DNA of 46,332 nucleotides from Alcanivorax sp. Lineage in GTDB: Bacteria; Pseudomonadota; Gammaproteobacteria; Pseudomonadales; Alcanivoracaceae. Each line of letters begins with the position of its first letter. Within the stretch, counting starts at the first letter, position 1. The stretch is from positions 1-46,332 of the forward strand of contig JAWVWY010000001.1 of NCBI GenBank assembly GCA_033723495.1. Reading direction: 5' to 3'. Positions 1 to 46,332 of the stretch are shown one piece after another. The translations under genes were made by a program, and so were the position numbers. The notes under the pieces are model-generated. The model had not been told where the DNA came from and ran no database searches. It saw only the letters and a list, made by a program, of their open reading frames with translations.

Positions 1-1
1 G

Positions 2-859
2 GATGCCCTGCGCGATGTGGCTCGCCCGGGCATTTCCCGCCAGTGGCGGCTGTTCAGCTCCAGCCAGCCGATTGCCTGGAAAACCGGCACCAGCTACGGT
101 CTGCGCGATGCCTGGGCGATCGGCAGCAATGGCCGCTTTACGGTGGGGGTGTGGGCCGGTAACGGTAACGGCGAGCCGGCGCCGCACCTGAGCGGCGCCA
201 CCACCGCCGCGCCGCTGATGCTGGATGTGTTCAGCCTGCTCGGCGCCCGAGCCTGGCCGCAGGCGCCGCTGGCGGATCTGAAAACCGTCAAGGTGTGTGC
301 CGATGATGGCTATCTGGCCGCTGGCCTCTGTGCCACCGTGGACCGACTGGCGCCGTTGCACAGTCACTTTGAGACCGTCACCCCCAACCATGTACGCGTG
401 CATCTGGATGCCAACGGCCAGCGAGTGCATAGCCAGTGCCAGCCAGTCAGTCAGATGCAGCACCGCGACTGGTTTGTGCTGCCGCCGGCCCAGGCCTGGT
501 TCTATCAGCGTCGCCACCCGCAATACCGGCCGTTGCCGGCCTGGCGGGCGGATTGTGTGGCCGCTGCCCGCGCCATGAACGAGCGCCCGCCCATGGCGCT
601 GATCTACCCCCACGCGGGCAGCGCTCTCTATATCCCGGTGCAGCTCAATGGCCGCCGTGGTCGGGCGGTGCTCCGCGCCGTGCACCGGCGAGGCGATGCC
701 ACCGTATTCTGGCACCTGGATGACCGTTATCTGGGCAAGACCCGGCACTTCCATGAATGGGCCATTGCGGCAGCGCCGGGCTGGCACACCCTGACGCTGG
801 TGGACGACCAGGGTTTCCGCCTGGTGCGGCGCTTCAAGGTGCTGGGCGAGTCGCGCTAG
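2..859 (+). CDS. pbpC: Penicillin-binding protein 1C, C-terminal part (5' truncated by window edge)
   Basis: IAWKTGTSYGLRDAWAIG (transpeptidase KTG motif in PBP1C context); C-terminal BiPBP_C-like domain (VFWHLDDRYLG...GWHTLTLVDDQG). Confidence 0.9.
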   Translation, partial: DALRDVARPGISRQWRLFSSSQPIAWKTGTSYGLRDAWAIGSNGRFTVGVWAGNGNGEPAPHLSGATTAAPLMLDVFSLLGARAWPQAPLADLKTVKVCADDGYLAAGLCATVDRLAPLHSHFETVTPNHVRVHLDANGQRVHSQCQPVSQMQHRDWFVLPPAQAWFYQRRHPQYRPLPAWRADCVAAARAMNERPPMALIYPHAGSALYIPVQLNGRRGRAVLRAVHRRGDATVFWHLDDRYLGKTRHFHEWAIAAAPGWHTLTLVDDQGFRLVRRFKVLGESR

Positions 860-1755
860 CCTTTGGGCTTATGGTGGGCACGGAACTTCAGGTAGGCGTC
901 CACCACCATTTGTGGGTCTTCCATCTGCGGGTAGTGGCCGATGCCCTTGAGCAGGGTGATATCCGCATCGGGCACCAGATCCCGATAATGGCTGACCATA
1001 TGGCCGCCGGATACCGGGTCTTGCGGGCCATTGATCAGTTTCACCGGTAGCGGTGTATTGCACAGCGCGCCCACCCAGCGCTGGCGATGGCGACGGCGCT
1101 GGGGCATGTAGGTCAGCAATTTGGGTGTCACTGCCAGGCCGCCATTCTGGCTGGCCAGGGTATAGAAAGTGTCGATTTCCTCGTCACTGGGCGGGGTATC
1201 AGGGCCAAACACGGCGGTCAGGTTGGCGGCCAGCCGCTTCTTGCTGGTCAGCCTTGCCAGCAGCGGGCCGACCGGGCTAAGCAGTAATTTCTGAATCGGC
1301 AACGCCCGGTGGGTTTCCGGGATGATGCCGCCATTGAGAAAACAGACGCTGTGCAGTACCGGCATGGTTACTGCGGCATCCTTTTGCTGGCGCTCCAGAT
1401 GCCGTGCCAGCAGTTCCTGGGCCACGGTATCGCCATAATCGTGGGCCAGCACGTGATAGTCCTGCACGCCGGCTTGCTGCAGCCAGGCCTCGATAAGGTC
1501 CGCCTGGTCCTGAATGCGATAGGCAAAACGCTTGGGCTTGGCGGAATCGCCAAAGCCCAGCATGTCCAGGGTATAGAGCGCATAACGTTTGCCCAGCAGC
1601 GGCCAGACCTTGTTCCAGTCCCAGCTGGCGGTGGGAAAGCCATGAATCAGTAGCAGGGCAGGGCCCTGGGGATTGCCGCCCCGGCGAGTGAACACCGGCC
1701 AGCCCTGATAGTTGAACGTCTCGCCCTGCGCACGCCATGCCTGCAGTGAAATCAT
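856..1755 (-). CDS. Alpha/beta-fold hydrolase (epoxide hydrolase/MEST-like)
   Basis: HGFP oxyanion motif, AHDYG nucleophile elbow (Asp), GHYPQMEDP catalytic His; 4-bp convergent overlap with pbpC. Confidence 0.88.
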   Translation of the reverse strand: MISLQAWRAQGETFNYQGWPVFTRRGGNPQGPALLLIHGFPTASWDWNKVWPLLGKRYALYTLDMLGFGDSAKPKRFAYRIQDQADLIEAWLQQAGVQDYHVLAHDYGDTVAQELLARHLERQQKDAAVTMPVLHSVCFLNGGIIPETHRALPIQKLLLSPVGPLLARLTSKKRLAANLTAVFGPDTPPSDEEIDTFYTLASQNGGLAVTPKLLTYMPQRRRHRQRWVGALCNTPLPVKLINGPQDPVSGGHMVSHYRDLVPDADITLLKGIGHYPQMEDPQMVVDAYLKFRAHHKPKG

Positions 1756-1909
1756 AAAGGCCCTGCTACTTCGTTTGCGTTGGAATCCCAGCAGGGTAGC
1801 GTTAGCACCGGGGTAGGGGAAGTCTCAACAGGATTTGATCCGGGCGCTGGTGAGCGGGCAATCAATCTGTTAATAAAAGGGCACTACTGCAGCCATGGAG
1901 CGCTCAGGG

Positions 1910-4129
1910 ATGAAACAGACCCACTATCACACCTGCAATTTGTGCGAGGCCATGTGCGGCCTGGAGATCGAGCACCAGGGCGACGAAATTATCGCCATCC
2001 GTGGTGACAAGAACGATCCATTCAGCCGCGGACACATCTGCCCCAAGGCGGTGGCGCTGCAGGACATTCACCATGACCCGGATCGTCTGCGTCACCCGGT
2101 GAAGCGCACCGATGATGGCTGGCAGCCGATCAGCTGGGAGCAGGCACTGGACGAAACTGCCGAGCGCATTCATGCCCTGCAGGCCAAACATGGCCGCAAT
2201 AGCGTGGCCATGTACTTCGGTAACCCCACCGCCCATAACCACGGTGCCCTGTTGATGCTGGCACCCTTTATCAAGGCAGTGCATACCCGCAATCGCTTCA
2301 GTGCCACCTCCGCCGACCAGTTACCGCACCAGCTGGCCACCCTGCAGCTGTTCGGGCATCAGGCCCTGTTTCCTGTGCCTGATGTGGATCGCACCGATTA
2401 CTTTCTGGTGATTGGCGGCAACCCGCTGGCGTCCAATGGTTCGATCATGACGGTGCCGGATATCAAGGGCCGCCTGAAGGCATTGCAACGGCGTGGCGGC
2501 AAACTGGTGGTGGTGGACCCGCGTCGCACCGAAACCGCCCAGGTGGCCGATGCGCACCATTTTGTGCGGCCAGGCACTGATGTCTATCTGCTGCTGGCGC
2601 TGGTACAGGTGCTGTTTAACGAACAAAAGGTGGCGCTGGGACACCTGGCGGAGCTGGTCGATGGCGTGGATGAGCTGGCAGCCCTGGTGGCCGAGTGGCC
2701 GCCGGAAGTGGTGGCCGATAGCGTCGGCATGGAGGCCGAGGTGATTCGTCAGCTGGCCCGGGATATCGCCGACGCACCACGGGCGGCGGTGTATTCGCGG
2801 GTGGGCGTGACCACCAGTGCCCATGGCAGTCTGAGTGCCTGGCTGGTGTACGTGATCAATATCCTCACCGGCAACCTGGATCGCGAGGGGGGCCTGATGT
2901 TCACCAAGCCGGCCTTCGATATTGTCGCCATCAGTGGCGTCAGCGGAGATACCGGCGGTTTTGGTCGCTATCATAGTCGCGTACATAACTACCCGGAATT
3001 CGCCGGCGAATTTCCAGTCACCACCCTGGCCGATGAAATGCTGACCCCGGGTCAGGGACAGGTGAAGGGCTTTATCAGCCATGCCGGCAATCCGGTACTG
3101 TCATGCCCGGATGGGCAGCGTCTCGATCGGGCGCTGGCCGAACTGGAGTTCATGGTCAGCATTGATCTCTACATCAATGAAACCACCCGCCATGCGGATA
3201 TCATCCTGCCGCCCACCGGGCAGCTGGAACATGCCCAGTTCGATCCCATCTTTCAGGCGGTATCGGTACGCAATGTAGTCAAGTTCTCGCCGCCACTGTT
3301 CGCCAAACCGGATGGCGCGCTACACGACTGGGAAATCATGCAGGCGCTGATTTCCCGGCTGAATCGGCTCAACGCCAAGACCCACAGTCATCGCCTGCAG
3401 GCGAGGCTGCAGGACGGCTTCCTCAAGCGTATGGGGGACCGCGGGCTGATTGATCTGGGCCTGCGTCTGGGGCCCTATGGTAATGGTGGTCAGGCCCTTT
3501 CCCAACTCCGGGAAGAGGGGCTGCATACCTTGCCCAAGGTGGCCTGGAAGCTGCTGCGCGGCAAGGGGCCGGGCATGAAGCTGAAGACGCTGCTGAATTC
3601 ACCCCACGGCATTGATCTGGGGCCGCTGGTACCGATGCTGCCGGATCGCCTTTATACCGCCAACAAGCGTATCGCGCTGGTGTCCCCCCTGTACCGCGAT
3701 GCCCTGGCGCAGCTGACCCTGCCTGAACCGCTGGCAGACGGCCAGCTACTGATGATTGGCCGCCGTCATATCCGCAGTAATAACTCCTGGATGCACAACA
3801 GCCAGCGGCTGGTAAAGGGCAAGCGGCGCTGCAATGCCATGTTGCATCCGGACGATGCCCGGCGTCTCAAGCTTGAAGAAGGACAGATTATTACGGTGCG
3901 TTCGGCGACCGGTGCCATTGATCTGCCGCTGTGGATCAGTGAAGACATTATGCCCGGCGTTATTAGCGTGCCCCATGGCTGGGGGCACGATCGTGAAGGC
4001 GTGCTGCTGGATGTGGCGCGGTCCGTTGCCGGCGAGAGCATCAATGATGTGATCGGCAATGACCGGGTGGAAGCGGTGACCGCCATGGCACAGCTCAACG
4101 GTATTCCCGTGCAGGTCAGTGCCGCCTGA
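1910..4129 (+). CDS. Molybdopterin-dependent oxidoreductase (DMSO reductase superfamily, N-terminal 4Fe-4S)
   Basis: CNLCEAMCG...HICPK Fe-S motif, VVDPRRTETA, ADIILP, C-terminal molybdopterin-binding domain (LHPDDA...PHGWG). No Tat signal. Start 1910 chosen; 1895 is possible. Confidence 0.9.
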   Translation: MKQTHYHTCNLCEAMCGLEIEHQGDEIIAIRGDKNDPFSRGHICPKAVALQDIHHDPDRLRHPVKRTDDGWQPISWEQALDETAERIHALQAKHGRNSVAMYFGNPTAHNHGALLMLAPFIKAVHTRNRFSATSADQLPHQLATLQLFGHQALFPVPDVDRTDYFLVIGGNPLASNGSIMTVPDIKGRLKALQRRGGKLVVVDPRRTETAQVADAHHFVRPGTDVYLLLALVQVLFNEQKVALGHLAELVDGVDELAALVAEWPPEVVADSVGMEAEVIRQLARDIADAPRAAVYSRVGVTTSAHGSLSAWLVYVINILTGNLDREGGLMFTKPAFDIVAISGVSGDTGGFGRYHSRVHNYPEFAGEFPVTTLADEMLTPGQGQVKGFISHAGNPVLSCPDGQRLDRALAELEFMVSIDLYINETTRHADIILPPTGQLEHAQFDPIFQAVSVRNVVKFSPPLFAKPDGALHDWEIMQALISRLNRLNAKTHSHRLQARLQDGFLKRMGDRGLIDLGLRLGPYGNGGQALSQLREEGLHTLPKVAWKLLRGKGPGMKLKTLLNSPHGIDLGPLVPMLPDRLYTANKRIALVSPLYRDALAQLTLPEPLADGQLLMIGRRHIRSNNSWMHNSQRLVKGKRRCNAMLHPDDARRLKLEEGQIITVRSATGAIDLPLWISEDIMPGVISVPHGWGHDREGVLLDVARSVAGESINDVIGNDRVEAVTAMAQLNGIPVQVSAA

Positions 4130-4184
4130 GGGGGCTGCTGCCCTTGCCGGGGCCGCCCGCAGCCGCGAGAAAGGCCTTGAAACG

Positions 4185-4220
4185 GGTGCCATCCTCCCCG
4201 ACCTGGGTGGCACCTTTATA
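4185..4220 (+). terminator. Probable intrinsic terminator after the molybdopterin oxidoreductase gene
   Basis: GGTGCCATCC-N10-GGGTGGCACC stem (one G-U pair) followed by TTTATA and an AT/T-rich tract. Confidence 0.5.
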
Positions 4221-4402
4221 TAAAATTCTTTTTTTATCAATGTGTTGTATCAAGCGGGGCAGTTAACCGCTTTCTCCCCCTGTTTTAATGACATTATTTG
4301 CATTAGCCTTGAGTCCGCCAACAGGTCAAAGTGGTTTATATGGCGCCTTGCCATCGGGGTGTCAGCTGGCTTTCGGTCGGGTGCGTTGTTCGTAACAACA
4401 AG

Positions 4403-4588
4403 GGCAAGGATGCCACGTCATCGCTTCACAAGGCGCATTCTCTCCTGCTTGTTCCCCAAATCCCCACCGTATTCCGGGTGTGATCCGTCCGGGACCGTAT
4501 CACTACGGGCCTGATCCACTTTCCTGTTCTGTGCAGAAGCGCGGGTGCGCGGATGCGATGACTAAACACAGGATGATAAGGAATCACC
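4403..4588 (+). promoter_or_regulatory. Candidate CsrA/RsmA-binding GGA array in the 5' leader of the collar/adhesin operon
   Basis: GGCA-AGGA-TGCC hairpin (4403-4414), CGC-GGAT-GCG (4548-4557), ACAGGATG (about 4568-4575) and AAGGA in the RBS (about 4578-4582). Confidence 0.4.
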
Positions 4589-5098
4589 ATGGAACCGTAC
4601 CTCGGTGAAATTCGCTTGTTCGGGGGGAACTTCGCCCCATCTGGCTGGGCGTTCTGCAATGGCCAGCAATTACCGGTTGCACAATACAGTGCCCTGTTCT
4701 CGTTGATTGGCACTTCCTATGGCGGTGACGGTCGCAACACCTTTTGTCTGCCGGACCTGCGTGGCCGGCTGCCGCTGCATATGGGCAGCAATCTCGGTGA
4801 GTCGTTTGCGCTCGGCGAACGGGGCGGCGAAGAAACGGTGCCATTGCTGGAGAGCCAGCTGCCCCGGCACAGCCACGGGCCACTGGCCGAGGCTGAAGCC
4901 GGCGACCTGTCCAGCCCGGCGAAAGCCGTCTGGGCGCAACCCGGCGCGGATGCTTATTCCACTACCGCGCCGGATACCACCATGGCGGCCCAGGCCGTGT
5001 CGCCTGCGGGCGCAGGCCAGCCCCACCAGAACATGATGCCCAGCAAGGCCCTGAGTTTCATTATCTGCCTCGCCGGCATCTACCCCAGCTCGAACTAA
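4589..5098 (+). CDS. Phage tail collar domain protein (MdpB/COG4675-type), single domain
   Basis: YLGEIRLFGGNFAPSGWAFCNGQ...LFSLIGTSYGGDG...LPDLRGR, LPRHSH, PHQNMMP...FIICLAGIYP; RBS AAGGA upstream. Confidence 0.9.
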   Translation: MEPYLGEIRLFGGNFAPSGWAFCNGQQLPVAQYSALFSLIGTSYGGDGRNTFCLPDLRGRLPLHMGSNLGESFALGERGGEETVPLLESQLPRHSHGPLAEAEAGDLSSPAKAVWAQPGADAYSTTAPDTTMAAQAVSPAGAGQPHQNMMPSKALSFIICLAGIYPSSN

Positions 5099-5110
5099 GG
5101 AGTCACTGTC

Positions 5111-6163
5111 ATGGAAGAAGCCTTCATCGGCGAACTTCGCCTCTTCGCGTTTCATACCGTTCCCAGGGGCTGGATGGCCTGTAATGGTCAGCTCCTGACT
5201 ATCAACCAGTATCAGGCACTGTTTAGCCTGCTGGGCACCACCTATGGCGGCGATGGCATTAGCACCTTCGCGTTGCCGAACCTTCAGGGGCGTGTTCCGG
5301 TTCATACCGGGACGGAGCATGGCATGCTGCTGGGACAGAGTGCCGGGGCAATGACCCACACCTTGACCGGCAACGAGATGCCCCGGCATAGCCATCAGGT
5401 GATGGCGGATTCCGCCGCCGCCACCAGCGCCGAGCCGGGCAATGGCCTGTGGGCGGCCAGCGCGTCTTCGCCTTATGCCAAGCCGGCGGATAACAACCCG
5501 GTGACCATGGCATCGGCTGCCATCGCCGATGCCGGCAGCGATCAACCCCACAACAACATGCAGCCTTACCTGGTTACCAACTTCTGCATCGCGGTTGACG
5601 GCATTTTTCCCTCCCAGAGTGGTTCCCAGGATGCCGGTGCCTTTCTGGGGGAAACCCGATTGTTCGCAGGCAAATTCGCGCCCGGCGGTTGGTCGTTCTG
5701 CAATGGCGAATTGCTGCCTATCGCGCAAAATACGGCGCTGTTTTCCCTGCTGGGCACGACCTATGGCGGTGATGGCCGCAACACTTTTGCACTGCCGGAT
5801 TTGCGTGGCCAGGCGCCCATGCACTGGGGCACCGGCCCGGGCCTGACGACAAGAACGCTGGGCGACAAGGTCGGCGTCGATGCGGTGCCTCTGCAGGTCG
5901 CCGAGATGGCCGCCCATGGGCATCAGGCCAGAGCGGTCAGTGGTCCGGCGGAGACCGGGCAGGGGCCAGAGAATGCCTGTTGGGCGCAGAGCAAACTGGG
6001 TCGGCAGACGGCTGAACTGTACGGCAGCGGCAGCACGCCGACGGCGATGTCGGAGCAGGCGCTGTCTGCAGCGGGGCAGGGGGCGCCCCATAACAATATG
6101 CAGCCATATCTGGTGCTGAATTTCATTACTTCCCTGACGGGGCTTTATCCGCCCCGCTCCTGA
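5111..6163 (+). CDS. Tandem double phage tail collar (MdpB-type) protein
   Basis: Two complete collar/MdpB units (FIGELRLF...GIFPS and FLGETRLF...GLYPPRS) joined in frame by the linker SQSGSQDAG; RBS AAGGAG. Confidence 0.9.
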   Translation: MEEAFIGELRLFAFHTVPRGWMACNGQLLTINQYQALFSLLGTTYGGDGISTFALPNLQGRVPVHTGTEHGMLLGQSAGAMTHTLTGNEMPRHSHQVMADSAAATSAEPGNGLWAASASSPYAKPADNNPVTMASAAIADAGSDQPHNNMQPYLVTNFCIAVDGIFPSQSGSQDAGAFLGETRLFAGKFAPGGWSFCNGELLPIAQNTALFSLLGTTYGGDGRNTFALPDLRGQAPMHWGTGPGLTTRTLGDKVGVDAVPLQVAEMAAHGHQARAVSGPAETGQGPENACWAQSKLGRQTAELYGSGSTPTAMSEQALSAAGQGAPHNNMQPYLVLNFITSLTGLYPPRS

Positions 6164-6174
6164 CCGTGGTGAAG

Positions 6175-6198
6175 GCAGGCGGGTTGCCACCCGCCTGC
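6175..6198 (+). other. Intercistronic stem-loop without U-tract
   Basis: GCAGGCGGGT-tgcc-ACCCGCCTGC, a perfect 10-bp stem between the collar genes and the adhesin gene. Confidence 0.7.
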
Positions 6199-6259
6199 AA
6201 TATGTCGAGACCGGTGGCTCGGCCAGGATTGCAACCTAGGCGTTAAAGAGAGAAAAACC

Positions 6260-9200
6260 ATGAACAAAGTGATCTGTCGATTGGGCTTGCTGCTGGGGAT
6301 GCTGCTGGCCTTTGGTTCTGCGCAGGCCTTGACCAGTGCCGACAGCCAGGATTTCGAGAGCGTTGCCGATGGCACGACTTACAGCAGCCCGGCGACGATT
6401 GGCAGCTTCACTTTCTACAGTAACAGTAGTGGTCAGCCGGCCAACCAGAAGTTTGCAGTCGGCAGCTTTTTTACCCATGTCGGTAACGTGGGGCTCTACG
6501 CGGCGAGTTGTTGTGTGGGGGATGTCACTGAGGTTCGGATCGTCGGCGCCAGTACCTTCAAACTCAACTCCATCTGGTTGGGCCCTGGCGCCGGTAATTC
6601 GGCTGCTGTTCTGCACGCCTACAAAGGGGGCGTTCAAACCGGCCTCGGACGGTCGGTGACCCTGAGCGATTCCAGCATCGATACCAGCGGCTACAGCGAA
6701 TTCCAGGATATCGATGAACTTCGTATCACCGGCGCCGACCTGGATCTGCTGGTGGACAACATCATGGTTGCTGCGCCGGCGACCTCCGATAGTGACGGTA
6801 ACCTGACTGCCGGGGGCGGCAGTGAACCCGGCAGCATCGATACCGCCGCCGGTGCCAGCGCGGCACTGGATTTCACTCTGCGAGACGGTGGCACGTCCGA
6901 CGGCGCAGCCATGACCGTGTCGCAGGTCAAGGTGCATGTTTCCGGTACCAGTACCGCGACCGAGCGCACCAATACCGCCTGGACCCTGACGGGACCGGAT
7001 ATCAGCGGCTCCGTGACCGGCAGCTACAGTGGTGGTGTGGTGACCTTCTCTGGATTGCCGATCAGTGTCGCCGACGGCGCCAGCGAGACCTATACGGTCA
7101 ACGCCAATTTGAGCCATAGTGGCCTGACCGAAGGCCATACCTTTGTTCTCAGCCTGGACGGCGATACCGACCTGACCACAGGAAGCGCCGGTACCCAGAT
7201 GGGAACCACTTCGGCCGTCAGCAACGGCGCGGGCTTCGCCACCAGCGTCACCGCCACAAGTCTAGCCTTTACCACGGAGCCGGCCGGCTCCGTGTCCGGC
7301 AGCGCCCTGACCACCCAGCCAGTGGTCGTGGCAGAGGATGCATTTGCTAATGCCGACCGCGATTTTAGCGCCAATGTCAGCCTCAGCGAGGCCAGCGCGG
7401 GCACCTTGAGCGGCACTACCACGGTGGCGGCCAGCAGTGGCGTGGCCACTTTCACCAATGTGGCCTACACCGCCTCCGCCGACCAGGAAGCCTTTACCCT
7501 CAGTGCCGTCGCCAGCGGCCTGACCAGCGCTACCGCCAGCAGTGTGACCTCTGACGTGGTGGCCACCCAGCTGATGTTCAGTACCCAGCCGGCCCCCACC
7601 AGCATCAGCAGTGGTGCATCCAGCAACTTCACCACCGCACCGGTGGTCAGGGCGGTGGATGCCAACAACACCGTTGATACCGGCTACAGCAGCGATATGG
7701 TGATGTCGGTGACCAACACCTCCGGAGGGGCGCCCACCGGCACCGTCAACAGCCTGACCGGCACCGGGGATACCGATGGCAGTGGCACCACCGTCACCCT
7801 GATCCCAAGCAGCGGTAGTGCCACCTTCAACGGTTTGGCCCTGCAATATACCAACGGCGGCAGCACCGACAGCATCGTCCTGCATACGGCATCCGTTGGC
7901 CTGACCACCGCCAATAGCACCACCATCACGTCGACCTCCGTGCCGAATGTGACAGACGGCAATATCTCTATCTCCGGCGCCAGCGGTATTGGCGGGGCCT
8001 ACAAGATCGGCGATGTGGTGACCGCCACCTGGAACAACACCGCCAGTGGCGACAACAACAGCGGTATTACCGGCGTTAGCGTGGACTTCAGCCAGTTTGG
8101 CGGCGCTAGCAGCGTGGCCGCCAGCAATAGCAGTGGTAGCTGGACGGCGACTTATGTCATCACCGCCGGCAGCATCGACGCCACTAACCGCAACGTCAGT
8201 GTCTCTGCCACCAACGCCAACGGCACCAGTACCACCTCGGATACCAGCAACGCCAGCGTTGACAACATCGCGCCTACCGTTACCGATGGCAACATCAGTA
8301 TCAGTGGCGCCAGCGGCAGCGGCGGGACCTATATCATTGGTGACACTGTCACCGTCAGTTGGGACAACACCGGGGCTGGTGACAACAACAGTGACACCCT
8401 GGCTGGCGTCACGGTTGACTTCAGCCAGTTCGGCGGTGGTGCCAGCGTGGTTGCCAGCAACAGTGCCGGCACCTGGACGGCGACCTATACCCTGACAGCC
8501 GGCAGTGTGCAGGCCAGCAACCGCAATGTGTCGGTGACCGCCACGGATAACGCTGGTAACTCCACCACCACGGCGGACACCAGCAACGCCTCGGTGGACA
8601 ACACGGCGCCGGCTGCGCCCTCAACACCGGATCTGGCTGCCAGTTCCGATAGCGGTGCCAGCAACACGGATAACATCACCAACGACAGCACCCCGACCTT
8701 TACCGGCACGGCGGATGCAAACAGCTCCGTTACGGTGATCAGTTCGGTAGATGGCGATCTGGGCACCACCACCGCTGATGCTGCGGGCAACTGGAGCTTT
8801 ACGCCGGGCGCGGTGCTCTCCCCGGGTAGCCACGATATAACCGCGACCGCCACGGACACGGTCGGTAATACCGGTGCGGCGTCCGCCGCGCTGTCGATCA
8901 CCATCGATAGCAGTGCGCCTGCGGGGTACGGCCTGGCGGTGTCTCCCAGCCCGGTGAACCTCAGTAATCAGAACGCGATCACCGTTACCTTCAGCGGTGC
9001 CGAACTGGCCAGCAGCTATCAACTGACCATCAGCAGCAGTGGTGGTGGTACGCCGGTAACCCGCAGTGGCACCGTCACGTCGGCAAATATGGCGATCATC
9101 GGGCTGGATCTCAGTGGCTTGGCAGATGGCACCGTGCAAGCCAGCCTGACCCTGACCGATAGCGCGGGTAACACTGGCAGCAGCGCCTCCGACACGGCAC

Positions 9201-12200
9201 CCAAGGACACCGTTGCGCCAACGCTGGTATCCAGCAGCCCGGTGAATAACGCCACCAATGTTGCATTGCGGCCTGGCGTGTCGCTGACCTTCAGCGAACC
9301 GGTCATGGCTGGCAGCGGTGCCAGTGATCACCTGACCCTGACCGCCTCGGATAACACCGTCGTCTTCGACAGTGTGGCGGCCGGTGCCAATGTTGGCATC
9401 AGCAGCAACACGGTGGCACTGACGCTCAGCAATGACCTGATACCGGGGCTGGTCCACCAGCTGGCGGTGGGCATGGATGCCCTCACCGATGCTGCCGGCA
9501 ACCCTTATGCCGGGGGCAATGTACTGCAATTCACCGCCACCGATGGCAAGCCAACGGCCAACAACGACAGCTTCCCGGTGACAGAAGATACGCCCAGGCA
9601 GTTGACGGTGCTGAGCAATGACAGCGTGCAGCGAGGCAGCCTCAATGCCGCCAGTCTGGTGGTGGCGTCGGCACCGCAACATGGCAGCCTGACGCTGGAT
9701 ACCGGTAGTGGCGTGCTGACCTATCAGCCTGCCGCCGATTACAACGGTAGCGACAGCTTCACCTATCAGGTGCAGGACAGCTACGGCTTCACCAGTAACA
9801 CGGCGACGGTGCTACTGACGGTGAATGCCGTCAATGATGCACCGCGTACCCAGCCGGACAGTGCGACCACCACGGTGGGGCAGCCGATCACCGTGGATGT
9901 GCTGGCCAATGACACTGAGGTGGATAGCGGTGACAGCATTGATGCCAGTTCGCTGCAGGTCTTTGCCGCGCCATCCCAGGGGGTGGCCGTGGTTTCCGGT
10001 GGCAAACTGAGCTATACCCCGCCGGAAAACTTCAGTGGTGGTGTGTCGCTGACCTATCAGGTCGCCGACAGCCATGGTGCGCTATCGCCGGAAACCACGG
10101 TGAACATTGTGGTGCAGTCGTCCGCAGGGCCGGTGGCGGTGGATGATTCGGCCACGGTGACCGAAGACACCGCCAAGTCCATCAACGTGCTGGCCAATGA
10201 TAACGGCAGCATTGATACCAGTACCCTGGCGGTGGTGATGCAACCACAGCATGGTCAGGTGCAGGTGGTGTCGGGGCAGCTTCGCTATCAGCCTGCCGCC
10301 AATGACAACGGCGCTGACAGCTTCAGCTACCGGGTCGCGGATAGTAGTGGTGCCAGCAGTAATGTGGCCAATGTCAGCGTGACGGTCACCGCGGTCAACG
10401 ACGCGCCGGTTGCCAACCCGGATACCGTGGTGGTCACCGGCACCTCGCCGGTGGATATCAACGTCACCGGCAATGACAGCGATGTGGATTCGCCGCTTGC
10501 CACGGCCACCATTGAGGTAACGCAGTCTCCTGCGGCGGGCGCCGTGGCCATCAATGGCGGCCTGATTCGCTACACGCCGCCGTCCTCCGGTGCCGTTAAT
10601 GACAGTTTCCAGTACCGCTTGCATGACAGCGGCGGTGCCGTCTCTGCCCCTGCCCAGGTGACCATCACTACCAGTGCGGCCAATCAGGCCCCGCTGGCGG
10701 CCAATGATAGCGCCACGGTCGATCAGAACAGTTCTGTGCTGATTGATGTGCTGGCCAATGACAGCGATGCGGATGGCAGCCTGGATGCGGGCACCCTGAA
10801 TCTGACGGTGCCGGGTCATGGCAGCGCGGTGGTCGAGGCCGGCAAAGTCCGTTATACGCCGGACGCGCAGTATCACGGCGCGGACAGCTTTAGCTACCAG
10901 GTGGCGGATAACCTTGGCGCGCAATCTGTGCCTGCCACAGTCTCTGTGCAGGTACAGCTGGTGAACCAGCCACCGGTGATCAGTGGCGCACCGGGCACAT
11001 CGGTGCAGCAGGACCAGCCGTACCAGTTCCAGCCGGTTGCCTCCGACCCGGATAATGATCCGCTGACGTTTGCCATCAGCAATAAACCGGCCTGGGCCAG
11101 CTTTGATACCTCAACCGGGCAGCTGCAGGGAACGCCGGGTAACAGTGATGTCGGTACCGACACGGGCATTGTCATCAGCGTTTCCGATGGCACCGTGTGG
11201 TCCAGCCTGCCGGGCTTCAGCCTTACCGTGGTGAACGTCAATGATCCGCCGGTGGCGCAGGATGACAGCTATAGCCTGAATGAAGGGGGCATCCTGACGG
11301 TCTCGGCCGCTCAAGGGGTACTGGCCAACGACAGTGACCCGGACAATGACACCCTGACCGCCACTCTGGTCAGTGGCCCGGCATATGCCAGCAGCTTCAA
11401 GTTGAATGGCGACGGCAGTTTCAGTTACCAGCACGATGGCAGCGAACACTACAGCGATCAGTTCCGCTACCAGGTCAGTGATGGTCAGGGTGGCGTGGTG
11501 GACGCCGTGGTCAATCTGGCGGTGGCGCCGGTCAATGATCCACCGGCCTTTGTTTCCACACCGCCGACGACGCTGGCCGCCGGCAGTACGCTGAATTATG
11601 CGGTGTCGGTGCAGGACCCGGACAGCACGGCGACGCTGACGCTGGCCAGTGCGCCGGCCTGGCTGCAGCTGAATGGCAATACCTTGACGGGCACTGCGCC
11701 GGCCACTGCCGCAGGCAGCGATGTGACGGTGGTGCTGTGGGCGGATGATGGCCAGTTGCAGGTACAGCAGTCCTTTACTCTCGGCATTACCGCAACGGGG
11801 AGCGGTCAGCTTCAACTCGATACCCAGTGGACCGGCTTGCCGGCCAAGGTCAATCAGCCGCTGCAACTGACATTGAGCGTCGCCAACCCGTCCGGGCCGG
11901 ACCTGACCGATGCCACCCTGGTGGTGCAATGGCAGGGCCATACTGTGCCGCAGGTGCAGGGCTGTACGCAGATCGACAGCCAGACCCTGCATTGCCCTCT
12001 GGATCTGGCCAGCGGTGACCGCCAGCTATGGCGATTGGCTGTCGATACCGCGTCCACCGGTGACCAGTCAGCGACCGTCACGGTTGAGGACAGTGACCAG
12101 CAAACGCTGGCGAGCAAGTACACGGATGTGTCGATCAGTGATGACACCCTCACACAGGGCGATATCAACAGCACCATCGCCAAGGCTACCGCGATTACCT

Positions 12201-13558
12201 TGCTGCGTAGCCAGGGTCAGCGTTATCTGGCGGCCGGAACCGATGGCCAGGGGGTAACCCTGTATCGCTTGTACAACATGCAGCCGGTGGCGGTGACAAC
12301 GCTGGATGCCGGTGGGCATGTGGCGGCACTGGCCAGCATCGACTGGAACCACGATGGCCTGGACGACCTGGTCGTGCTGAACCGCGATACCACCCCTTCC
12401 GCCATCTACCTTAACCAGGGGAGCGAGCAGTTTATCGCGGGTCCGTCCCTGCCTGCGGGTAACCAGCTGCAGTTACATGATACCGATGGCGATGGTTACC
12501 CGGATCTGTTGATCGGGGTGCCCGGGCTGTATCGCCTGCCAGGCAGCGTCAACGGACAGAGCACCCTGCAGACGGTACCGACAACCCTGCCGATCAGTCA
12601 CTTCAGTGCGGTCGGCAAGGGCGGCCTGGTCACCAGTCAGGGCAATGTGCTGCGCTATGCCAGCCTCGGCATCAGCGGTGTTACTGCCAGCGTCAGCAAG
12701 GTGTTGAAAGGTGAAATCCGCACCCTGGTTAGCGCTGATATCAATCATGACGGCCTGACCGATGTGGTGGTCGGCCTGTCGCCCGATGCCCAGGGTGTCG
12801 GTGGTGGTGTCGCGGTGTTGACCATCGATGGCAATGGCCAGTGGCAGGAACAAACCGTAATTGGTCATGCCGCGGTGACCGGGGTGATGCTGGGTGACAT
12901 GGACGGGGATGGCCTGGATGAGCTGCTGGTGCAGCACCTCAATGGCAGCTGGCAACGGTTCCGCCAGAACGGGGCTCTCAGCCAGTGGGCGCTGGCGCCG
13001 CAAGCCTTCTATCTGAAGGCCAGCCTGGGCCTGGTGGCGGATCTCAATGGTGATGGCCTGGCGGATTTGCTACTGGCAAACACCCAGCAGGGCACCCTGG
13101 CGATTTACCTGGGCAGCATGACCCGGATTGGGCCACAGGCGGATGTTTCCGTGTCGGCGACGCTGGGGGAAATGAACAAGCATCAGCAGCGTCAGTACCG
13201 CATCACGGTTCAAAACCACGGCCCGGGCGACAGCCTGGGCACGCAACTGTTACTGGTTATCCCGCAGGGCCTGTCGGTGACGGATGCACCGAGCCAGTGT
13301 GTCCAGGCGGGCACCCTGTGGCAGTGTGCTGTCGGTGCCATTGCCAGTGGCGATCAGCAAACACTGACAATGTCGCTCTCCGGTGATCTCGGCGCTTTCT
13401 ATACCAAGGTGCTGGCGGTGGTTAGTGGCTCGGCCAGTGATGCCGACACCAGCAACAACCGTGCGGCCAAGATATTTGGAAAAGGTGGCGGCGGTGGCAG
13501 CCTGGGCTGGTGGTGGTTGCCCGGCCTGTGGCTCATCCTGCGGCAACGCAGAAAATAA
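6260..13558 (+). CDS. Giant repeat-rich surface protein/adhesin with GlyGly-CTERM anchor (2432 aa)
   Basis: Sec signal (…AFGSAQA); S/T/G-rich Ig-like domains; SDSG-x3-DNITND Big-type domain; SbsA-like Ig domain; multiple cadherin-like tandem-95/Big_9 repeats (PxAxDD...VLAND...YTP...G-D-F-Y); He_PIG-type domains; FG-GAP repeats (DWNHDGLDD, DTDGDGYPD, DINHDGLTD, DMDGDGLDE, DLNGDGLAD); DUF11-like domain; C-terminal GGGGGS-hydrophobic-RQRRK. Confidence 0.9.
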   Translation: MNKVICRLGLLLGMLLAFGSAQALTSADSQDFESVADGTTYSSPATIGSFTFYSNSSGQPANQKFAVGSFFTHVGNVGLYAASCCVGDVTEVRIVGASTFKLNSIWLGPGAGNSAAVLHAYKGGVQTGLGRSVTLSDSSIDTSGYSEFQDIDELRITGADLDLLVDNIMVAAPATSDSDGNLTAGGGSEPGSIDTAAGASAALDFTLRDGGTSDGAAMTVSQVKVHVSGTSTATERTNTAWTLTGPDISGSVTGSYSGGVVTFSGLPISVADGASETYTVNANLSHSGLTEGHTFVLSLDGDTDLTTGSAGTQMGTTSAVSNGAGFATSVTATSLAFTTEPAGSVSGSALTTQPVVVAEDAFANADRDFSANVSLSEASAGTLSGTTTVAASSGVATFTNVAYTASADQEAFTLSAVASGLTSATASSVTSDVVATQLMFSTQPAPTSISSGASSNFTTAPVVRAVDANNTVDTGYSSDMVMSVTNTSGGAPTGTVNSLTGTGDTDGSGTTVTLIPSSGSATFNGLALQYTNGGSTDSIVLHTASVGLTTANSTTITSTSVPNVTDGNISISGASGIGGAYKIGDVVTATWNNTASGDNNSGITGVSVDFSQFGGASSVAASNSSGSWTATYVITAGSIDATNRNVSVSATNANGTSTTSDTSNASVDNIAPTVTDGNISISGASGSGGTYIIGDTVTVSWDNTGAGDNNSDTLAGVTVDFSQFGGGASVVASNSAGTWTATYTLTAGSVQASNRNVSVTATDNAGNSTTTADTSNASVDNTAPAAPSTPDLAASSDSGASNTDNITNDSTPTFTGTADANSSVTVISSVDGDLGTTTADAAGNWSFTPGAVLSPGSHDITATATDTVGNTGAASAALSITIDSSAPAGYGLAVSPSPVNLSNQNAITVTFSGAELASSYQLTISSSGGGTPVTRSGTVTSANMAIIGLDLSGLADGTVQASLTLTDSAGNTGSSASDTAPKDTVAPTLVSSSPVNNATNVALRPGVSLTFSEPVMAGSGASDHLTLTASDNTVVFDSVAAGANVGISSNTVALTLSNDLIPGLVHQLAVGMDALTDAAGNPYAGGNVLQFTATDGKPTANNDSFPVTEDTPRQLTVLSNDSVQRGSLNAASLVVASAPQHGSLTLDTGSGVLTYQPAADYNGSDSFTYQVQDSYGFTSNTATVLLTVNAVNDAPRTQPDSATTTVGQPITVDVLANDTEVDSGDSIDASSLQVFAAPSQGVAVVSGGKLSYTPPENFSGGVSLTYQVADSHGALSPETTVNIVVQSSAGPVAVDDSATVTEDTAKSINVLANDNGSIDTSTLAVVMQPQHGQVQVVSGQLRYQPAANDNGADSFSYRVADSSGASSNVANVSVTVTAVNDAPVANPDTVVVTGTSPVDINVTGNDSDVDSPLATATIEVTQSPAAGAVAINGGLIRYTPPSSGAVNDSFQYRLHDSGGAVSAPAQVTITTSAANQAPLAANDSATVDQNSSVLIDVLANDSDADGSLDAGTLNLTVPGHGSAVVEAGKVRYTPDAQYHGADSFSYQVADNLGAQSVPATVSVQVQLVNQPPVISGAPGTSVQQDQPYQFQPVASDPDNDPLTFAISNKPAWASFDTSTGQLQGTPGNSDVGTDTGIVISVSDGTVWSSLPGFSLTVVNVNDPPVAQDDSYSLNEGGILTVSAAQGVLANDSDPDNDTLTATLVSGPAYASSFKLNGDGSFSYQHDGSEHYSDQFRYQVSDGQGGVVDAVVNLAVAPVNDPPAFVSTPPTTLAAGSTLNYAVSVQDPDSTATLTLASAPAWLQLNGNTLTGTAPATAAGSDVTVVLWADDGQLQVQQSFTLGITATGSGQLQLDTQWTGLPAKVNQPLQLTLSVANPSGPDLTDATLVVQWQGHTVPQVQGCTQIDSQTLHCPLDLASGDRQLWRLAVDTASTGDQSATVTVEDSDQQTLASKYTDVSISDDTLTQGDINSTIAKATAITLLRSQGQRYLAAGTDGQGVTLYRLYNMQPVAVTTLDAGGHVAALASIDWNHDGLDDLVVLNRDTTPSAIYLNQGSEQFIAGPSLPAGNQLQLHDTDGDGYPDLLIGVPGLYRLPGSVNGQSTLQTVPTTLPISHFSAVGKGGLVTSQGNVLRYASLGISGVTASVSKVLKGEIRTLVSADINHDGLTDVVVGLSPDAQGVGGGVAVLTIDGNGQWQEQTVIGHAAVTGVMLGDMDGDGLDELLVQHLNGSWQRFRQNGALSQWALAPQAFYLKASLGLVADLNGDGLADLLLANTQQGTLAIYLGSMTRIGPQADVSVSATLGEMNKHQQRQYRITVQNHGPGDSLGTQLLLVIPQGLSVTDAPSQCVQAGTLWQCAVGAIASGDQQTLTMSLSGDLGAFYTKVLAVVSGSASDADTSNNRAAKIFGKGGGGGSLGWWWLPGLWLILRQRRK
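7943..8608 (+). repeat. Two tandem 110-112 aa internal repeats in the adhesin
   Basis: Units 7943-8272 and 8273-8608 share VTDGNISISGASG.GG.Y.IGD.VT..W.NT..GDNNS....V.VDFSQFGG...ASNS.G.WTATY..TAGS....NRNVSV.AT...DTSNASVDN.AP. Confidence 0.9.
13484..13558 (+). other. GlyGly-CTERM (rhombosortase) sorting signal
   Basis: GGGGGSLGWWWLPGLWLILRQRRK: Gly-rich motif, short hydrophobic helix, basic tail. Confidence 0.85.
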
Positions 13559-13573
13559 AGGGTTGAACGCATG

Positions 13574-13642
13574 TTGCCGCGGGGCGCCGTGGCAAGCTGA
13601 CACGAAATGCACAGAGCACCCAGCATGCTGGCGTGCTCTGTG
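13574..13642. other. Two adjacent stem-loops downstream of the adhesin gene
   Basis: TTGCCGCGG-ggcg-CCGTGGCAA (13574-13595) and CACAGAGCACCCAGC-at-GCTGGCGTGCTCTGTG (13610-13642). Confidence 0.55.
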
Positions 13643-13856
13643 ACCTTTAGGCAGCCCTGCCACCTTGTCCCTGTGCCTTATCAAGGGGGGCGGTGTTCTC
13701 TTCTTTTAGCGGGGCAGGAGGGGGCCGGCAGACCAGGCAACCCCATTTTCGGTCAGCCTGTCTCTGGCCGAGCAAATGACAGACCCAAAACGGCGGCCTG
13801 AAAATTCACACGTCCTTTTTCCGCCAGCGGGCATCCTTGAACAAGGAGGATGTCCA

Positions 13857-14384
13857 ATGCGCTGGTTGATCATTGCGAGTGTAATTATGTTGCAGGCTTG
13901 TCAGACCCCGCAAACGCGGCCCATCGAGGTGGCCGACAATCTTGACCTGGATCGCTTTATGGGCGACTGGTATGTGATTGCCAACATTCCCACACCACCG
14001 GAAAAGGGCGCCCATAACGCCATGGAAAGCTATCGCCGTATCGGCCCATACAAGGTGGCGACAACCTTCACCTTTCGTAACGGCGCTTTCGATGGTGAGT
14101 TGAAGCGCATGACCCCCACGGGCTTTGTCAGCCGGGATAATCCTGCGATCTGGGGCATGCGTTTTATCTGGCCGTTCAAGGCGGATTTCCGCGTGCTCTA
14201 TGTAAGCCCGGATTATCAGACCACCATCATCGGTCGACAAAAGCGTGATTACCTCTGGATCATGGCACGCACCCCGCAGCTGCCGACGACGCAGTATCAG
14301 TCGCTGGTCAAGCAGGCGGCGGAGCGCGGTTATGACACCGGCCTGTTGCAGAAAGTCCCCCAACGGTGGACGCCGTCTCCTTGA
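13857..14384 (+). CDS. blc: Outer-membrane lipoprotein, lipocalin family
   Basis: Lipobox LQAC; LDRFMGDWYVIA lipocalin motif; DYLWIMAR; RBS AAGGAGG before ATG 13857. Confidence 0.88.
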   Translation: MRWLIIASVIMLQACQTPQTRPIEVADNLDLDRFMGDWYVIANIPTPPEKGAHNAMESYRRIGPYKVATTFTFRNGAFDGELKRMTPTGFVSRDNPAIWGMRFIWPFKADFRVLYVSPDYQTTIIGRQKRDYLWIMARTPQLPTTQYQSLVKQAAERGYDTGLLQKVPQRWTPSP

Positions 14385-14449
14385 AATAATGTCTGACGGA
14401 GCCATGCTGTCCTTAATGTAATGATGAAAGGCACAGTCAGGAGGGCAGC

Positions 14450-15085
14450 ATGAAGGTGTTAATCGTTGGCGCCAACGGCAAGATCGGTCGTCGTCTGATC
14501 CCACACCTGGTGGCGGAAGGCATGACCGTTCGTGCCATGGTCCGCGATCAGGCTCAGAGCGAATCGCTACGTGAGCTGGGTGCCCATGAGGTGGTGGTGG
14601 CGGACCTGGAAGGAGATTGTCGCCAGGCGCTGGCTGGCCAGGATGCGGTGGTGTTCAGTGCCGGCTCCGGTGCCCATACCGGCCCGGACAAGACCATCGA
14701 TGTAGATCAGAACGGCGCCATATCCGTGATGGACCAGGCCAGGGAACAGGGTGTGAAACGCTTCGTCATGGTCAGTTCCATGCGCGCCGACGACCCGAAC
14801 AGTGGCCCGGAAAAAATGCGCCATTATTTTGTTGCCAAGCAGACTGCCGATAACCACCTGCGTGGCAGCGGGCTGGATTACACCATTGTCCGCCCCGGTC
14901 GACTGACCGAGGCGCCGCCGCTGGACAAGGTCGACGTGGCCGAACGGCTAGAGCAATTTGGCGACATTTCCCGTGAGGATGTGGCACGAGTGCTGGCGGT
15001 GACCTTGATGCTGGGCACCGTTCACCGGGAATTCGACGTGATCCAGGGTAATACACCGATCCACGACGCCATTGCCGCATTGTGA
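14450..15085 (+). CDS. Atypical SDR / NAD(P)H-binding protein
   Basis: GANGKIG Rossmann motif, YFVAK, TIVRPGRL, ISREDVA. Confidence 0.88.
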   Translation: MKVLIVGANGKIGRRLIPHLVAEGMTVRAMVRDQAQSESLRELGAHEVVVADLEGDCRQALAGQDAVVFSAGSGAHTGPDKTIDVDQNGAISVMDQAREQGVKRFVMVSSMRADDPNSGPEKMRHYFVAKQTADNHLRGSGLDYTIVRPGRLTEAPPLDKVDVAERLEQFGDISREDVARVLAVTLMLGTVHREFDVIQGNTPIHDAIAAL

Positions 15086-15106
15086 TAGCGGCAGCCGGCG
15101 TCGTCG

Positions 15107-16483
15107 CTATTCGCTGGTCTGTTCTTCTTCCTCGGTGAGTGCCGGGGTGCCGTTGCCCCTGTCAGTGTTGCCGGTGGGTGCTGTGGCGGCCGGATGATCC
15201 GGCTCGTCACTGTCATCGGGCACCGTAGGGGCAGGGGGTTGCTCCCCGTCCTTGTCGTCTTGCGGGCTGGCCGGTTGGACCTTGGCATCGGCTTTTTCCT
15301 TGGCCTTTTCCGCCTGGGCCTCCACTTCCTCGGTGCTCTTTTCCTCGCCGATCCGGTAGGTGGCAAAGCCGGCATGGACTACCTGATTGGCGGCCATGCC
15401 CAGCACCCGGCCATCGTAGGGCGCGATGATGGCGCTGCCGGTGTTGCTGATCGGGTCGGTGACGGTGCCGAGAATCTGCCCCTTCTTGACCTTGTCGTTA
15501 AGTTTGACCTCTGACAGCAGGATACCGCCCTGGGCGGCTCGTACCCATTTGGATTCATAGAACACCGGTTGCGGCGCGCCCCAGAAATGGCTGGCCTTGC
15601 GCATGTGCAGATTTTCCAGCAGCGTTTCGATGGCCTGTACCCCGTAGCGTACCGCCTCCTCTTCCAACCGGTTGGGGCCACCGGCCTCCATGGTCACGGC
15701 GATGATACCGTCATTGACCGAGGCATCACGCAGCATGCCGCTGACGCCGGGGCTGTGCAGCACGGTCATGCCGCCAAAGTGCTTGGCAAAGGCCACCACA
15801 TCCGGGTTTTCCAGATCTGCCCGCAGCTGCGGCAGGTTGATGCGCTTCTGTGAGCCGGTATGCAGGTCCACCAGGTAATCGCAGTGCTGGATGATATTGG
15901 TGAACAGGGAATAGGCCACCCGCGAAGCGGCGCTGCCATCGTTGTTACCGGGGAAATAGCGGTTCAGGTCGCGACGGTCGCTGAGGTAGCGACTGCCGTT
16001 GCGGAAGCCGTCCAGATTGACAATCGGCACGCCGATCACGGTGCCGGCCAGCTGCTCCGGTTCCAGTTCGTACATCAGCCGCCGTACCATCTCGATGCCG
16101 TTCAGTTCATCGCCGTGCACCGCGGCGGTAAGACACAGCTTGGGCCCGGGTTTTTGCCCATGGGCCACCAGTACCGGTACCGGTGTGGCAATGGACGCGA
16201 ACGACTGATCCGGGGTCCAGTGCAGGGTGGCAAAGCTGCCGGGTTGCACGGTTTCGCCAAGCAGCATCAGGGCCTTGCGGGGTTTGCTCGGGGCCTCGCT
16301 GGGGGCGGTGCCGGCGGCGGTAACCTCGTCGCGGTGTTCACTGATATGCGGTGGCTTGGGCTTGGCCGGAGCATTTTCCTGCTGCTGGCGCTCCAGCGCC
16401 CGCTCTTCATCTTCCAGCTCGGTGGCCCAGGCTGGCAGGGCCACCAGCAGGGCCAGGGTGATCAGGGAAAGAGGTTTCAGCAC
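15107..16483 (-). CDS. Exported succinylglutamate desuccinylase/aspartoacylase-family (M14-like) zinc hydrolase
   Basis: Signal peptide (…LPAWA), HGDELNG, RDLNRYFPG, DLHTG, EAGG; biotinyl/lipoyl-like C-domain; acidic low-complexity tails. Confidence 0.85.
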   Translation of the reverse strand: MLKPLSLITLALLVALPAWATELEDEERALERQQQENAPAKPKPPHISEHRDEVTAAGTAPSEAPSKPRKALMLLGETVQPGSFATLHWTPDQSFASIATPVPVLVAHGQKPGPKLCLTAAVHGDELNGIEMVRRLMYELEPEQLAGTVIGVPIVNLDGFRNGSRYLSDRRDLNRYFPGNNDGSAASRVAYSLFTNIIQHCDYLVDLHTGSQKRINLPQLRADLENPDVVAFAKHFGGMTVLHSPGVSGMLRDASVNDGIIAVTMEAGGPNRLEEEAVRYGVQAIETLLENLHMRKASHFWGAPQPVFYESKWVRAAQGGILLSEVKLNDKVKKGQILGTVTDPISNTGSAIIAPYDGRVLGMAANQVVHAGFATYRIGEEKSTEEVEAQAEKAKEKADAKVQPASPQDDKDGEQPPAPTVPDDSDEPDHPAATAPTGNTDRGNGTPALTEEEEQTSE

Positions 16484-16516
16484 AGATTCTCCTTTGCCGC
16501 TCCGGGCTGCCGGAGC

Positions 16517-18394
16517 CTATTGGCTGTCCAGTTCGTCCCAGCGGCTGAAGGCGGTTTCCAGATCCGCCTGCAGCGTCTGCTGTTGCTGTTGCAGGGCGGT
16601 AATGTCACTGGCCTGCCCCTTGTAGAGGGCCGGGTCGGCCAGTTTCTGCTGCACCGCTTCCAGCTCGGTTTCCAGCTGCTCGATGCGCTCGGGCAGTTGT
16701 TCCAGCTCGCGCTGGTCCTTGTAGGACAGCTTCTTGCGTTTGGCGGGCGCCGCCGCTTTGGGGGCCGCCGGTTTGGCCGCTTTGACGGGCTTTTCGCTGA
16801 TCGGTTCCGGGCGCTGGCGCAACCAGTCCTGGTAGCCGCCCACATAGCTGTTCAGGGTGCCCTGTTCGAACACCAGGGTGGAGGTCACCACATTGTCGAT
16901 GAACTCCCGATCATGGCTCACCAGCAGCAGGGTGCCCTGGTAGTTCATCAGCTGCTCTTCCAGCAGTTCCAGGGTTTCTGCGTCCAGGTCGTTGGTGGGT
17001 TCGTCCAGCACCAGCAGATTGAACGGCCGGGTAAACAGCTTGGCCAGTAGCAGGCGGTTGCGTTCGCCGCCGGACAGGGATTTCACCGGCTGACGTACCC
17101 GGCCCGGGTCGAACAGGAAATCCTGCAGATAGCCGATCACGTGCTTGTTCTGGCCGTTAATGGTAACCACATCGGAGCCTTCGGCCACGTTGTCGATCAC
17201 ACTTTTGTCTTCGTCCAGGGTATCGCGCAGCTGGTCGAAGTAGGCTACCTGCAGTTGGGTACCCAGTTTGACGGTGCCGCTGTCCGGCGCCAGCCGGCCC
17301 AGCAGCAGCCGGATCAGGGTGGACTTGCCACAGCCATTGGGGCCGAGGATGCCGACCCGGTCGCCGCGCATCAGGGTGACAGAGAAATTCCTGACGATAT
17401 CTTGGCCATCGATGGCGTAGTTGAGGTGTTCGGCTTCCACCACCACCTTGCCGGAGTTGTCGCCGCTCTGGATGGTCAGGCTGGCAGTGCCGGTACGACT
17501 GCGGCGCTGGGCGAATTCCTCACGCATGGCTTTCAGGGCCCGAACCCGGCCTTCATTGCGGGTACGGCGGGCCTTGATGCCCTGGCGGATCCACTTTTCT
17601 TCCTGGCTGAGTTTCTTGTCAAACTCGGCGTTGGCCCTTTCTTCCGCCTCCAGTGCCGCCTGTTTGCCACTCAGGTACTTCTCGTAGCTGCCCGGCCAGC
17701 TGGTCAGGTTGCCGCGGTCAAGCTCGATGATGCGGGTCGCCAGGGCACGGATAAAGGCACGGTCATGGGAAATGAACACCAGGGTGGCGCCGTAGCCCTT
17801 GAGGAATTCTTCCAGCCACTGGATGGAGTCCATGTCCAGGTGGTTGGTAGGCTCGTCCAGCAGCAGGATATCCGGTTCCTGAACCAGCGCCCGGGCCAGC
17901 AGTACCCGCCGTTTCATGCCCCCGGAGAGGCCGGCAAAAGGCTGCTCGCCATCCAGTTTCAGCTTCGACAGTACCGTGTCCACCCGCTGCGACAATTGCC
18001 AGGCACCACGGGCCTCGATATCGCCGCTGAGCTGTTCGAAGCGCGCCAGCACCTTGTCGTCACCGTCGGCCAGCTGGTGGCTGAGCTCGGCGTGTTCGCT
18101 GAGCAGGGCGCCGTGCTCACCGAGGCCCTCGGCCACCATGTGATGCACGTTGTGCGCCTGGTCGTCGGGCACTTCCTGCTCCAGCCGTGCCACGGTCAGC
18201 CCCTGGGGCTTCTCGATCTGGCCGTCATCGGCCTGGATCTCGCCGGCCAGTACCTTCATCAGGGTGGATTTGCCGGCGCCGTTGCGGCCGATCAGGCAGA
18301 GCCGCTCGCCGGGTTCGATGGTCAGGTTGACGTGATCGAGCAGCGGTTTGTCACCGTAACTGAGCTGGATTTCGCGAAGAGTAAGTAATGGCAT
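16517..18394 (-). CDS. uup: ABC-F family ATPase Uup
   Basis: Two ABC domains (GRNGAGKS/LSGG/DEPTNHLD; GPNGCGKS/LSGGE/DEPTNDLD), WIRQGIKARRTRNEGRVRALK linker, KKLSYK C-terminal coiled coil. Start reassigned to ATG 18394 (MPLLTL). Confidence 0.92.
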   Translation of the reverse strand: MPLLTLREIQLSYGDKPLLDHVNLTIEPGERLCLIGRNGAGKSTLMKVLAGEIQADDGQIEKPQGLTVARLEQEVPDDQAHNVHHMVAEGLGEHGALLSEHAELSHQLADGDDKVLARFEQLSGDIEARGAWQLSQRVDTVLSKLKLDGEQPFAGLSGGMKRRVLLARALVQEPDILLLDEPTNHLDMDSIQWLEEFLKGYGATLVFISHDRAFIRALATRIIELDRGNLTSWPGSYEKYLSGKQAALEAEERANAEFDKKLSQEEKWIRQGIKARRTRNEGRVRALKAMREEFAQRRSRTGTASLTIQSGDNSGKVVVEAEHLNYAIDGQDIVRNFSVTLMRGDRVGILGPNGCGKSTLIRLLLGRLAPDSGTVKLGTQLQVAYFDQLRDTLDEDKSVIDNVAEGSDVVTINGQNKHVIGYLQDFLFDPGRVRQPVKSLSGGERNRLLLAKLFTRPFNLLVLDEPTNDLDAETLELLEEQLMNYQGTLLLVSHDREFIDNVVTSTLVFEQGTLNSYVGGYQDWLRQRPEPISEKPVKAAKPAAPKAAAPAKRKKLSYKDQRELEQLPERIEQLETELEAVQQKLADPALYKGQASDITALQQQQQTLQADLETAFSRWDELDSQ

Positions 18395-18530
18395 ACTGCG
18401 TTTGAAGCCTTGGTCAACGCCGGATGAAATGGGGCCCCGGACCGGGCCATAATGAGCGGCAAGTGTAGCAGCTTGTCCGCCGGCCAGGGTAATGCCCGGT
18501 ACGGCTGCGGGTATCGATATCGAGGATTGT

Positions 18531-18935
18531 ATGGAAGACGTGATCACCCTGTTGCGGGAACATCATCAGCCGTCGCTGGTAGCACTGGAATTGCCGGATG
18601 ACGACCGGCTGGTGGAAATCGAGGAAGAACTGCTGATACCACTGCCCGGTGACTACAAGGAGTTCCTGCTCACCGTTAGTGATGTCATCTGCGGCAGCCT
18701 GGAGCCGGCCACGGTCACCGACCCCCACGCCCATACCTACCTGCCGGAGCTGGCCGCCCAGGCCTGGGACCAGGGGCTGCCGCGCTATCTGATTCCGCTG
18801 TGCTGGAGCGGCCAGGATCTCTATGCGGTCAGTCAGGATGGCCAGGTGCTGTTATGGAGTGCCGAAACCGGCGTTGATGACGACGGTTTCGGCTCCATCT
18901 GGCAGTGGGCCCGGGATGTCTGGCTGGAAAGCTGA
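18531..18935 (+). CDS. SMI1/KNR4 (SUKH) family protein
   Basis: EIEEELLIPLPGDYKEFL SUKH signature, W-rich C-terminus; RBS GAGGA before ATG 18531. Confidence 0.8.
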   Translation: MEDVITLLREHHQPSLVALELPDDDRLVEIEEELLIPLPGDYKEFLLTVSDVICGSLEPATVTDPHAHTYLPELAAQAWDQGLPRYLIPLCWSGQDLYAVSQDGQVLLWSAETGVDDDGFGSIWQWARDVWLES

Positions 18936-18962
18936 CCGGCGCCTGTCGTCAGCACCGGCGTC

Positions 18963-21900
18963 TTAATCCTTGCCGCTGTCGTCTTGATTGCCGTCATTCT
19001 GAGGCGGCGCCGGCTTCTTCTGCTCGATACATAGTTGTTCGCCGTTATCACGGCGGATATGAATATCCAGCTGGCTGAAGGCAATCTCCACACCCTGTTC
19101 GCGGCACATGGTATCGATGTGGCGATTGAGCTCATCGGTGGCGGCCAGGCGGTCGCTGATGTCGCTGACATGCACTCGCAGTTCGTGGTCAAGGGTGCTG
19201 GCCCCGAAGCCCATGAAGAACACTACCGGTTCCGGGTCGCGCAGTATGCGGCGATTGTCACGGGCCGCCTTGAGCAGAATGTCGCGGCATTTCTGCAGGT
19301 CGGAACCGTAGGCGAAACCGATCTTCAACACCAGCCGGGTGACGGTATCCGATAGCGACCAGTTGATCAGCCGTTCGGTAACGAACACCTTGTTGGGCAC
19401 GATGATTTCCTTGCGGTCGAAATCAATGATGGTAGTAGCGCGGATGCGGATACGGCTGACGGTGCCGTCCAGGTTGCCGATGGTGATTACATCGCCGATG
19501 CGAATGGGGCGCTCGAACAGGATGATGATGCCGGAAATGAAGTTGGCAAAAATTTCCTGCAGACCAAAACCGAGCCCGACGCCGAGAGCGGCCACCAGCC
19601 ATTGCAGTTTGTTCCAGCTCAGCCCCAGGGTGCCCAGGGTCAGCACGGTGCCGCTCGCTACTATCACGTAGGACAGCAAGGTGGTGGTGGCGTAGCTGGT
19701 GCCCTGGCGCAGATCCAGCCGTGACAGCACCAGCACTTCCAGCAGGCCCGGCAGGTTGCTGGCCAGCAGGAAAGTGATCATGCCCACTGCCAGGGCGGTG
19801 ATCACATCGCCGAGGCTGATGGGCACCATGTCGGCGGCCACGCCGGTGCCCTGGCTGGTTTGCCACAGGACGATATTCTCGGTGTAGGAGAAGGCGTGCA
19901 GGATATCGGACCATACCCAGTAGAGCAGCACCGCAGCCCCGGCGATCAGCGCCAGCCGGATCAGGCGCAGAGACTGCTGGTTAACCTGCTTGAGATCCAT
20001 CTTGGGCTCTTCCACTTCTACCGCCTCGGAGCTGTTGCTCTCCTTGGCTTCCGCTTGCCGTTGAGCCACCGCACGGCGATAGGCCAGCCGCTGGGCGGCC
20101 ACGGCCAGACCGCGCATGGCAGTGGCGTCGACCAGCACCCACAGCATCAGCAGATAAAGACTGTCGATCATGCGCCCGGACAGGCGTACCGCAGTGTAGT
20201 AGTAGCCGATGCCAATCAGCCCCACCAGCACCAGCGGCGCCAGGGCACAGGCAGTCACTACCAGGTTACGCAACGCCCGGCTGTAGTTGCGGCTGGAGTA
20301 GGCATGGGCGGCCCGTGGCAGCATCACTGCGATCACCAGCAGCGAGCCCATCACCATCAGCAGACCGATACGATCATTACTGAGCTGGGCTGGCCATTGC
20401 TCGCCGAAGGCAATGATCAGGGTCATCGGCACGGTGGCGATGCCGGTGGCCAGCAGGCGCCGTCGCATTTGCTGGTTATGGGCGGCATCCCAGCGGAAGT
20501 GACGCTGGGCGATGCCGTTCTGGGCCAGCAACCGGTAGGCCAGCTCGATCACCAGCCACAGCAGGGCAATCTTGGCCAGGGCGGCCCCGAATACCGTGGT
20601 CAGGGTTTGTGGCTGTAACCACAGACCGGCGCCCAGCAGCGCCACCAGTAACGGACCGGGCGCGGCCAGCAGTGCGCTGAAGCCAATGGCCATGGGGGTA
20701 TGACCCTGGCTGTCGCGGCGCAGGAAACCCACATCATGGTTGAGCGCATCGAGACGTTTCCTGATGGCCGGGCGGCGCAGCAGCAACAGCAGCGAAGGTG
20801 CCAGCATCAGCAACAGCCAGGGCCATTTGCTTTTCAGCAGGCTCAGGCTGTCGGCGAAAATTTTCTGCCAGGGAATACTCTGGAACTGCTGACCGATCTG
20901 GGCGGGTAGCTGGCCCAGCCACTTGAAGGTGACCGGTTGCGTGCTGGGCATCCAGAAGGTCTGTTCGGAGATGGTGTTGTGCAGGGTTTCGGCGATATTG
21001 CGCAGCTGTTTCTGGTTGAGCTGGGTGCGAACCAGAATGGTCAACTTGCGGCCCAGCTCCTGGTCCAGCTGGCTGTACAGTTCCAGGCGGTCGCTGCGGA
21101 TCAGTGACAGGGTATCGCGGACCTTGTCGCTGAGCGGCTGGCCATCGGCGCTCTGAGAGGGCTGCGTGGCCGCCGACAATGCCTGGCGTTGCTGGTTAAC
21201 CTCGAACTGGGCCAGCCGGGTATCGGAGATTTCCTTGCTCAGCTCATCGTCGCGGCTGACCTTGGGCAGGCTTTTCTGTTGCTCGTAGAGCACCCGTGAC
21301 AGCAACAGGCTGCCATCCAGCATGCGGATCTGGTCGTTGACGGTGCTCGACAGGCTGCGCGCCTTGTCCAGCCGGGTCTTGGTATTGATGGCCTCGCGCA
21401 GCAAGTCGTTGACGTCTTCACTGAGGCTGTTGAGTTGCTGGCGAAGACTGCGATTGAGTGTCAGGGCCTTGTTGACCTGTGGGTTCTGGCGCACTTCCTC
21501 GGGCAAGGTCTTGCCGCTGCGATCCTCCTGCTCTTTGAGGCGGTTGGCGCGTCGCTGATTGATCAGCGGTTGCAGAGCATTGAGCTTCTGCTCGATGAGC
21601 TTTTCCTGGGCTTCCAGAATGCGTTTACGCAGCCGTGCCACCTCCTGGCGCTTGCCGGAGGCGGACAGTTCCTGATTGCGCAGATCAATACGGCTTTGCA
21701 GGGCCTGCATTTCGGTGGTCAGGCGCTGTTCACGGGCCGGCGTGAGTGGTTCCTGCTTGCTGCCGCCATTAAGCAGGGGGCGGATTTCGTCCATCCGTGA
21801 TAACGCCGCACTGATGTCGTCCTGGGCGTGTTCCGGCAGGGTCTGTTCGTGGGTCAGGACGCCATTGACCTCGGCCAGGTCGCTCTGGTTCTTCTCCAGC

Positions 21901-22307
21901 AGGTTGAGCTGTTTGATCAGAGTATTGACCAGGCTATCCAGGTCTTCACTGTCATAGTGTTTGTTCCAGTCTTCCTGCAGGTCCTTGTGCTGACTCTGCA
22001 GGTCCCGGTCCAGCTTGGCCAGGGTCACCGGCGCCTGGCCGGTTTCCTTTTTGAGTGCCTCAATCTGCTTGGTGTTGTCATCGATTTCGCGGCGGAAGCT
22101 GATGGCTTTTTGCAGCTCCTGCTGTCGGCTGGAGAGGGGCTGTTGATTACCCGCCGGATTGCTGTCGCTTTGACCAGGCAGTTGCTGGCTGTCATTGAGC
22201 TGCTTTTCCAGGTTGCTGATGCTGGGCAGCCCGGCCGTCTGGGCGCTTGCCAGCAGCGGTAACAGCAGCAGTATCAGCAAAAACGGCAATCCACCGCGTC
22301 GATCCAT
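18963..22307 (-). CDS. mscK: Mechanosensitive channel MscK/KefA-type
   Basis: Signal peptide, long periplasmic coiled coil, multi-TM region, MscS core (GVGLGFGLQEIFANFISGIIILFERPIRIGD, IRIRATT, VPNK). RBS GAAGGA before ATG 22307. Confidence 0.9.
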   Translation of the reverse strand: MDRRGGLPFLLILLLLPLLASAQTAGLPSISNLEKQLNDSQQLPGQSDSNPAGNQQPLSSRQQELQKAISFRREIDDNTKQIEALKKETGQAPVTLAKLDRDLQSQHKDLQEDWNKHYDSEDLDSLVNTLIKQLNLLEKNQSDLAEVNGVLTHEQTLPEHAQDDISAALSRMDEIRPLLNGGSKQEPLTPAREQRLTTEMQALQSRIDLRNQELSASGKRQEVARLRKRILEAQEKLIEQKLNALQPLINQRRANRLKEQEDRSGKTLPEEVRQNPQVNKALTLNRSLRQQLNSLSEDVNDLLREAINTKTRLDKARSLSSTVNDQIRMLDGSLLLSRVLYEQQKSLPKVSRDDELSKEISDTRLAQFEVNQQRQALSAATQPSQSADGQPLSDKVRDTLSLIRSDRLELYSQLDQELGRKLTILVRTQLNQKQLRNIAETLHNTISEQTFWMPSTQPVTFKWLGQLPAQIGQQFQSIPWQKIFADSLSLLKSKWPWLLLMLAPSLLLLLRRPAIRKRLDALNHDVGFLRRDSQGHTPMAIGFSALLAAPGPLLVALLGAGLWLQPQTLTTVFGAALAKIALLWLVIELAYRLLAQNGIAQRHFRWDAAHNQQMRRRLLATGIATVPMTLIIAFGEQWPAQLSNDRIGLLMVMGSLLVIAVMLPRAAHAYSSRNYSRALRNLVVTACALAPLVLVGLIGIGYYYTAVRLSGRMIDSLYLLMLWVLVDATAMRGLAVAAQRLAYRRAVAQRQAEAKESNSSEAVEVEEPKMDLKQVNQQSLRLIRLALIAGAAVLLYWVWSDILHAFSYTENIVLWQTSQGTGVAADMVPISLGDVITALAVGMITFLLASNLPGLLEVLVLSRLDLRQGTSYATTTLLSYVIVASGTVLTLGTLGLSWNKLQWLVAALGVGLGFGLQEIFANFISGIIILFERPIRIGDVITIGNLDGTVSRIRIRATTIIDFDRKEIIVPNKVFVTERLINWSLSDTVTRLVLKIGFAYGSDLQKCRDILLKAARDNRRILRDPEPVVFFMGFGASTLDHELRVHVSDISDRLAATDELNRHIDTMCREQGVEIAFSQLDIHIRRDNGEQLCIEQKKPAPPQNDGNQDDSGKD

Positions 22308-22320
22308 ACCGAGTGTTCCT

Positions 22321-23010
22321 TCAAAGGGTTTTCGCGAGCTTAGCAAGCTGTTGCAGGCGGCGCAGTAACTGGCGAATCAGGCCCAGTTCCCGTTGGCCGG
22401 CCAGAGGCAGCAGTTCTTCCACCCACTGCGCCAGATTATCCTGGTGACCGATGCCCAGGGTAGTCAGCCCCTGCCGCAACGCCTGACGAGTATGGGCGTA
22501 GGTGTCGGCATCAACCGTGTCAGGGGCTGTCACCGTGGACAGAGTCTTGCGCAATTCCCAGGCGTAGACCATCACCGCCTGGCCCAGGTTCAGTGATGGC
22601 TGTGGATGGGCCAGCGGGATGCGGCTGGCCAGATCACAGCGTTCCACTTCCTTGCCGGTCAGACCGCTGGATTCACGCCCAAACACGATGGCCACCCGGC
22701 GCAGTTGCCCCTGCTTGGCGGCCAGCAATCCGGCGCACTGGTGGGCATCCACATAGCGGTCTTTCTGTAACCGGCGGCGGGCGGTGCAGGCAATGCTCAG
22801 ATCCACATCGCCAAGGGCGCTGGCCAGATCCGGGTGATGGGTGGCCTGTTGCAGCAGCTCCTGGCTCTGGTGGGCGACCCAGTCTGCGGCGGTCAGGTCA
22901 CCGGGATTGACCAGCCGCAGCTGGCTGAATCCCATGGTCTTGATGGCGCGCGCTGCGGCGCCGACGTTCTCGGCGCGGGCCGGTTCCACCAGTACAAATA
23001 CGATCTCCAC
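22321..23010 (-). CDS. lasT: SPOUT tRNA/rRNA methyltransferase (LasT/YjtD/TrmJ-like)
   Basis: VLVEPARAENVGAAARAIKTMGF, VFGRESSGL, PSLNLGQAV; GTG start at 23010 with RBS AAAGGA. Confidence 0.82.
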   Translation of the reverse strand: MEIVFVLVEPARAENVGAAARAIKTMGFSQLRLVNPGDLTAADWVAHQSQELLQQATHHPDLASALGDVDLSIACTARRRLQKDRYVDAHQCAGLLAAKQGQLRRVAIVFGRESSGLTGKEVERCDLASRIPLAHPQPSLNLGQAVMVYAWELRKTLSTVTAPDTVDADTYAHTRQALRQGLTTLGIGHQDNLAQWVEELLPLAGQRELGLIRQLLRRLQQLAKLAKTL

Positions 23011-23194
23011 GTGCTGTCCTTTACTGCCGACGGTGTTGACGGTGACATTGTAATCCCCCGGCGCCGGCATGGCAGAAAATGTCCATGAATTGTCCGGCCA
23101 GGTCCTAGGGAGAGGCGCCGTCATTGGTTATTGTTTATGCAAAAAGCAGAACAACAGTCTCAATAAAAACAGCAAACCAAAAACGGGGGATCCC

Positions 23195-24217
23195 ATGAAG
23201 AAGCTAGTCTTTTCCGGCCTGCTTGTGGCCAGCGTGTTGTCAGTACCCGCTCACGCCTTCCAGCAAATTACCCATAAACGCATAGCCATGGATGCAGTGC
23301 AGTACATGAAGGAGCATCCCGATAGCACCGAGTTTGCCCGGCTCAAGGCCTGGGTCAACGCGGCCGGCTATACCGTTGACCAGTTCGCCGAGGTGCTGGG
23401 GCAGGGCGCCTATGACGTGGATGATTTCCAGGACACCTTCCTGTGTGGCGCGGTCAGTGGTGATTGCGTCTATGCGCCGGTATTCGATGCCGGCGCGTCG
23501 CTGGTCAACTACACCTCCTACTGGCATTTCCAGAATCACACCCGCGGACCGGACGTACATGGCAACGATCTGGGCGGCTACGACTATGCGTTGCTGACCG
23601 TATGGGGCGACATCGACAACATGGCCGCTTCCTGGCTGTACGGCGATTACATGGATGATGGCAACGGCGGCATGACCGGCTGGTGGTCTTCCGATGATTC
23701 CGAGTACAACACCTACGGCATTACCGAAGCCAACTATCGTCAGGGCAGCACCTCCACCAAGTCCATGTACGATGACTTCGAGGACATGCCGTTCCAGCCC
23801 ATCGATAATCTGGGCGAGTACTGGTACAAGCAGTTCCTGGCCAACCCTACCGCCCAGACTCTGGGCTACGTGATGCACACCACCGACCTGCTGCAGCCGC
23901 ACCACGTCTGGACCACTTCGGCGCTCAACCACAGTGGCTGGGAATCCTGGGTGGCCGACTATTACGACAGCGAAAATCTCAATGAGACGGCGCTGGTCAC
24001 GCAGGCGCTGGGTGATTACACGCCGCTGGCCGCCGGCAGCAATGATATCCGTCCGCTGCTCACCCAGGGCGGTGACATTGCCTACGCCAACGGCGGCATC
24101 GTGCTGTCCAGCACCGACCAGGCTGATCGGGTGCAGGTGGGGCGCATCGTCATTCCCCATGCTATTGCCATGGTGGTGCTGCTGCTTGACCACGCCATGC
24201 TGCAGATCAATCCCTGA
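23195..24217 (+). CDS. plcB: Secreted zinc-dependent phospholipase C (PlcB-like, PLC/P1 nuclease fold)
   Basis: Signal peptide ending AHA, mature N-terminus F-x4-H, LGYVMHTTDLLQPHH and HSGWE Zn-ligand motifs; followed by PPIase and small accessory gene as in P. aeruginosa plcB-PA0027-PA0028. Confidence 0.72.
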   Translation: MKKLVFSGLLVASVLSVPAHAFQQITHKRIAMDAVQYMKEHPDSTEFARLKAWVNAAGYTVDQFAEVLGQGAYDVDDFQDTFLCGAVSGDCVYAPVFDAGASLVNYTSYWHFQNHTRGPDVHGNDLGGYDYALLTVWGDIDNMAASWLYGDYMDDGNGGMTGWWSSDDSEYNTYGITEANYRQGSTSTKSMYDDFEDMPFQPIDNLGEYWYKQFLANPTAQTLGYVMHTTDLLQPHHVWTTSALNHSGWESWVADYYDSENLNETALVTQALGDYTPLAAGSNDIRPLLTQGGDIAYANGGIVLSSTDQADRVQVGRIVIPHAIAMVVLLLDHAMLQINP

Positions 24218-24225
24218 GGCTTGAT

Positions 24226-24247
24226 GGCCGGCCCGTTCGGGCCGGCC
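24226..24247 (+). other. GC-rich intercistronic hairpin between plcB-like gene and PPIase gene
   Basis: GGCCGGCCC-gttc-GGGCCGGCC. Confidence 0.6.
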
Positions 24248-24260
24248 CGGAGGCAACACC

Positions 24261-25580
24261 ATGCAAAAGCGATATGGGCTGATGCTGGCGGTGCTGGTGG
24301 TAGCCGCTGCCGCAGTGGCGGCCTGGCACTGGCGGCCGTTGCCGGCCTCGGTGGCGGCACGGATCGATGGCGAGGATATTCCACTGGCGGCGCTGGATGT
24401 GTTTGTCCGCGCCAGCCGCCTGCGTGACCCCCAGGCGACCCGCGAGAGCGTGCTCAAGGGGCTGGTGGAAAACCGTCTGTTGGCACGGGTGCAGGCCAGT
24501 CAGCCGGTCGTCACGTCGCCGCAACGGGTCGGTTACGATGCGGCCACGCAACTGGAGCACCAGCGCTTCAAACTGTTGCGCAGTGCCTTTGCCGCGCCCC
24601 TGCAAAAGGCGGTGACGGCCAGTGGCACCCGTAACAGCCTGGGCTATCTGACCCGGCCACTGGCCCTGGATGGCAAGGCGCTGGCACCGTTACTCAGTGT
24701 CCAGCAGCAGCTCTACAGCGACCTCACCGCCGGCCAGCAGGCAGCCGCCGCCAACTATGTATTGGCCCGCTATCGGTTTAGCCCGCAACAGCCGGAGCAG
24801 CAACTAACGCTCTGGGGCCTTTACCGGCGCCAGAACGTTCAGCTCAAGGTACAGATGCAGAATCTCAACCTGGGCTTTATCCGTGAAGCGGTGCGTCAGT
24901 ATCTCACCGAAGCCTATGTGTTCTACTGGTTCGAGCATCACTCCGGCCTCAGTGCCAAGGCCCGTGCGGCGGTCAACCGTTGTGTGGCCGATGCCATGGC
25001 CCGCGAAACGCTGCTGCGGCACCTGGGCCTGCATCACGACATGCACGAGGACAACCCGCAACTGCGACAACTGGCGGCGAGAGTCAGCGATCAAGAAGTG
25101 GCGGCCTATTATCATCAGCATCAGGATGACTTTATTCATATCCAGCGGGTTCATGCCCGCCATATCCGCCTGGACAGCCAGGCCGAGGCGGACCAGGTCT
25201 ACCAAAAGATCCAGCAGGGGCTGACCTTTGACCAGGCGGTGCGGCAGTTCTCCCGCGCCGCCGACCGCAGCCAGGGCGGTGCGCTTGGCTGGATTGACCG
25301 GGACAGCAAGCTCGGCCACTGGAGCCTGGCGCTGGCCTTCGTACAGCCGCTCAACCAGGTGTCACGGCCATTCCGCAGCCCCGATACGGATGGCCCGGCG
25401 CATTGGGAAATCCTGCTGGTGGACCAGCGCGATACCCGTTTCCAGCGTATCGACAGTGAAGCGGTGCATTATCGCGCCAGCCGCGCCATTGCCCGTGACA
25501 AGCTGCTACAACAGTTCCGTGACCTGGTGGCGCAGACCTCGGCGGCGGCGCGGGTACAGATTCATCACGAGGTGCTGTGA
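24261..25580 (+). CDS. Membrane-anchored parvulin/PpiC-type peptidyl-prolyl isomerase (PA0027-like)
   Basis: N-terminal TM anchor; VHARHIRL...FDQAVRQFS...GGALGWI rotamase motif. Confidence 0.8.
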   Translation: MQKRYGLMLAVLVVAAAAVAAWHWRPLPASVAARIDGEDIPLAALDVFVRASRLRDPQATRESVLKGLVENRLLARVQASQPVVTSPQRVGYDAATQLEHQRFKLLRSAFAAPLQKAVTASGTRNSLGYLTRPLALDGKALAPLLSVQQQLYSDLTAGQQAAAANYVLARYRFSPQQPEQQLTLWGLYRRQNVQLKVQMQNLNLGFIREAVRQYLTEAYVFYWFEHHSGLSAKARAAVNRCVADAMARETLLRHLGLHHDMHEDNPQLRQLAARVSDQEVAAYYHQHQDDFIHIQRVHARHIRLDSQAEADQVYQKIQQGLTFDQAVRQFSRAADRSQGGALGWIDRDSKLGHWSLALAFVQPLNQVSRPFRSPDTDGPAHWEILLVDQRDTRFQRIDSEAVHYRASRAIARDKLLQQFRDLVAQTSAAARVQIHHEVL

Positions 25581-26185
25581 TGCGAGTGCTCTTGATAACG
25601 GTATCGGTGCTGTTGGTGGCGTCGCTGGCCTGGATTCTGCGCCAGCCGGTCGCCACGCCGTCAGGCTCGCCAGCGCCGGCGCTGGCGGCCGAGCCGGTGC
25701 AGGCTCAGTCACTGGAGGCATCAGCACCGCCTGCCGTGTCGGAGACGGCCAGTGTGCCGCCTGGCGACCACCGGCCGGCGGCGCCATTGCCGCAGGCCGT
25801 GCCGACACCGCCACCGGCAGTGGTGGCGTCATTGCGTCATGCCATGGCCAATGGGGATCCGCGCACGCCGCCGCTGGTGCGCCCCACGGACCTGCGCAAA
25901 CCGCCCAGTGCCGCCGAGCTGGCTGACCCGCAGCTTTACCAGCAATACGAGACGCGTCAGAAAATGCGCGTCTATGCGGCTTTTGTGAAGGCCTCCGGCC
26001 AGAAAATCACGAAGCTGGAAACATTGATCGCCCGGGGCAAGCAGGGCGGGGTGAGTGCCGCGCAGCTGGCGGAGGGGCAGGCCAAGCTGGATCAGCTGCG
26101 CCAGCAGCGCAACAAGACGTTGGCCCACTACCCGGACCTGGCCAAGGCGGCAGCGCCGCCGCCGGATCAGTCGCAGCCGGACTGA
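25580..26185 (+). CDS. Membrane-anchored Pro/Ala-rich hypothetical protein (PA0028-like, possible chaperone)
   Basis: TGATG translational coupling to the PPIase gene; N-terminal TM, Pro-rich stalk, helical C-domain (GDPRTPP...LADPQLYQQYE). Confidence 0.7.
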   Translation: MRVLLITVSVLLVASLAWILRQPVATPSGSPAPALAAEPVQAQSLEASAPPAVSETASVPPGDHRPAAPLPQAVPTPPPAVVASLRHAMANGDPRTPPLVRPTDLRKPPSAAELADPQLYQQYETRQKMRVYAAFVKASGQKITKLETLIARGKQGGVSAAQLAEGQAKLDQLRQQRNKTLAHYPDLAKAAAPPPDQSQPD

Positions 26186-27078
26186 CCGACCAGCTCGTCG
26201 ACGCTGGCGTTGATGGCCTGGTCGTGCGGGGCCAGGGCATGGGCCTGGCAGATGCTGTCGTGGGCGGACTGCAGCTGGCCGGCCTGTTCATAGGCATAGG
26301 CCAGATTGTTCCAGGCGGCGGCAAAGTCCGGCGCCAGCTCGGTGGCCTTCTCAAACGCCAGGGTAGCCTGCACCGGGTCGCCGGCGGCCCACAGGGCATT
26401 GCCCTGTCCAAACCACAGCTTGCCGCTGTCGGGGAAGGCCTTGACTGCCGCCGGCCAGAACTGGGCGCTATTGGGCAGCGGGGTAATGGCGGCAAACAGG
26501 CCATCGGCGCTGGCACTGGCGGGCAGTTGTCCCGGCGCCACCAGGGTAAAGCCCCACAGATCAGCTCGCGCCCAGGTGCGAATAAAGCGGTTCCAGATAC
26601 TGACACTGTGGGCGTGGGTGCCGCTGTGCAGCACTATCCTTTCGCCCCCCTTGTAGTAGCCGGTCACCACCGCGTAATGCCATTGCGGCAGGCTGGGCAG
26701 GGCCAGATTCTGCAGAATCAGCACCGGGCGACCGACTTGCAGTTCCTTGAACAGGGCGTCGGGGCTGCGTACCGGGTAGGCCATCAGGCCCCGGGCGCGG
26801 GCGGCACCTTCCAGCTCCATGCCCAGACTGCCCTTGCGTTTGGGCAGCCAGACTTCCTTGACCAGGCTGTCAGCACTGACCGGCTGGTTGGCCCATTGCA
26901 GCATCATTGCCAGGGCGGCGGGGCCGCACTGGTATTTTCTCTGTGCCACAAAGGGCACATCCAGCTGCTGTTCGGGACGGGCGTTGGCCCGGTCCGGGGG
27001 CGGGAAACTCTGGCAGCCCGCCAGTAACAGCAGGGCTGCCAGCATGACGACGGTGGGCGCCGTCAGACGCTGAATCAT
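26167..27078 (-). CDS. PA2778-family cysteine peptidase (C39-like lipoprotein with TPR)
   Basis: Lipobox LLAGC; VPFVAQ...QCGPAALAM catalytic Cys; WHYAVVTGY His; C-terminal TPRs (AWNNLAYAY). Confidence 0.85.
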   Translation of the reverse strand: MIQRLTAPTVVMLAALLLLAGCQSFPPPDRANARPEQQLDVPFVAQRKYQCGPAALAMMLQWANQPVSADSLVKEVWLPKRKGSLGMELEGAARARGLMAYPVRSPDALFKELQVGRPVLILQNLALPSLPQWHYAVVTGYYKGGERIVLHSGTHAHSVSIWNRFIRTWARADLWGFTLVAPGQLPASASADGLFAAITPLPNSAQFWPAAVKAFPDSGKLWFGQGNALWAAGDPVQATLAFEKATELAPDFAAAWNNLAYAYEQAGQLQSAHDSICQAHALAPHDQAINASVDELVGQSGCD

Positions 27079-27470
27079 TGCGTGTTGATGGGATGAATCG
27101 CCGGGAAGACATTGGTGGCGCCGAGCAGATCCAGCACGATGAGGATCACGATGATGGCCACAATCAGGCCAATGACGCCCTGACCGGCCGGCAGATCATC
27201 GGCCTTCTGGGCCAGTTGCTGCAATTGCTGGTCGGAGAGGCGGTCGAGCCGCTGGCTGACCTGTTCCTTGCTGACGCCATAATCGCCCAGCACCTTGGCG
27301 GCGGCCTGGCGATCCATCAGCTGCATGACCTTGTCTTTCATGGCAGCCCGTTGTTGCTGGGCCAGCACGGTATCGTTCTGGATCATGGCCGCCTGGGCGG
27401 CGGGCACCACCAGCAGTTGGGTAAAAAGCAGCAGCGCCGTGGTCAGCAGGCCGGTGATGGATTTTTTCAT
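27075..27470 (-). CDS. PA2779-family protein
   Basis: Signal peptide (…PAAQA), helical body, LPAGQG motif, C-terminal hydrophobic helix; ATGA overlap with the peptidase gene. Confidence 0.82.
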   Translation of the reverse strand: MKKSITGLLTTALLLFTQLLVVPAAQAAMIQNDTVLAQQQRAAMKDKVMQLMDRQAAAKVLGDYGVSKEQVSQRLDRLSDQQLQQLAQKADDLPAGQGVIGLIVAIIVILIVLDLLGATNVFPAIHPINTQ

Positions 27471-27524
27471 AGGGTTATCTCCAACGTTGTCGGAATTCAC
27501 TGGCAGGTTAGCAGCCCGCGAGAT

Positions 27525-29738
27525 TCAGGTAAGCATAATGGCGGAATCTTTCCCTTCTTTTACAATAACCTGGCCGATTATTGCAGCCCTTACTCCCTGT
27601 TTTTTCAGGGTTTTGAGGACTGCGTCCGCTTCTTGTGGCGCCATGGCCACCAGCAGCCCGCCGCTGGTCTGCGGGTCACAGGCGGCCAGCCACTGCGGGT
27701 CGTTGTCATCCAGCCTGCCCCGGCAGGCCGCCAATACCTGGCGGTTGGATTCAAACAGGGTGCTGACCACGCCGGCGTCGAGCAGCCGGTCGGTCCCCGG
27801 CAGCAGCGGCAAGCGATCCAGCAGCAGCTCGGCATCCACGGCACTTTGCTGACACAGCTCCAGCAGATGGCCGAGCAGGCCGAAGCCGGTGATGTCGGTG
27901 CAGGCCTGAACCGGTTGGTCTTGCAGGGCCTGCCAGGCCAGCCGGTTGCTCTGCAGCATGCTGTCCAGGGTGTCATCGAGCCAGGGGCCGCGGGCTTTAC
28001 CATGCATCAGGCTGGCCAGCTGGATACCGGTGCCCAGTGATTTGGTCATGATCAGCACATCGCCGGGGCGGGCGCCGCCCTTGTGCCACAGCTTATCGGG
28101 GGCGGCGCTGCCGTTGACGGTGAAGCCGGCGGCCAGCTGCGGCCCCTCGATGGTGTGACCGCCGACCAGGGTACAGCCGGCGTCATTGAGTTCACGCAGG
28201 GCGCCGGCCATCAGCCGTTGCAGGTCCCGCTGCTGCAGGCGCGGGTGCAGCCAGGGCAGGCAGACATTGGCCAACGCCGAGTGCGGGGTGGCATTCATGG
28301 CATAGAGATCGCTGAGGCTGTGCAGCACGGCAATGCGACCGAACAGGTAGGGCTGGTCGATGAAGGCGGGGAAGTAGTCCAGGCTCTGCACCAGCTTGCG
28401 TCCGGCGGGCCACTGGATAATGGCGGCGTCATCGGCCTGGGCGACGCCGGCCTCGATGCCTGCATTGATTACCGGTTGCAGATCGGCCAGGGCTTCACTG
28501 AGTGCCTGGCTGCCGACCTTGGCACCACAACCGGCGCAGTGCATGGCCTGTTCCGGGGCGGTCATGGCTGGCATGGTCATGGTCGGCAGGCCGTTGGCGA
28601 ACTTGTCCATGAAGGCCCGGTCGATGCGGTCCTTCCAGTGCCATACCCAGCGACCGGCCAGATCGAACGGGCCGCCGCGGCTGCCCACCGCATCGCGGCC
28701 GCCGGCGGACAGTAGCGACAGAAAACGTCGTTGTGGCCGATAACGACGCAGGGGCTGGCCGGTGATGGCGGCACGCAGATTGGCGGCCAGGGTGTTGGCC
28801 TGGCGTACCGCATAGACGCCGGCCTTGGGCAGCGGGTGCGGGAAGGCGGCACAGTCGCCGGCCGCAAAGATACGCGGGTCGTTCCGGCTTTGCAGGGTTT
28901 CCCGTACCCGCACAAAACCGCGCTGGTCACACTCCAGGCCGCTCTCCACCAGCCACGGCAGTGCCCGCACGCCGGTACACCAGAGCAGAAAATCCGCCGC
29001 CAGGGGGTGCTGATTGGCGCGCAGCTGACCGTGCTCATCACTGTCTACCCGACAGTGTTCGTGCAGGTTGACCTGCAACCGTGCCAGCCGCCGACGCATG
29101 CGCCGGCGTACCGCCGTCGGCTGGCTGGCCAGCAGTTCCCCGGCGGTCAGCAGGGAGACATTGCCGGGTTGACCGGTCTGTTTTTTCAGGGCGCAGGCCA
29201 GTGCCAGTGCCATCTCGGTGCCACCGGCGCCGCCGCCGACCACTGCCAGGCGCGGTTGCGGGTGGTGGTCCAGCTCGCCCAGTAACTGCTGCCAGCGGCG
29301 GTAGAAACCGGCCACCGGTTTTACCGGTACGATCTTCATTTGCTCCGCTCGCTGGCGGGCCTGTTGCACCGGTTGCAGATCCGGCAGTGCGCCCACATCG
29401 AGGCTGAGCCAGTCGTAACTGACCCGGCTGCCGTCATCCAGTTGCAACTGGCGCAGCTGGCGGTCAATGCCACTCACGCTGGCGCGGATAAAACGACAGC
29501 CACTGGCCAGGCACAGCCGGTGCAGGTCGATATGCGTTTCATCAAGTTGATAATGGCCGGCCACCAGCCCTGGCAGCATGCCGGAATAGGCGCTCAGACT
29601 GTCCGGGGAAATCAGCGTCAGGCGCACGTTGGGCAGGGCCTTCATGGCCAGCATGCGCAGGGTCAGCGCATGGCTGTGGCCGCCGCCCACCAGTACCAGA
29701 TCGTATTGAGCCGGGGTTGTCGCAATGGGTGCCGTCAC
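27525..29738 (-). CDS. selD: Selenide, water dikinase SelD fused to an N-terminal pyridine nucleotide-disulfide oxidoreductase domain
   Basis: N-half: LVGGGHSH, YSGMLPG, GGGAGG, AAGDCA, PKAGVYAVRQ. C-half: CAGCGAKV, DDAA, SDLYAM, GGHT, DITGFGLLGHL, DPQTSGGLL. GTG start at 29738 overlaps the stop of the PhzF-family gene (GTGA). Confidence 0.93.
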   Translation of the reverse strand: MTAPIATTPAQYDLVLVGGGHSHALTLRMLAMKALPNVRLTLISPDSLSAYSGMLPGLVAGHYQLDETHIDLHRLCLASGCRFIRASVSGIDRQLRQLQLDDGSRVSYDWLSLDVGALPDLQPVQQARQRAEQMKIVPVKPVAGFYRRWQQLLGELDHHPQPRLAVVGGGAGGTEMALALACALKKQTGQPGNVSLLTAGELLASQPTAVRRRMRRRLARLQVNLHEHCRVDSDEHGQLRANQHPLAADFLLWCTGVRALPWLVESGLECDQRGFVRVRETLQSRNDPRIFAAGDCAAFPHPLPKAGVYAVRQANTLAANLRAAITGQPLRRYRPQRRFLSLLSAGGRDAVGSRGGPFDLAGRWVWHWKDRIDRAFMDKFANGLPTMTMPAMTAPEQAMHCAGCGAKVGSQALSEALADLQPVINAGIEAGVAQADDAAIIQWPAGRKLVQSLDYFPAFIDQPYLFGRIAVLHSLSDLYAMNATPHSALANVCLPWLHPRLQQRDLQRLMAGALRELNDAGCTLVGGHTIEGPQLAAGFTVNGSAAPDKLWHKGGARPGDVLIMTKSLGTGIQLASLMHGKARGPWLDDTLDSMLQSNRLAWQALQDQPVQACTDITGFGLLGHLLELCQQSAVDAELLLDRLPLLPGTDRLLDAGVVSTLFESNRQVLAACRGRLDDNDPQWLAACDPQTSGGLLVAMAPQEADAVLKTLKKQGVRAAIIGQVIVKEGKDSAIMLT

Positions 29739-30508
29739 AGCAGAATCTCGCCTTTCAGGTAGCAGCGCGCCTGGCCTTCCAGACGCACCCGGTCGCCGTC
29801 GAGGGTACACAGTAGCTCGCCGCCGCGGGCAGACAATTGGCGGGCATGAAGCTGTGTCTTGGCCAATCGGTGGGCCCAGTAGGGGGTCAGGGTGCAATGG
29901 GCGGAGCCGGTGACCGGGTCTTCGGTGATGCCCTGGCGGGGGGCGAAAAAACGACTGACGAAATCGCAGTGCTCGCCGGGGGCGCTGACCATCAACGCAA
30001 AGGTGTCCAGGGCGGCGATGGCGGCCAGGTCAGGCACCAGCTCGCGCACCTGGTGTTCGCTATCGACAATCACCAGGGTGTCGCGGGCCTGCCACACCTC
30101 CCTGACTGGCAGTTGCAAGGCATTTTCATAGGGGCGCATATCGGTGACCGGCTGCCCCGGGCGAGCCGGAAAATCCATCGCCAGGCCGGCGCCACTGCGG
30201 CTCACATAAAGGGGGCCGGAGGCGGTTTCAAAACGGATGCGTTCACCGGCATAGCCCAGTTCGTGGAACACCACCCAGGCGGCCGCCAGGGTGGCGTGGC
30301 CGCACAGATCCACCTCCACGGTGGGGGTGAACCAGCGCAGCGCGAAGCCTTGCTCGTTTGGCACCAGAAAGGCGGTTTCCGAGAGGTTGTTTTCCCCGGC
30401 GATGCGCTGCAGCAGGGCATCCTCAGGCCAGCTTTCCAGTGGCACTACCGCCGCCGGGTTACCGCCGAACAGGGTCTGCGTAAAAGCATCCACCTGAAAC
30501 AGTTTCAT
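29735..30508 (-). CDS. PhzF-family isomerase/epimerase (DAP epimerase fold)
   Basis: QVDAF...GNPAAV, NLSETAF, RWFTPTVEVDLCGHATLA, EDPVTGSAH. Confidence 0.92.
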   Translation of the reverse strand: MKLFQVDAFTQTLFGGNPAAVVPLESWPEDALLQRIAGENNLSETAFLVPNEQGFALRWFTPTVEVDLCGHATLAAAWVVFHELGYAGERIRFETASGPLYVSRSGAGLAMDFPARPGQPVTDMRPYENALQLPVREVWQARDTLVIVDSEHQVRELVPDLAAIAALDTFALMVSAPGEHCDFVSRFFAPRQGITEDPVTGSAHCTLTPYWAHRLAKTQLHARQLSARGGELLCTLDGDRVRLEGQARCYLKGEILL

Positions 30509-30536
30509 GCACGTTTTCCTGTGTCCGGATTACAGT

Positions 30537-32045
30537 TCAGGAGGACATACCGGAGACCGGCACCGGTACGCCATTGCCGGGCCGCAGGTGCTTGCGCAGG
30601 CCACGGGACAGGGCGTCGACCAGCAGATTCAGGGCCACCGTGGCCAGAATCAGCACCAGGGTACGGTCAAAACGGAATTCCGCCACGCTGGAGTCAATAT
30701 AGAAACCCAGTGTGTGGATGCCAAGGATACCGAGAACCGCAGTTTCCCGCATGATCACTTCCCAGCGATACAGCAGAAAGGCAAGCAGGTTGGGGCTGAT
30801 GCGCGGCAGTACTTCCCAGGCGTAGCGGTTGAGGCCGCGGCTGGCATCGGCGCGCAGCCGCAGCCCTTCGCTGAAGCGGGCGGTAAGGTGGGCGACGATG
30901 GCGCCGGTATGCAGGCCCAGGGCGAGAATGCCCGGCAGCATGGAAGGGCCCAGCACGATCAGGAACAGGAAGGCGAGGAAGAATTCCGGTGTGGTGCGCA
31001 GGGTCACCAGCAAGCCATGGCCGACCAGACGACTGATCCGGTTACCGAACAGCGGCGAGGTGAGCGGAAACAGCAGCAACGCCAGTACGCCGGTGAGCAG
31101 CAATGCCGCCATGCCCAGCACCAGGGTCTGCCAGATCCCCGGCCAGAGCTGCTGTTCGAACAGCATGCCGAACCAGGGGCCCAGCCCTGCCAGACCATCG
31201 CCCTGGCGCAGCGGTTCGGGCACCAGGTCGACGGTGACAAAACGCACCAGGGTGTGCCAGCTACCGGTATAGAGTGGCGGCGCCCACAGGATGGCGGCCA
31301 GCACGTAAAGTGGCACCAGGCGGGCGCGCAACCACCAGCGTAACGAGAAAATCAGCATGAAGAACAGGTACAGCAGGGCGGCGCCCTGGCCGTAGTAGCC
31401 TTCCTTGAAGGCGCTTTCCAGATGAAAGCCCAGGGTCGGCAAGCCGATAAAACCGAGAATGGCAGAGGCGCGCAGGGAGCACTCCAGCCGGTAGCTGCCG
31501 TAGGCCTTGCAGGACTGCCAGATCAGCGGCAGTCGCACATAGAAAAAACGACTGAGGCTATCGGTGGTAGCGGGCAGCGCCTGGCCCGGCGCCGGGTTGG
31601 CTTCTTCCATGAATTCGCCGAACACCTTGGCAAAGATGCCGGTATAGGGGATGGCGATGGCCAGCACGCCGGTGAGGGTGTTGAGCCCGACCACCTGCAG
31701 TAACAGCAGCCCCCAGAACAATTCATGGATGGCGCGCACCGAAGCGGCGAAGGCGCGCACCGGGCGGTGGTGCCACAGTATCGCCAGCACAAAACCGCCC
31801 AGCGCGCCCAGCGCGGTGCCCTGCAAGGCGAAGGCCAGAGTATTGGCTACGGCCTGCCAGAGCTGGTGGGTGGCGGCAAAATCCGGGTGTAGAAAGCCGC
31901 CGCCAATGCGTAGCAATTCATGGCCGGGGCTGACCCGGGCAATGGCCAGATCCGCGGCCAGCCAGGCGGCCAGCCCCACCAGTGCCAGCAGCACACTGGT
32001 GCGGCGCCAGCGGGCGGCGGTGGTATGCAGGCGCCAGCGGGTCAT
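30537..32045 (-). CDS. PhnE/PtxC-family ABC permease (two fused TM domains)
   Basis: Two PhnE-like halves (RAIHELFWG...YRLECSLRASAILGFIG; RTTPE...YRWEVIMRETAVLGILG); ATGA overlap with the ATPase gene. Confidence 0.85.
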   Translation of the reverse strand: MTRWRLHTTAARWRRTSVLLALVGLAAWLAADLAIARVSPGHELLRIGGGFLHPDFAATHQLWQAVANTLAFALQGTALGALGGFVLAILWHHRPVRAFAASVRAIHELFWGLLLLQVVGLNTLTGVLAIAIPYTGIFAKVFGEFMEEANPAPGQALPATTDSLSRFFYVRLPLIWQSCKAYGSYRLECSLRASAILGFIGLPTLGFHLESAFKEGYYGQGAALLYLFFMLIFSLRWWLRARLVPLYVLAAILWAPPLYTGSWHTLVRFVTVDLVPEPLRQGDGLAGLGPWFGMLFEQQLWPGIWQTLVLGMAALLLTGVLALLLFPLTSPLFGNRISRLVGHGLLVTLRTTPEFFLAFLFLIVLGPSMLPGILALGLHTGAIVAHLTARFSEGLRLRADASRGLNRYAWEVLPRISPNLLAFLLYRWEVIMRETAVLGILGIHTLGFYIDSSVAEFRFDRTLVLILATVALNLLVDALSRGLRKHLRPGNGVPVPVSGMSS

Positions 32046-32689
32046 TGATAGAGGCGGTCCAGGTCGGTCAGGCACAGCTCGCGGGCCGCTGCATCCAGCA
32101 CCACGCGGCCATGGCGGATACCGACCACCCGCTGGAAGCAGGCCAGCGCCAGGGCGCGGTCGTGCATGGCGACCACCGCCGTGGCATGGCGGTCCAGTAC
32201 ATGGTGGATCAGTTGCAGCGCCTGATGTTCATCAAGGCTGGAGACCGGTTCGTCGGCCAGCAATACCGGCCGCTGGCTGAACAGCGCACGGCCCAGTGCG
32301 GCGCGCTGGGCCTGGCCGCCGGACAGCTGGTCGATACTGGTGAACAGCTTGTCGGCCAGCCCCAGGGGCTTGGCCACATTCGTCACCGCCTGACGTTCGC
32401 GCTGCTGGGGCCACACCAGGGTGCGCAGGTTGCGCCAGCGGGAGTGGCGATCCAGAGCGCCCATGTAGATGTTGTGGAACACGCTGAGCATGGGCACCAG
32501 GTCGCCCTGCTGCGGGCACCAGGCACACCGGTCCGGCTGCTGGGCGCGCAGGGCGGCCAGCAGGGTGGATTTGCCAGCCCCGGACGGGCCCAGCAGGGCG
32601 ACCTGCTCGCCGTCGGCAATCTGCAGGTCGAGCCGTTCAAAGACGGTCTGCCCGCAGTGTCCCAGGCGAGCGCTGTCAAAGTGGAACAT
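32042..32689 (-). CDS. PhnC-like ABC transporter ATP-binding protein
   Basis: GPSGAGKS, LSGGQ, LLADEPVSSLD, H-switch. Confidence 0.9.
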   Translation of the reverse strand: MFHFDSARLGHCGQTVFERLDLQIADGEQVALLGPSGAGKSTLLAALRAQQPDRCAWCPQQGDLVPMLSVFHNIYMGALDRHSRWRNLRTLVWPQQRERQAVTNVAKPLGLADKLFTSIDQLSGGQAQRAALGRALFSQRPVLLADEPVSSLDEHQALQLIHHVLDRHATAVVAMHDRALALACFQRVVGIRHGRVVLDAAARELCLTDLDRLYQ

Positions 32690-32692
32690 GGT

Positions 32693-33559
32693 TTATTCCA
32701 GCAGGCCGATTGCCTTGCCGGTCTTTTCCAGCGGCGTGTAGTCGCTGTTGCTGGCCGGTACAAACTTGCTGCGCGGGAAGGCGTTGAGGATCCTGGGGTC
32801 CTTCAGGTCCAGCAGTGCCTGGGTGACCTTGGCGGAGAAGCCCTTGCCAAAGCGCTTGTCCACATCGCCGCGCAAGGTCCATTGGTAGTCCGGGTAGGTG
32901 GGCGTTTCCCAGATCACGCGCACCTTGCTGGTGTCGATCTTGCCCTCCGCCAGTTCCCGGTCCCAGACCGCATAGTTGACCGCGCCGGTGGCATAGGCGC
33001 CGCTCTGTACCAGGGCGATGGTGCGGCTGTGGTCGCCGCTGAAGCCGACTCGGTCGAACAACTGGTCCGGTGCCTTGCCAAAGCGCTGGCGCAGGTAGAA
33101 TTCCGGCATCAGGCGCCCGGAGGTGCTGCCCTTGGAGCCAAAGGTGAACGATGGCTGATCAATAAAGGCGTCCGGCAGGGTATCGGAGCGGGTCAGGCCG
33201 GTGCTGGTATTGGCAATAAAGTAGCTCTTGAAGGCGGTGTCTTCCTGGCCCTGGGCAATGGCGTTGGAGCCCGGCACCAGGCGGCGGGCCTGTACCCCGG
33301 ACAGTCCGCCGAACCAGGCCAGCTGCACTTCATTGTTGCGGAAGGCAGTGACCGCCGCCGCGTAGGATTTCACCGGCACATATTTGACCGGCACACCCAG
33401 CTGCTGGTGCAGATAATCGGCCACCTGGCTGAAACGTTTGACCAGCTGGGTTTCATCCTGGTCGGGAATGGCGGTGAAGGTAAAGGTTTCGGTTTTGTGC
33501 TGGCCACAGGCCACCAACAACAGGGCCGCGGCCGCTGTCAGCAAGGCTTTCAGACGCAT
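32693..33559 (-). CDS. PhnD/PtxB-family substrate-binding lipoprotein, putative selenate/selenite transporter clade
   Basis: Lipobox LLVAC; AIPD...WFGGLSGVQAR, GSTSGRLMP, GFSGDHS, YPDYQW; located between mnmH and selD. Confidence 0.8.
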   Translation of the reverse strand: MRLKALLTAAAALLLVACGQHKTETFTFTAIPDQDETQLVKRFSQVADYLHQQLGVPVKYVPVKSYAAAVTAFRNNEVQLAWFGGLSGVQARRLVPGSNAIAQGQEDTAFKSYFIANTSTGLTRSDTLPDAFIDQPSFTFGSKGSTSGRLMPEFYLRQRFGKAPDQLFDRVGFSGDHSRTIALVQSGAYATGAVNYAVWDRELAEGKIDTSKVRVIWETPTYPDYQWTLRGDVDKRFGKGFSAKVTQALLDLKDPRILNAFPRSKFVPASNSDYTPLEKTGKAIGLLE

Positions 33560-33652
33560 TGTTGTCTCCGTTCAATAGGGAGTCTTACCGGGCGTTTTTC
33601 CAAAATTTCCGCAGGCCCGGCCAGATGCGGAAACCGGTCTATGATAGAGATT

Positions 33653-34756
33653 TCAGGTGATCATTTCCCGGCTTTCGCGCAGCCAGGCCAGTACCTCTTC
33701 ACGGCTGCCCTGAAAGCGCACCTTGCCATTGCGGTGCTGCAGCATGTAGTCGTACATGGGGTCGTAGTAGTCGCGTAGCAGGCTGCGAATCCACAGGCGA
33801 TGGCCGTCCACCTGGCCGTTGCGCTGCTGTTCCTCGAGCGCCTGTTGCAGCTGGCCGCGCAGTTGCTGGTGCCGGGCGCCGCCCAGGCGCTTGCGGATGC
33901 GGTCGATGGCATCCAGCAGGGCATCGCCCAGCCGTTTCTGGGCCAGCGCTTCGCCATAAATGTCGGCATATTCCTGCCAGGGGCCGGTGACATAGTCTTC
34001 CAGGGTGACCTGCACCCGGGCCTCAAGGTCTTCTTCGATGATCACCCGGTCGCAGGCCTTGATCTGGTCCTGTAACGGGAAAGGCAGATGGCAGCGGCCA
34101 ATCAGTTTGCTTTCATCTTCCACCACTACGCTGGCATGGCCGGCGTGCTGTTGCTTGAGCAGAGCCACCGCCAGAGCATTTTCAAAGTCGATCTGGCCGG
34201 GCTGGCCGGCGGGGCGTCGACCGAAGGCGGAACCGCGGTGATGGGCCAGCCCTTCCAGGTCGACACTGTTGTCGAGCTGCTCGATCACCCGGGTCTTGGC
34301 ACAGCCGGTGCGGCCGCACAGTACCAGCCAGGGCAGGGCGGCAATGGTCTGATCCAGGCTTTCCAGCAGGAAACGGCGCAGCGCCTTGTAGCCGCCGAGT
34401 ACCAGCGGTGCGTCCACACCGGCCTCGCGCAGCCAGCGCTGGGTGGTCTGGCTTCGCAGGCCACCGCGGAAACAGTACAGGTAGCCGTTTGGGTTGGCTT
34501 GCCACCAGTCTTGCCAGCCCTGCAGGCGTTGCTCACGCACGTCACCGCAAACCAGTTCATTGCCCAGGTCGATGGCGGCCTGTTGGCCATGCTGCTTGTA
34601 GCAGATACCGATGTGGTGGCGTTCGTCGTCATTGATCAGCGGCAGGTTGCTGGCGGTGGGGAAGGCGCCCTTGCCAAATTCCACCGGCGCACGGACGTCC
34701 ATCAACGGCGTATCGTTGAGAAAAAGAGGGAGATAATCAGGGGTATCGTCTCGCAT
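33653..34756 (-). CDS. mnmH: tRNA 2-selenouridine synthase
   Basis: Rhodanese domain (DVRAPVEF, CFRGGLRS, GGYKA), P-loop domain GRTGCAKT, DLEGLAHHRGSAFG, EDES, YYDPMYDY. Start reassigned to ATG 34756. Confidence 0.93.
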   Translation of the reverse strand: MRDDTPDYLPLFLNDTPLMDVRAPVEFGKGAFPTASNLPLINDDERHHIGICYKQHGQQAAIDLGNELVCGDVREQRLQGWQDWWQANPNGYLYCFRGGLRSQTTQRWLREAGVDAPLVLGGYKALRRFLLESLDQTIAALPWLVLCGRTGCAKTRVIEQLDNSVDLEGLAHHRGSAFGRRPAGQPGQIDFENALAVALLKQQHAGHASVVVEDESKLIGRCHLPFPLQDQIKACDRVIIEEDLEARVQVTLEDYVTGPWQEYADIYGEALAQKRLGDALLDAIDRIRKRLGGARHQQLRGQLQQALEEQQRNGQVDGHRLWIRSLLRDYYDPMYDYMLQHRNGKVRFQGSREEVLAWLRESREMIT

Positions 34757-34803
34757 GGGGGGCGAGTTTATCCCATGCGGCAGTCGGCAATCTATAGAAG
34801 AGC

Positions 34804-34835
34804 ACATCGGGCGCCCGCTGGTAGGCGCCCGATGT
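34804..34835 (-). terminator. Stem-loop after maoC, probable terminator separating it from mnmH
   Basis: ACATCGGGCGCC-N8-GGCGCCCGATGT, perfect 12-bp stem; weak U-tract. Confidence 0.5.
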
Positions 34836-34842
34836 ATGCGGC

Positions 34843-35715
34843 TTATTCGCTGACGGGGCGAATCTGGCCGGCCAGGTGCGGCTTGATGCCATCCTTGGCG
34901 AGCAGACGGAAGTCGCTGCCGCCCTTCACCGGCTTGTTTTCGAACTTGACGGTGGCGGGCACGAACATGGGCAGCTTGAACTGCACGTCCACGGTGAAGG
35001 CTTCGCCGGGCAGTTCGCCTTGCAGCTCGGCCAGGCAGCGGGCCTTGGACCACATGCCGTGGGCAATCTGGCGCTTGAAGCCAAACAGCTTGGCGGACAG
35101 CGGGTACAGGTGGATCGGGTTGCGGTCACCGGAAACGGCGCCGTAACGACGACCGATATCACCGGGTACTTTCCACTCCACGGTATCGGTGGCCGGCTCC
35201 GGCTTGGGCGCTTCCTTCTTCTTGCCCTTACTGCCGCCACCGGTGCGGAAGAAGTTCACCGATTCACTTTCCCAGACACGTTCGCCACCGGTACTGATGC
35301 TGGTGAAGATGGAAAACTCGTAGCCCTTGTCGACCTTGGTCAGGTTGCCCAGGTAGCACTTGATGTTGAGCTGTTCGCGCTCGGCAATCGGACGGTACTG
35401 GGTGATGCTGTTGCGCACGTGCACCAGGCCCATGGCCGGGAACGGGAAGTTGCTATCCAGAATCAGTGCCATATGCAGCGGGAAGGCGTGCATGTGCGGG
35501 TAGGTGATCGGCAGCTTGCCGTCGGCGGCGAACCCGCAGACCTTGCGATAGGCGGCCAGGTGCTTGGCATCCAGGCCCACATCATTCAGGCGCAGGCCGA
35601 TTTCCGGCAGGGTCGGGCTCTTGCCCGGTTTGACGTTGGCGCGCAGTACCGCCTTGGCGAAATTGACTACCATGGGGGGGGAGTTGCGCAGCTCGCGGAA
35701 GGTTACCTCACTCAT
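34843..35715 (-). CDS. MaoC-like double hot-dog (R)-hydratase/dehydratase (HtdX/PA4788-like)
   Basis: YGAVSGDRNPIHL...IAHGMW hydratase-2 motif; FPAMGLVH. Confidence 0.88.
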   Translation of the reverse strand: MSEVTFRELRNSPPMVVNFAKAVLRANVKPGKSPTLPEIGLRLNDVGLDAKHLAAYRKVCGFAADGKLPITYPHMHAFPLHMALILDSNFPFPAMGLVHVRNSITQYRPIAEREQLNIKCYLGNLTKVDKGYEFSIFTSISTGGERVWESESVNFFRTGGGSKGKKKEAPKPEPATDTVEWKVPGDIGRRYGAVSGDRNPIHLYPLSAKLFGFKRQIAHGMWSKARCLAELQGELPGEAFTVDVQFKLPMFVPATVKFENKPVKGGSDFRLLAKDGIKPHLAGQIRPVSE

Positions 35716-35861
35716 CACTCTGTCCTTGTCCCGTCGTGTCGATTGCAGGTGAAACGGTTAACTGGGCGAAGAGTATAGAGCAGGGCGGGCATCGCGCTAT
35801 TGGCCGTACCGACAGGCACGGTTGTGCCGCGAAGCACCGCCGGGCAATGTCACATTGGGTG

Positions 35862-36512
35862 TTACTGACTGGATTTGTCGGAGCGCCACTGGCCGACGCC
35901 AAAATAGATCAGCCGCAGCTGTTTTTCCGCGGTGGTTAACACCTCTTGCTGGCCAGCCTCGTCTTCTTCTTCCAGCTCCAGCATTTCCTGAGTAAGGGCG
36001 GTGACATTATTGACCACCAGAGCCGCCATCATCTGCAGATCTTCGGCGCTGATGTGGTTGAGCATGGGAAAGCGCGCCATGTCCATGGCCAGCTCACTGG
36101 TGAACAGGCGGATCTCGCGGCGGATGGCGCCGCGCATGGTAGGGGTGCCGCCGTACAGCTCCTTGGCCACGAACAGGAAGTGCGCGCGGTTATCACGCAC
36201 ATAGTTGAAATAGGTCTCCATGGAGCCACGGATCATCCTTTCCGTGGGCAGCTTCTCCTGGCGCACCTGACGCATCATCTGACGCAGGGATCGGAAGGAC
36301 TCGTCCAGCAGTGTCAGCCCCAGCGCGCTCATGTCCGGGAAGTGGCGATAGAAGGCAGTGGGCACCACGCCGGCCTTCTTGGTGACCTCGCGCAGGCTCA
36401 GCGACGAGAAGGGCCCTTTTTTGACCACTAGCTCCAGAGCCGCCTCCATTAACGCCTCACGGGTCTGGCCACGTTTCGGGCGACGCGGTTTGCTGCTGGT
36501 CTCTTTGCTCAT
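35862..36512 (-). CDS. desT: TetR-family fatty-acid regulator DesT/FabR
   Basis: SLSLREVTKKAGVVPTAFYRHFPDM HTH; divergent from the desaturase operon, with matching operators. Confidence 0.8.
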   Translation of the reverse strand: MSKETSSKPRRPKRGQTREALMEAALELVVKKGPFSSLSLREVTKKAGVVPTAFYRHFPDMSALGLTLLDESFRSLRQMMRQVRQEKLPTERMIRGSMETYFNYVRDNRAHFLFVAKELYGGTPTMRGAIRREIRLFTSELAMDMARFPMLNHISAEDLQMMAALVVNNVTALTQEMLELEEEDEAGQQEVLTTAEKQLRLIYFGVGQWRSDKSSQ

Positions 36513-36623
36513 GGCTGGGCTCTCCAGAATTCGATGCAAATTGTCCTAGTAACGGGGCTGTGATGCAAACAGCACTATTTTGTTGTTGTTAACTGTTTGA
36601 AATTAAAGATTAATAAAAAATTA

Positions 36624-36681
36624 AGTGAACAAGTGTTGACGAAATAAAGGGTGCTGTGAATAATGCGTACATATGTTCACT
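36624..36681 (+). promoter_or_regulatory. Sigma70 promoter of desCB flanked by two DesT/FabR-type operators
   Basis: -35 TTGACG (36636-36641), 17-bp spacer, -10 AATAAT (36659-36664); operators AGTGAACAAGTGTTGACG (36624-36641) and TGCGTACATATGTTCACT (36664-36681). Confidence 0.75.
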
Positions 36682-36699
36682 TGTGGGGGAGAGAGTCCC

Positions 36700-37821
36700 A
36701 TGCAACAAATGCAAACACAGACATCCCGTTTTCAATCCGGCCTGCAGCGCATGCTGCGTTCGCGGGTCGCCCAGGTACTGACCTACCCCCATGGTGTAGA
36801 CCGCTACCTGGAAGTGATTAACCCGCTCTGGTCCACCAGCGACGTGCGTGCCCGAGTGGAAAAAATCCAGTACCTGACCGGCGACAGCGTCACCCTGACC
36901 CTGCGTCCCAATGACAACTGGCAGCGCTTCCGTCCCGGCCAGTTCGTGCAGCTGGGCGTGGAAATCGACGGCGTGCGTCGTAGTCGTTGTTATTCCCCGG
37001 CCAACTCGCTGCACAACAGCGATGGCACCCTCGAGCTGACCGCCAAGGCGCACGCCAACGGTTTTGTGTCCCGCTACCTGCGCGAGCAGCTGCAGGTTGG
37101 CCAGGTAGTGACCCTGTCCCAGGCCGACGGTGACTTTGCGCTGCCGGACAACCGCCCGGAACGTGTGCTGCTGATCAGTGGCGGCAGTGGCATTACCCCG
37201 GTGATGTCGATGCTGCGCACCCTCTGTGACGAGGGCCACGGCGGCAAGATTACCTTCCTGCACTACGCCAACAGTGCCGATGACATGATTTATGCCGATG
37301 AGCTCGCCGACATCGCCGCCCGCCATGACAACGTGGAGCTGGTGCGCTGCTTCAACGGTGGCGAGCAGGCGGGTGAGCTGTCCGGTCTGTTCTGTCGCGA
37401 GCACCTGGAGCAGGCGGTGCCGGACTACGCCAGCGCCGATGCCTTCCTGTGTGGCCCGCCGCCGATGATGGCCGCCGTGGAAGCCCTGTGGGAAGAAGAT
37501 GGCCTGGGCGAGCGCCTTTACAAGGAGCACTTCACCCTGGCCGCGCCGCAGATCGACAGCGACAGCGCCGAAGGCGAAGTGCGCTTCGTGCAGAGCGAAA
37601 AGATTGCCGTCAACAACGGCGCCACCCTGCTGGAGCAGGCCGAAGATGCCGGCCTGACCCCGGAATCCGGCTGCCGCATGGGGATCTGCCACGCCTGCAC
37701 CTGCCGCAAGACGGCCGGCCAGGTCCGTGACCTGCGCACCGGCGAGGTCAGCAGTGGCGAAGAAGAAGACATTCAACTCTGCGTCAGCGTGCCGGTGGGC
37801 ACGGTGACCCTGGACATCTAA
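36700..37821 (+). CDS. desC: FNR-2Fe-2S oxidoreductase partner of acyl-CoA desaturase (DesC/Rv3230c-like)
   Basis: RCYS FAD motif, GGSGITP, CGPP, C-terminal CRMGICHAC...C ferredoxin domain. Confidence 0.85.
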   Translation: MQQMQTQTSRFQSGLQRMLRSRVAQVLTYPHGVDRYLEVINPLWSTSDVRARVEKIQYLTGDSVTLTLRPNDNWQRFRPGQFVQLGVEIDGVRRSRCYSPANSLHNSDGTLELTAKAHANGFVSRYLREQLQVGQVVTLSQADGDFALPDNRPERVLLISGGSGITPVMSMLRTLCDEGHGGKITFLHYANSADDMIYADELADIAARHDNVELVRCFNGGEQAGELSGLFCREHLEQAVPDYASADAFLCGPPPMMAAVEALWEEDGLGERLYKEHFTLAAPQIDSDSAEGEVRFVQSEKIAVNNGATLLEQAEDAGLTPESGCRMGICHACTCRKTAGQVRDLRTGEVSSGEEEDIQLCVSVPVGTVTLDI

Positions 37822-37883
37822 ACGGAATCATTGACGAGCCGTGCAGGGCAAAGCGCCTGCAGCGACTTGAAAGGAGAAAGCAC

Positions 37884-39029
37884 ATGGGTATTTTCAACAC
37901 CTTGACCGCCGAGCAGTTTGACACCATTGGCCAGGAACTGGACGCCATCCGTAACCGCGAAATGGCTGACCTGGGCGAGGAAGATGTCACCTATATTCGT
38001 ACCCTGATCAAGCGCCAGCGTCGTCTGGAAATCGCCGGCCGTGGCTTGCTGATGGCGGGTTTTCTGCCGCCGGCATGGCTGGCAGGGGTGGCTTGTCTGT
38101 CCGCCTCCAAGATCCTCGACAACATGGAGATCGGCCATAACGTCATGCACGGTCAGTACGACTGGATGGGGGACCCGGCCATCAACTCCAAGACCTTCGA
38201 CTGGGACAATACCTGTACCAACAAGGCCTGGAAGCATACCCACAATTACGAGCACCATACCTTCACCAACGTGCTCGATAAGGACCACGACATTGGTTAC
38301 GGCATCCTGCGTATGTCCGACGACCAGCAGTGGGAACCACGCTTCCTGTTTAACCCGATTCTGGCCGGCATTCTGGCCACGTTCTTCCAGCATTTTGTGG
38401 CGGTACAGAGCCTCAAGCTGGAGGACTACCTGATCTACAAGACCAAGACCAAGGAACAGCTGAAAGCTGAATTCAAGCCGACCTGGAAGAAGATGCGCAA
38501 GCAGCTGGTCAAGGACTACCTGCTGTTCCCGGCCCTGGCTGGCCCGTTCTTCCCGTTTGTGTTCGCCGGTAACGTGGCCGCCAACCTGGCCCGTAACCTG
38601 TGGTCTTCCCAGGTGATCTTCAACGGCCACTTCCCGGAAGAGGTCGAGCAGTTCCCGGAAGACGTGATCGAGAACGAGACCCGCGGTCAGTGGTATGTGC
38701 GTCAGCTGCTCGGTTCCGCCAACTTCGAAGGCGGCCGTTTGATGCATATCATGAGCGGCAACCTGAGCTTCCAGATCGAGCACCATCTGTTCCCCGATCT
38801 GCCGGCCCACCGTTATGCGCGCATCGCGCCGGAGGTGCGTGCCATCTGCGAGAAGCATGGTCTGCCGTACAACACCGGCTCCTTCCTGAAGCAGTCCTTC
38901 AGCGTCTGGAAGCGGATCTTCAAGCTGGCCCTGCCGGGCAAGCAGAGCCGCGCCGACCAGCCTGTACCGGTAACCCCGGCGGCGCGGATCGACAGCAACC
39001 AGCCGGGCATCACCCGCAGAGCGGCCTGA
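37884..39029 (+). CDS. desB: Acyl-CoA desaturase (DesB/DesA3-like)
   Basis: His boxes HNVMH, HNYEHH, QIEHHLFP; RBS AAGGAG. Confidence 0.9.
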   Translation: MGIFNTLTAEQFDTIGQELDAIRNREMADLGEEDVTYIRTLIKRQRRLEIAGRGLLMAGFLPPAWLAGVACLSASKILDNMEIGHNVMHGQYDWMGDPAINSKTFDWDNTCTNKAWKHTHNYEHHTFTNVLDKDHDIGYGILRMSDDQQWEPRFLFNPILAGILATFFQHFVAVQSLKLEDYLIYKTKTKEQLKAEFKPTWKKMRKQLVKDYLLFPALAGPFFPFVFAGNVAANLARNLWSSQVIFNGHFPEEVEQFPEDVIENETRGQWYVRQLLGSANFEGGRLMHIMSGNLSFQIEHHLFPDLPAHRYARIAPEVRAICEKHGLPYNTGSFLKQSFSVWKRIFKLALPGKQSRADQPVPVTPAARIDSNQPGITRRAA

Positions 39030-39037
39030 TGCCAACC

Positions 39038-39057
39038 AGGGCCTGTGCGCAGGCCCT
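39038..39057 (+). terminator. Hairpin after desB (possible terminator or stabiliser)
   Basis: AGGGCCTG-tgcg-CAGGCCCT; no strong U-tract. Confidence 0.4.
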
Positions 39058-39143
39058 AATCCGGTTCCGGCTCCGCTGACCTTGTGCTACTCTCACCGCA
39101 ATCAGAATGAAAGCATTGGATTACGCGGGGACAAGGCATAAGC

Positions 39144-40160
39144 ATGGCAGAAATGACAGATTCCGGTGTGATGTTGCGAATGGCCTACAAGGCCATGGTA
39201 AACGCCGGTATTGATGCCGATGCCGTGTTGGCGGAAGTCGGACTGGATAAATCCATCCTGCAGGTTCAGGACCTGCGTACCCCCCATGACGCTCAGGAAT
39301 GGTTCTGGCAGGCGCTGGAGAAAGTCTCTGGCGATGAGCACATTGGCCTGCACCTGGGCAGTCATATGCCTGTCTACAAAGGGCAGGTGCTCGAATACCT
39401 GTTTCTTTCCAGTCCCACCTTCGGTGAAGGCCTGAAACGGGCTCTGGACTACCAGCGCCTGCTCTCCGATGCTGCCCAGGGCGAACTGTTTGAAGAGGGT
39501 GAGCGTGTCTTCCTCAAACAGATGATATGGAGCCCGCGCCTCAGCCATCTCAATGAATGCATGATGATGGGGGTGATCAAATTCTTCCGCTTCGTCACCG
39601 ACGGCGCCTTCGAGCCGCTGGAGATACACTTTGGTCATGGTCGACATGCCGACCGGGAAGAATACCAGCGCCTGTTCGACTGCCCGGTGAAATTCGACAT
39701 GCCGTCGGTAGGTATGTATTTCGATGCCAGCGTCATGAACATGCCCTCTGCCCACCACGAACCGGAACTGCTGCGTCTGCACGAACAGCTGGCCAGCGAG
39801 CAGGTGGCTCGCCTGGAAAAACAGGACCTGGTCGCCCAGGTCAATCGCCTGATTGGCGAGCTGCTGGAATCCGGCCACGCCAACCTGGAAGAGGTAGCCG
39901 AGCGCCTAGGTATCAAGGCCCGTCAGCTGCGCACCCGGCTGGCCGATGCCGGCACCAACTTCAACCAGCTGGTGGCAGACTACCGCTGCCGCCTGGCGAA
40001 GCGTCTGCTGGCCGGTACCGACGAATCCATTGATGAAATCGTTTACCTCACCGGCTTTTCCGAGCCCTCGACCTTCTACCGCGCGTTCAAGCGCTGGGTC
40101 GGCATGACACCCATCGAGTACCGCAAGCAGAAAGCGGAAGAAGATGCCTTGAATGGTTAA
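39144..40160 (+). CDS. AraC-family transcriptional regulator (OruR/Arabinose_bd_2 type)
   Basis: C-terminal IVYLTGFSEPSTFYRAFKRWVGMTPIEYR; N-terminal domain with Y..LF.CPV.F motif. Confidence 0.9.
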   Translation: MAEMTDSGVMLRMAYKAMVNAGIDADAVLAEVGLDKSILQVQDLRTPHDAQEWFWQALEKVSGDEHIGLHLGSHMPVYKGQVLEYLFLSSPTFGEGLKRALDYQRLLSDAAQGELFEEGERVFLKQMIWSPRLSHLNECMMMGVIKFFRFVTDGAFEPLEIHFGHGRHADREEYQRLFDCPVKFDMPSVGMYFDASVMNMPSAHHEPELLRLHEQLASEQVARLEKQDLVAQVNRLIGELLESGHANLEEVAERLGIKARQLRTRLADAGTNFNQLVADYRCRLAKRLLAGTDESIDEIVYLTGFSEPSTFYRAFKRWVGMTPIEYRKQKAEEDALNG

Positions 40161-40191
40161 ACCGTCCGGGTGGGCTTGATATGACAGAAAG

Positions 40192-40215
40192 AAAGGCGCC
40201 GCAGGCGCCTTTTTT
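40192..40215 (+). terminator. Intrinsic terminator after araC
   Basis: AAAGGCGCC-gca-GGCGCCTTTTTT. Confidence 0.85.
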
Positions 40216-40452
40216 GTGTCCGCCATTTGGGTTGCCGTTGGTGATGGATGCGGTTAGCGAGCCGCTCGCGTATGGCATATGGGAAGCGCTGAATAACTGG
40301 TTTAATGGCCGTGTAATGGTGCCATCGGCTGCGTGGTGTCTTTGGGGCGTGTATTGCATGGGGCGTTCTCACCTCGCCGTTTCACCACATGGTGTGACGA
40401 CATGGCAAATTGGCAATAACGCCTCGACGGATGACGGGATATCAAAACAATC

Positions 40453-40821
40453 ATGATGACCCACAACGAAAAGCGACTCTGCTGGGCCTACGGCGCCATC
40501 GCGGTTACCGCGCTGCTGGTGACCTGGTCGAATAATCTGGCTTTCATGGCCGAGCCGGGAAACCGTGAGCTGACCAGTTTTGTCCGCGCGCTCTTTGTGA
40601 ACCATGCATCGGCATCCATTGCCTACGATATTCTTTTCTATTGCCTGGCCGGTTTTCTCTTCATGGTGCATGAAGCCAGACGCCTGGGCGTTCGCCATGT
40701 CTGGGTCTATATCCTGTTATCGGCAGGTATTGCCGTCAGTGTCATGTTTCCCCTGTTCCTGATCGCCAGGCAGGTGGCGCTTGCCCGGCAACGCCAGCAG
40801 ATTGACGACAATCGAGTGTAA
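40453..40821 (+). CDS. Small membrane protein (DUF2834-like)
   Basis: Three hydrophobic segments; NHASASIAYD, EARRLG, AVSVMFPLFLIAR. Confidence 0.7.
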   Translation: MMTHNEKRLCWAYGAIAVTALLVTWSNNLAFMAEPGNRELTSFVRALFVNHASASIAYDILFYCLAGFLFMVHEARRLGVRHVWVYILLSAGIAVSVMFPLFLIARQVALARQRQQIDDNRV

Positions 40822-40925
40822 TCGGGAGGACATCCAGGCAAAGACAAGCTTGCGCAGGCCGTCGTGCTGCAGGTTGTTGTGGGCTATTTTTGTCGTGGTG
40901 GGAGGGGCGCCGGCTCGGTATCCCG

Positions 40926-41426
40926 TCAATCGTCGGTACGCCTGGCGTTGCCGTCGATGGTGACGCCGCCGTCCCGATTGGGGCGTGGTGATTGTGGCGG
41001 CTGGGTGTCGGCGCGACTCCAGCTTTGCTGCTGATAGAAGAACACGCTGCCATTGCCGGCCATGGTCTGCAGGGTACCGCGCTGAATGATCTTGTTGGCC
41101 AGCCAGCGGCGAGAGCCGGGCAGCAACAGTGCAAAGCCGACGCTGTCAGTGATAAAGCCGGGGGTGATCAGCAGGGCGCCGCCGAGTAGCAGCATCATGC
41201 CTTCCACCATTTCCTGACCCGGCATTTCCCCCTGTTGCATGCGCTGGTTGAGGCGCAGCCAGGTGTCCAGCCCCTGACGGCGGAACAGGTAGCTGCCGAG
41301 CATGGCGGTGGCCACGGTCAGCACGATGGTAACGGGCCAGCCGATCAGGCCTGCGACCTTGGCCAGTACCATCACTTCCAGCAGGGCAAATCCGAAGATA
41401 AAGAAGAAAATCCGACCGAAACCCAT
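40926..41426 (-). CDS. fxsA: FxsA-family membrane protein
   Basis: GGALLITPGFITDSVG signature; TIDG-like C-terminus. Confidence 0.88.
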   Translation of the reverse strand: MGFGRIFFFIFGFALLEVMVLAKVAGLIGWPVTIVLTVATAMLGSYLFRRQGLDTWLRLNQRMQQGEMPGQEMVEGMMLLLGGALLITPGFITDSVGFALLLPGSRRWLANKIIQRGTLQTMAGNGSVFFYQQQSWSRADTQPPQSPRPNRDGGVTIDGNARRTDD

Positions 41427-41483
41427 GGGGTGTCCTGTAATTGCGGGGCTATCACTACAACATGGCGATGGCGGGTCCCGGTT

Positions 41484-42392
41484 TCAAGGGTGGCCGCCAG
41501 CCTCTGCCAGTAATTGTTCACGAAGCCAGCGGTGCGCCGGGTCGCGGTGCTGGGCCTGGGACCAGCTCATATAGATCGGTACCGGTGGCAGGGCGGCCGG
41601 GAACGGCAGCACCTGCAGGCCCAGGGCGGGCCCGTATTGTCGGGCCAGCCGCTCCGGTACGGTGGCAATCATATCGGAGCGGGCGCAGGTGGCCAGCATA
41701 CTGGCGAACTGTGTGACGCGGGCGCCGGTGCGGCGTTGCCAGCCGGGTTTTTGCAGGATCTGGTCCAGCGGCAGGCGGCGGTTGCGGTCCGGCAGGACCA
41801 CATGCTCGGCGTGCAGAAACTGCCGCTTGCCGCAGCGCCCCCGCAGGGTCGGGTGGTCGTGGCGGGCCACCACCACCAGCGCCTCTTCCAGCAGTACCTG
41901 ACGCGGCAGTTTCGGGTCATCCGCGATAAAGGCATCCACCGCCAGATCGGCCTGGCCCCTGTGCAGGGCCGCGTTGGTCTGATCATCGGCGACACTGATT
42001 TCCAGCACGATATGGGGCGCCTGGGCACGTAACCGGGTCAGCAGGCCGGGCAATATCACCATCTCGAAGTAATCGACACTGAGGATGCGGAAGTGGCGCT
42101 CACTGGTGGCCGGGGTGAAGCGGTTGTCCGGATCCAGTGCATCGCGCAGGCCCTCCAGCTGGCCGCGGATCAGCGGGTGCAGCTCACGGGCCCTGGGGGT
42201 CGGTTGCATGCCATGGCGGGTACGGATGAACAGCTCATCGCCCAGGGTGTGACGCAGGCGTTGCAGCGCGGCACTAATGGCCGGCTGGCTCATGCCCAGT
42301 GCCTCTGCGGCGCGCGACAGCTGGCCGGCCTCCATGATGGCATCAAAGACTGGCAGCAGGTTCAGGTCGACGCTTCGTAAATTCAGTTTCAT
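41484..42392 (-). CDS. LysR-family transcriptional regulator (NodD/LeuO-like)
   Basis: DLNLLPVF...SQPAISAALQRLR...DELFIR...PTP; DPAHRWLR C-terminus. Confidence 0.92.
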   Translation of the reverse strand: MKLNLRSVDLNLLPVFDAIMEAGQLSRAAEALGMSQPAISAALQRLRHTLGDELFIRTRHGMQPTPRARELHPLIRGQLEGLRDALDPDNRFTPATSERHFRILSVDYFEMVILPGLLTRLRAQAPHIVLEISVADDQTNAALHRGQADLAVDAFIADDPKLPRQVLLEEALVVVARHDHPTLRGRCGKRQFLHAEHVVLPDRNRRLPLDQILQKPGWQRRTGARVTQFASMLATCARSDMIATVPERLARQYGPALGLQVLPFPAALPPVPIYMSWSQAQHRDPAHRWLREQLLAEAGGHP

Positions 42393-42491
42393 GGATATTA
42401 GTTATACCAAATATTAATTGGGCAGGGTAATACGCCGTGTATAAGGTCGGGGTGTGTGCGCGACAACCCCAACACACTCGGGAGAATAACA

Positions 42492-43418
42492 ATGGATCAG
42501 AAACTCACGTCTCTTGTGACGGCCTTCGTGATCATCAGTGCCATCTGGGAACTGATCGCCGGTCGAACCAGGAACGGTCGAAAGACCAAACAAGACTGGA
42601 AGGTGGCTTTCCTGGCAACCTTTATGATGGTAGCCATTCAGCGGCCGTTGGTATTGCTGGCGCTGACGTTCGGCCTCAGCCACCTGTTTCCGGGCAGTGC
42701 CGGTTCACTGGCCTGGCTGGAAAAGGATTACTTCATTCCAACGCTGATTGCGTATTTCTGCATCGAGGAGTTTATTCACGGGGCCTTCCACCTGTTTGCC
42801 CATGCCCGTCGCCCGAAGAATCGGGTGCTGCAATGGGTGCAGGCGTTGTACAAGATGAGCCATCGCCCCCACCACCTGGTTGGCGGTCAGGACAACAAGG
42901 GTCAGCTGTCGGTGACCCAGACTTTTGTCAACGGCTGGGCCTGGTGGTTCATCATGCCCAACTACACCTTCCAGCTGCTGTGCCTTTATCTGGGGCTGGT
43001 GGACGTGTTCCTGCTGGGTACTGCCATCAAGGGGCTGTGGGCGGCGCAGACCCATGTGAACTGGAATTGGGACCTCTACTTCCATAACCACAAGTGGGCC
43101 TGGGTGCGTAAAACCATGTGGGCGCTGGCCCATGTGCTGACCTTCCCGACCCAGCACCACCACCACCATTCCCGTGGCCCCAACTCGGCCAAGAATGTGT
43201 CCTCGACACTGGCGATTTACGACTGGCTGGTATTCGGTACCCTGGCCATCGAAACCGAACGTCCCAAGGTATATGGCTGGCGCCAGAACGAAGATGAAGC
43301 GGGTAGTGTGCTCAAGCGTTACTTCTTCTGGGATGTCAGCCAGTACATGCCCGGCGGAGCAGCCAAAGCCAAGGCAAAAGCACAGGCAAAAGCCAGCAAG
43401 CAGGCGGAGGCGGCTTAA
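42492..43418 (+). CDS. Fatty acid hydroxylase/sterol desaturase family di-iron membrane enzyme
   Basis: His motifs HLFAH, HRPHH, THVN, HHHHHS; DWLVFGT; RBS GGAG before ATG 42492. Confidence 0.82.
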   Translation: MDQKLTSLVTAFVIISAIWELIAGRTRNGRKTKQDWKVAFLATFMMVAIQRPLVLLALTFGLSHLFPGSAGSLAWLEKDYFIPTLIAYFCIEEFIHGAFHLFAHARRPKNRVLQWVQALYKMSHRPHHLVGGQDNKGQLSVTQTFVNGWAWWFIMPNYTFQLLCLYLGLVDVFLLGTAIKGLWAAQTHVNWNWDLYFHNHKWAWVRKTMWALAHVLTFPTQHHHHHSRGPNSAKNVSSTLAIYDWLVFGTLAIETERPKVYGWRQNEDEAGSVLKRYFFWDVSQYMPGGAAKAKAKAQAKASKQAEAA

Positions 43419-43462
43419 CGAGCACAACGTAAACCGTCTCGGGAGAGCAGACGGATATTCAC

Positions 43463-43496
43463 AGGCCCCGCCAGGTCTCCGGCGGGGCCTTTTTTT
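43463..43496 (+). terminator. Intrinsic terminator
   Basis: AGGCCCCGCC-N8-GGCGGGGCCT followed by a T run. Confidence 0.85.
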
Positions 43497-43665
43497 CTGG
43501 ACCGTCTATAAGGAAGGTCGGGTGCCGCGCGGTGGCTTGCATTTTTTGGGAGCCGGCCGGCTGGCGACGGGGTCTGGCTGGAAGGCCTCCCCATAAACAG
43601 GCCCGGGCACGAGGGGCCGCATTGTCGCCGTGATCTCTTTGACCTGGTTGCTAAACGCTGTCCAC

Positions 43666-43699
43666 AAAAAAGCCCCGCCGGTTACCCGGCGGGGCTTTT
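43666..43699 (-). terminator. Intrinsic (possibly bidirectional) terminator after the FabG4-like gene
   Basis: AAAAAAGCCCCGCCGG-ttac-CCGGCGGGGCTTTT. Confidence 0.85.
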
Positions 43700-43722
43700 C
43701 GATGTTGCTTGGGGCGTGAGCG

Positions 43723-45141
43723 TTACGCGCCCAGCAGCATCTGACCACACACGCGCACCACGTTGCCGGTCAGGCCCTGGGAGGCCGGGCTGGCAAAGAA
43801 GGCGATGGTTTCGGCCACGTCCACCGGCTGACCGCCCTGGTTCATGGCGTTCATGCGGCGGCCTGCTTCACGGATGGTGAAGGGAATGGCGGCGGTCATT
43901 TGAGTTTCGATGAAGCCCGGCGCCACGGCGTTGATGGTGATGCCTTTTTCAGCGTACTCGTCCTTGAAGGCATCGATCATGCCGATCACGGCGGCCTTGG
44001 AGGCGCCATAGTTGGTCTGACCCAGGTTGCCGGCGATACCGGCGATGGAGCTGATGGAGATGATGCGGCCACCGTCGCCCATGCCTCCATCGGCCAGCAG
44101 CTTCTCGTTAATGCGCAGCTGGCTGGAGATGTTGATGTTCAGCACCATATCCCAGAATTTTTCCGGCATGTTGCCGAGCATCTTGTCGCGGGTCACGCCG
44201 GCGTTGTGGACCACCACGTCGTAGCCACCGATGTCCTTGGCCTTGACAGCGATCTTTTCCGGCGCATCGTCGGCGGTGATGTCCAGTTCCAGGGTGTCGC
44301 CGCCGATCTGCGCGGCGACCTTGTTCAGGTCGTCAGCCATCGGCGGGATATCCAGCACGGTGACGGTGGCGCCGTCACGGGCCAGCACTTCGGCGATGGC
44401 TGCGCCGATGCCGCGGGAGCCACCGGTAACCAGGGCTTTTTTGCCGGCCAGCGGCTGGTTCCAGTCGAATTTCTTGGCGTCAAACCCGGCTTCTGTGACA
44501 CGCACAATCTGGGCGGACACGTAGGCGGATTTGGGTGACAGGAAGAAGTGCAGCGGCGAGGCCAGTTGCTTCTCGGCGCCCTTGTCCACGTAGACCAGCT
44601 GGACGGTGGCGCCTTTCTTGATTTCCTTGCCCACTGAGCGAGTGAAGCCTTCCAGGGCACGCTGGGCAACACGAACCACGCCGCTCTGCTTTTCCGGGGT
44701 ACGACCGATCACGACCACACGGGCGCATTTGTCGAGCTTGCGGATCACCGGGTGGAAGAATTCCCACAGGGCTTTCAGTTCTTCGGTATTGCTGATGCCG
44801 GTGGCATCGAACACCAGCGCCTTGAACTTGGCATCGTCTTCGCGGTTGGCGGTGTAGTTGTCGGCATCAATGCGCAGTTTGCCAGCTTTTTTCTGCAGCT
44901 CGGAGGCGTTGCCGTTGTTGGCCAGTACCGCCACCTTGGCTTGTGGCGCGGTCTTCAGGGTGCTGAGAACAGTGTCCACCGCGGTGGAGCCGGCGGCGGC
45001 ACCAACCAGAACCCGGCCTGCAACAAAAGAATCCTGGCCCGGCTGCCAGCGCTCCAGAATGACTGGAATCGGCAAGTTGATTGCGCCAAACAGCGCCTTG
45101 CCCATGGGAGAATTGGCAATCGCCTGGTAGGTATCGCTCAT
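43723..45141 (-). CDS. High-molecular-weight 3-oxoacyl-thioester reductase (FabG4/PA4786-like)
   Basis: N-terminal flavodoxin-like domain plus SDR (TGGSRGIG, HNAGVTRD, NYGASK, VAPGFIET, RVCGQMLLGA). Confidence 0.9.
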   Translation of the reverse strand: MSDTYQAIANSPMGKALFGAINLPIPVILERWQPGQDSFVAGRVLVGAAAGSTAVDTVLSTLKTAPQAKVAVLANNGNASELQKKAGKLRIDADNYTANREDDAKFKALVFDATGISNTEELKALWEFFHPVIRKLDKCARVVVIGRTPEKQSGVVRVAQRALEGFTRSVGKEIKKGATVQLVYVDKGAEKQLASPLHFFLSPKSAYVSAQIVRVTEAGFDAKKFDWNQPLAGKKALVTGGSRGIGAAIAEVLARDGATVTVLDIPPMADDLNKVAAQIGGDTLELDITADDAPEKIAVKAKDIGGYDVVVHNAGVTRDKMLGNMPEKFWDMVLNINISSQLRINEKLLADGGMGDGGRIISISSIAGIAGNLGQTNYGASKAAVIGMIDAFKDEYAEKGITINAVAPGFIETQMTAAIPFTIREAGRRMNAMNQGGQPVDVAETIAFFASPASQGLTGNVVRVCGQMLLGA

Positions 45142-45458
45142 TGTCCTGTCCTTTGCCATTAAATGGTAAGTATGGAAATTCCGGCTACCTTAACGTATCC
45201 GGTGACTGAATAAAGCCGCCGCGGGGCCTTCTGGAAAGATTTAAGAATTCCTTCGTAGAGTCATTGGCAATGCCGCGGGGCAGACTAGCTGCGTATTGAA
45301 TCATTGCCGTGTGACCGGTGTATTGACCGCTACCGGTCACCCGGGAGGCGTTTGAGCCAATGAGGCCTTGATCATTGGGGGTAGACTGCGCCCATCTGAA
45401 TGAATCCGGTGCTATTACCCGGCACCGTTGATGACCGCCATCAATAGAGGAAATGATT

Positions 45459-46332
45459 ATGCTGGCAGGTAAAGCTGTTCGTAAGGTTGCCATTATCGGC
45501 GGTAACCGTATCCCGTTCGCCCGTTCCAATTCGGCCTACATCGATACCAGTAACCAGGAAATGCTGACTGCCGCCCTTGATGGCCTGGTGGATCGCTTCA
45601 AGCTGCACGGCGAAAAAATTGATGAAGTGGCCGCGGGTGCGGTGATGAAGCACGCCCGTGATTTCAACCTGGTACGTGAATCCGTACTGGGCTCCAAGCT
45701 GGCGCCGGAAACCGCTGCCTATGATCTGCAGCAAGCCTGTGGCACCGGTCTGGAAGCGGCCATCCTGGTGGCCAACAAGATCGCCTTGGGTCAGATCGAC
45801 TGCGCCATCGCCGGCGGTGTGGACACCACCTCGGATGCGCCGCTGGGTGTCAACGAAGATGCCCGCAAGGTATTCATGGCACTCAACCGCGCCAAGACCA
45901 ATGGCGAGCGCGCCAAGCTGGGTCTGAAGCTGCTGAACCCGAAATCCCTGATGCCTGACATTCCCAAGAACGGCGAGCCGCGTACCGGCCTGTCCATGGG
46001 TGAGCACCAGGCGATCACCGCCGCCGAGTGGGGCATTGCCCGTGAAGATCAGGATGAGCTGGCGTGGAAATCCCACCAGAACCTGGCCAAGTCCTATGAA
46101 GATGGCTGGCAGGATGATCTGATCACCCCGTTCAAAGGGCTGGAGCGTGACAACAACATGCGTGGCGATTCCACCCTGGAAAAACTGGCGACCCTGAAGC
46201 CCTGCTTCGGTGGCCCGAACGGCACCATGACCCCGGCCAACTCCACCCCGCTGACCGACGGTGCCTCCGCCGTGTTGCTGGCGTCTGAAGAGTGGGCCAA
46301 GGAACGGGGGCTGCCGGTACTGGCCTACCTGA
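45459..46332 (+). CDS. Acetyl-CoA C-acyltransferase (thiolase, FadA2/PA4785-like), 3' truncated by window edge; absent from the ORF track
   Basis: Read directly: MLAGKAVRKVAIIGGNRIPFARSN...QQACGTGLEA (catalytic Cys)...EPRTGLSMGE...NSTPLTDGAS; RBS GAGG; frame stays open to the end. Confidence 0.9.
   Translation, partial: MLAGKAVRKVAIIGGNRIPFARSNSAYIDTSNQEMLTAALDGLVDRFKLHGEKIDEVAAGAVMKHARDFNLVRESVLGSKLAPETAAYDLQQACGTGLEAAILVANKIALGQIDCAIAGGVDTTSDAPLGVNEDARKVFMALNRAKTNGERAKLGLKLLNPKSLMPDIPKNGEPRTGLSMGEHQAITAAEWGIAREDQDELAWKSHQNLAKSYEDGWQDDLITPFKGLERDNNMRGDSTLEKLATLKPCFGGPNGTMTPANSTPLTDGASAVLLASEEWAKERGLPVLAYL

Follow-up and report, generated by a model that had tools for sequence, protein, structure and literature searches.

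A 9.7-kb insertion in the chromosome of Alcanivorax sp. carries a derived form of a widespread cassette without phage genes, not a stand-alone novelty; in this cassette, collar proteins resembling phage fibre tips are encoded beside a giant surface protein. The window, the whole 46,332-nt stretch of DNA that was analysed, holds two collar genes on the forward strand at 4589..5098 (169 aa) and 5111..6163 (350 aa), followed on the same strand by the gene for a 2,432-aa adhesin at 6260..13558. The 169-aa chain and the fused 350-aa chain very probably form a single knob made of one unit from each of three collar classes, A, B and C.

The Collar family PF07484 matched the 169-aa ORF once and the 350-aa ORF twice (101 and 180 bits), with all three domains above the Pfam cut-off, and a profile search found no other Collar match in the genome (91% complete, 237 contigs). 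The sequence-only reading had placed a triplet of collar domains upstream of the adhesin on the same strand; the ORF list and Pfam agree, but the triplet is two genes and not three, the second holding two domains. The 169-aa protein is a class A unit with an HxH motif at residues 94–96, and the fused protein joins a class B and a class C unit with one HxH each. The motifs (HSH, HSH and HGH) are putatively metal-binding. These consecutive, short units each retain a variable tip of 49–55 residues. The Collar domain begins at residue 6 or 7 of the chains, so that the N-terminal shaft that joins phage fibres to the virion is absent, and the 5–6 residues before it contain no signal peptide, as judged by eye. 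The two collar genes are separated by 12 nt containing a GGAG site, and the adhesin gene starts 96 nt downstream of the second. This 96-nt gap includes a 9-bp G+C stem (6175–6198) that lacks a T run; a promoter and terminator scan of the locus gave signal at chance level. No RNA data set was listed as containing the locus, which says nothing about its expression, and the single DNA data set listed may be the source sample itself.

Sheath, tube, baseplate, capsid and lysis genes were absent among 27 ORFs searched with Pfam and 43 window ORFs searched with PHROGs, the adhesin and MscS ORFs being scanned with Pfam only. Integrase families were likewise missing from the 43, whose only tail-family matches were the two collar ORFs. 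The block sits between housekeeping genes, as had been claimed, and the label phage-free is apt, since virion genes are lacking and the closer relatives of the collars are cellular: a g289 cassette with the same gene order is 55–66% identical to the locus, and the 169-aa collar is 58–65% identical to g289 class A units, against 38% to its best phage match.

The genes flanking the block are only 58–1,504 nt apart in all 18 comparable congeners, and the only intact ORFs within the insertion are the two collar genes and the adhesin. Its left limit (4121..4129, forward strand) lies at the 3′ end of a molybdopterin oxidoreductase gene and has a near-copy at 13793–13801, with one mismatch in nine. 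The right limit (13792..13870, forward strand) matches the empty site of congener G002, comprising the oxidoreductase stop, a spacer and the blc start, and shows 72% identity over 79 nt to L060. We claim no insertion mechanism, because the 9-bp near-repeat is not significant alone (6% of shuffles) and an integrase is absent.

Several losses mark the inserted block. A relic of a GNAT acetyltransferase gene lies at 4407..4520 on the reverse strand; its final 21 codons can still be recognised, but the bulk of the gene has gone. The relic has a tblastn match of 62% over 21 aa to the G434 locus (E 1.2e-5); at the DNA level, blastn gives 71% across 173 nt. We considered whether GNAT is often lost among the closest relatives, the g289 loci, and rejected this, as tblastn detected an intact gene in five out of five. 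DUF6916 was not found in this genome (91% complete), while the positive control G489 was detected, and the DUF4347 domain that relatives of the adhesin possess has been deleted in frame. At the fusion junction, around 5611–5645, nothing remains of the stop codon, ribosome site or start codon that separate genes have; the junction is covered by one contig from what is probably the source run, which does not amount to independent support. Compared with the Gallaecimonas-type locus of which it is a pared-down copy, the block has GNAT reduced to a relic, has lost DUF6916 and DUF4347 and has two collars fused. The collars are under purifying selection, with dN/dS of 0.18–0.39 and pN/pS of about 0.3 on the window branch, and their 1.55 kb contain no stop or frameshift and keep all three HxH motifs.

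Collar units were classed on a FastTree phylogeny in which support for classes A and C is modest. One unit of each class was present in 46 of 59 three-unit loci, which are related to each other, compared with a mean of 12.2 and a maximum of 24 in 2,000 shuffles. The A + B + C pattern recurred in 10/10 triplets fetched later, some at low margin, and this locus also has one of each, its class C call being low-margin by HMM. Exactly three units occur in 18 of the 25 collar-bearing genomes of the host's family. Natural fusions of two and three units exist in other genomes, and when homologues of the fused protein are ranked, in an order that favours multi-unit proteins, 112 of the top 120 are single chains of three units; 97 of those 112 have a hydrophobic N-terminus, read as an export signal. 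A natural A-B-C chain, modelled as one chain, folds with a pLDDT of 90.8 and pTM of 0.87, and its units align with the tips of the A-1(L) fibre, gp12 and gp37 (Z 5.7–6.2). HxH is present in all 156 full-size units, and the motifs of the knob would probably make up a six-histidine metal site as in gp12. These class counts and the triple-fusion fold indirectly support the earlier suggestion of a collar trimer, a single one being the most likely arrangement of the three units, but not its description as a receptor-binding tip, to which we return below.

Collars and large surface proteins are linked in both directions, not obligately. Of 16 genomes selected for an adhesin homologue, 11 had collars within 3.5 kb of it and three had no collars at all. 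Conversely, of 44 loci selected for their collars, 25 had a non-housekeeping neighbour of at least 900 aa, the rate at randomly chosen positions of this genome being 13.9%. Eight neighbours of congeneric triplets (1,156–1,178 aa) are Mfd, one having been checked by Pfam, and were excluded from the adhesin count. The neighbourhood survey proposed with the sequence-only reading thus yields the expected linkage, but of 46 metagenome loci that carry the repeat of the adhesin and extend 4 kb or more upstream, 29 are collar-free, and five of 44 triplets have no evident surface partner. Triplets adjoining giant proteins are almost all signal-less. Among 65 large neighbours of triplets, 42 have no BLAST-detectable region in common with this adhesin and a universal docking domain was sought and not found; partner C-termini and domains, assigned partly by eye, indicate several export routes (SLH, T9SS, barrel, RTX-like and GlyGly). 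GNAT lies within 3.5 kb in 42 of the 59 triplet loci and DUF6916 in 40, and sulfotransferase, JmjC, formyltransferase and methyltransferase genes adjoin several cassettes. Genome papers on Alteromonas reportedly also place collar genes beside a giant protein.

The adhesin comprises a signal peptide, a predicted CBM-like domain, Ig-like domains, two VDFSQF repeats, a Big_9/cadherin-like stalk, an FG-GAP region, DUF11 and a GlyGly-CTERM; Pfam also matched Big_13, Big_5 and He_PIG. Its N-terminus has a Sec-type signal, as judged by eye, in keeping with the earlier distinction between signal-less collars and a signal-bearing adhesin. The end farthest from the anchor, residues 24–175 (6329..6784, forward strand), is predicted to form a jelly-roll resembling carbohydrate-binding modules. 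A model of residues 24–330 has a mean pLDDT of 61.5, and it aligns with 8x8h (VIA-align; Z 11.0, rmsd 2.9, 128 residues aligned), which suggests that the adhesin carries its own carbohydrate-binding tip. A metagenome scan using the N-terminus alone found no relatives, and in a class-wide sample residues 24–180 matched this genome only (G000; 1 of 300). The last 22 residues (13490..13555, forward strand) form a GlyGly-CTERM sorting signal, as had been read from the sequence, scoring 17.9 bits against a TIGR03501 cut-off of 15.5 when the C-terminal 52 aa were scanned alone; a whole-protein scan missed the match. A pattern search of six-frame ORFs found no other such motif in the genome. Rhombosortase (TIGR03902, 145.5 bits) and the two type II secretion parts searched, GspD (533.6 bits) and GspE (710.5 bits), are present, as the earlier reading presupposed, and the adhesin is likely a rhombosortase substrate and anchored by that enzyme.

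Among known systems, the phage fibre tips of T4 gp12 (1OCY, 5IV5), gp37 (2XGF) and the cyanophage A-1(L) fibre (8KEC) share the PF07484 Collar, the HxH and a returning C-terminal strand with the locus units, by sequence and fold matches. In contrast to these homotrimers, the locus encodes three different units, two of them fused, and has no shaft, virion attachment or phage genes. Virophage DSLV2 offers a parallel in description: in the available text of the report, its three consecutive short PF07484 tail proteins co-purify as a 1:1:1 heterotrimer, and a model has the collar end docked on a partner (PMC12724248). That tail is viral and capsid-associated, whereas the locus is a chromosomal insertion between housekeeping genes beside a sorted surface protein. 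Database names of collar homologues include COG4675 ‘microcystin-dependent protein’. Rhizobium RhiB and Microcystis MrpB are cellular, non-phage collar proteins of unknown function in the rhiABC and mrpAB operons, according to the portions available (PMC13133039, PMC3328848); they are single genes, unlike the three-class set adjoining a giant protein, and no intact ORF of the insertion is left over as a RhiA or MrpA counterpart. Ruegeria pomeroyi YP_165745.1, listed in exoproteomes in the accessible part of PMC4949626, is a full collar unit with HxH like those of the locus, but a single gene with a signal peptide. GlyGly-CTERM proteins share the signal peptide, C-terminal motif, rhombosortase and type II secretion core genes; the accessible text of PMC3237569 mentions no collar partner (no occurrence of ‘collar’), and that of PMC13393428 ties the motif to membrane association, with a second signal required to cross the outer membrane. 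We found no published description of a collar-triplet cassette, and the ESM Atlas added only the name DUF6916.

Our best explanation, held tentatively and as somewhat short of probable, is that the inserted, streamlined cassette supplies two chains that would assemble into a three-unit knob resembling the end of a phage fibre. The knob would arrive at the cell surface and sit, through its collar face, on the adhesin encoded with it, which is likely rhombosortase-anchored, and there serve as a second binding head. That the knob acts outside the cytoplasm is fairly probable; that it docks physically on the adhesin is plausible rather than probable. The adhesin would travel by Sec, rhombosortase and type II secretion. 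A folded collar trimer cannot use Sec and no Tat-signal partner is encoded at the locus, which leaves vesicles or cell lysis as the guess for how the collars are released. Hitch-hiking on a Tat-bearing DUF6916 partner, considered because 16 Tat-like DUF6916 ORFs occur in other loci, cannot account for this locus, as DUF6916 was not found in the genome and no export helper is present.

The receptor-binding tip of the sequence-only reading is not supported as stated. In the host's own family, neither the HxH metal site nor the tip is present in any of the 27 mini-units. Of 73 anchored single-chain forms, 63 have the anchor 2–10 residues after the last HxH, and a carbohydrate-binding domain is already predicted in the adhesin. 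Nor does ‘appendage’ fit shaftless collars whose large neighbours are mostly unrelated to the adhesin by BLAST. Counting against the best explanation itself are the absence of a common docking domain, the several export routes of the partners, a linkage that is not obligate, the lack of signals in triplets beside giant proteins and of an export helper here, and the destruction here of a GNAT gene that all five closest loci keep. The modest tree support, the relatedness of the loci and a ranking that favours multi-unit proteins weigh on the same side, as do 75 anchored permuted fusions, most of which lack class B.

A released trimer might instead bind surface glycans or LPS of cells or particles alone, as a cross-linker, matrix protein or phage-receptor blocker, co-regulated with the adhesin and not bound to it. 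We think this rather unlikely. It suits partners unrelated in sequence, stand-alone collar forms with their own Sec, Tat-like or PEP-CTERM signals, the retained variable tips and, in the available text of PMC12724248, a virophage trimer that binds Synechococcus LPS; but mini-units dispense with tip and metal site, and the collars lie close beside surface-protein genes time and again, and moved together with one in this insertion, which is more than co-regulation would require. An intracellular trimer that, as scaffold or chaperone, matures or modifies the large protein before export together with cytoplasmic enzymes would remove the export puzzle, accommodate partners of any secretion route and fit both the missing signals and the neighbouring GNAT, DUF6916 and other enzyme genes. 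It is nevertheless unlikely, as the fold evidently works outside in homologues that carry signal peptides and membrane anchors, and GNAT is deleted here while the collars are intact. That the collars are merely passengers of a transferred adhesin gene, starting to decay, is quite improbable. The losses and gene merger would agree with it, as would units B and C keeping somewhat fewer conserved columns than their class medians (0.83 versus 0.90 and 0.88 versus 0.93), and the measured selection could predate the loss of GNAT; against it stand the uninterrupted frames, the low pN/pS, the three motifs, a junction remodelled at stop, ribosome site and start, and the natural fusions known elsewhere. 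Finally, that the collars are remnants of a prophage, a tailocin or a contractile injection system, as the fold and Pfam family of phage fibre tips might suggest, is largely refuted and barely credible, given the absence of virion genes, other collar genes and a shaft, only 38% identity to the best of 497 phage records against 55–66% to the cellular g289 cassette, and no collar A relatives in one viral-contig scan, which detects close relatives only.

The knob-on-adhesin explanation could extend further, to many phyla in which a phage fibre collar would have been domesticated as a heterotrimeric, signal-less cap that uses an unrecognised export route and plugs onto unrelated giant adhesins. 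This genome would then be the minimal working form, with two collar chains and one adhesin and without acetyltransferase or Tat partner; we consider this generalisation doubtful. COG4675/MdpB proteins are common and of unknown function, and the locus offers a small, testable setting for them: a block of three genes that was transferred as a whole, has shed its accessory genes in nature, has two of its subunits fused and can be compared with five close full-length versions. Since tip and metal site are missing from the mini-units, the collar body alone is common to all the forms seen, which indicates the face to mutate. If the trimer is displayed on the adhesin, a phage part would have been reused as a bacterial adhesin accessory, and the system would indicate a path by which folded proteins without a signal are exported.

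The locus comprises three forward-strand genes: a 169-aa collar ORF with one Pfam Collar domain (4589-5098), a fused collar ORF of 350 aa with two (5111-6163), and the 2,432-aa adhesin ORF (6260-13558), which carries Ig-like, cadherin-like, FG-GAP and DUF11 domains (Pfam) and a GlyGly-CTERM anchor scoring over its cut-off. Across 43 window ORFs, PHROGs tail families were confined to the collar ORFs, and these searches together confirmed the sequence-only reading of three collar domains beside a same-strand GlyGly-CTERM adhesin, with no capsid, baseplate, lysis or integrase genes nearby. Profile searches of the genome found no further Collar domains; rhombosortase, GspD, GspE and TatC each exceeded their own cut-offs. 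The gap that separates the adhesin from the collar genes contains a perfect 9-bp G+C stem (6175-6198), which, given a shared transcript, could tune how much of each part is made. Two 110-aa VDFSQF repeats in the adhesin (7940-8605) have no Pfam match; their homologues share up to 74% identity with them and are found in unrelated giant proteins, which carry as many as 11 copies. Downstream of the adhesin, a strong inverted repeat (13610-13642), with no T run after it, is a possible terminator or mRNA-stabilising hairpin.

The three-gene block is an insertion between an oxidoreductase gene and blc. Orthologues of both flanking genes were looked for in 23 congeners and lie on one contig in 18, spaced 58-1,504 nt apart versus 9,730 nt in the window; in the other five, one orthologue had no match or the two were on different contigs. 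The empty site of one congener, G002, is matched by window sequence from 13792 onward. Block G+C and third-position G+C are similar to those of the flanking genes. For the blc lipocalin gene (13776-14384), alignment with G002 makes the ATG at 13857 a likelier start than 13776.

Collars occur in 25 of 70 genomes of the host family, with three units in 18, two in 2 and one in 5. A FastTree phylogeny of 183 collar units from 60 loci gave three groups: B (support 96), A (open fork, support 89) and C (two joined forks, 86 and 91). Of the 59 loci with three units, the window among them, 46 contain one unit of each class and 13 deviate; 2,000 shuffles gave a mean of 12.2 and a maximum of 24, a contrast whose significance is overstated because the loci are related to each other. 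The six-unit locus L035:2398-5716 reads B-A-C-B-A-C, a duplicated triplet. The fused protein has 5,235 homologues; among the best 120, in a ranking biased toward multi-unit proteins, 112 have three units per chain and 8 have two (query included). Of the linear triple fusions, 23 of 37 have one unit per class, several at low margin; the permuted, anchored ones (n = 75, among the same best 120) mostly lack class B. The predicted fold of one linear A-B-C chain, P0002, has a pLDDT of 90.8 and pTM of 0.87, and its units align structurally to the A-1(L), gp12 and gp37 tips (Z 5.7-6.2). The virophage DSLV2 collar heterotrimer is an experimental precedent (PMC12724248). We infer that three collar units together form one knob.

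The association of collars with large surface proteins was surveyed from both sides. Among 44 collar-picked loci with 3.5 kb on both sides, classified by hand and including five plasmid loci hand-chosen from 78, 25 have a non-housekeeping neighbour of at least 900 aa, compared with 13.9% of random spots in the host genome. A smaller partner, either secreted or anchored, accompanies another 14; nine of these partners are collagen-repeat proteins from the host's family (three Pfam-checked) and one is a self-anchored fusion. The last five loci have neither. From the adhesin side, collars were present in 13 of 16 genomes and absent from three, five genomes being of one genus; they lie at most 3.5 kb from the matched adhesin gene in 11, 12 kb off in one and on another contig in one. 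Any collar match was found in 26 of 300 genomes of a class-wide sample (the host genome and one unpublished genome, G106, included). Metagenome loci picked by adhesin repeat (76, of which 75 counted, several near-duplicates) held collars in 20 of 75, nine as triplets, and in 17 of the 46 with at least 4 kb upstream; L158, left out of the count, has a triplet. No region detectably common with the window adhesin was found in 42 of 65 large neighbours of triplets. The linkage is strong but not obligate. In nine genomes of genus g1 (L039-L047; G003, G006, G008, G010, G011, G018, G020, G023 and G024), mini triplets of ~130-140 aa per unit, lacking both HxH and tip, lie beside mfd and share their operon with genes for a collagen-repeat protein that is secreted, a Tat-like NHL/propeller protein, GNAT and DUF6916; there a collar trimer might cap a collagen triple helix.

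The putative metal motif HxH is present in 156 of 156 full-size collar units, most with a tip of ~50 residues, and both are absent from 27 of 27 mini-units of the host's family. Of 73 anchored fusions, 63 place the anchor 2-10 residues behind the last HxH, an arrangement in which the collar face would point outward. For adhesin residues 24-175, which vary among relatives, the predicted fold is a CBM-like jelly roll (model pLDDT 61.5; Z 11.0 to 8x8h). Taken together, the tip-less mini-units, the anchor placement and the adhesin's own predicted CBM-like domain leave the collar body as the constant part. These observations favour docking by the collar face over the proposed phage-style receptor-binding tip; the tip retained in the window units may still bind a ligand.

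The most likely reading, a tentative one, is that the A and B-C chains would assemble into a single metal-centred knob, putatively displayed by docking onto the anchored adhesin. That the collars are instead a free extracellular binder is possible, if on the unlikely side. Action outside the cell is suggested by a hydrophobic N-terminus in 97 of 112 triple fusions (crude window test) and by the PEP-CTERM-like anchors that terminate many of them (both among the best 120 homologues), by twin-arginine-like leaders in Hymenobacter triplets, by Sec-like leaders on several single collar genes, and by a signal-bearing single collar protein detected in the R. pomeroyi exoproteome (PMC4949626). Triplets adjoining giant proteins are nearly all signal-less, however, which counts against it. 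An unlikely alternative is a cytoplasmic maturation factor, with which the cytoplasmic enzymes near triplets (GNAT in 42 of 59 loci, DUF6916 in 40 of 59) and the sulfotransferase, JmjC or formyltransferase genes beside several cassettes would be consistent; the exported forms speak against it. Separately, P0006-P0120 and L064:9264-10832 include circularly permuted single-chain triple collars with a signal peptide and a PEP-CTERM-like anchor right behind the last HxH. In the Hymenobacter loci L027, L028 and L034 every collar gene has a twin-arginine-like leader, and in L028 and L034 no large surface protein adjoins them.

In the protein database, the full-length proteins closest to the adhesin bear the labels Pseudaeromonas and Gallaecimonas, their identity peaking at 72-74% over residues 24-560. 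An order-level search found the adhesin N-terminal region in 15 of 401 genomes, five of one genus, g289; in all five a divergently oriented GNAT gene, collars A, B and C and an adhesin of GlyGly-CTERM type follow the order of the window. Relative to these, GNAT, intact in 5/5, is reduced to a relic (4407-4520); DUF6916, present in 3/5, was not found in the host genome (91% complete); and a DUF4347 domain is deleted in frame behind the adhesin's signal peptide. B and C form one fused gene in which the stop, GGAG site and ATG have all given way to other sequence, more change than a single sequencing error could produce. Such losses could mark a decaying passenger, which we consider quite improbable: collar dN/dS comes to 0.18-0.39 in comparisons with four relatives, with synonymous sites near saturation, and pN/pS on the window branch, counted at codons that do not vary among three relatives, is 0.30-0.33, though this selection may predate the GNAT loss. 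A phage remnant is scarcely credible, the window units being 55-66% identical to g289 units, 40-53% to plasmid matches (40 listed of 78) and at most 38% to 497 phage records. In adhesin relatives (L162-L165, residues ~59-164) DUF4347 shows conservation of His-Gly and Gly-Cys motifs, reminiscent of a clan CD cysteine peptidase. In L161, L171 and L175, related adhesins are immediately preceded by S8 peptidase and DUF4915 genes, with collars in the latter two and none in L161.

Cellular collar relatives are known in RhiB and MrpB (PMC13133039, PMC3328848), such proteins carry the name COG4675 (PMC5579227, PMC3174227), and a reported PilV-collar fusion is another bacterial reuse of the domain (PMC9881135); background on GlyGly-CTERM proteins is given in PMC3237569 and PMC13393428. 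In full-text searches of mostly open-access papers, no description of the triplet-plus-adhesin cassette turned up among the matches listed. The new elements are an insertion with defined limits, accessory genes lost in nature, fusion of B with C, linkage tested from both sides and mini-units that have no tip.
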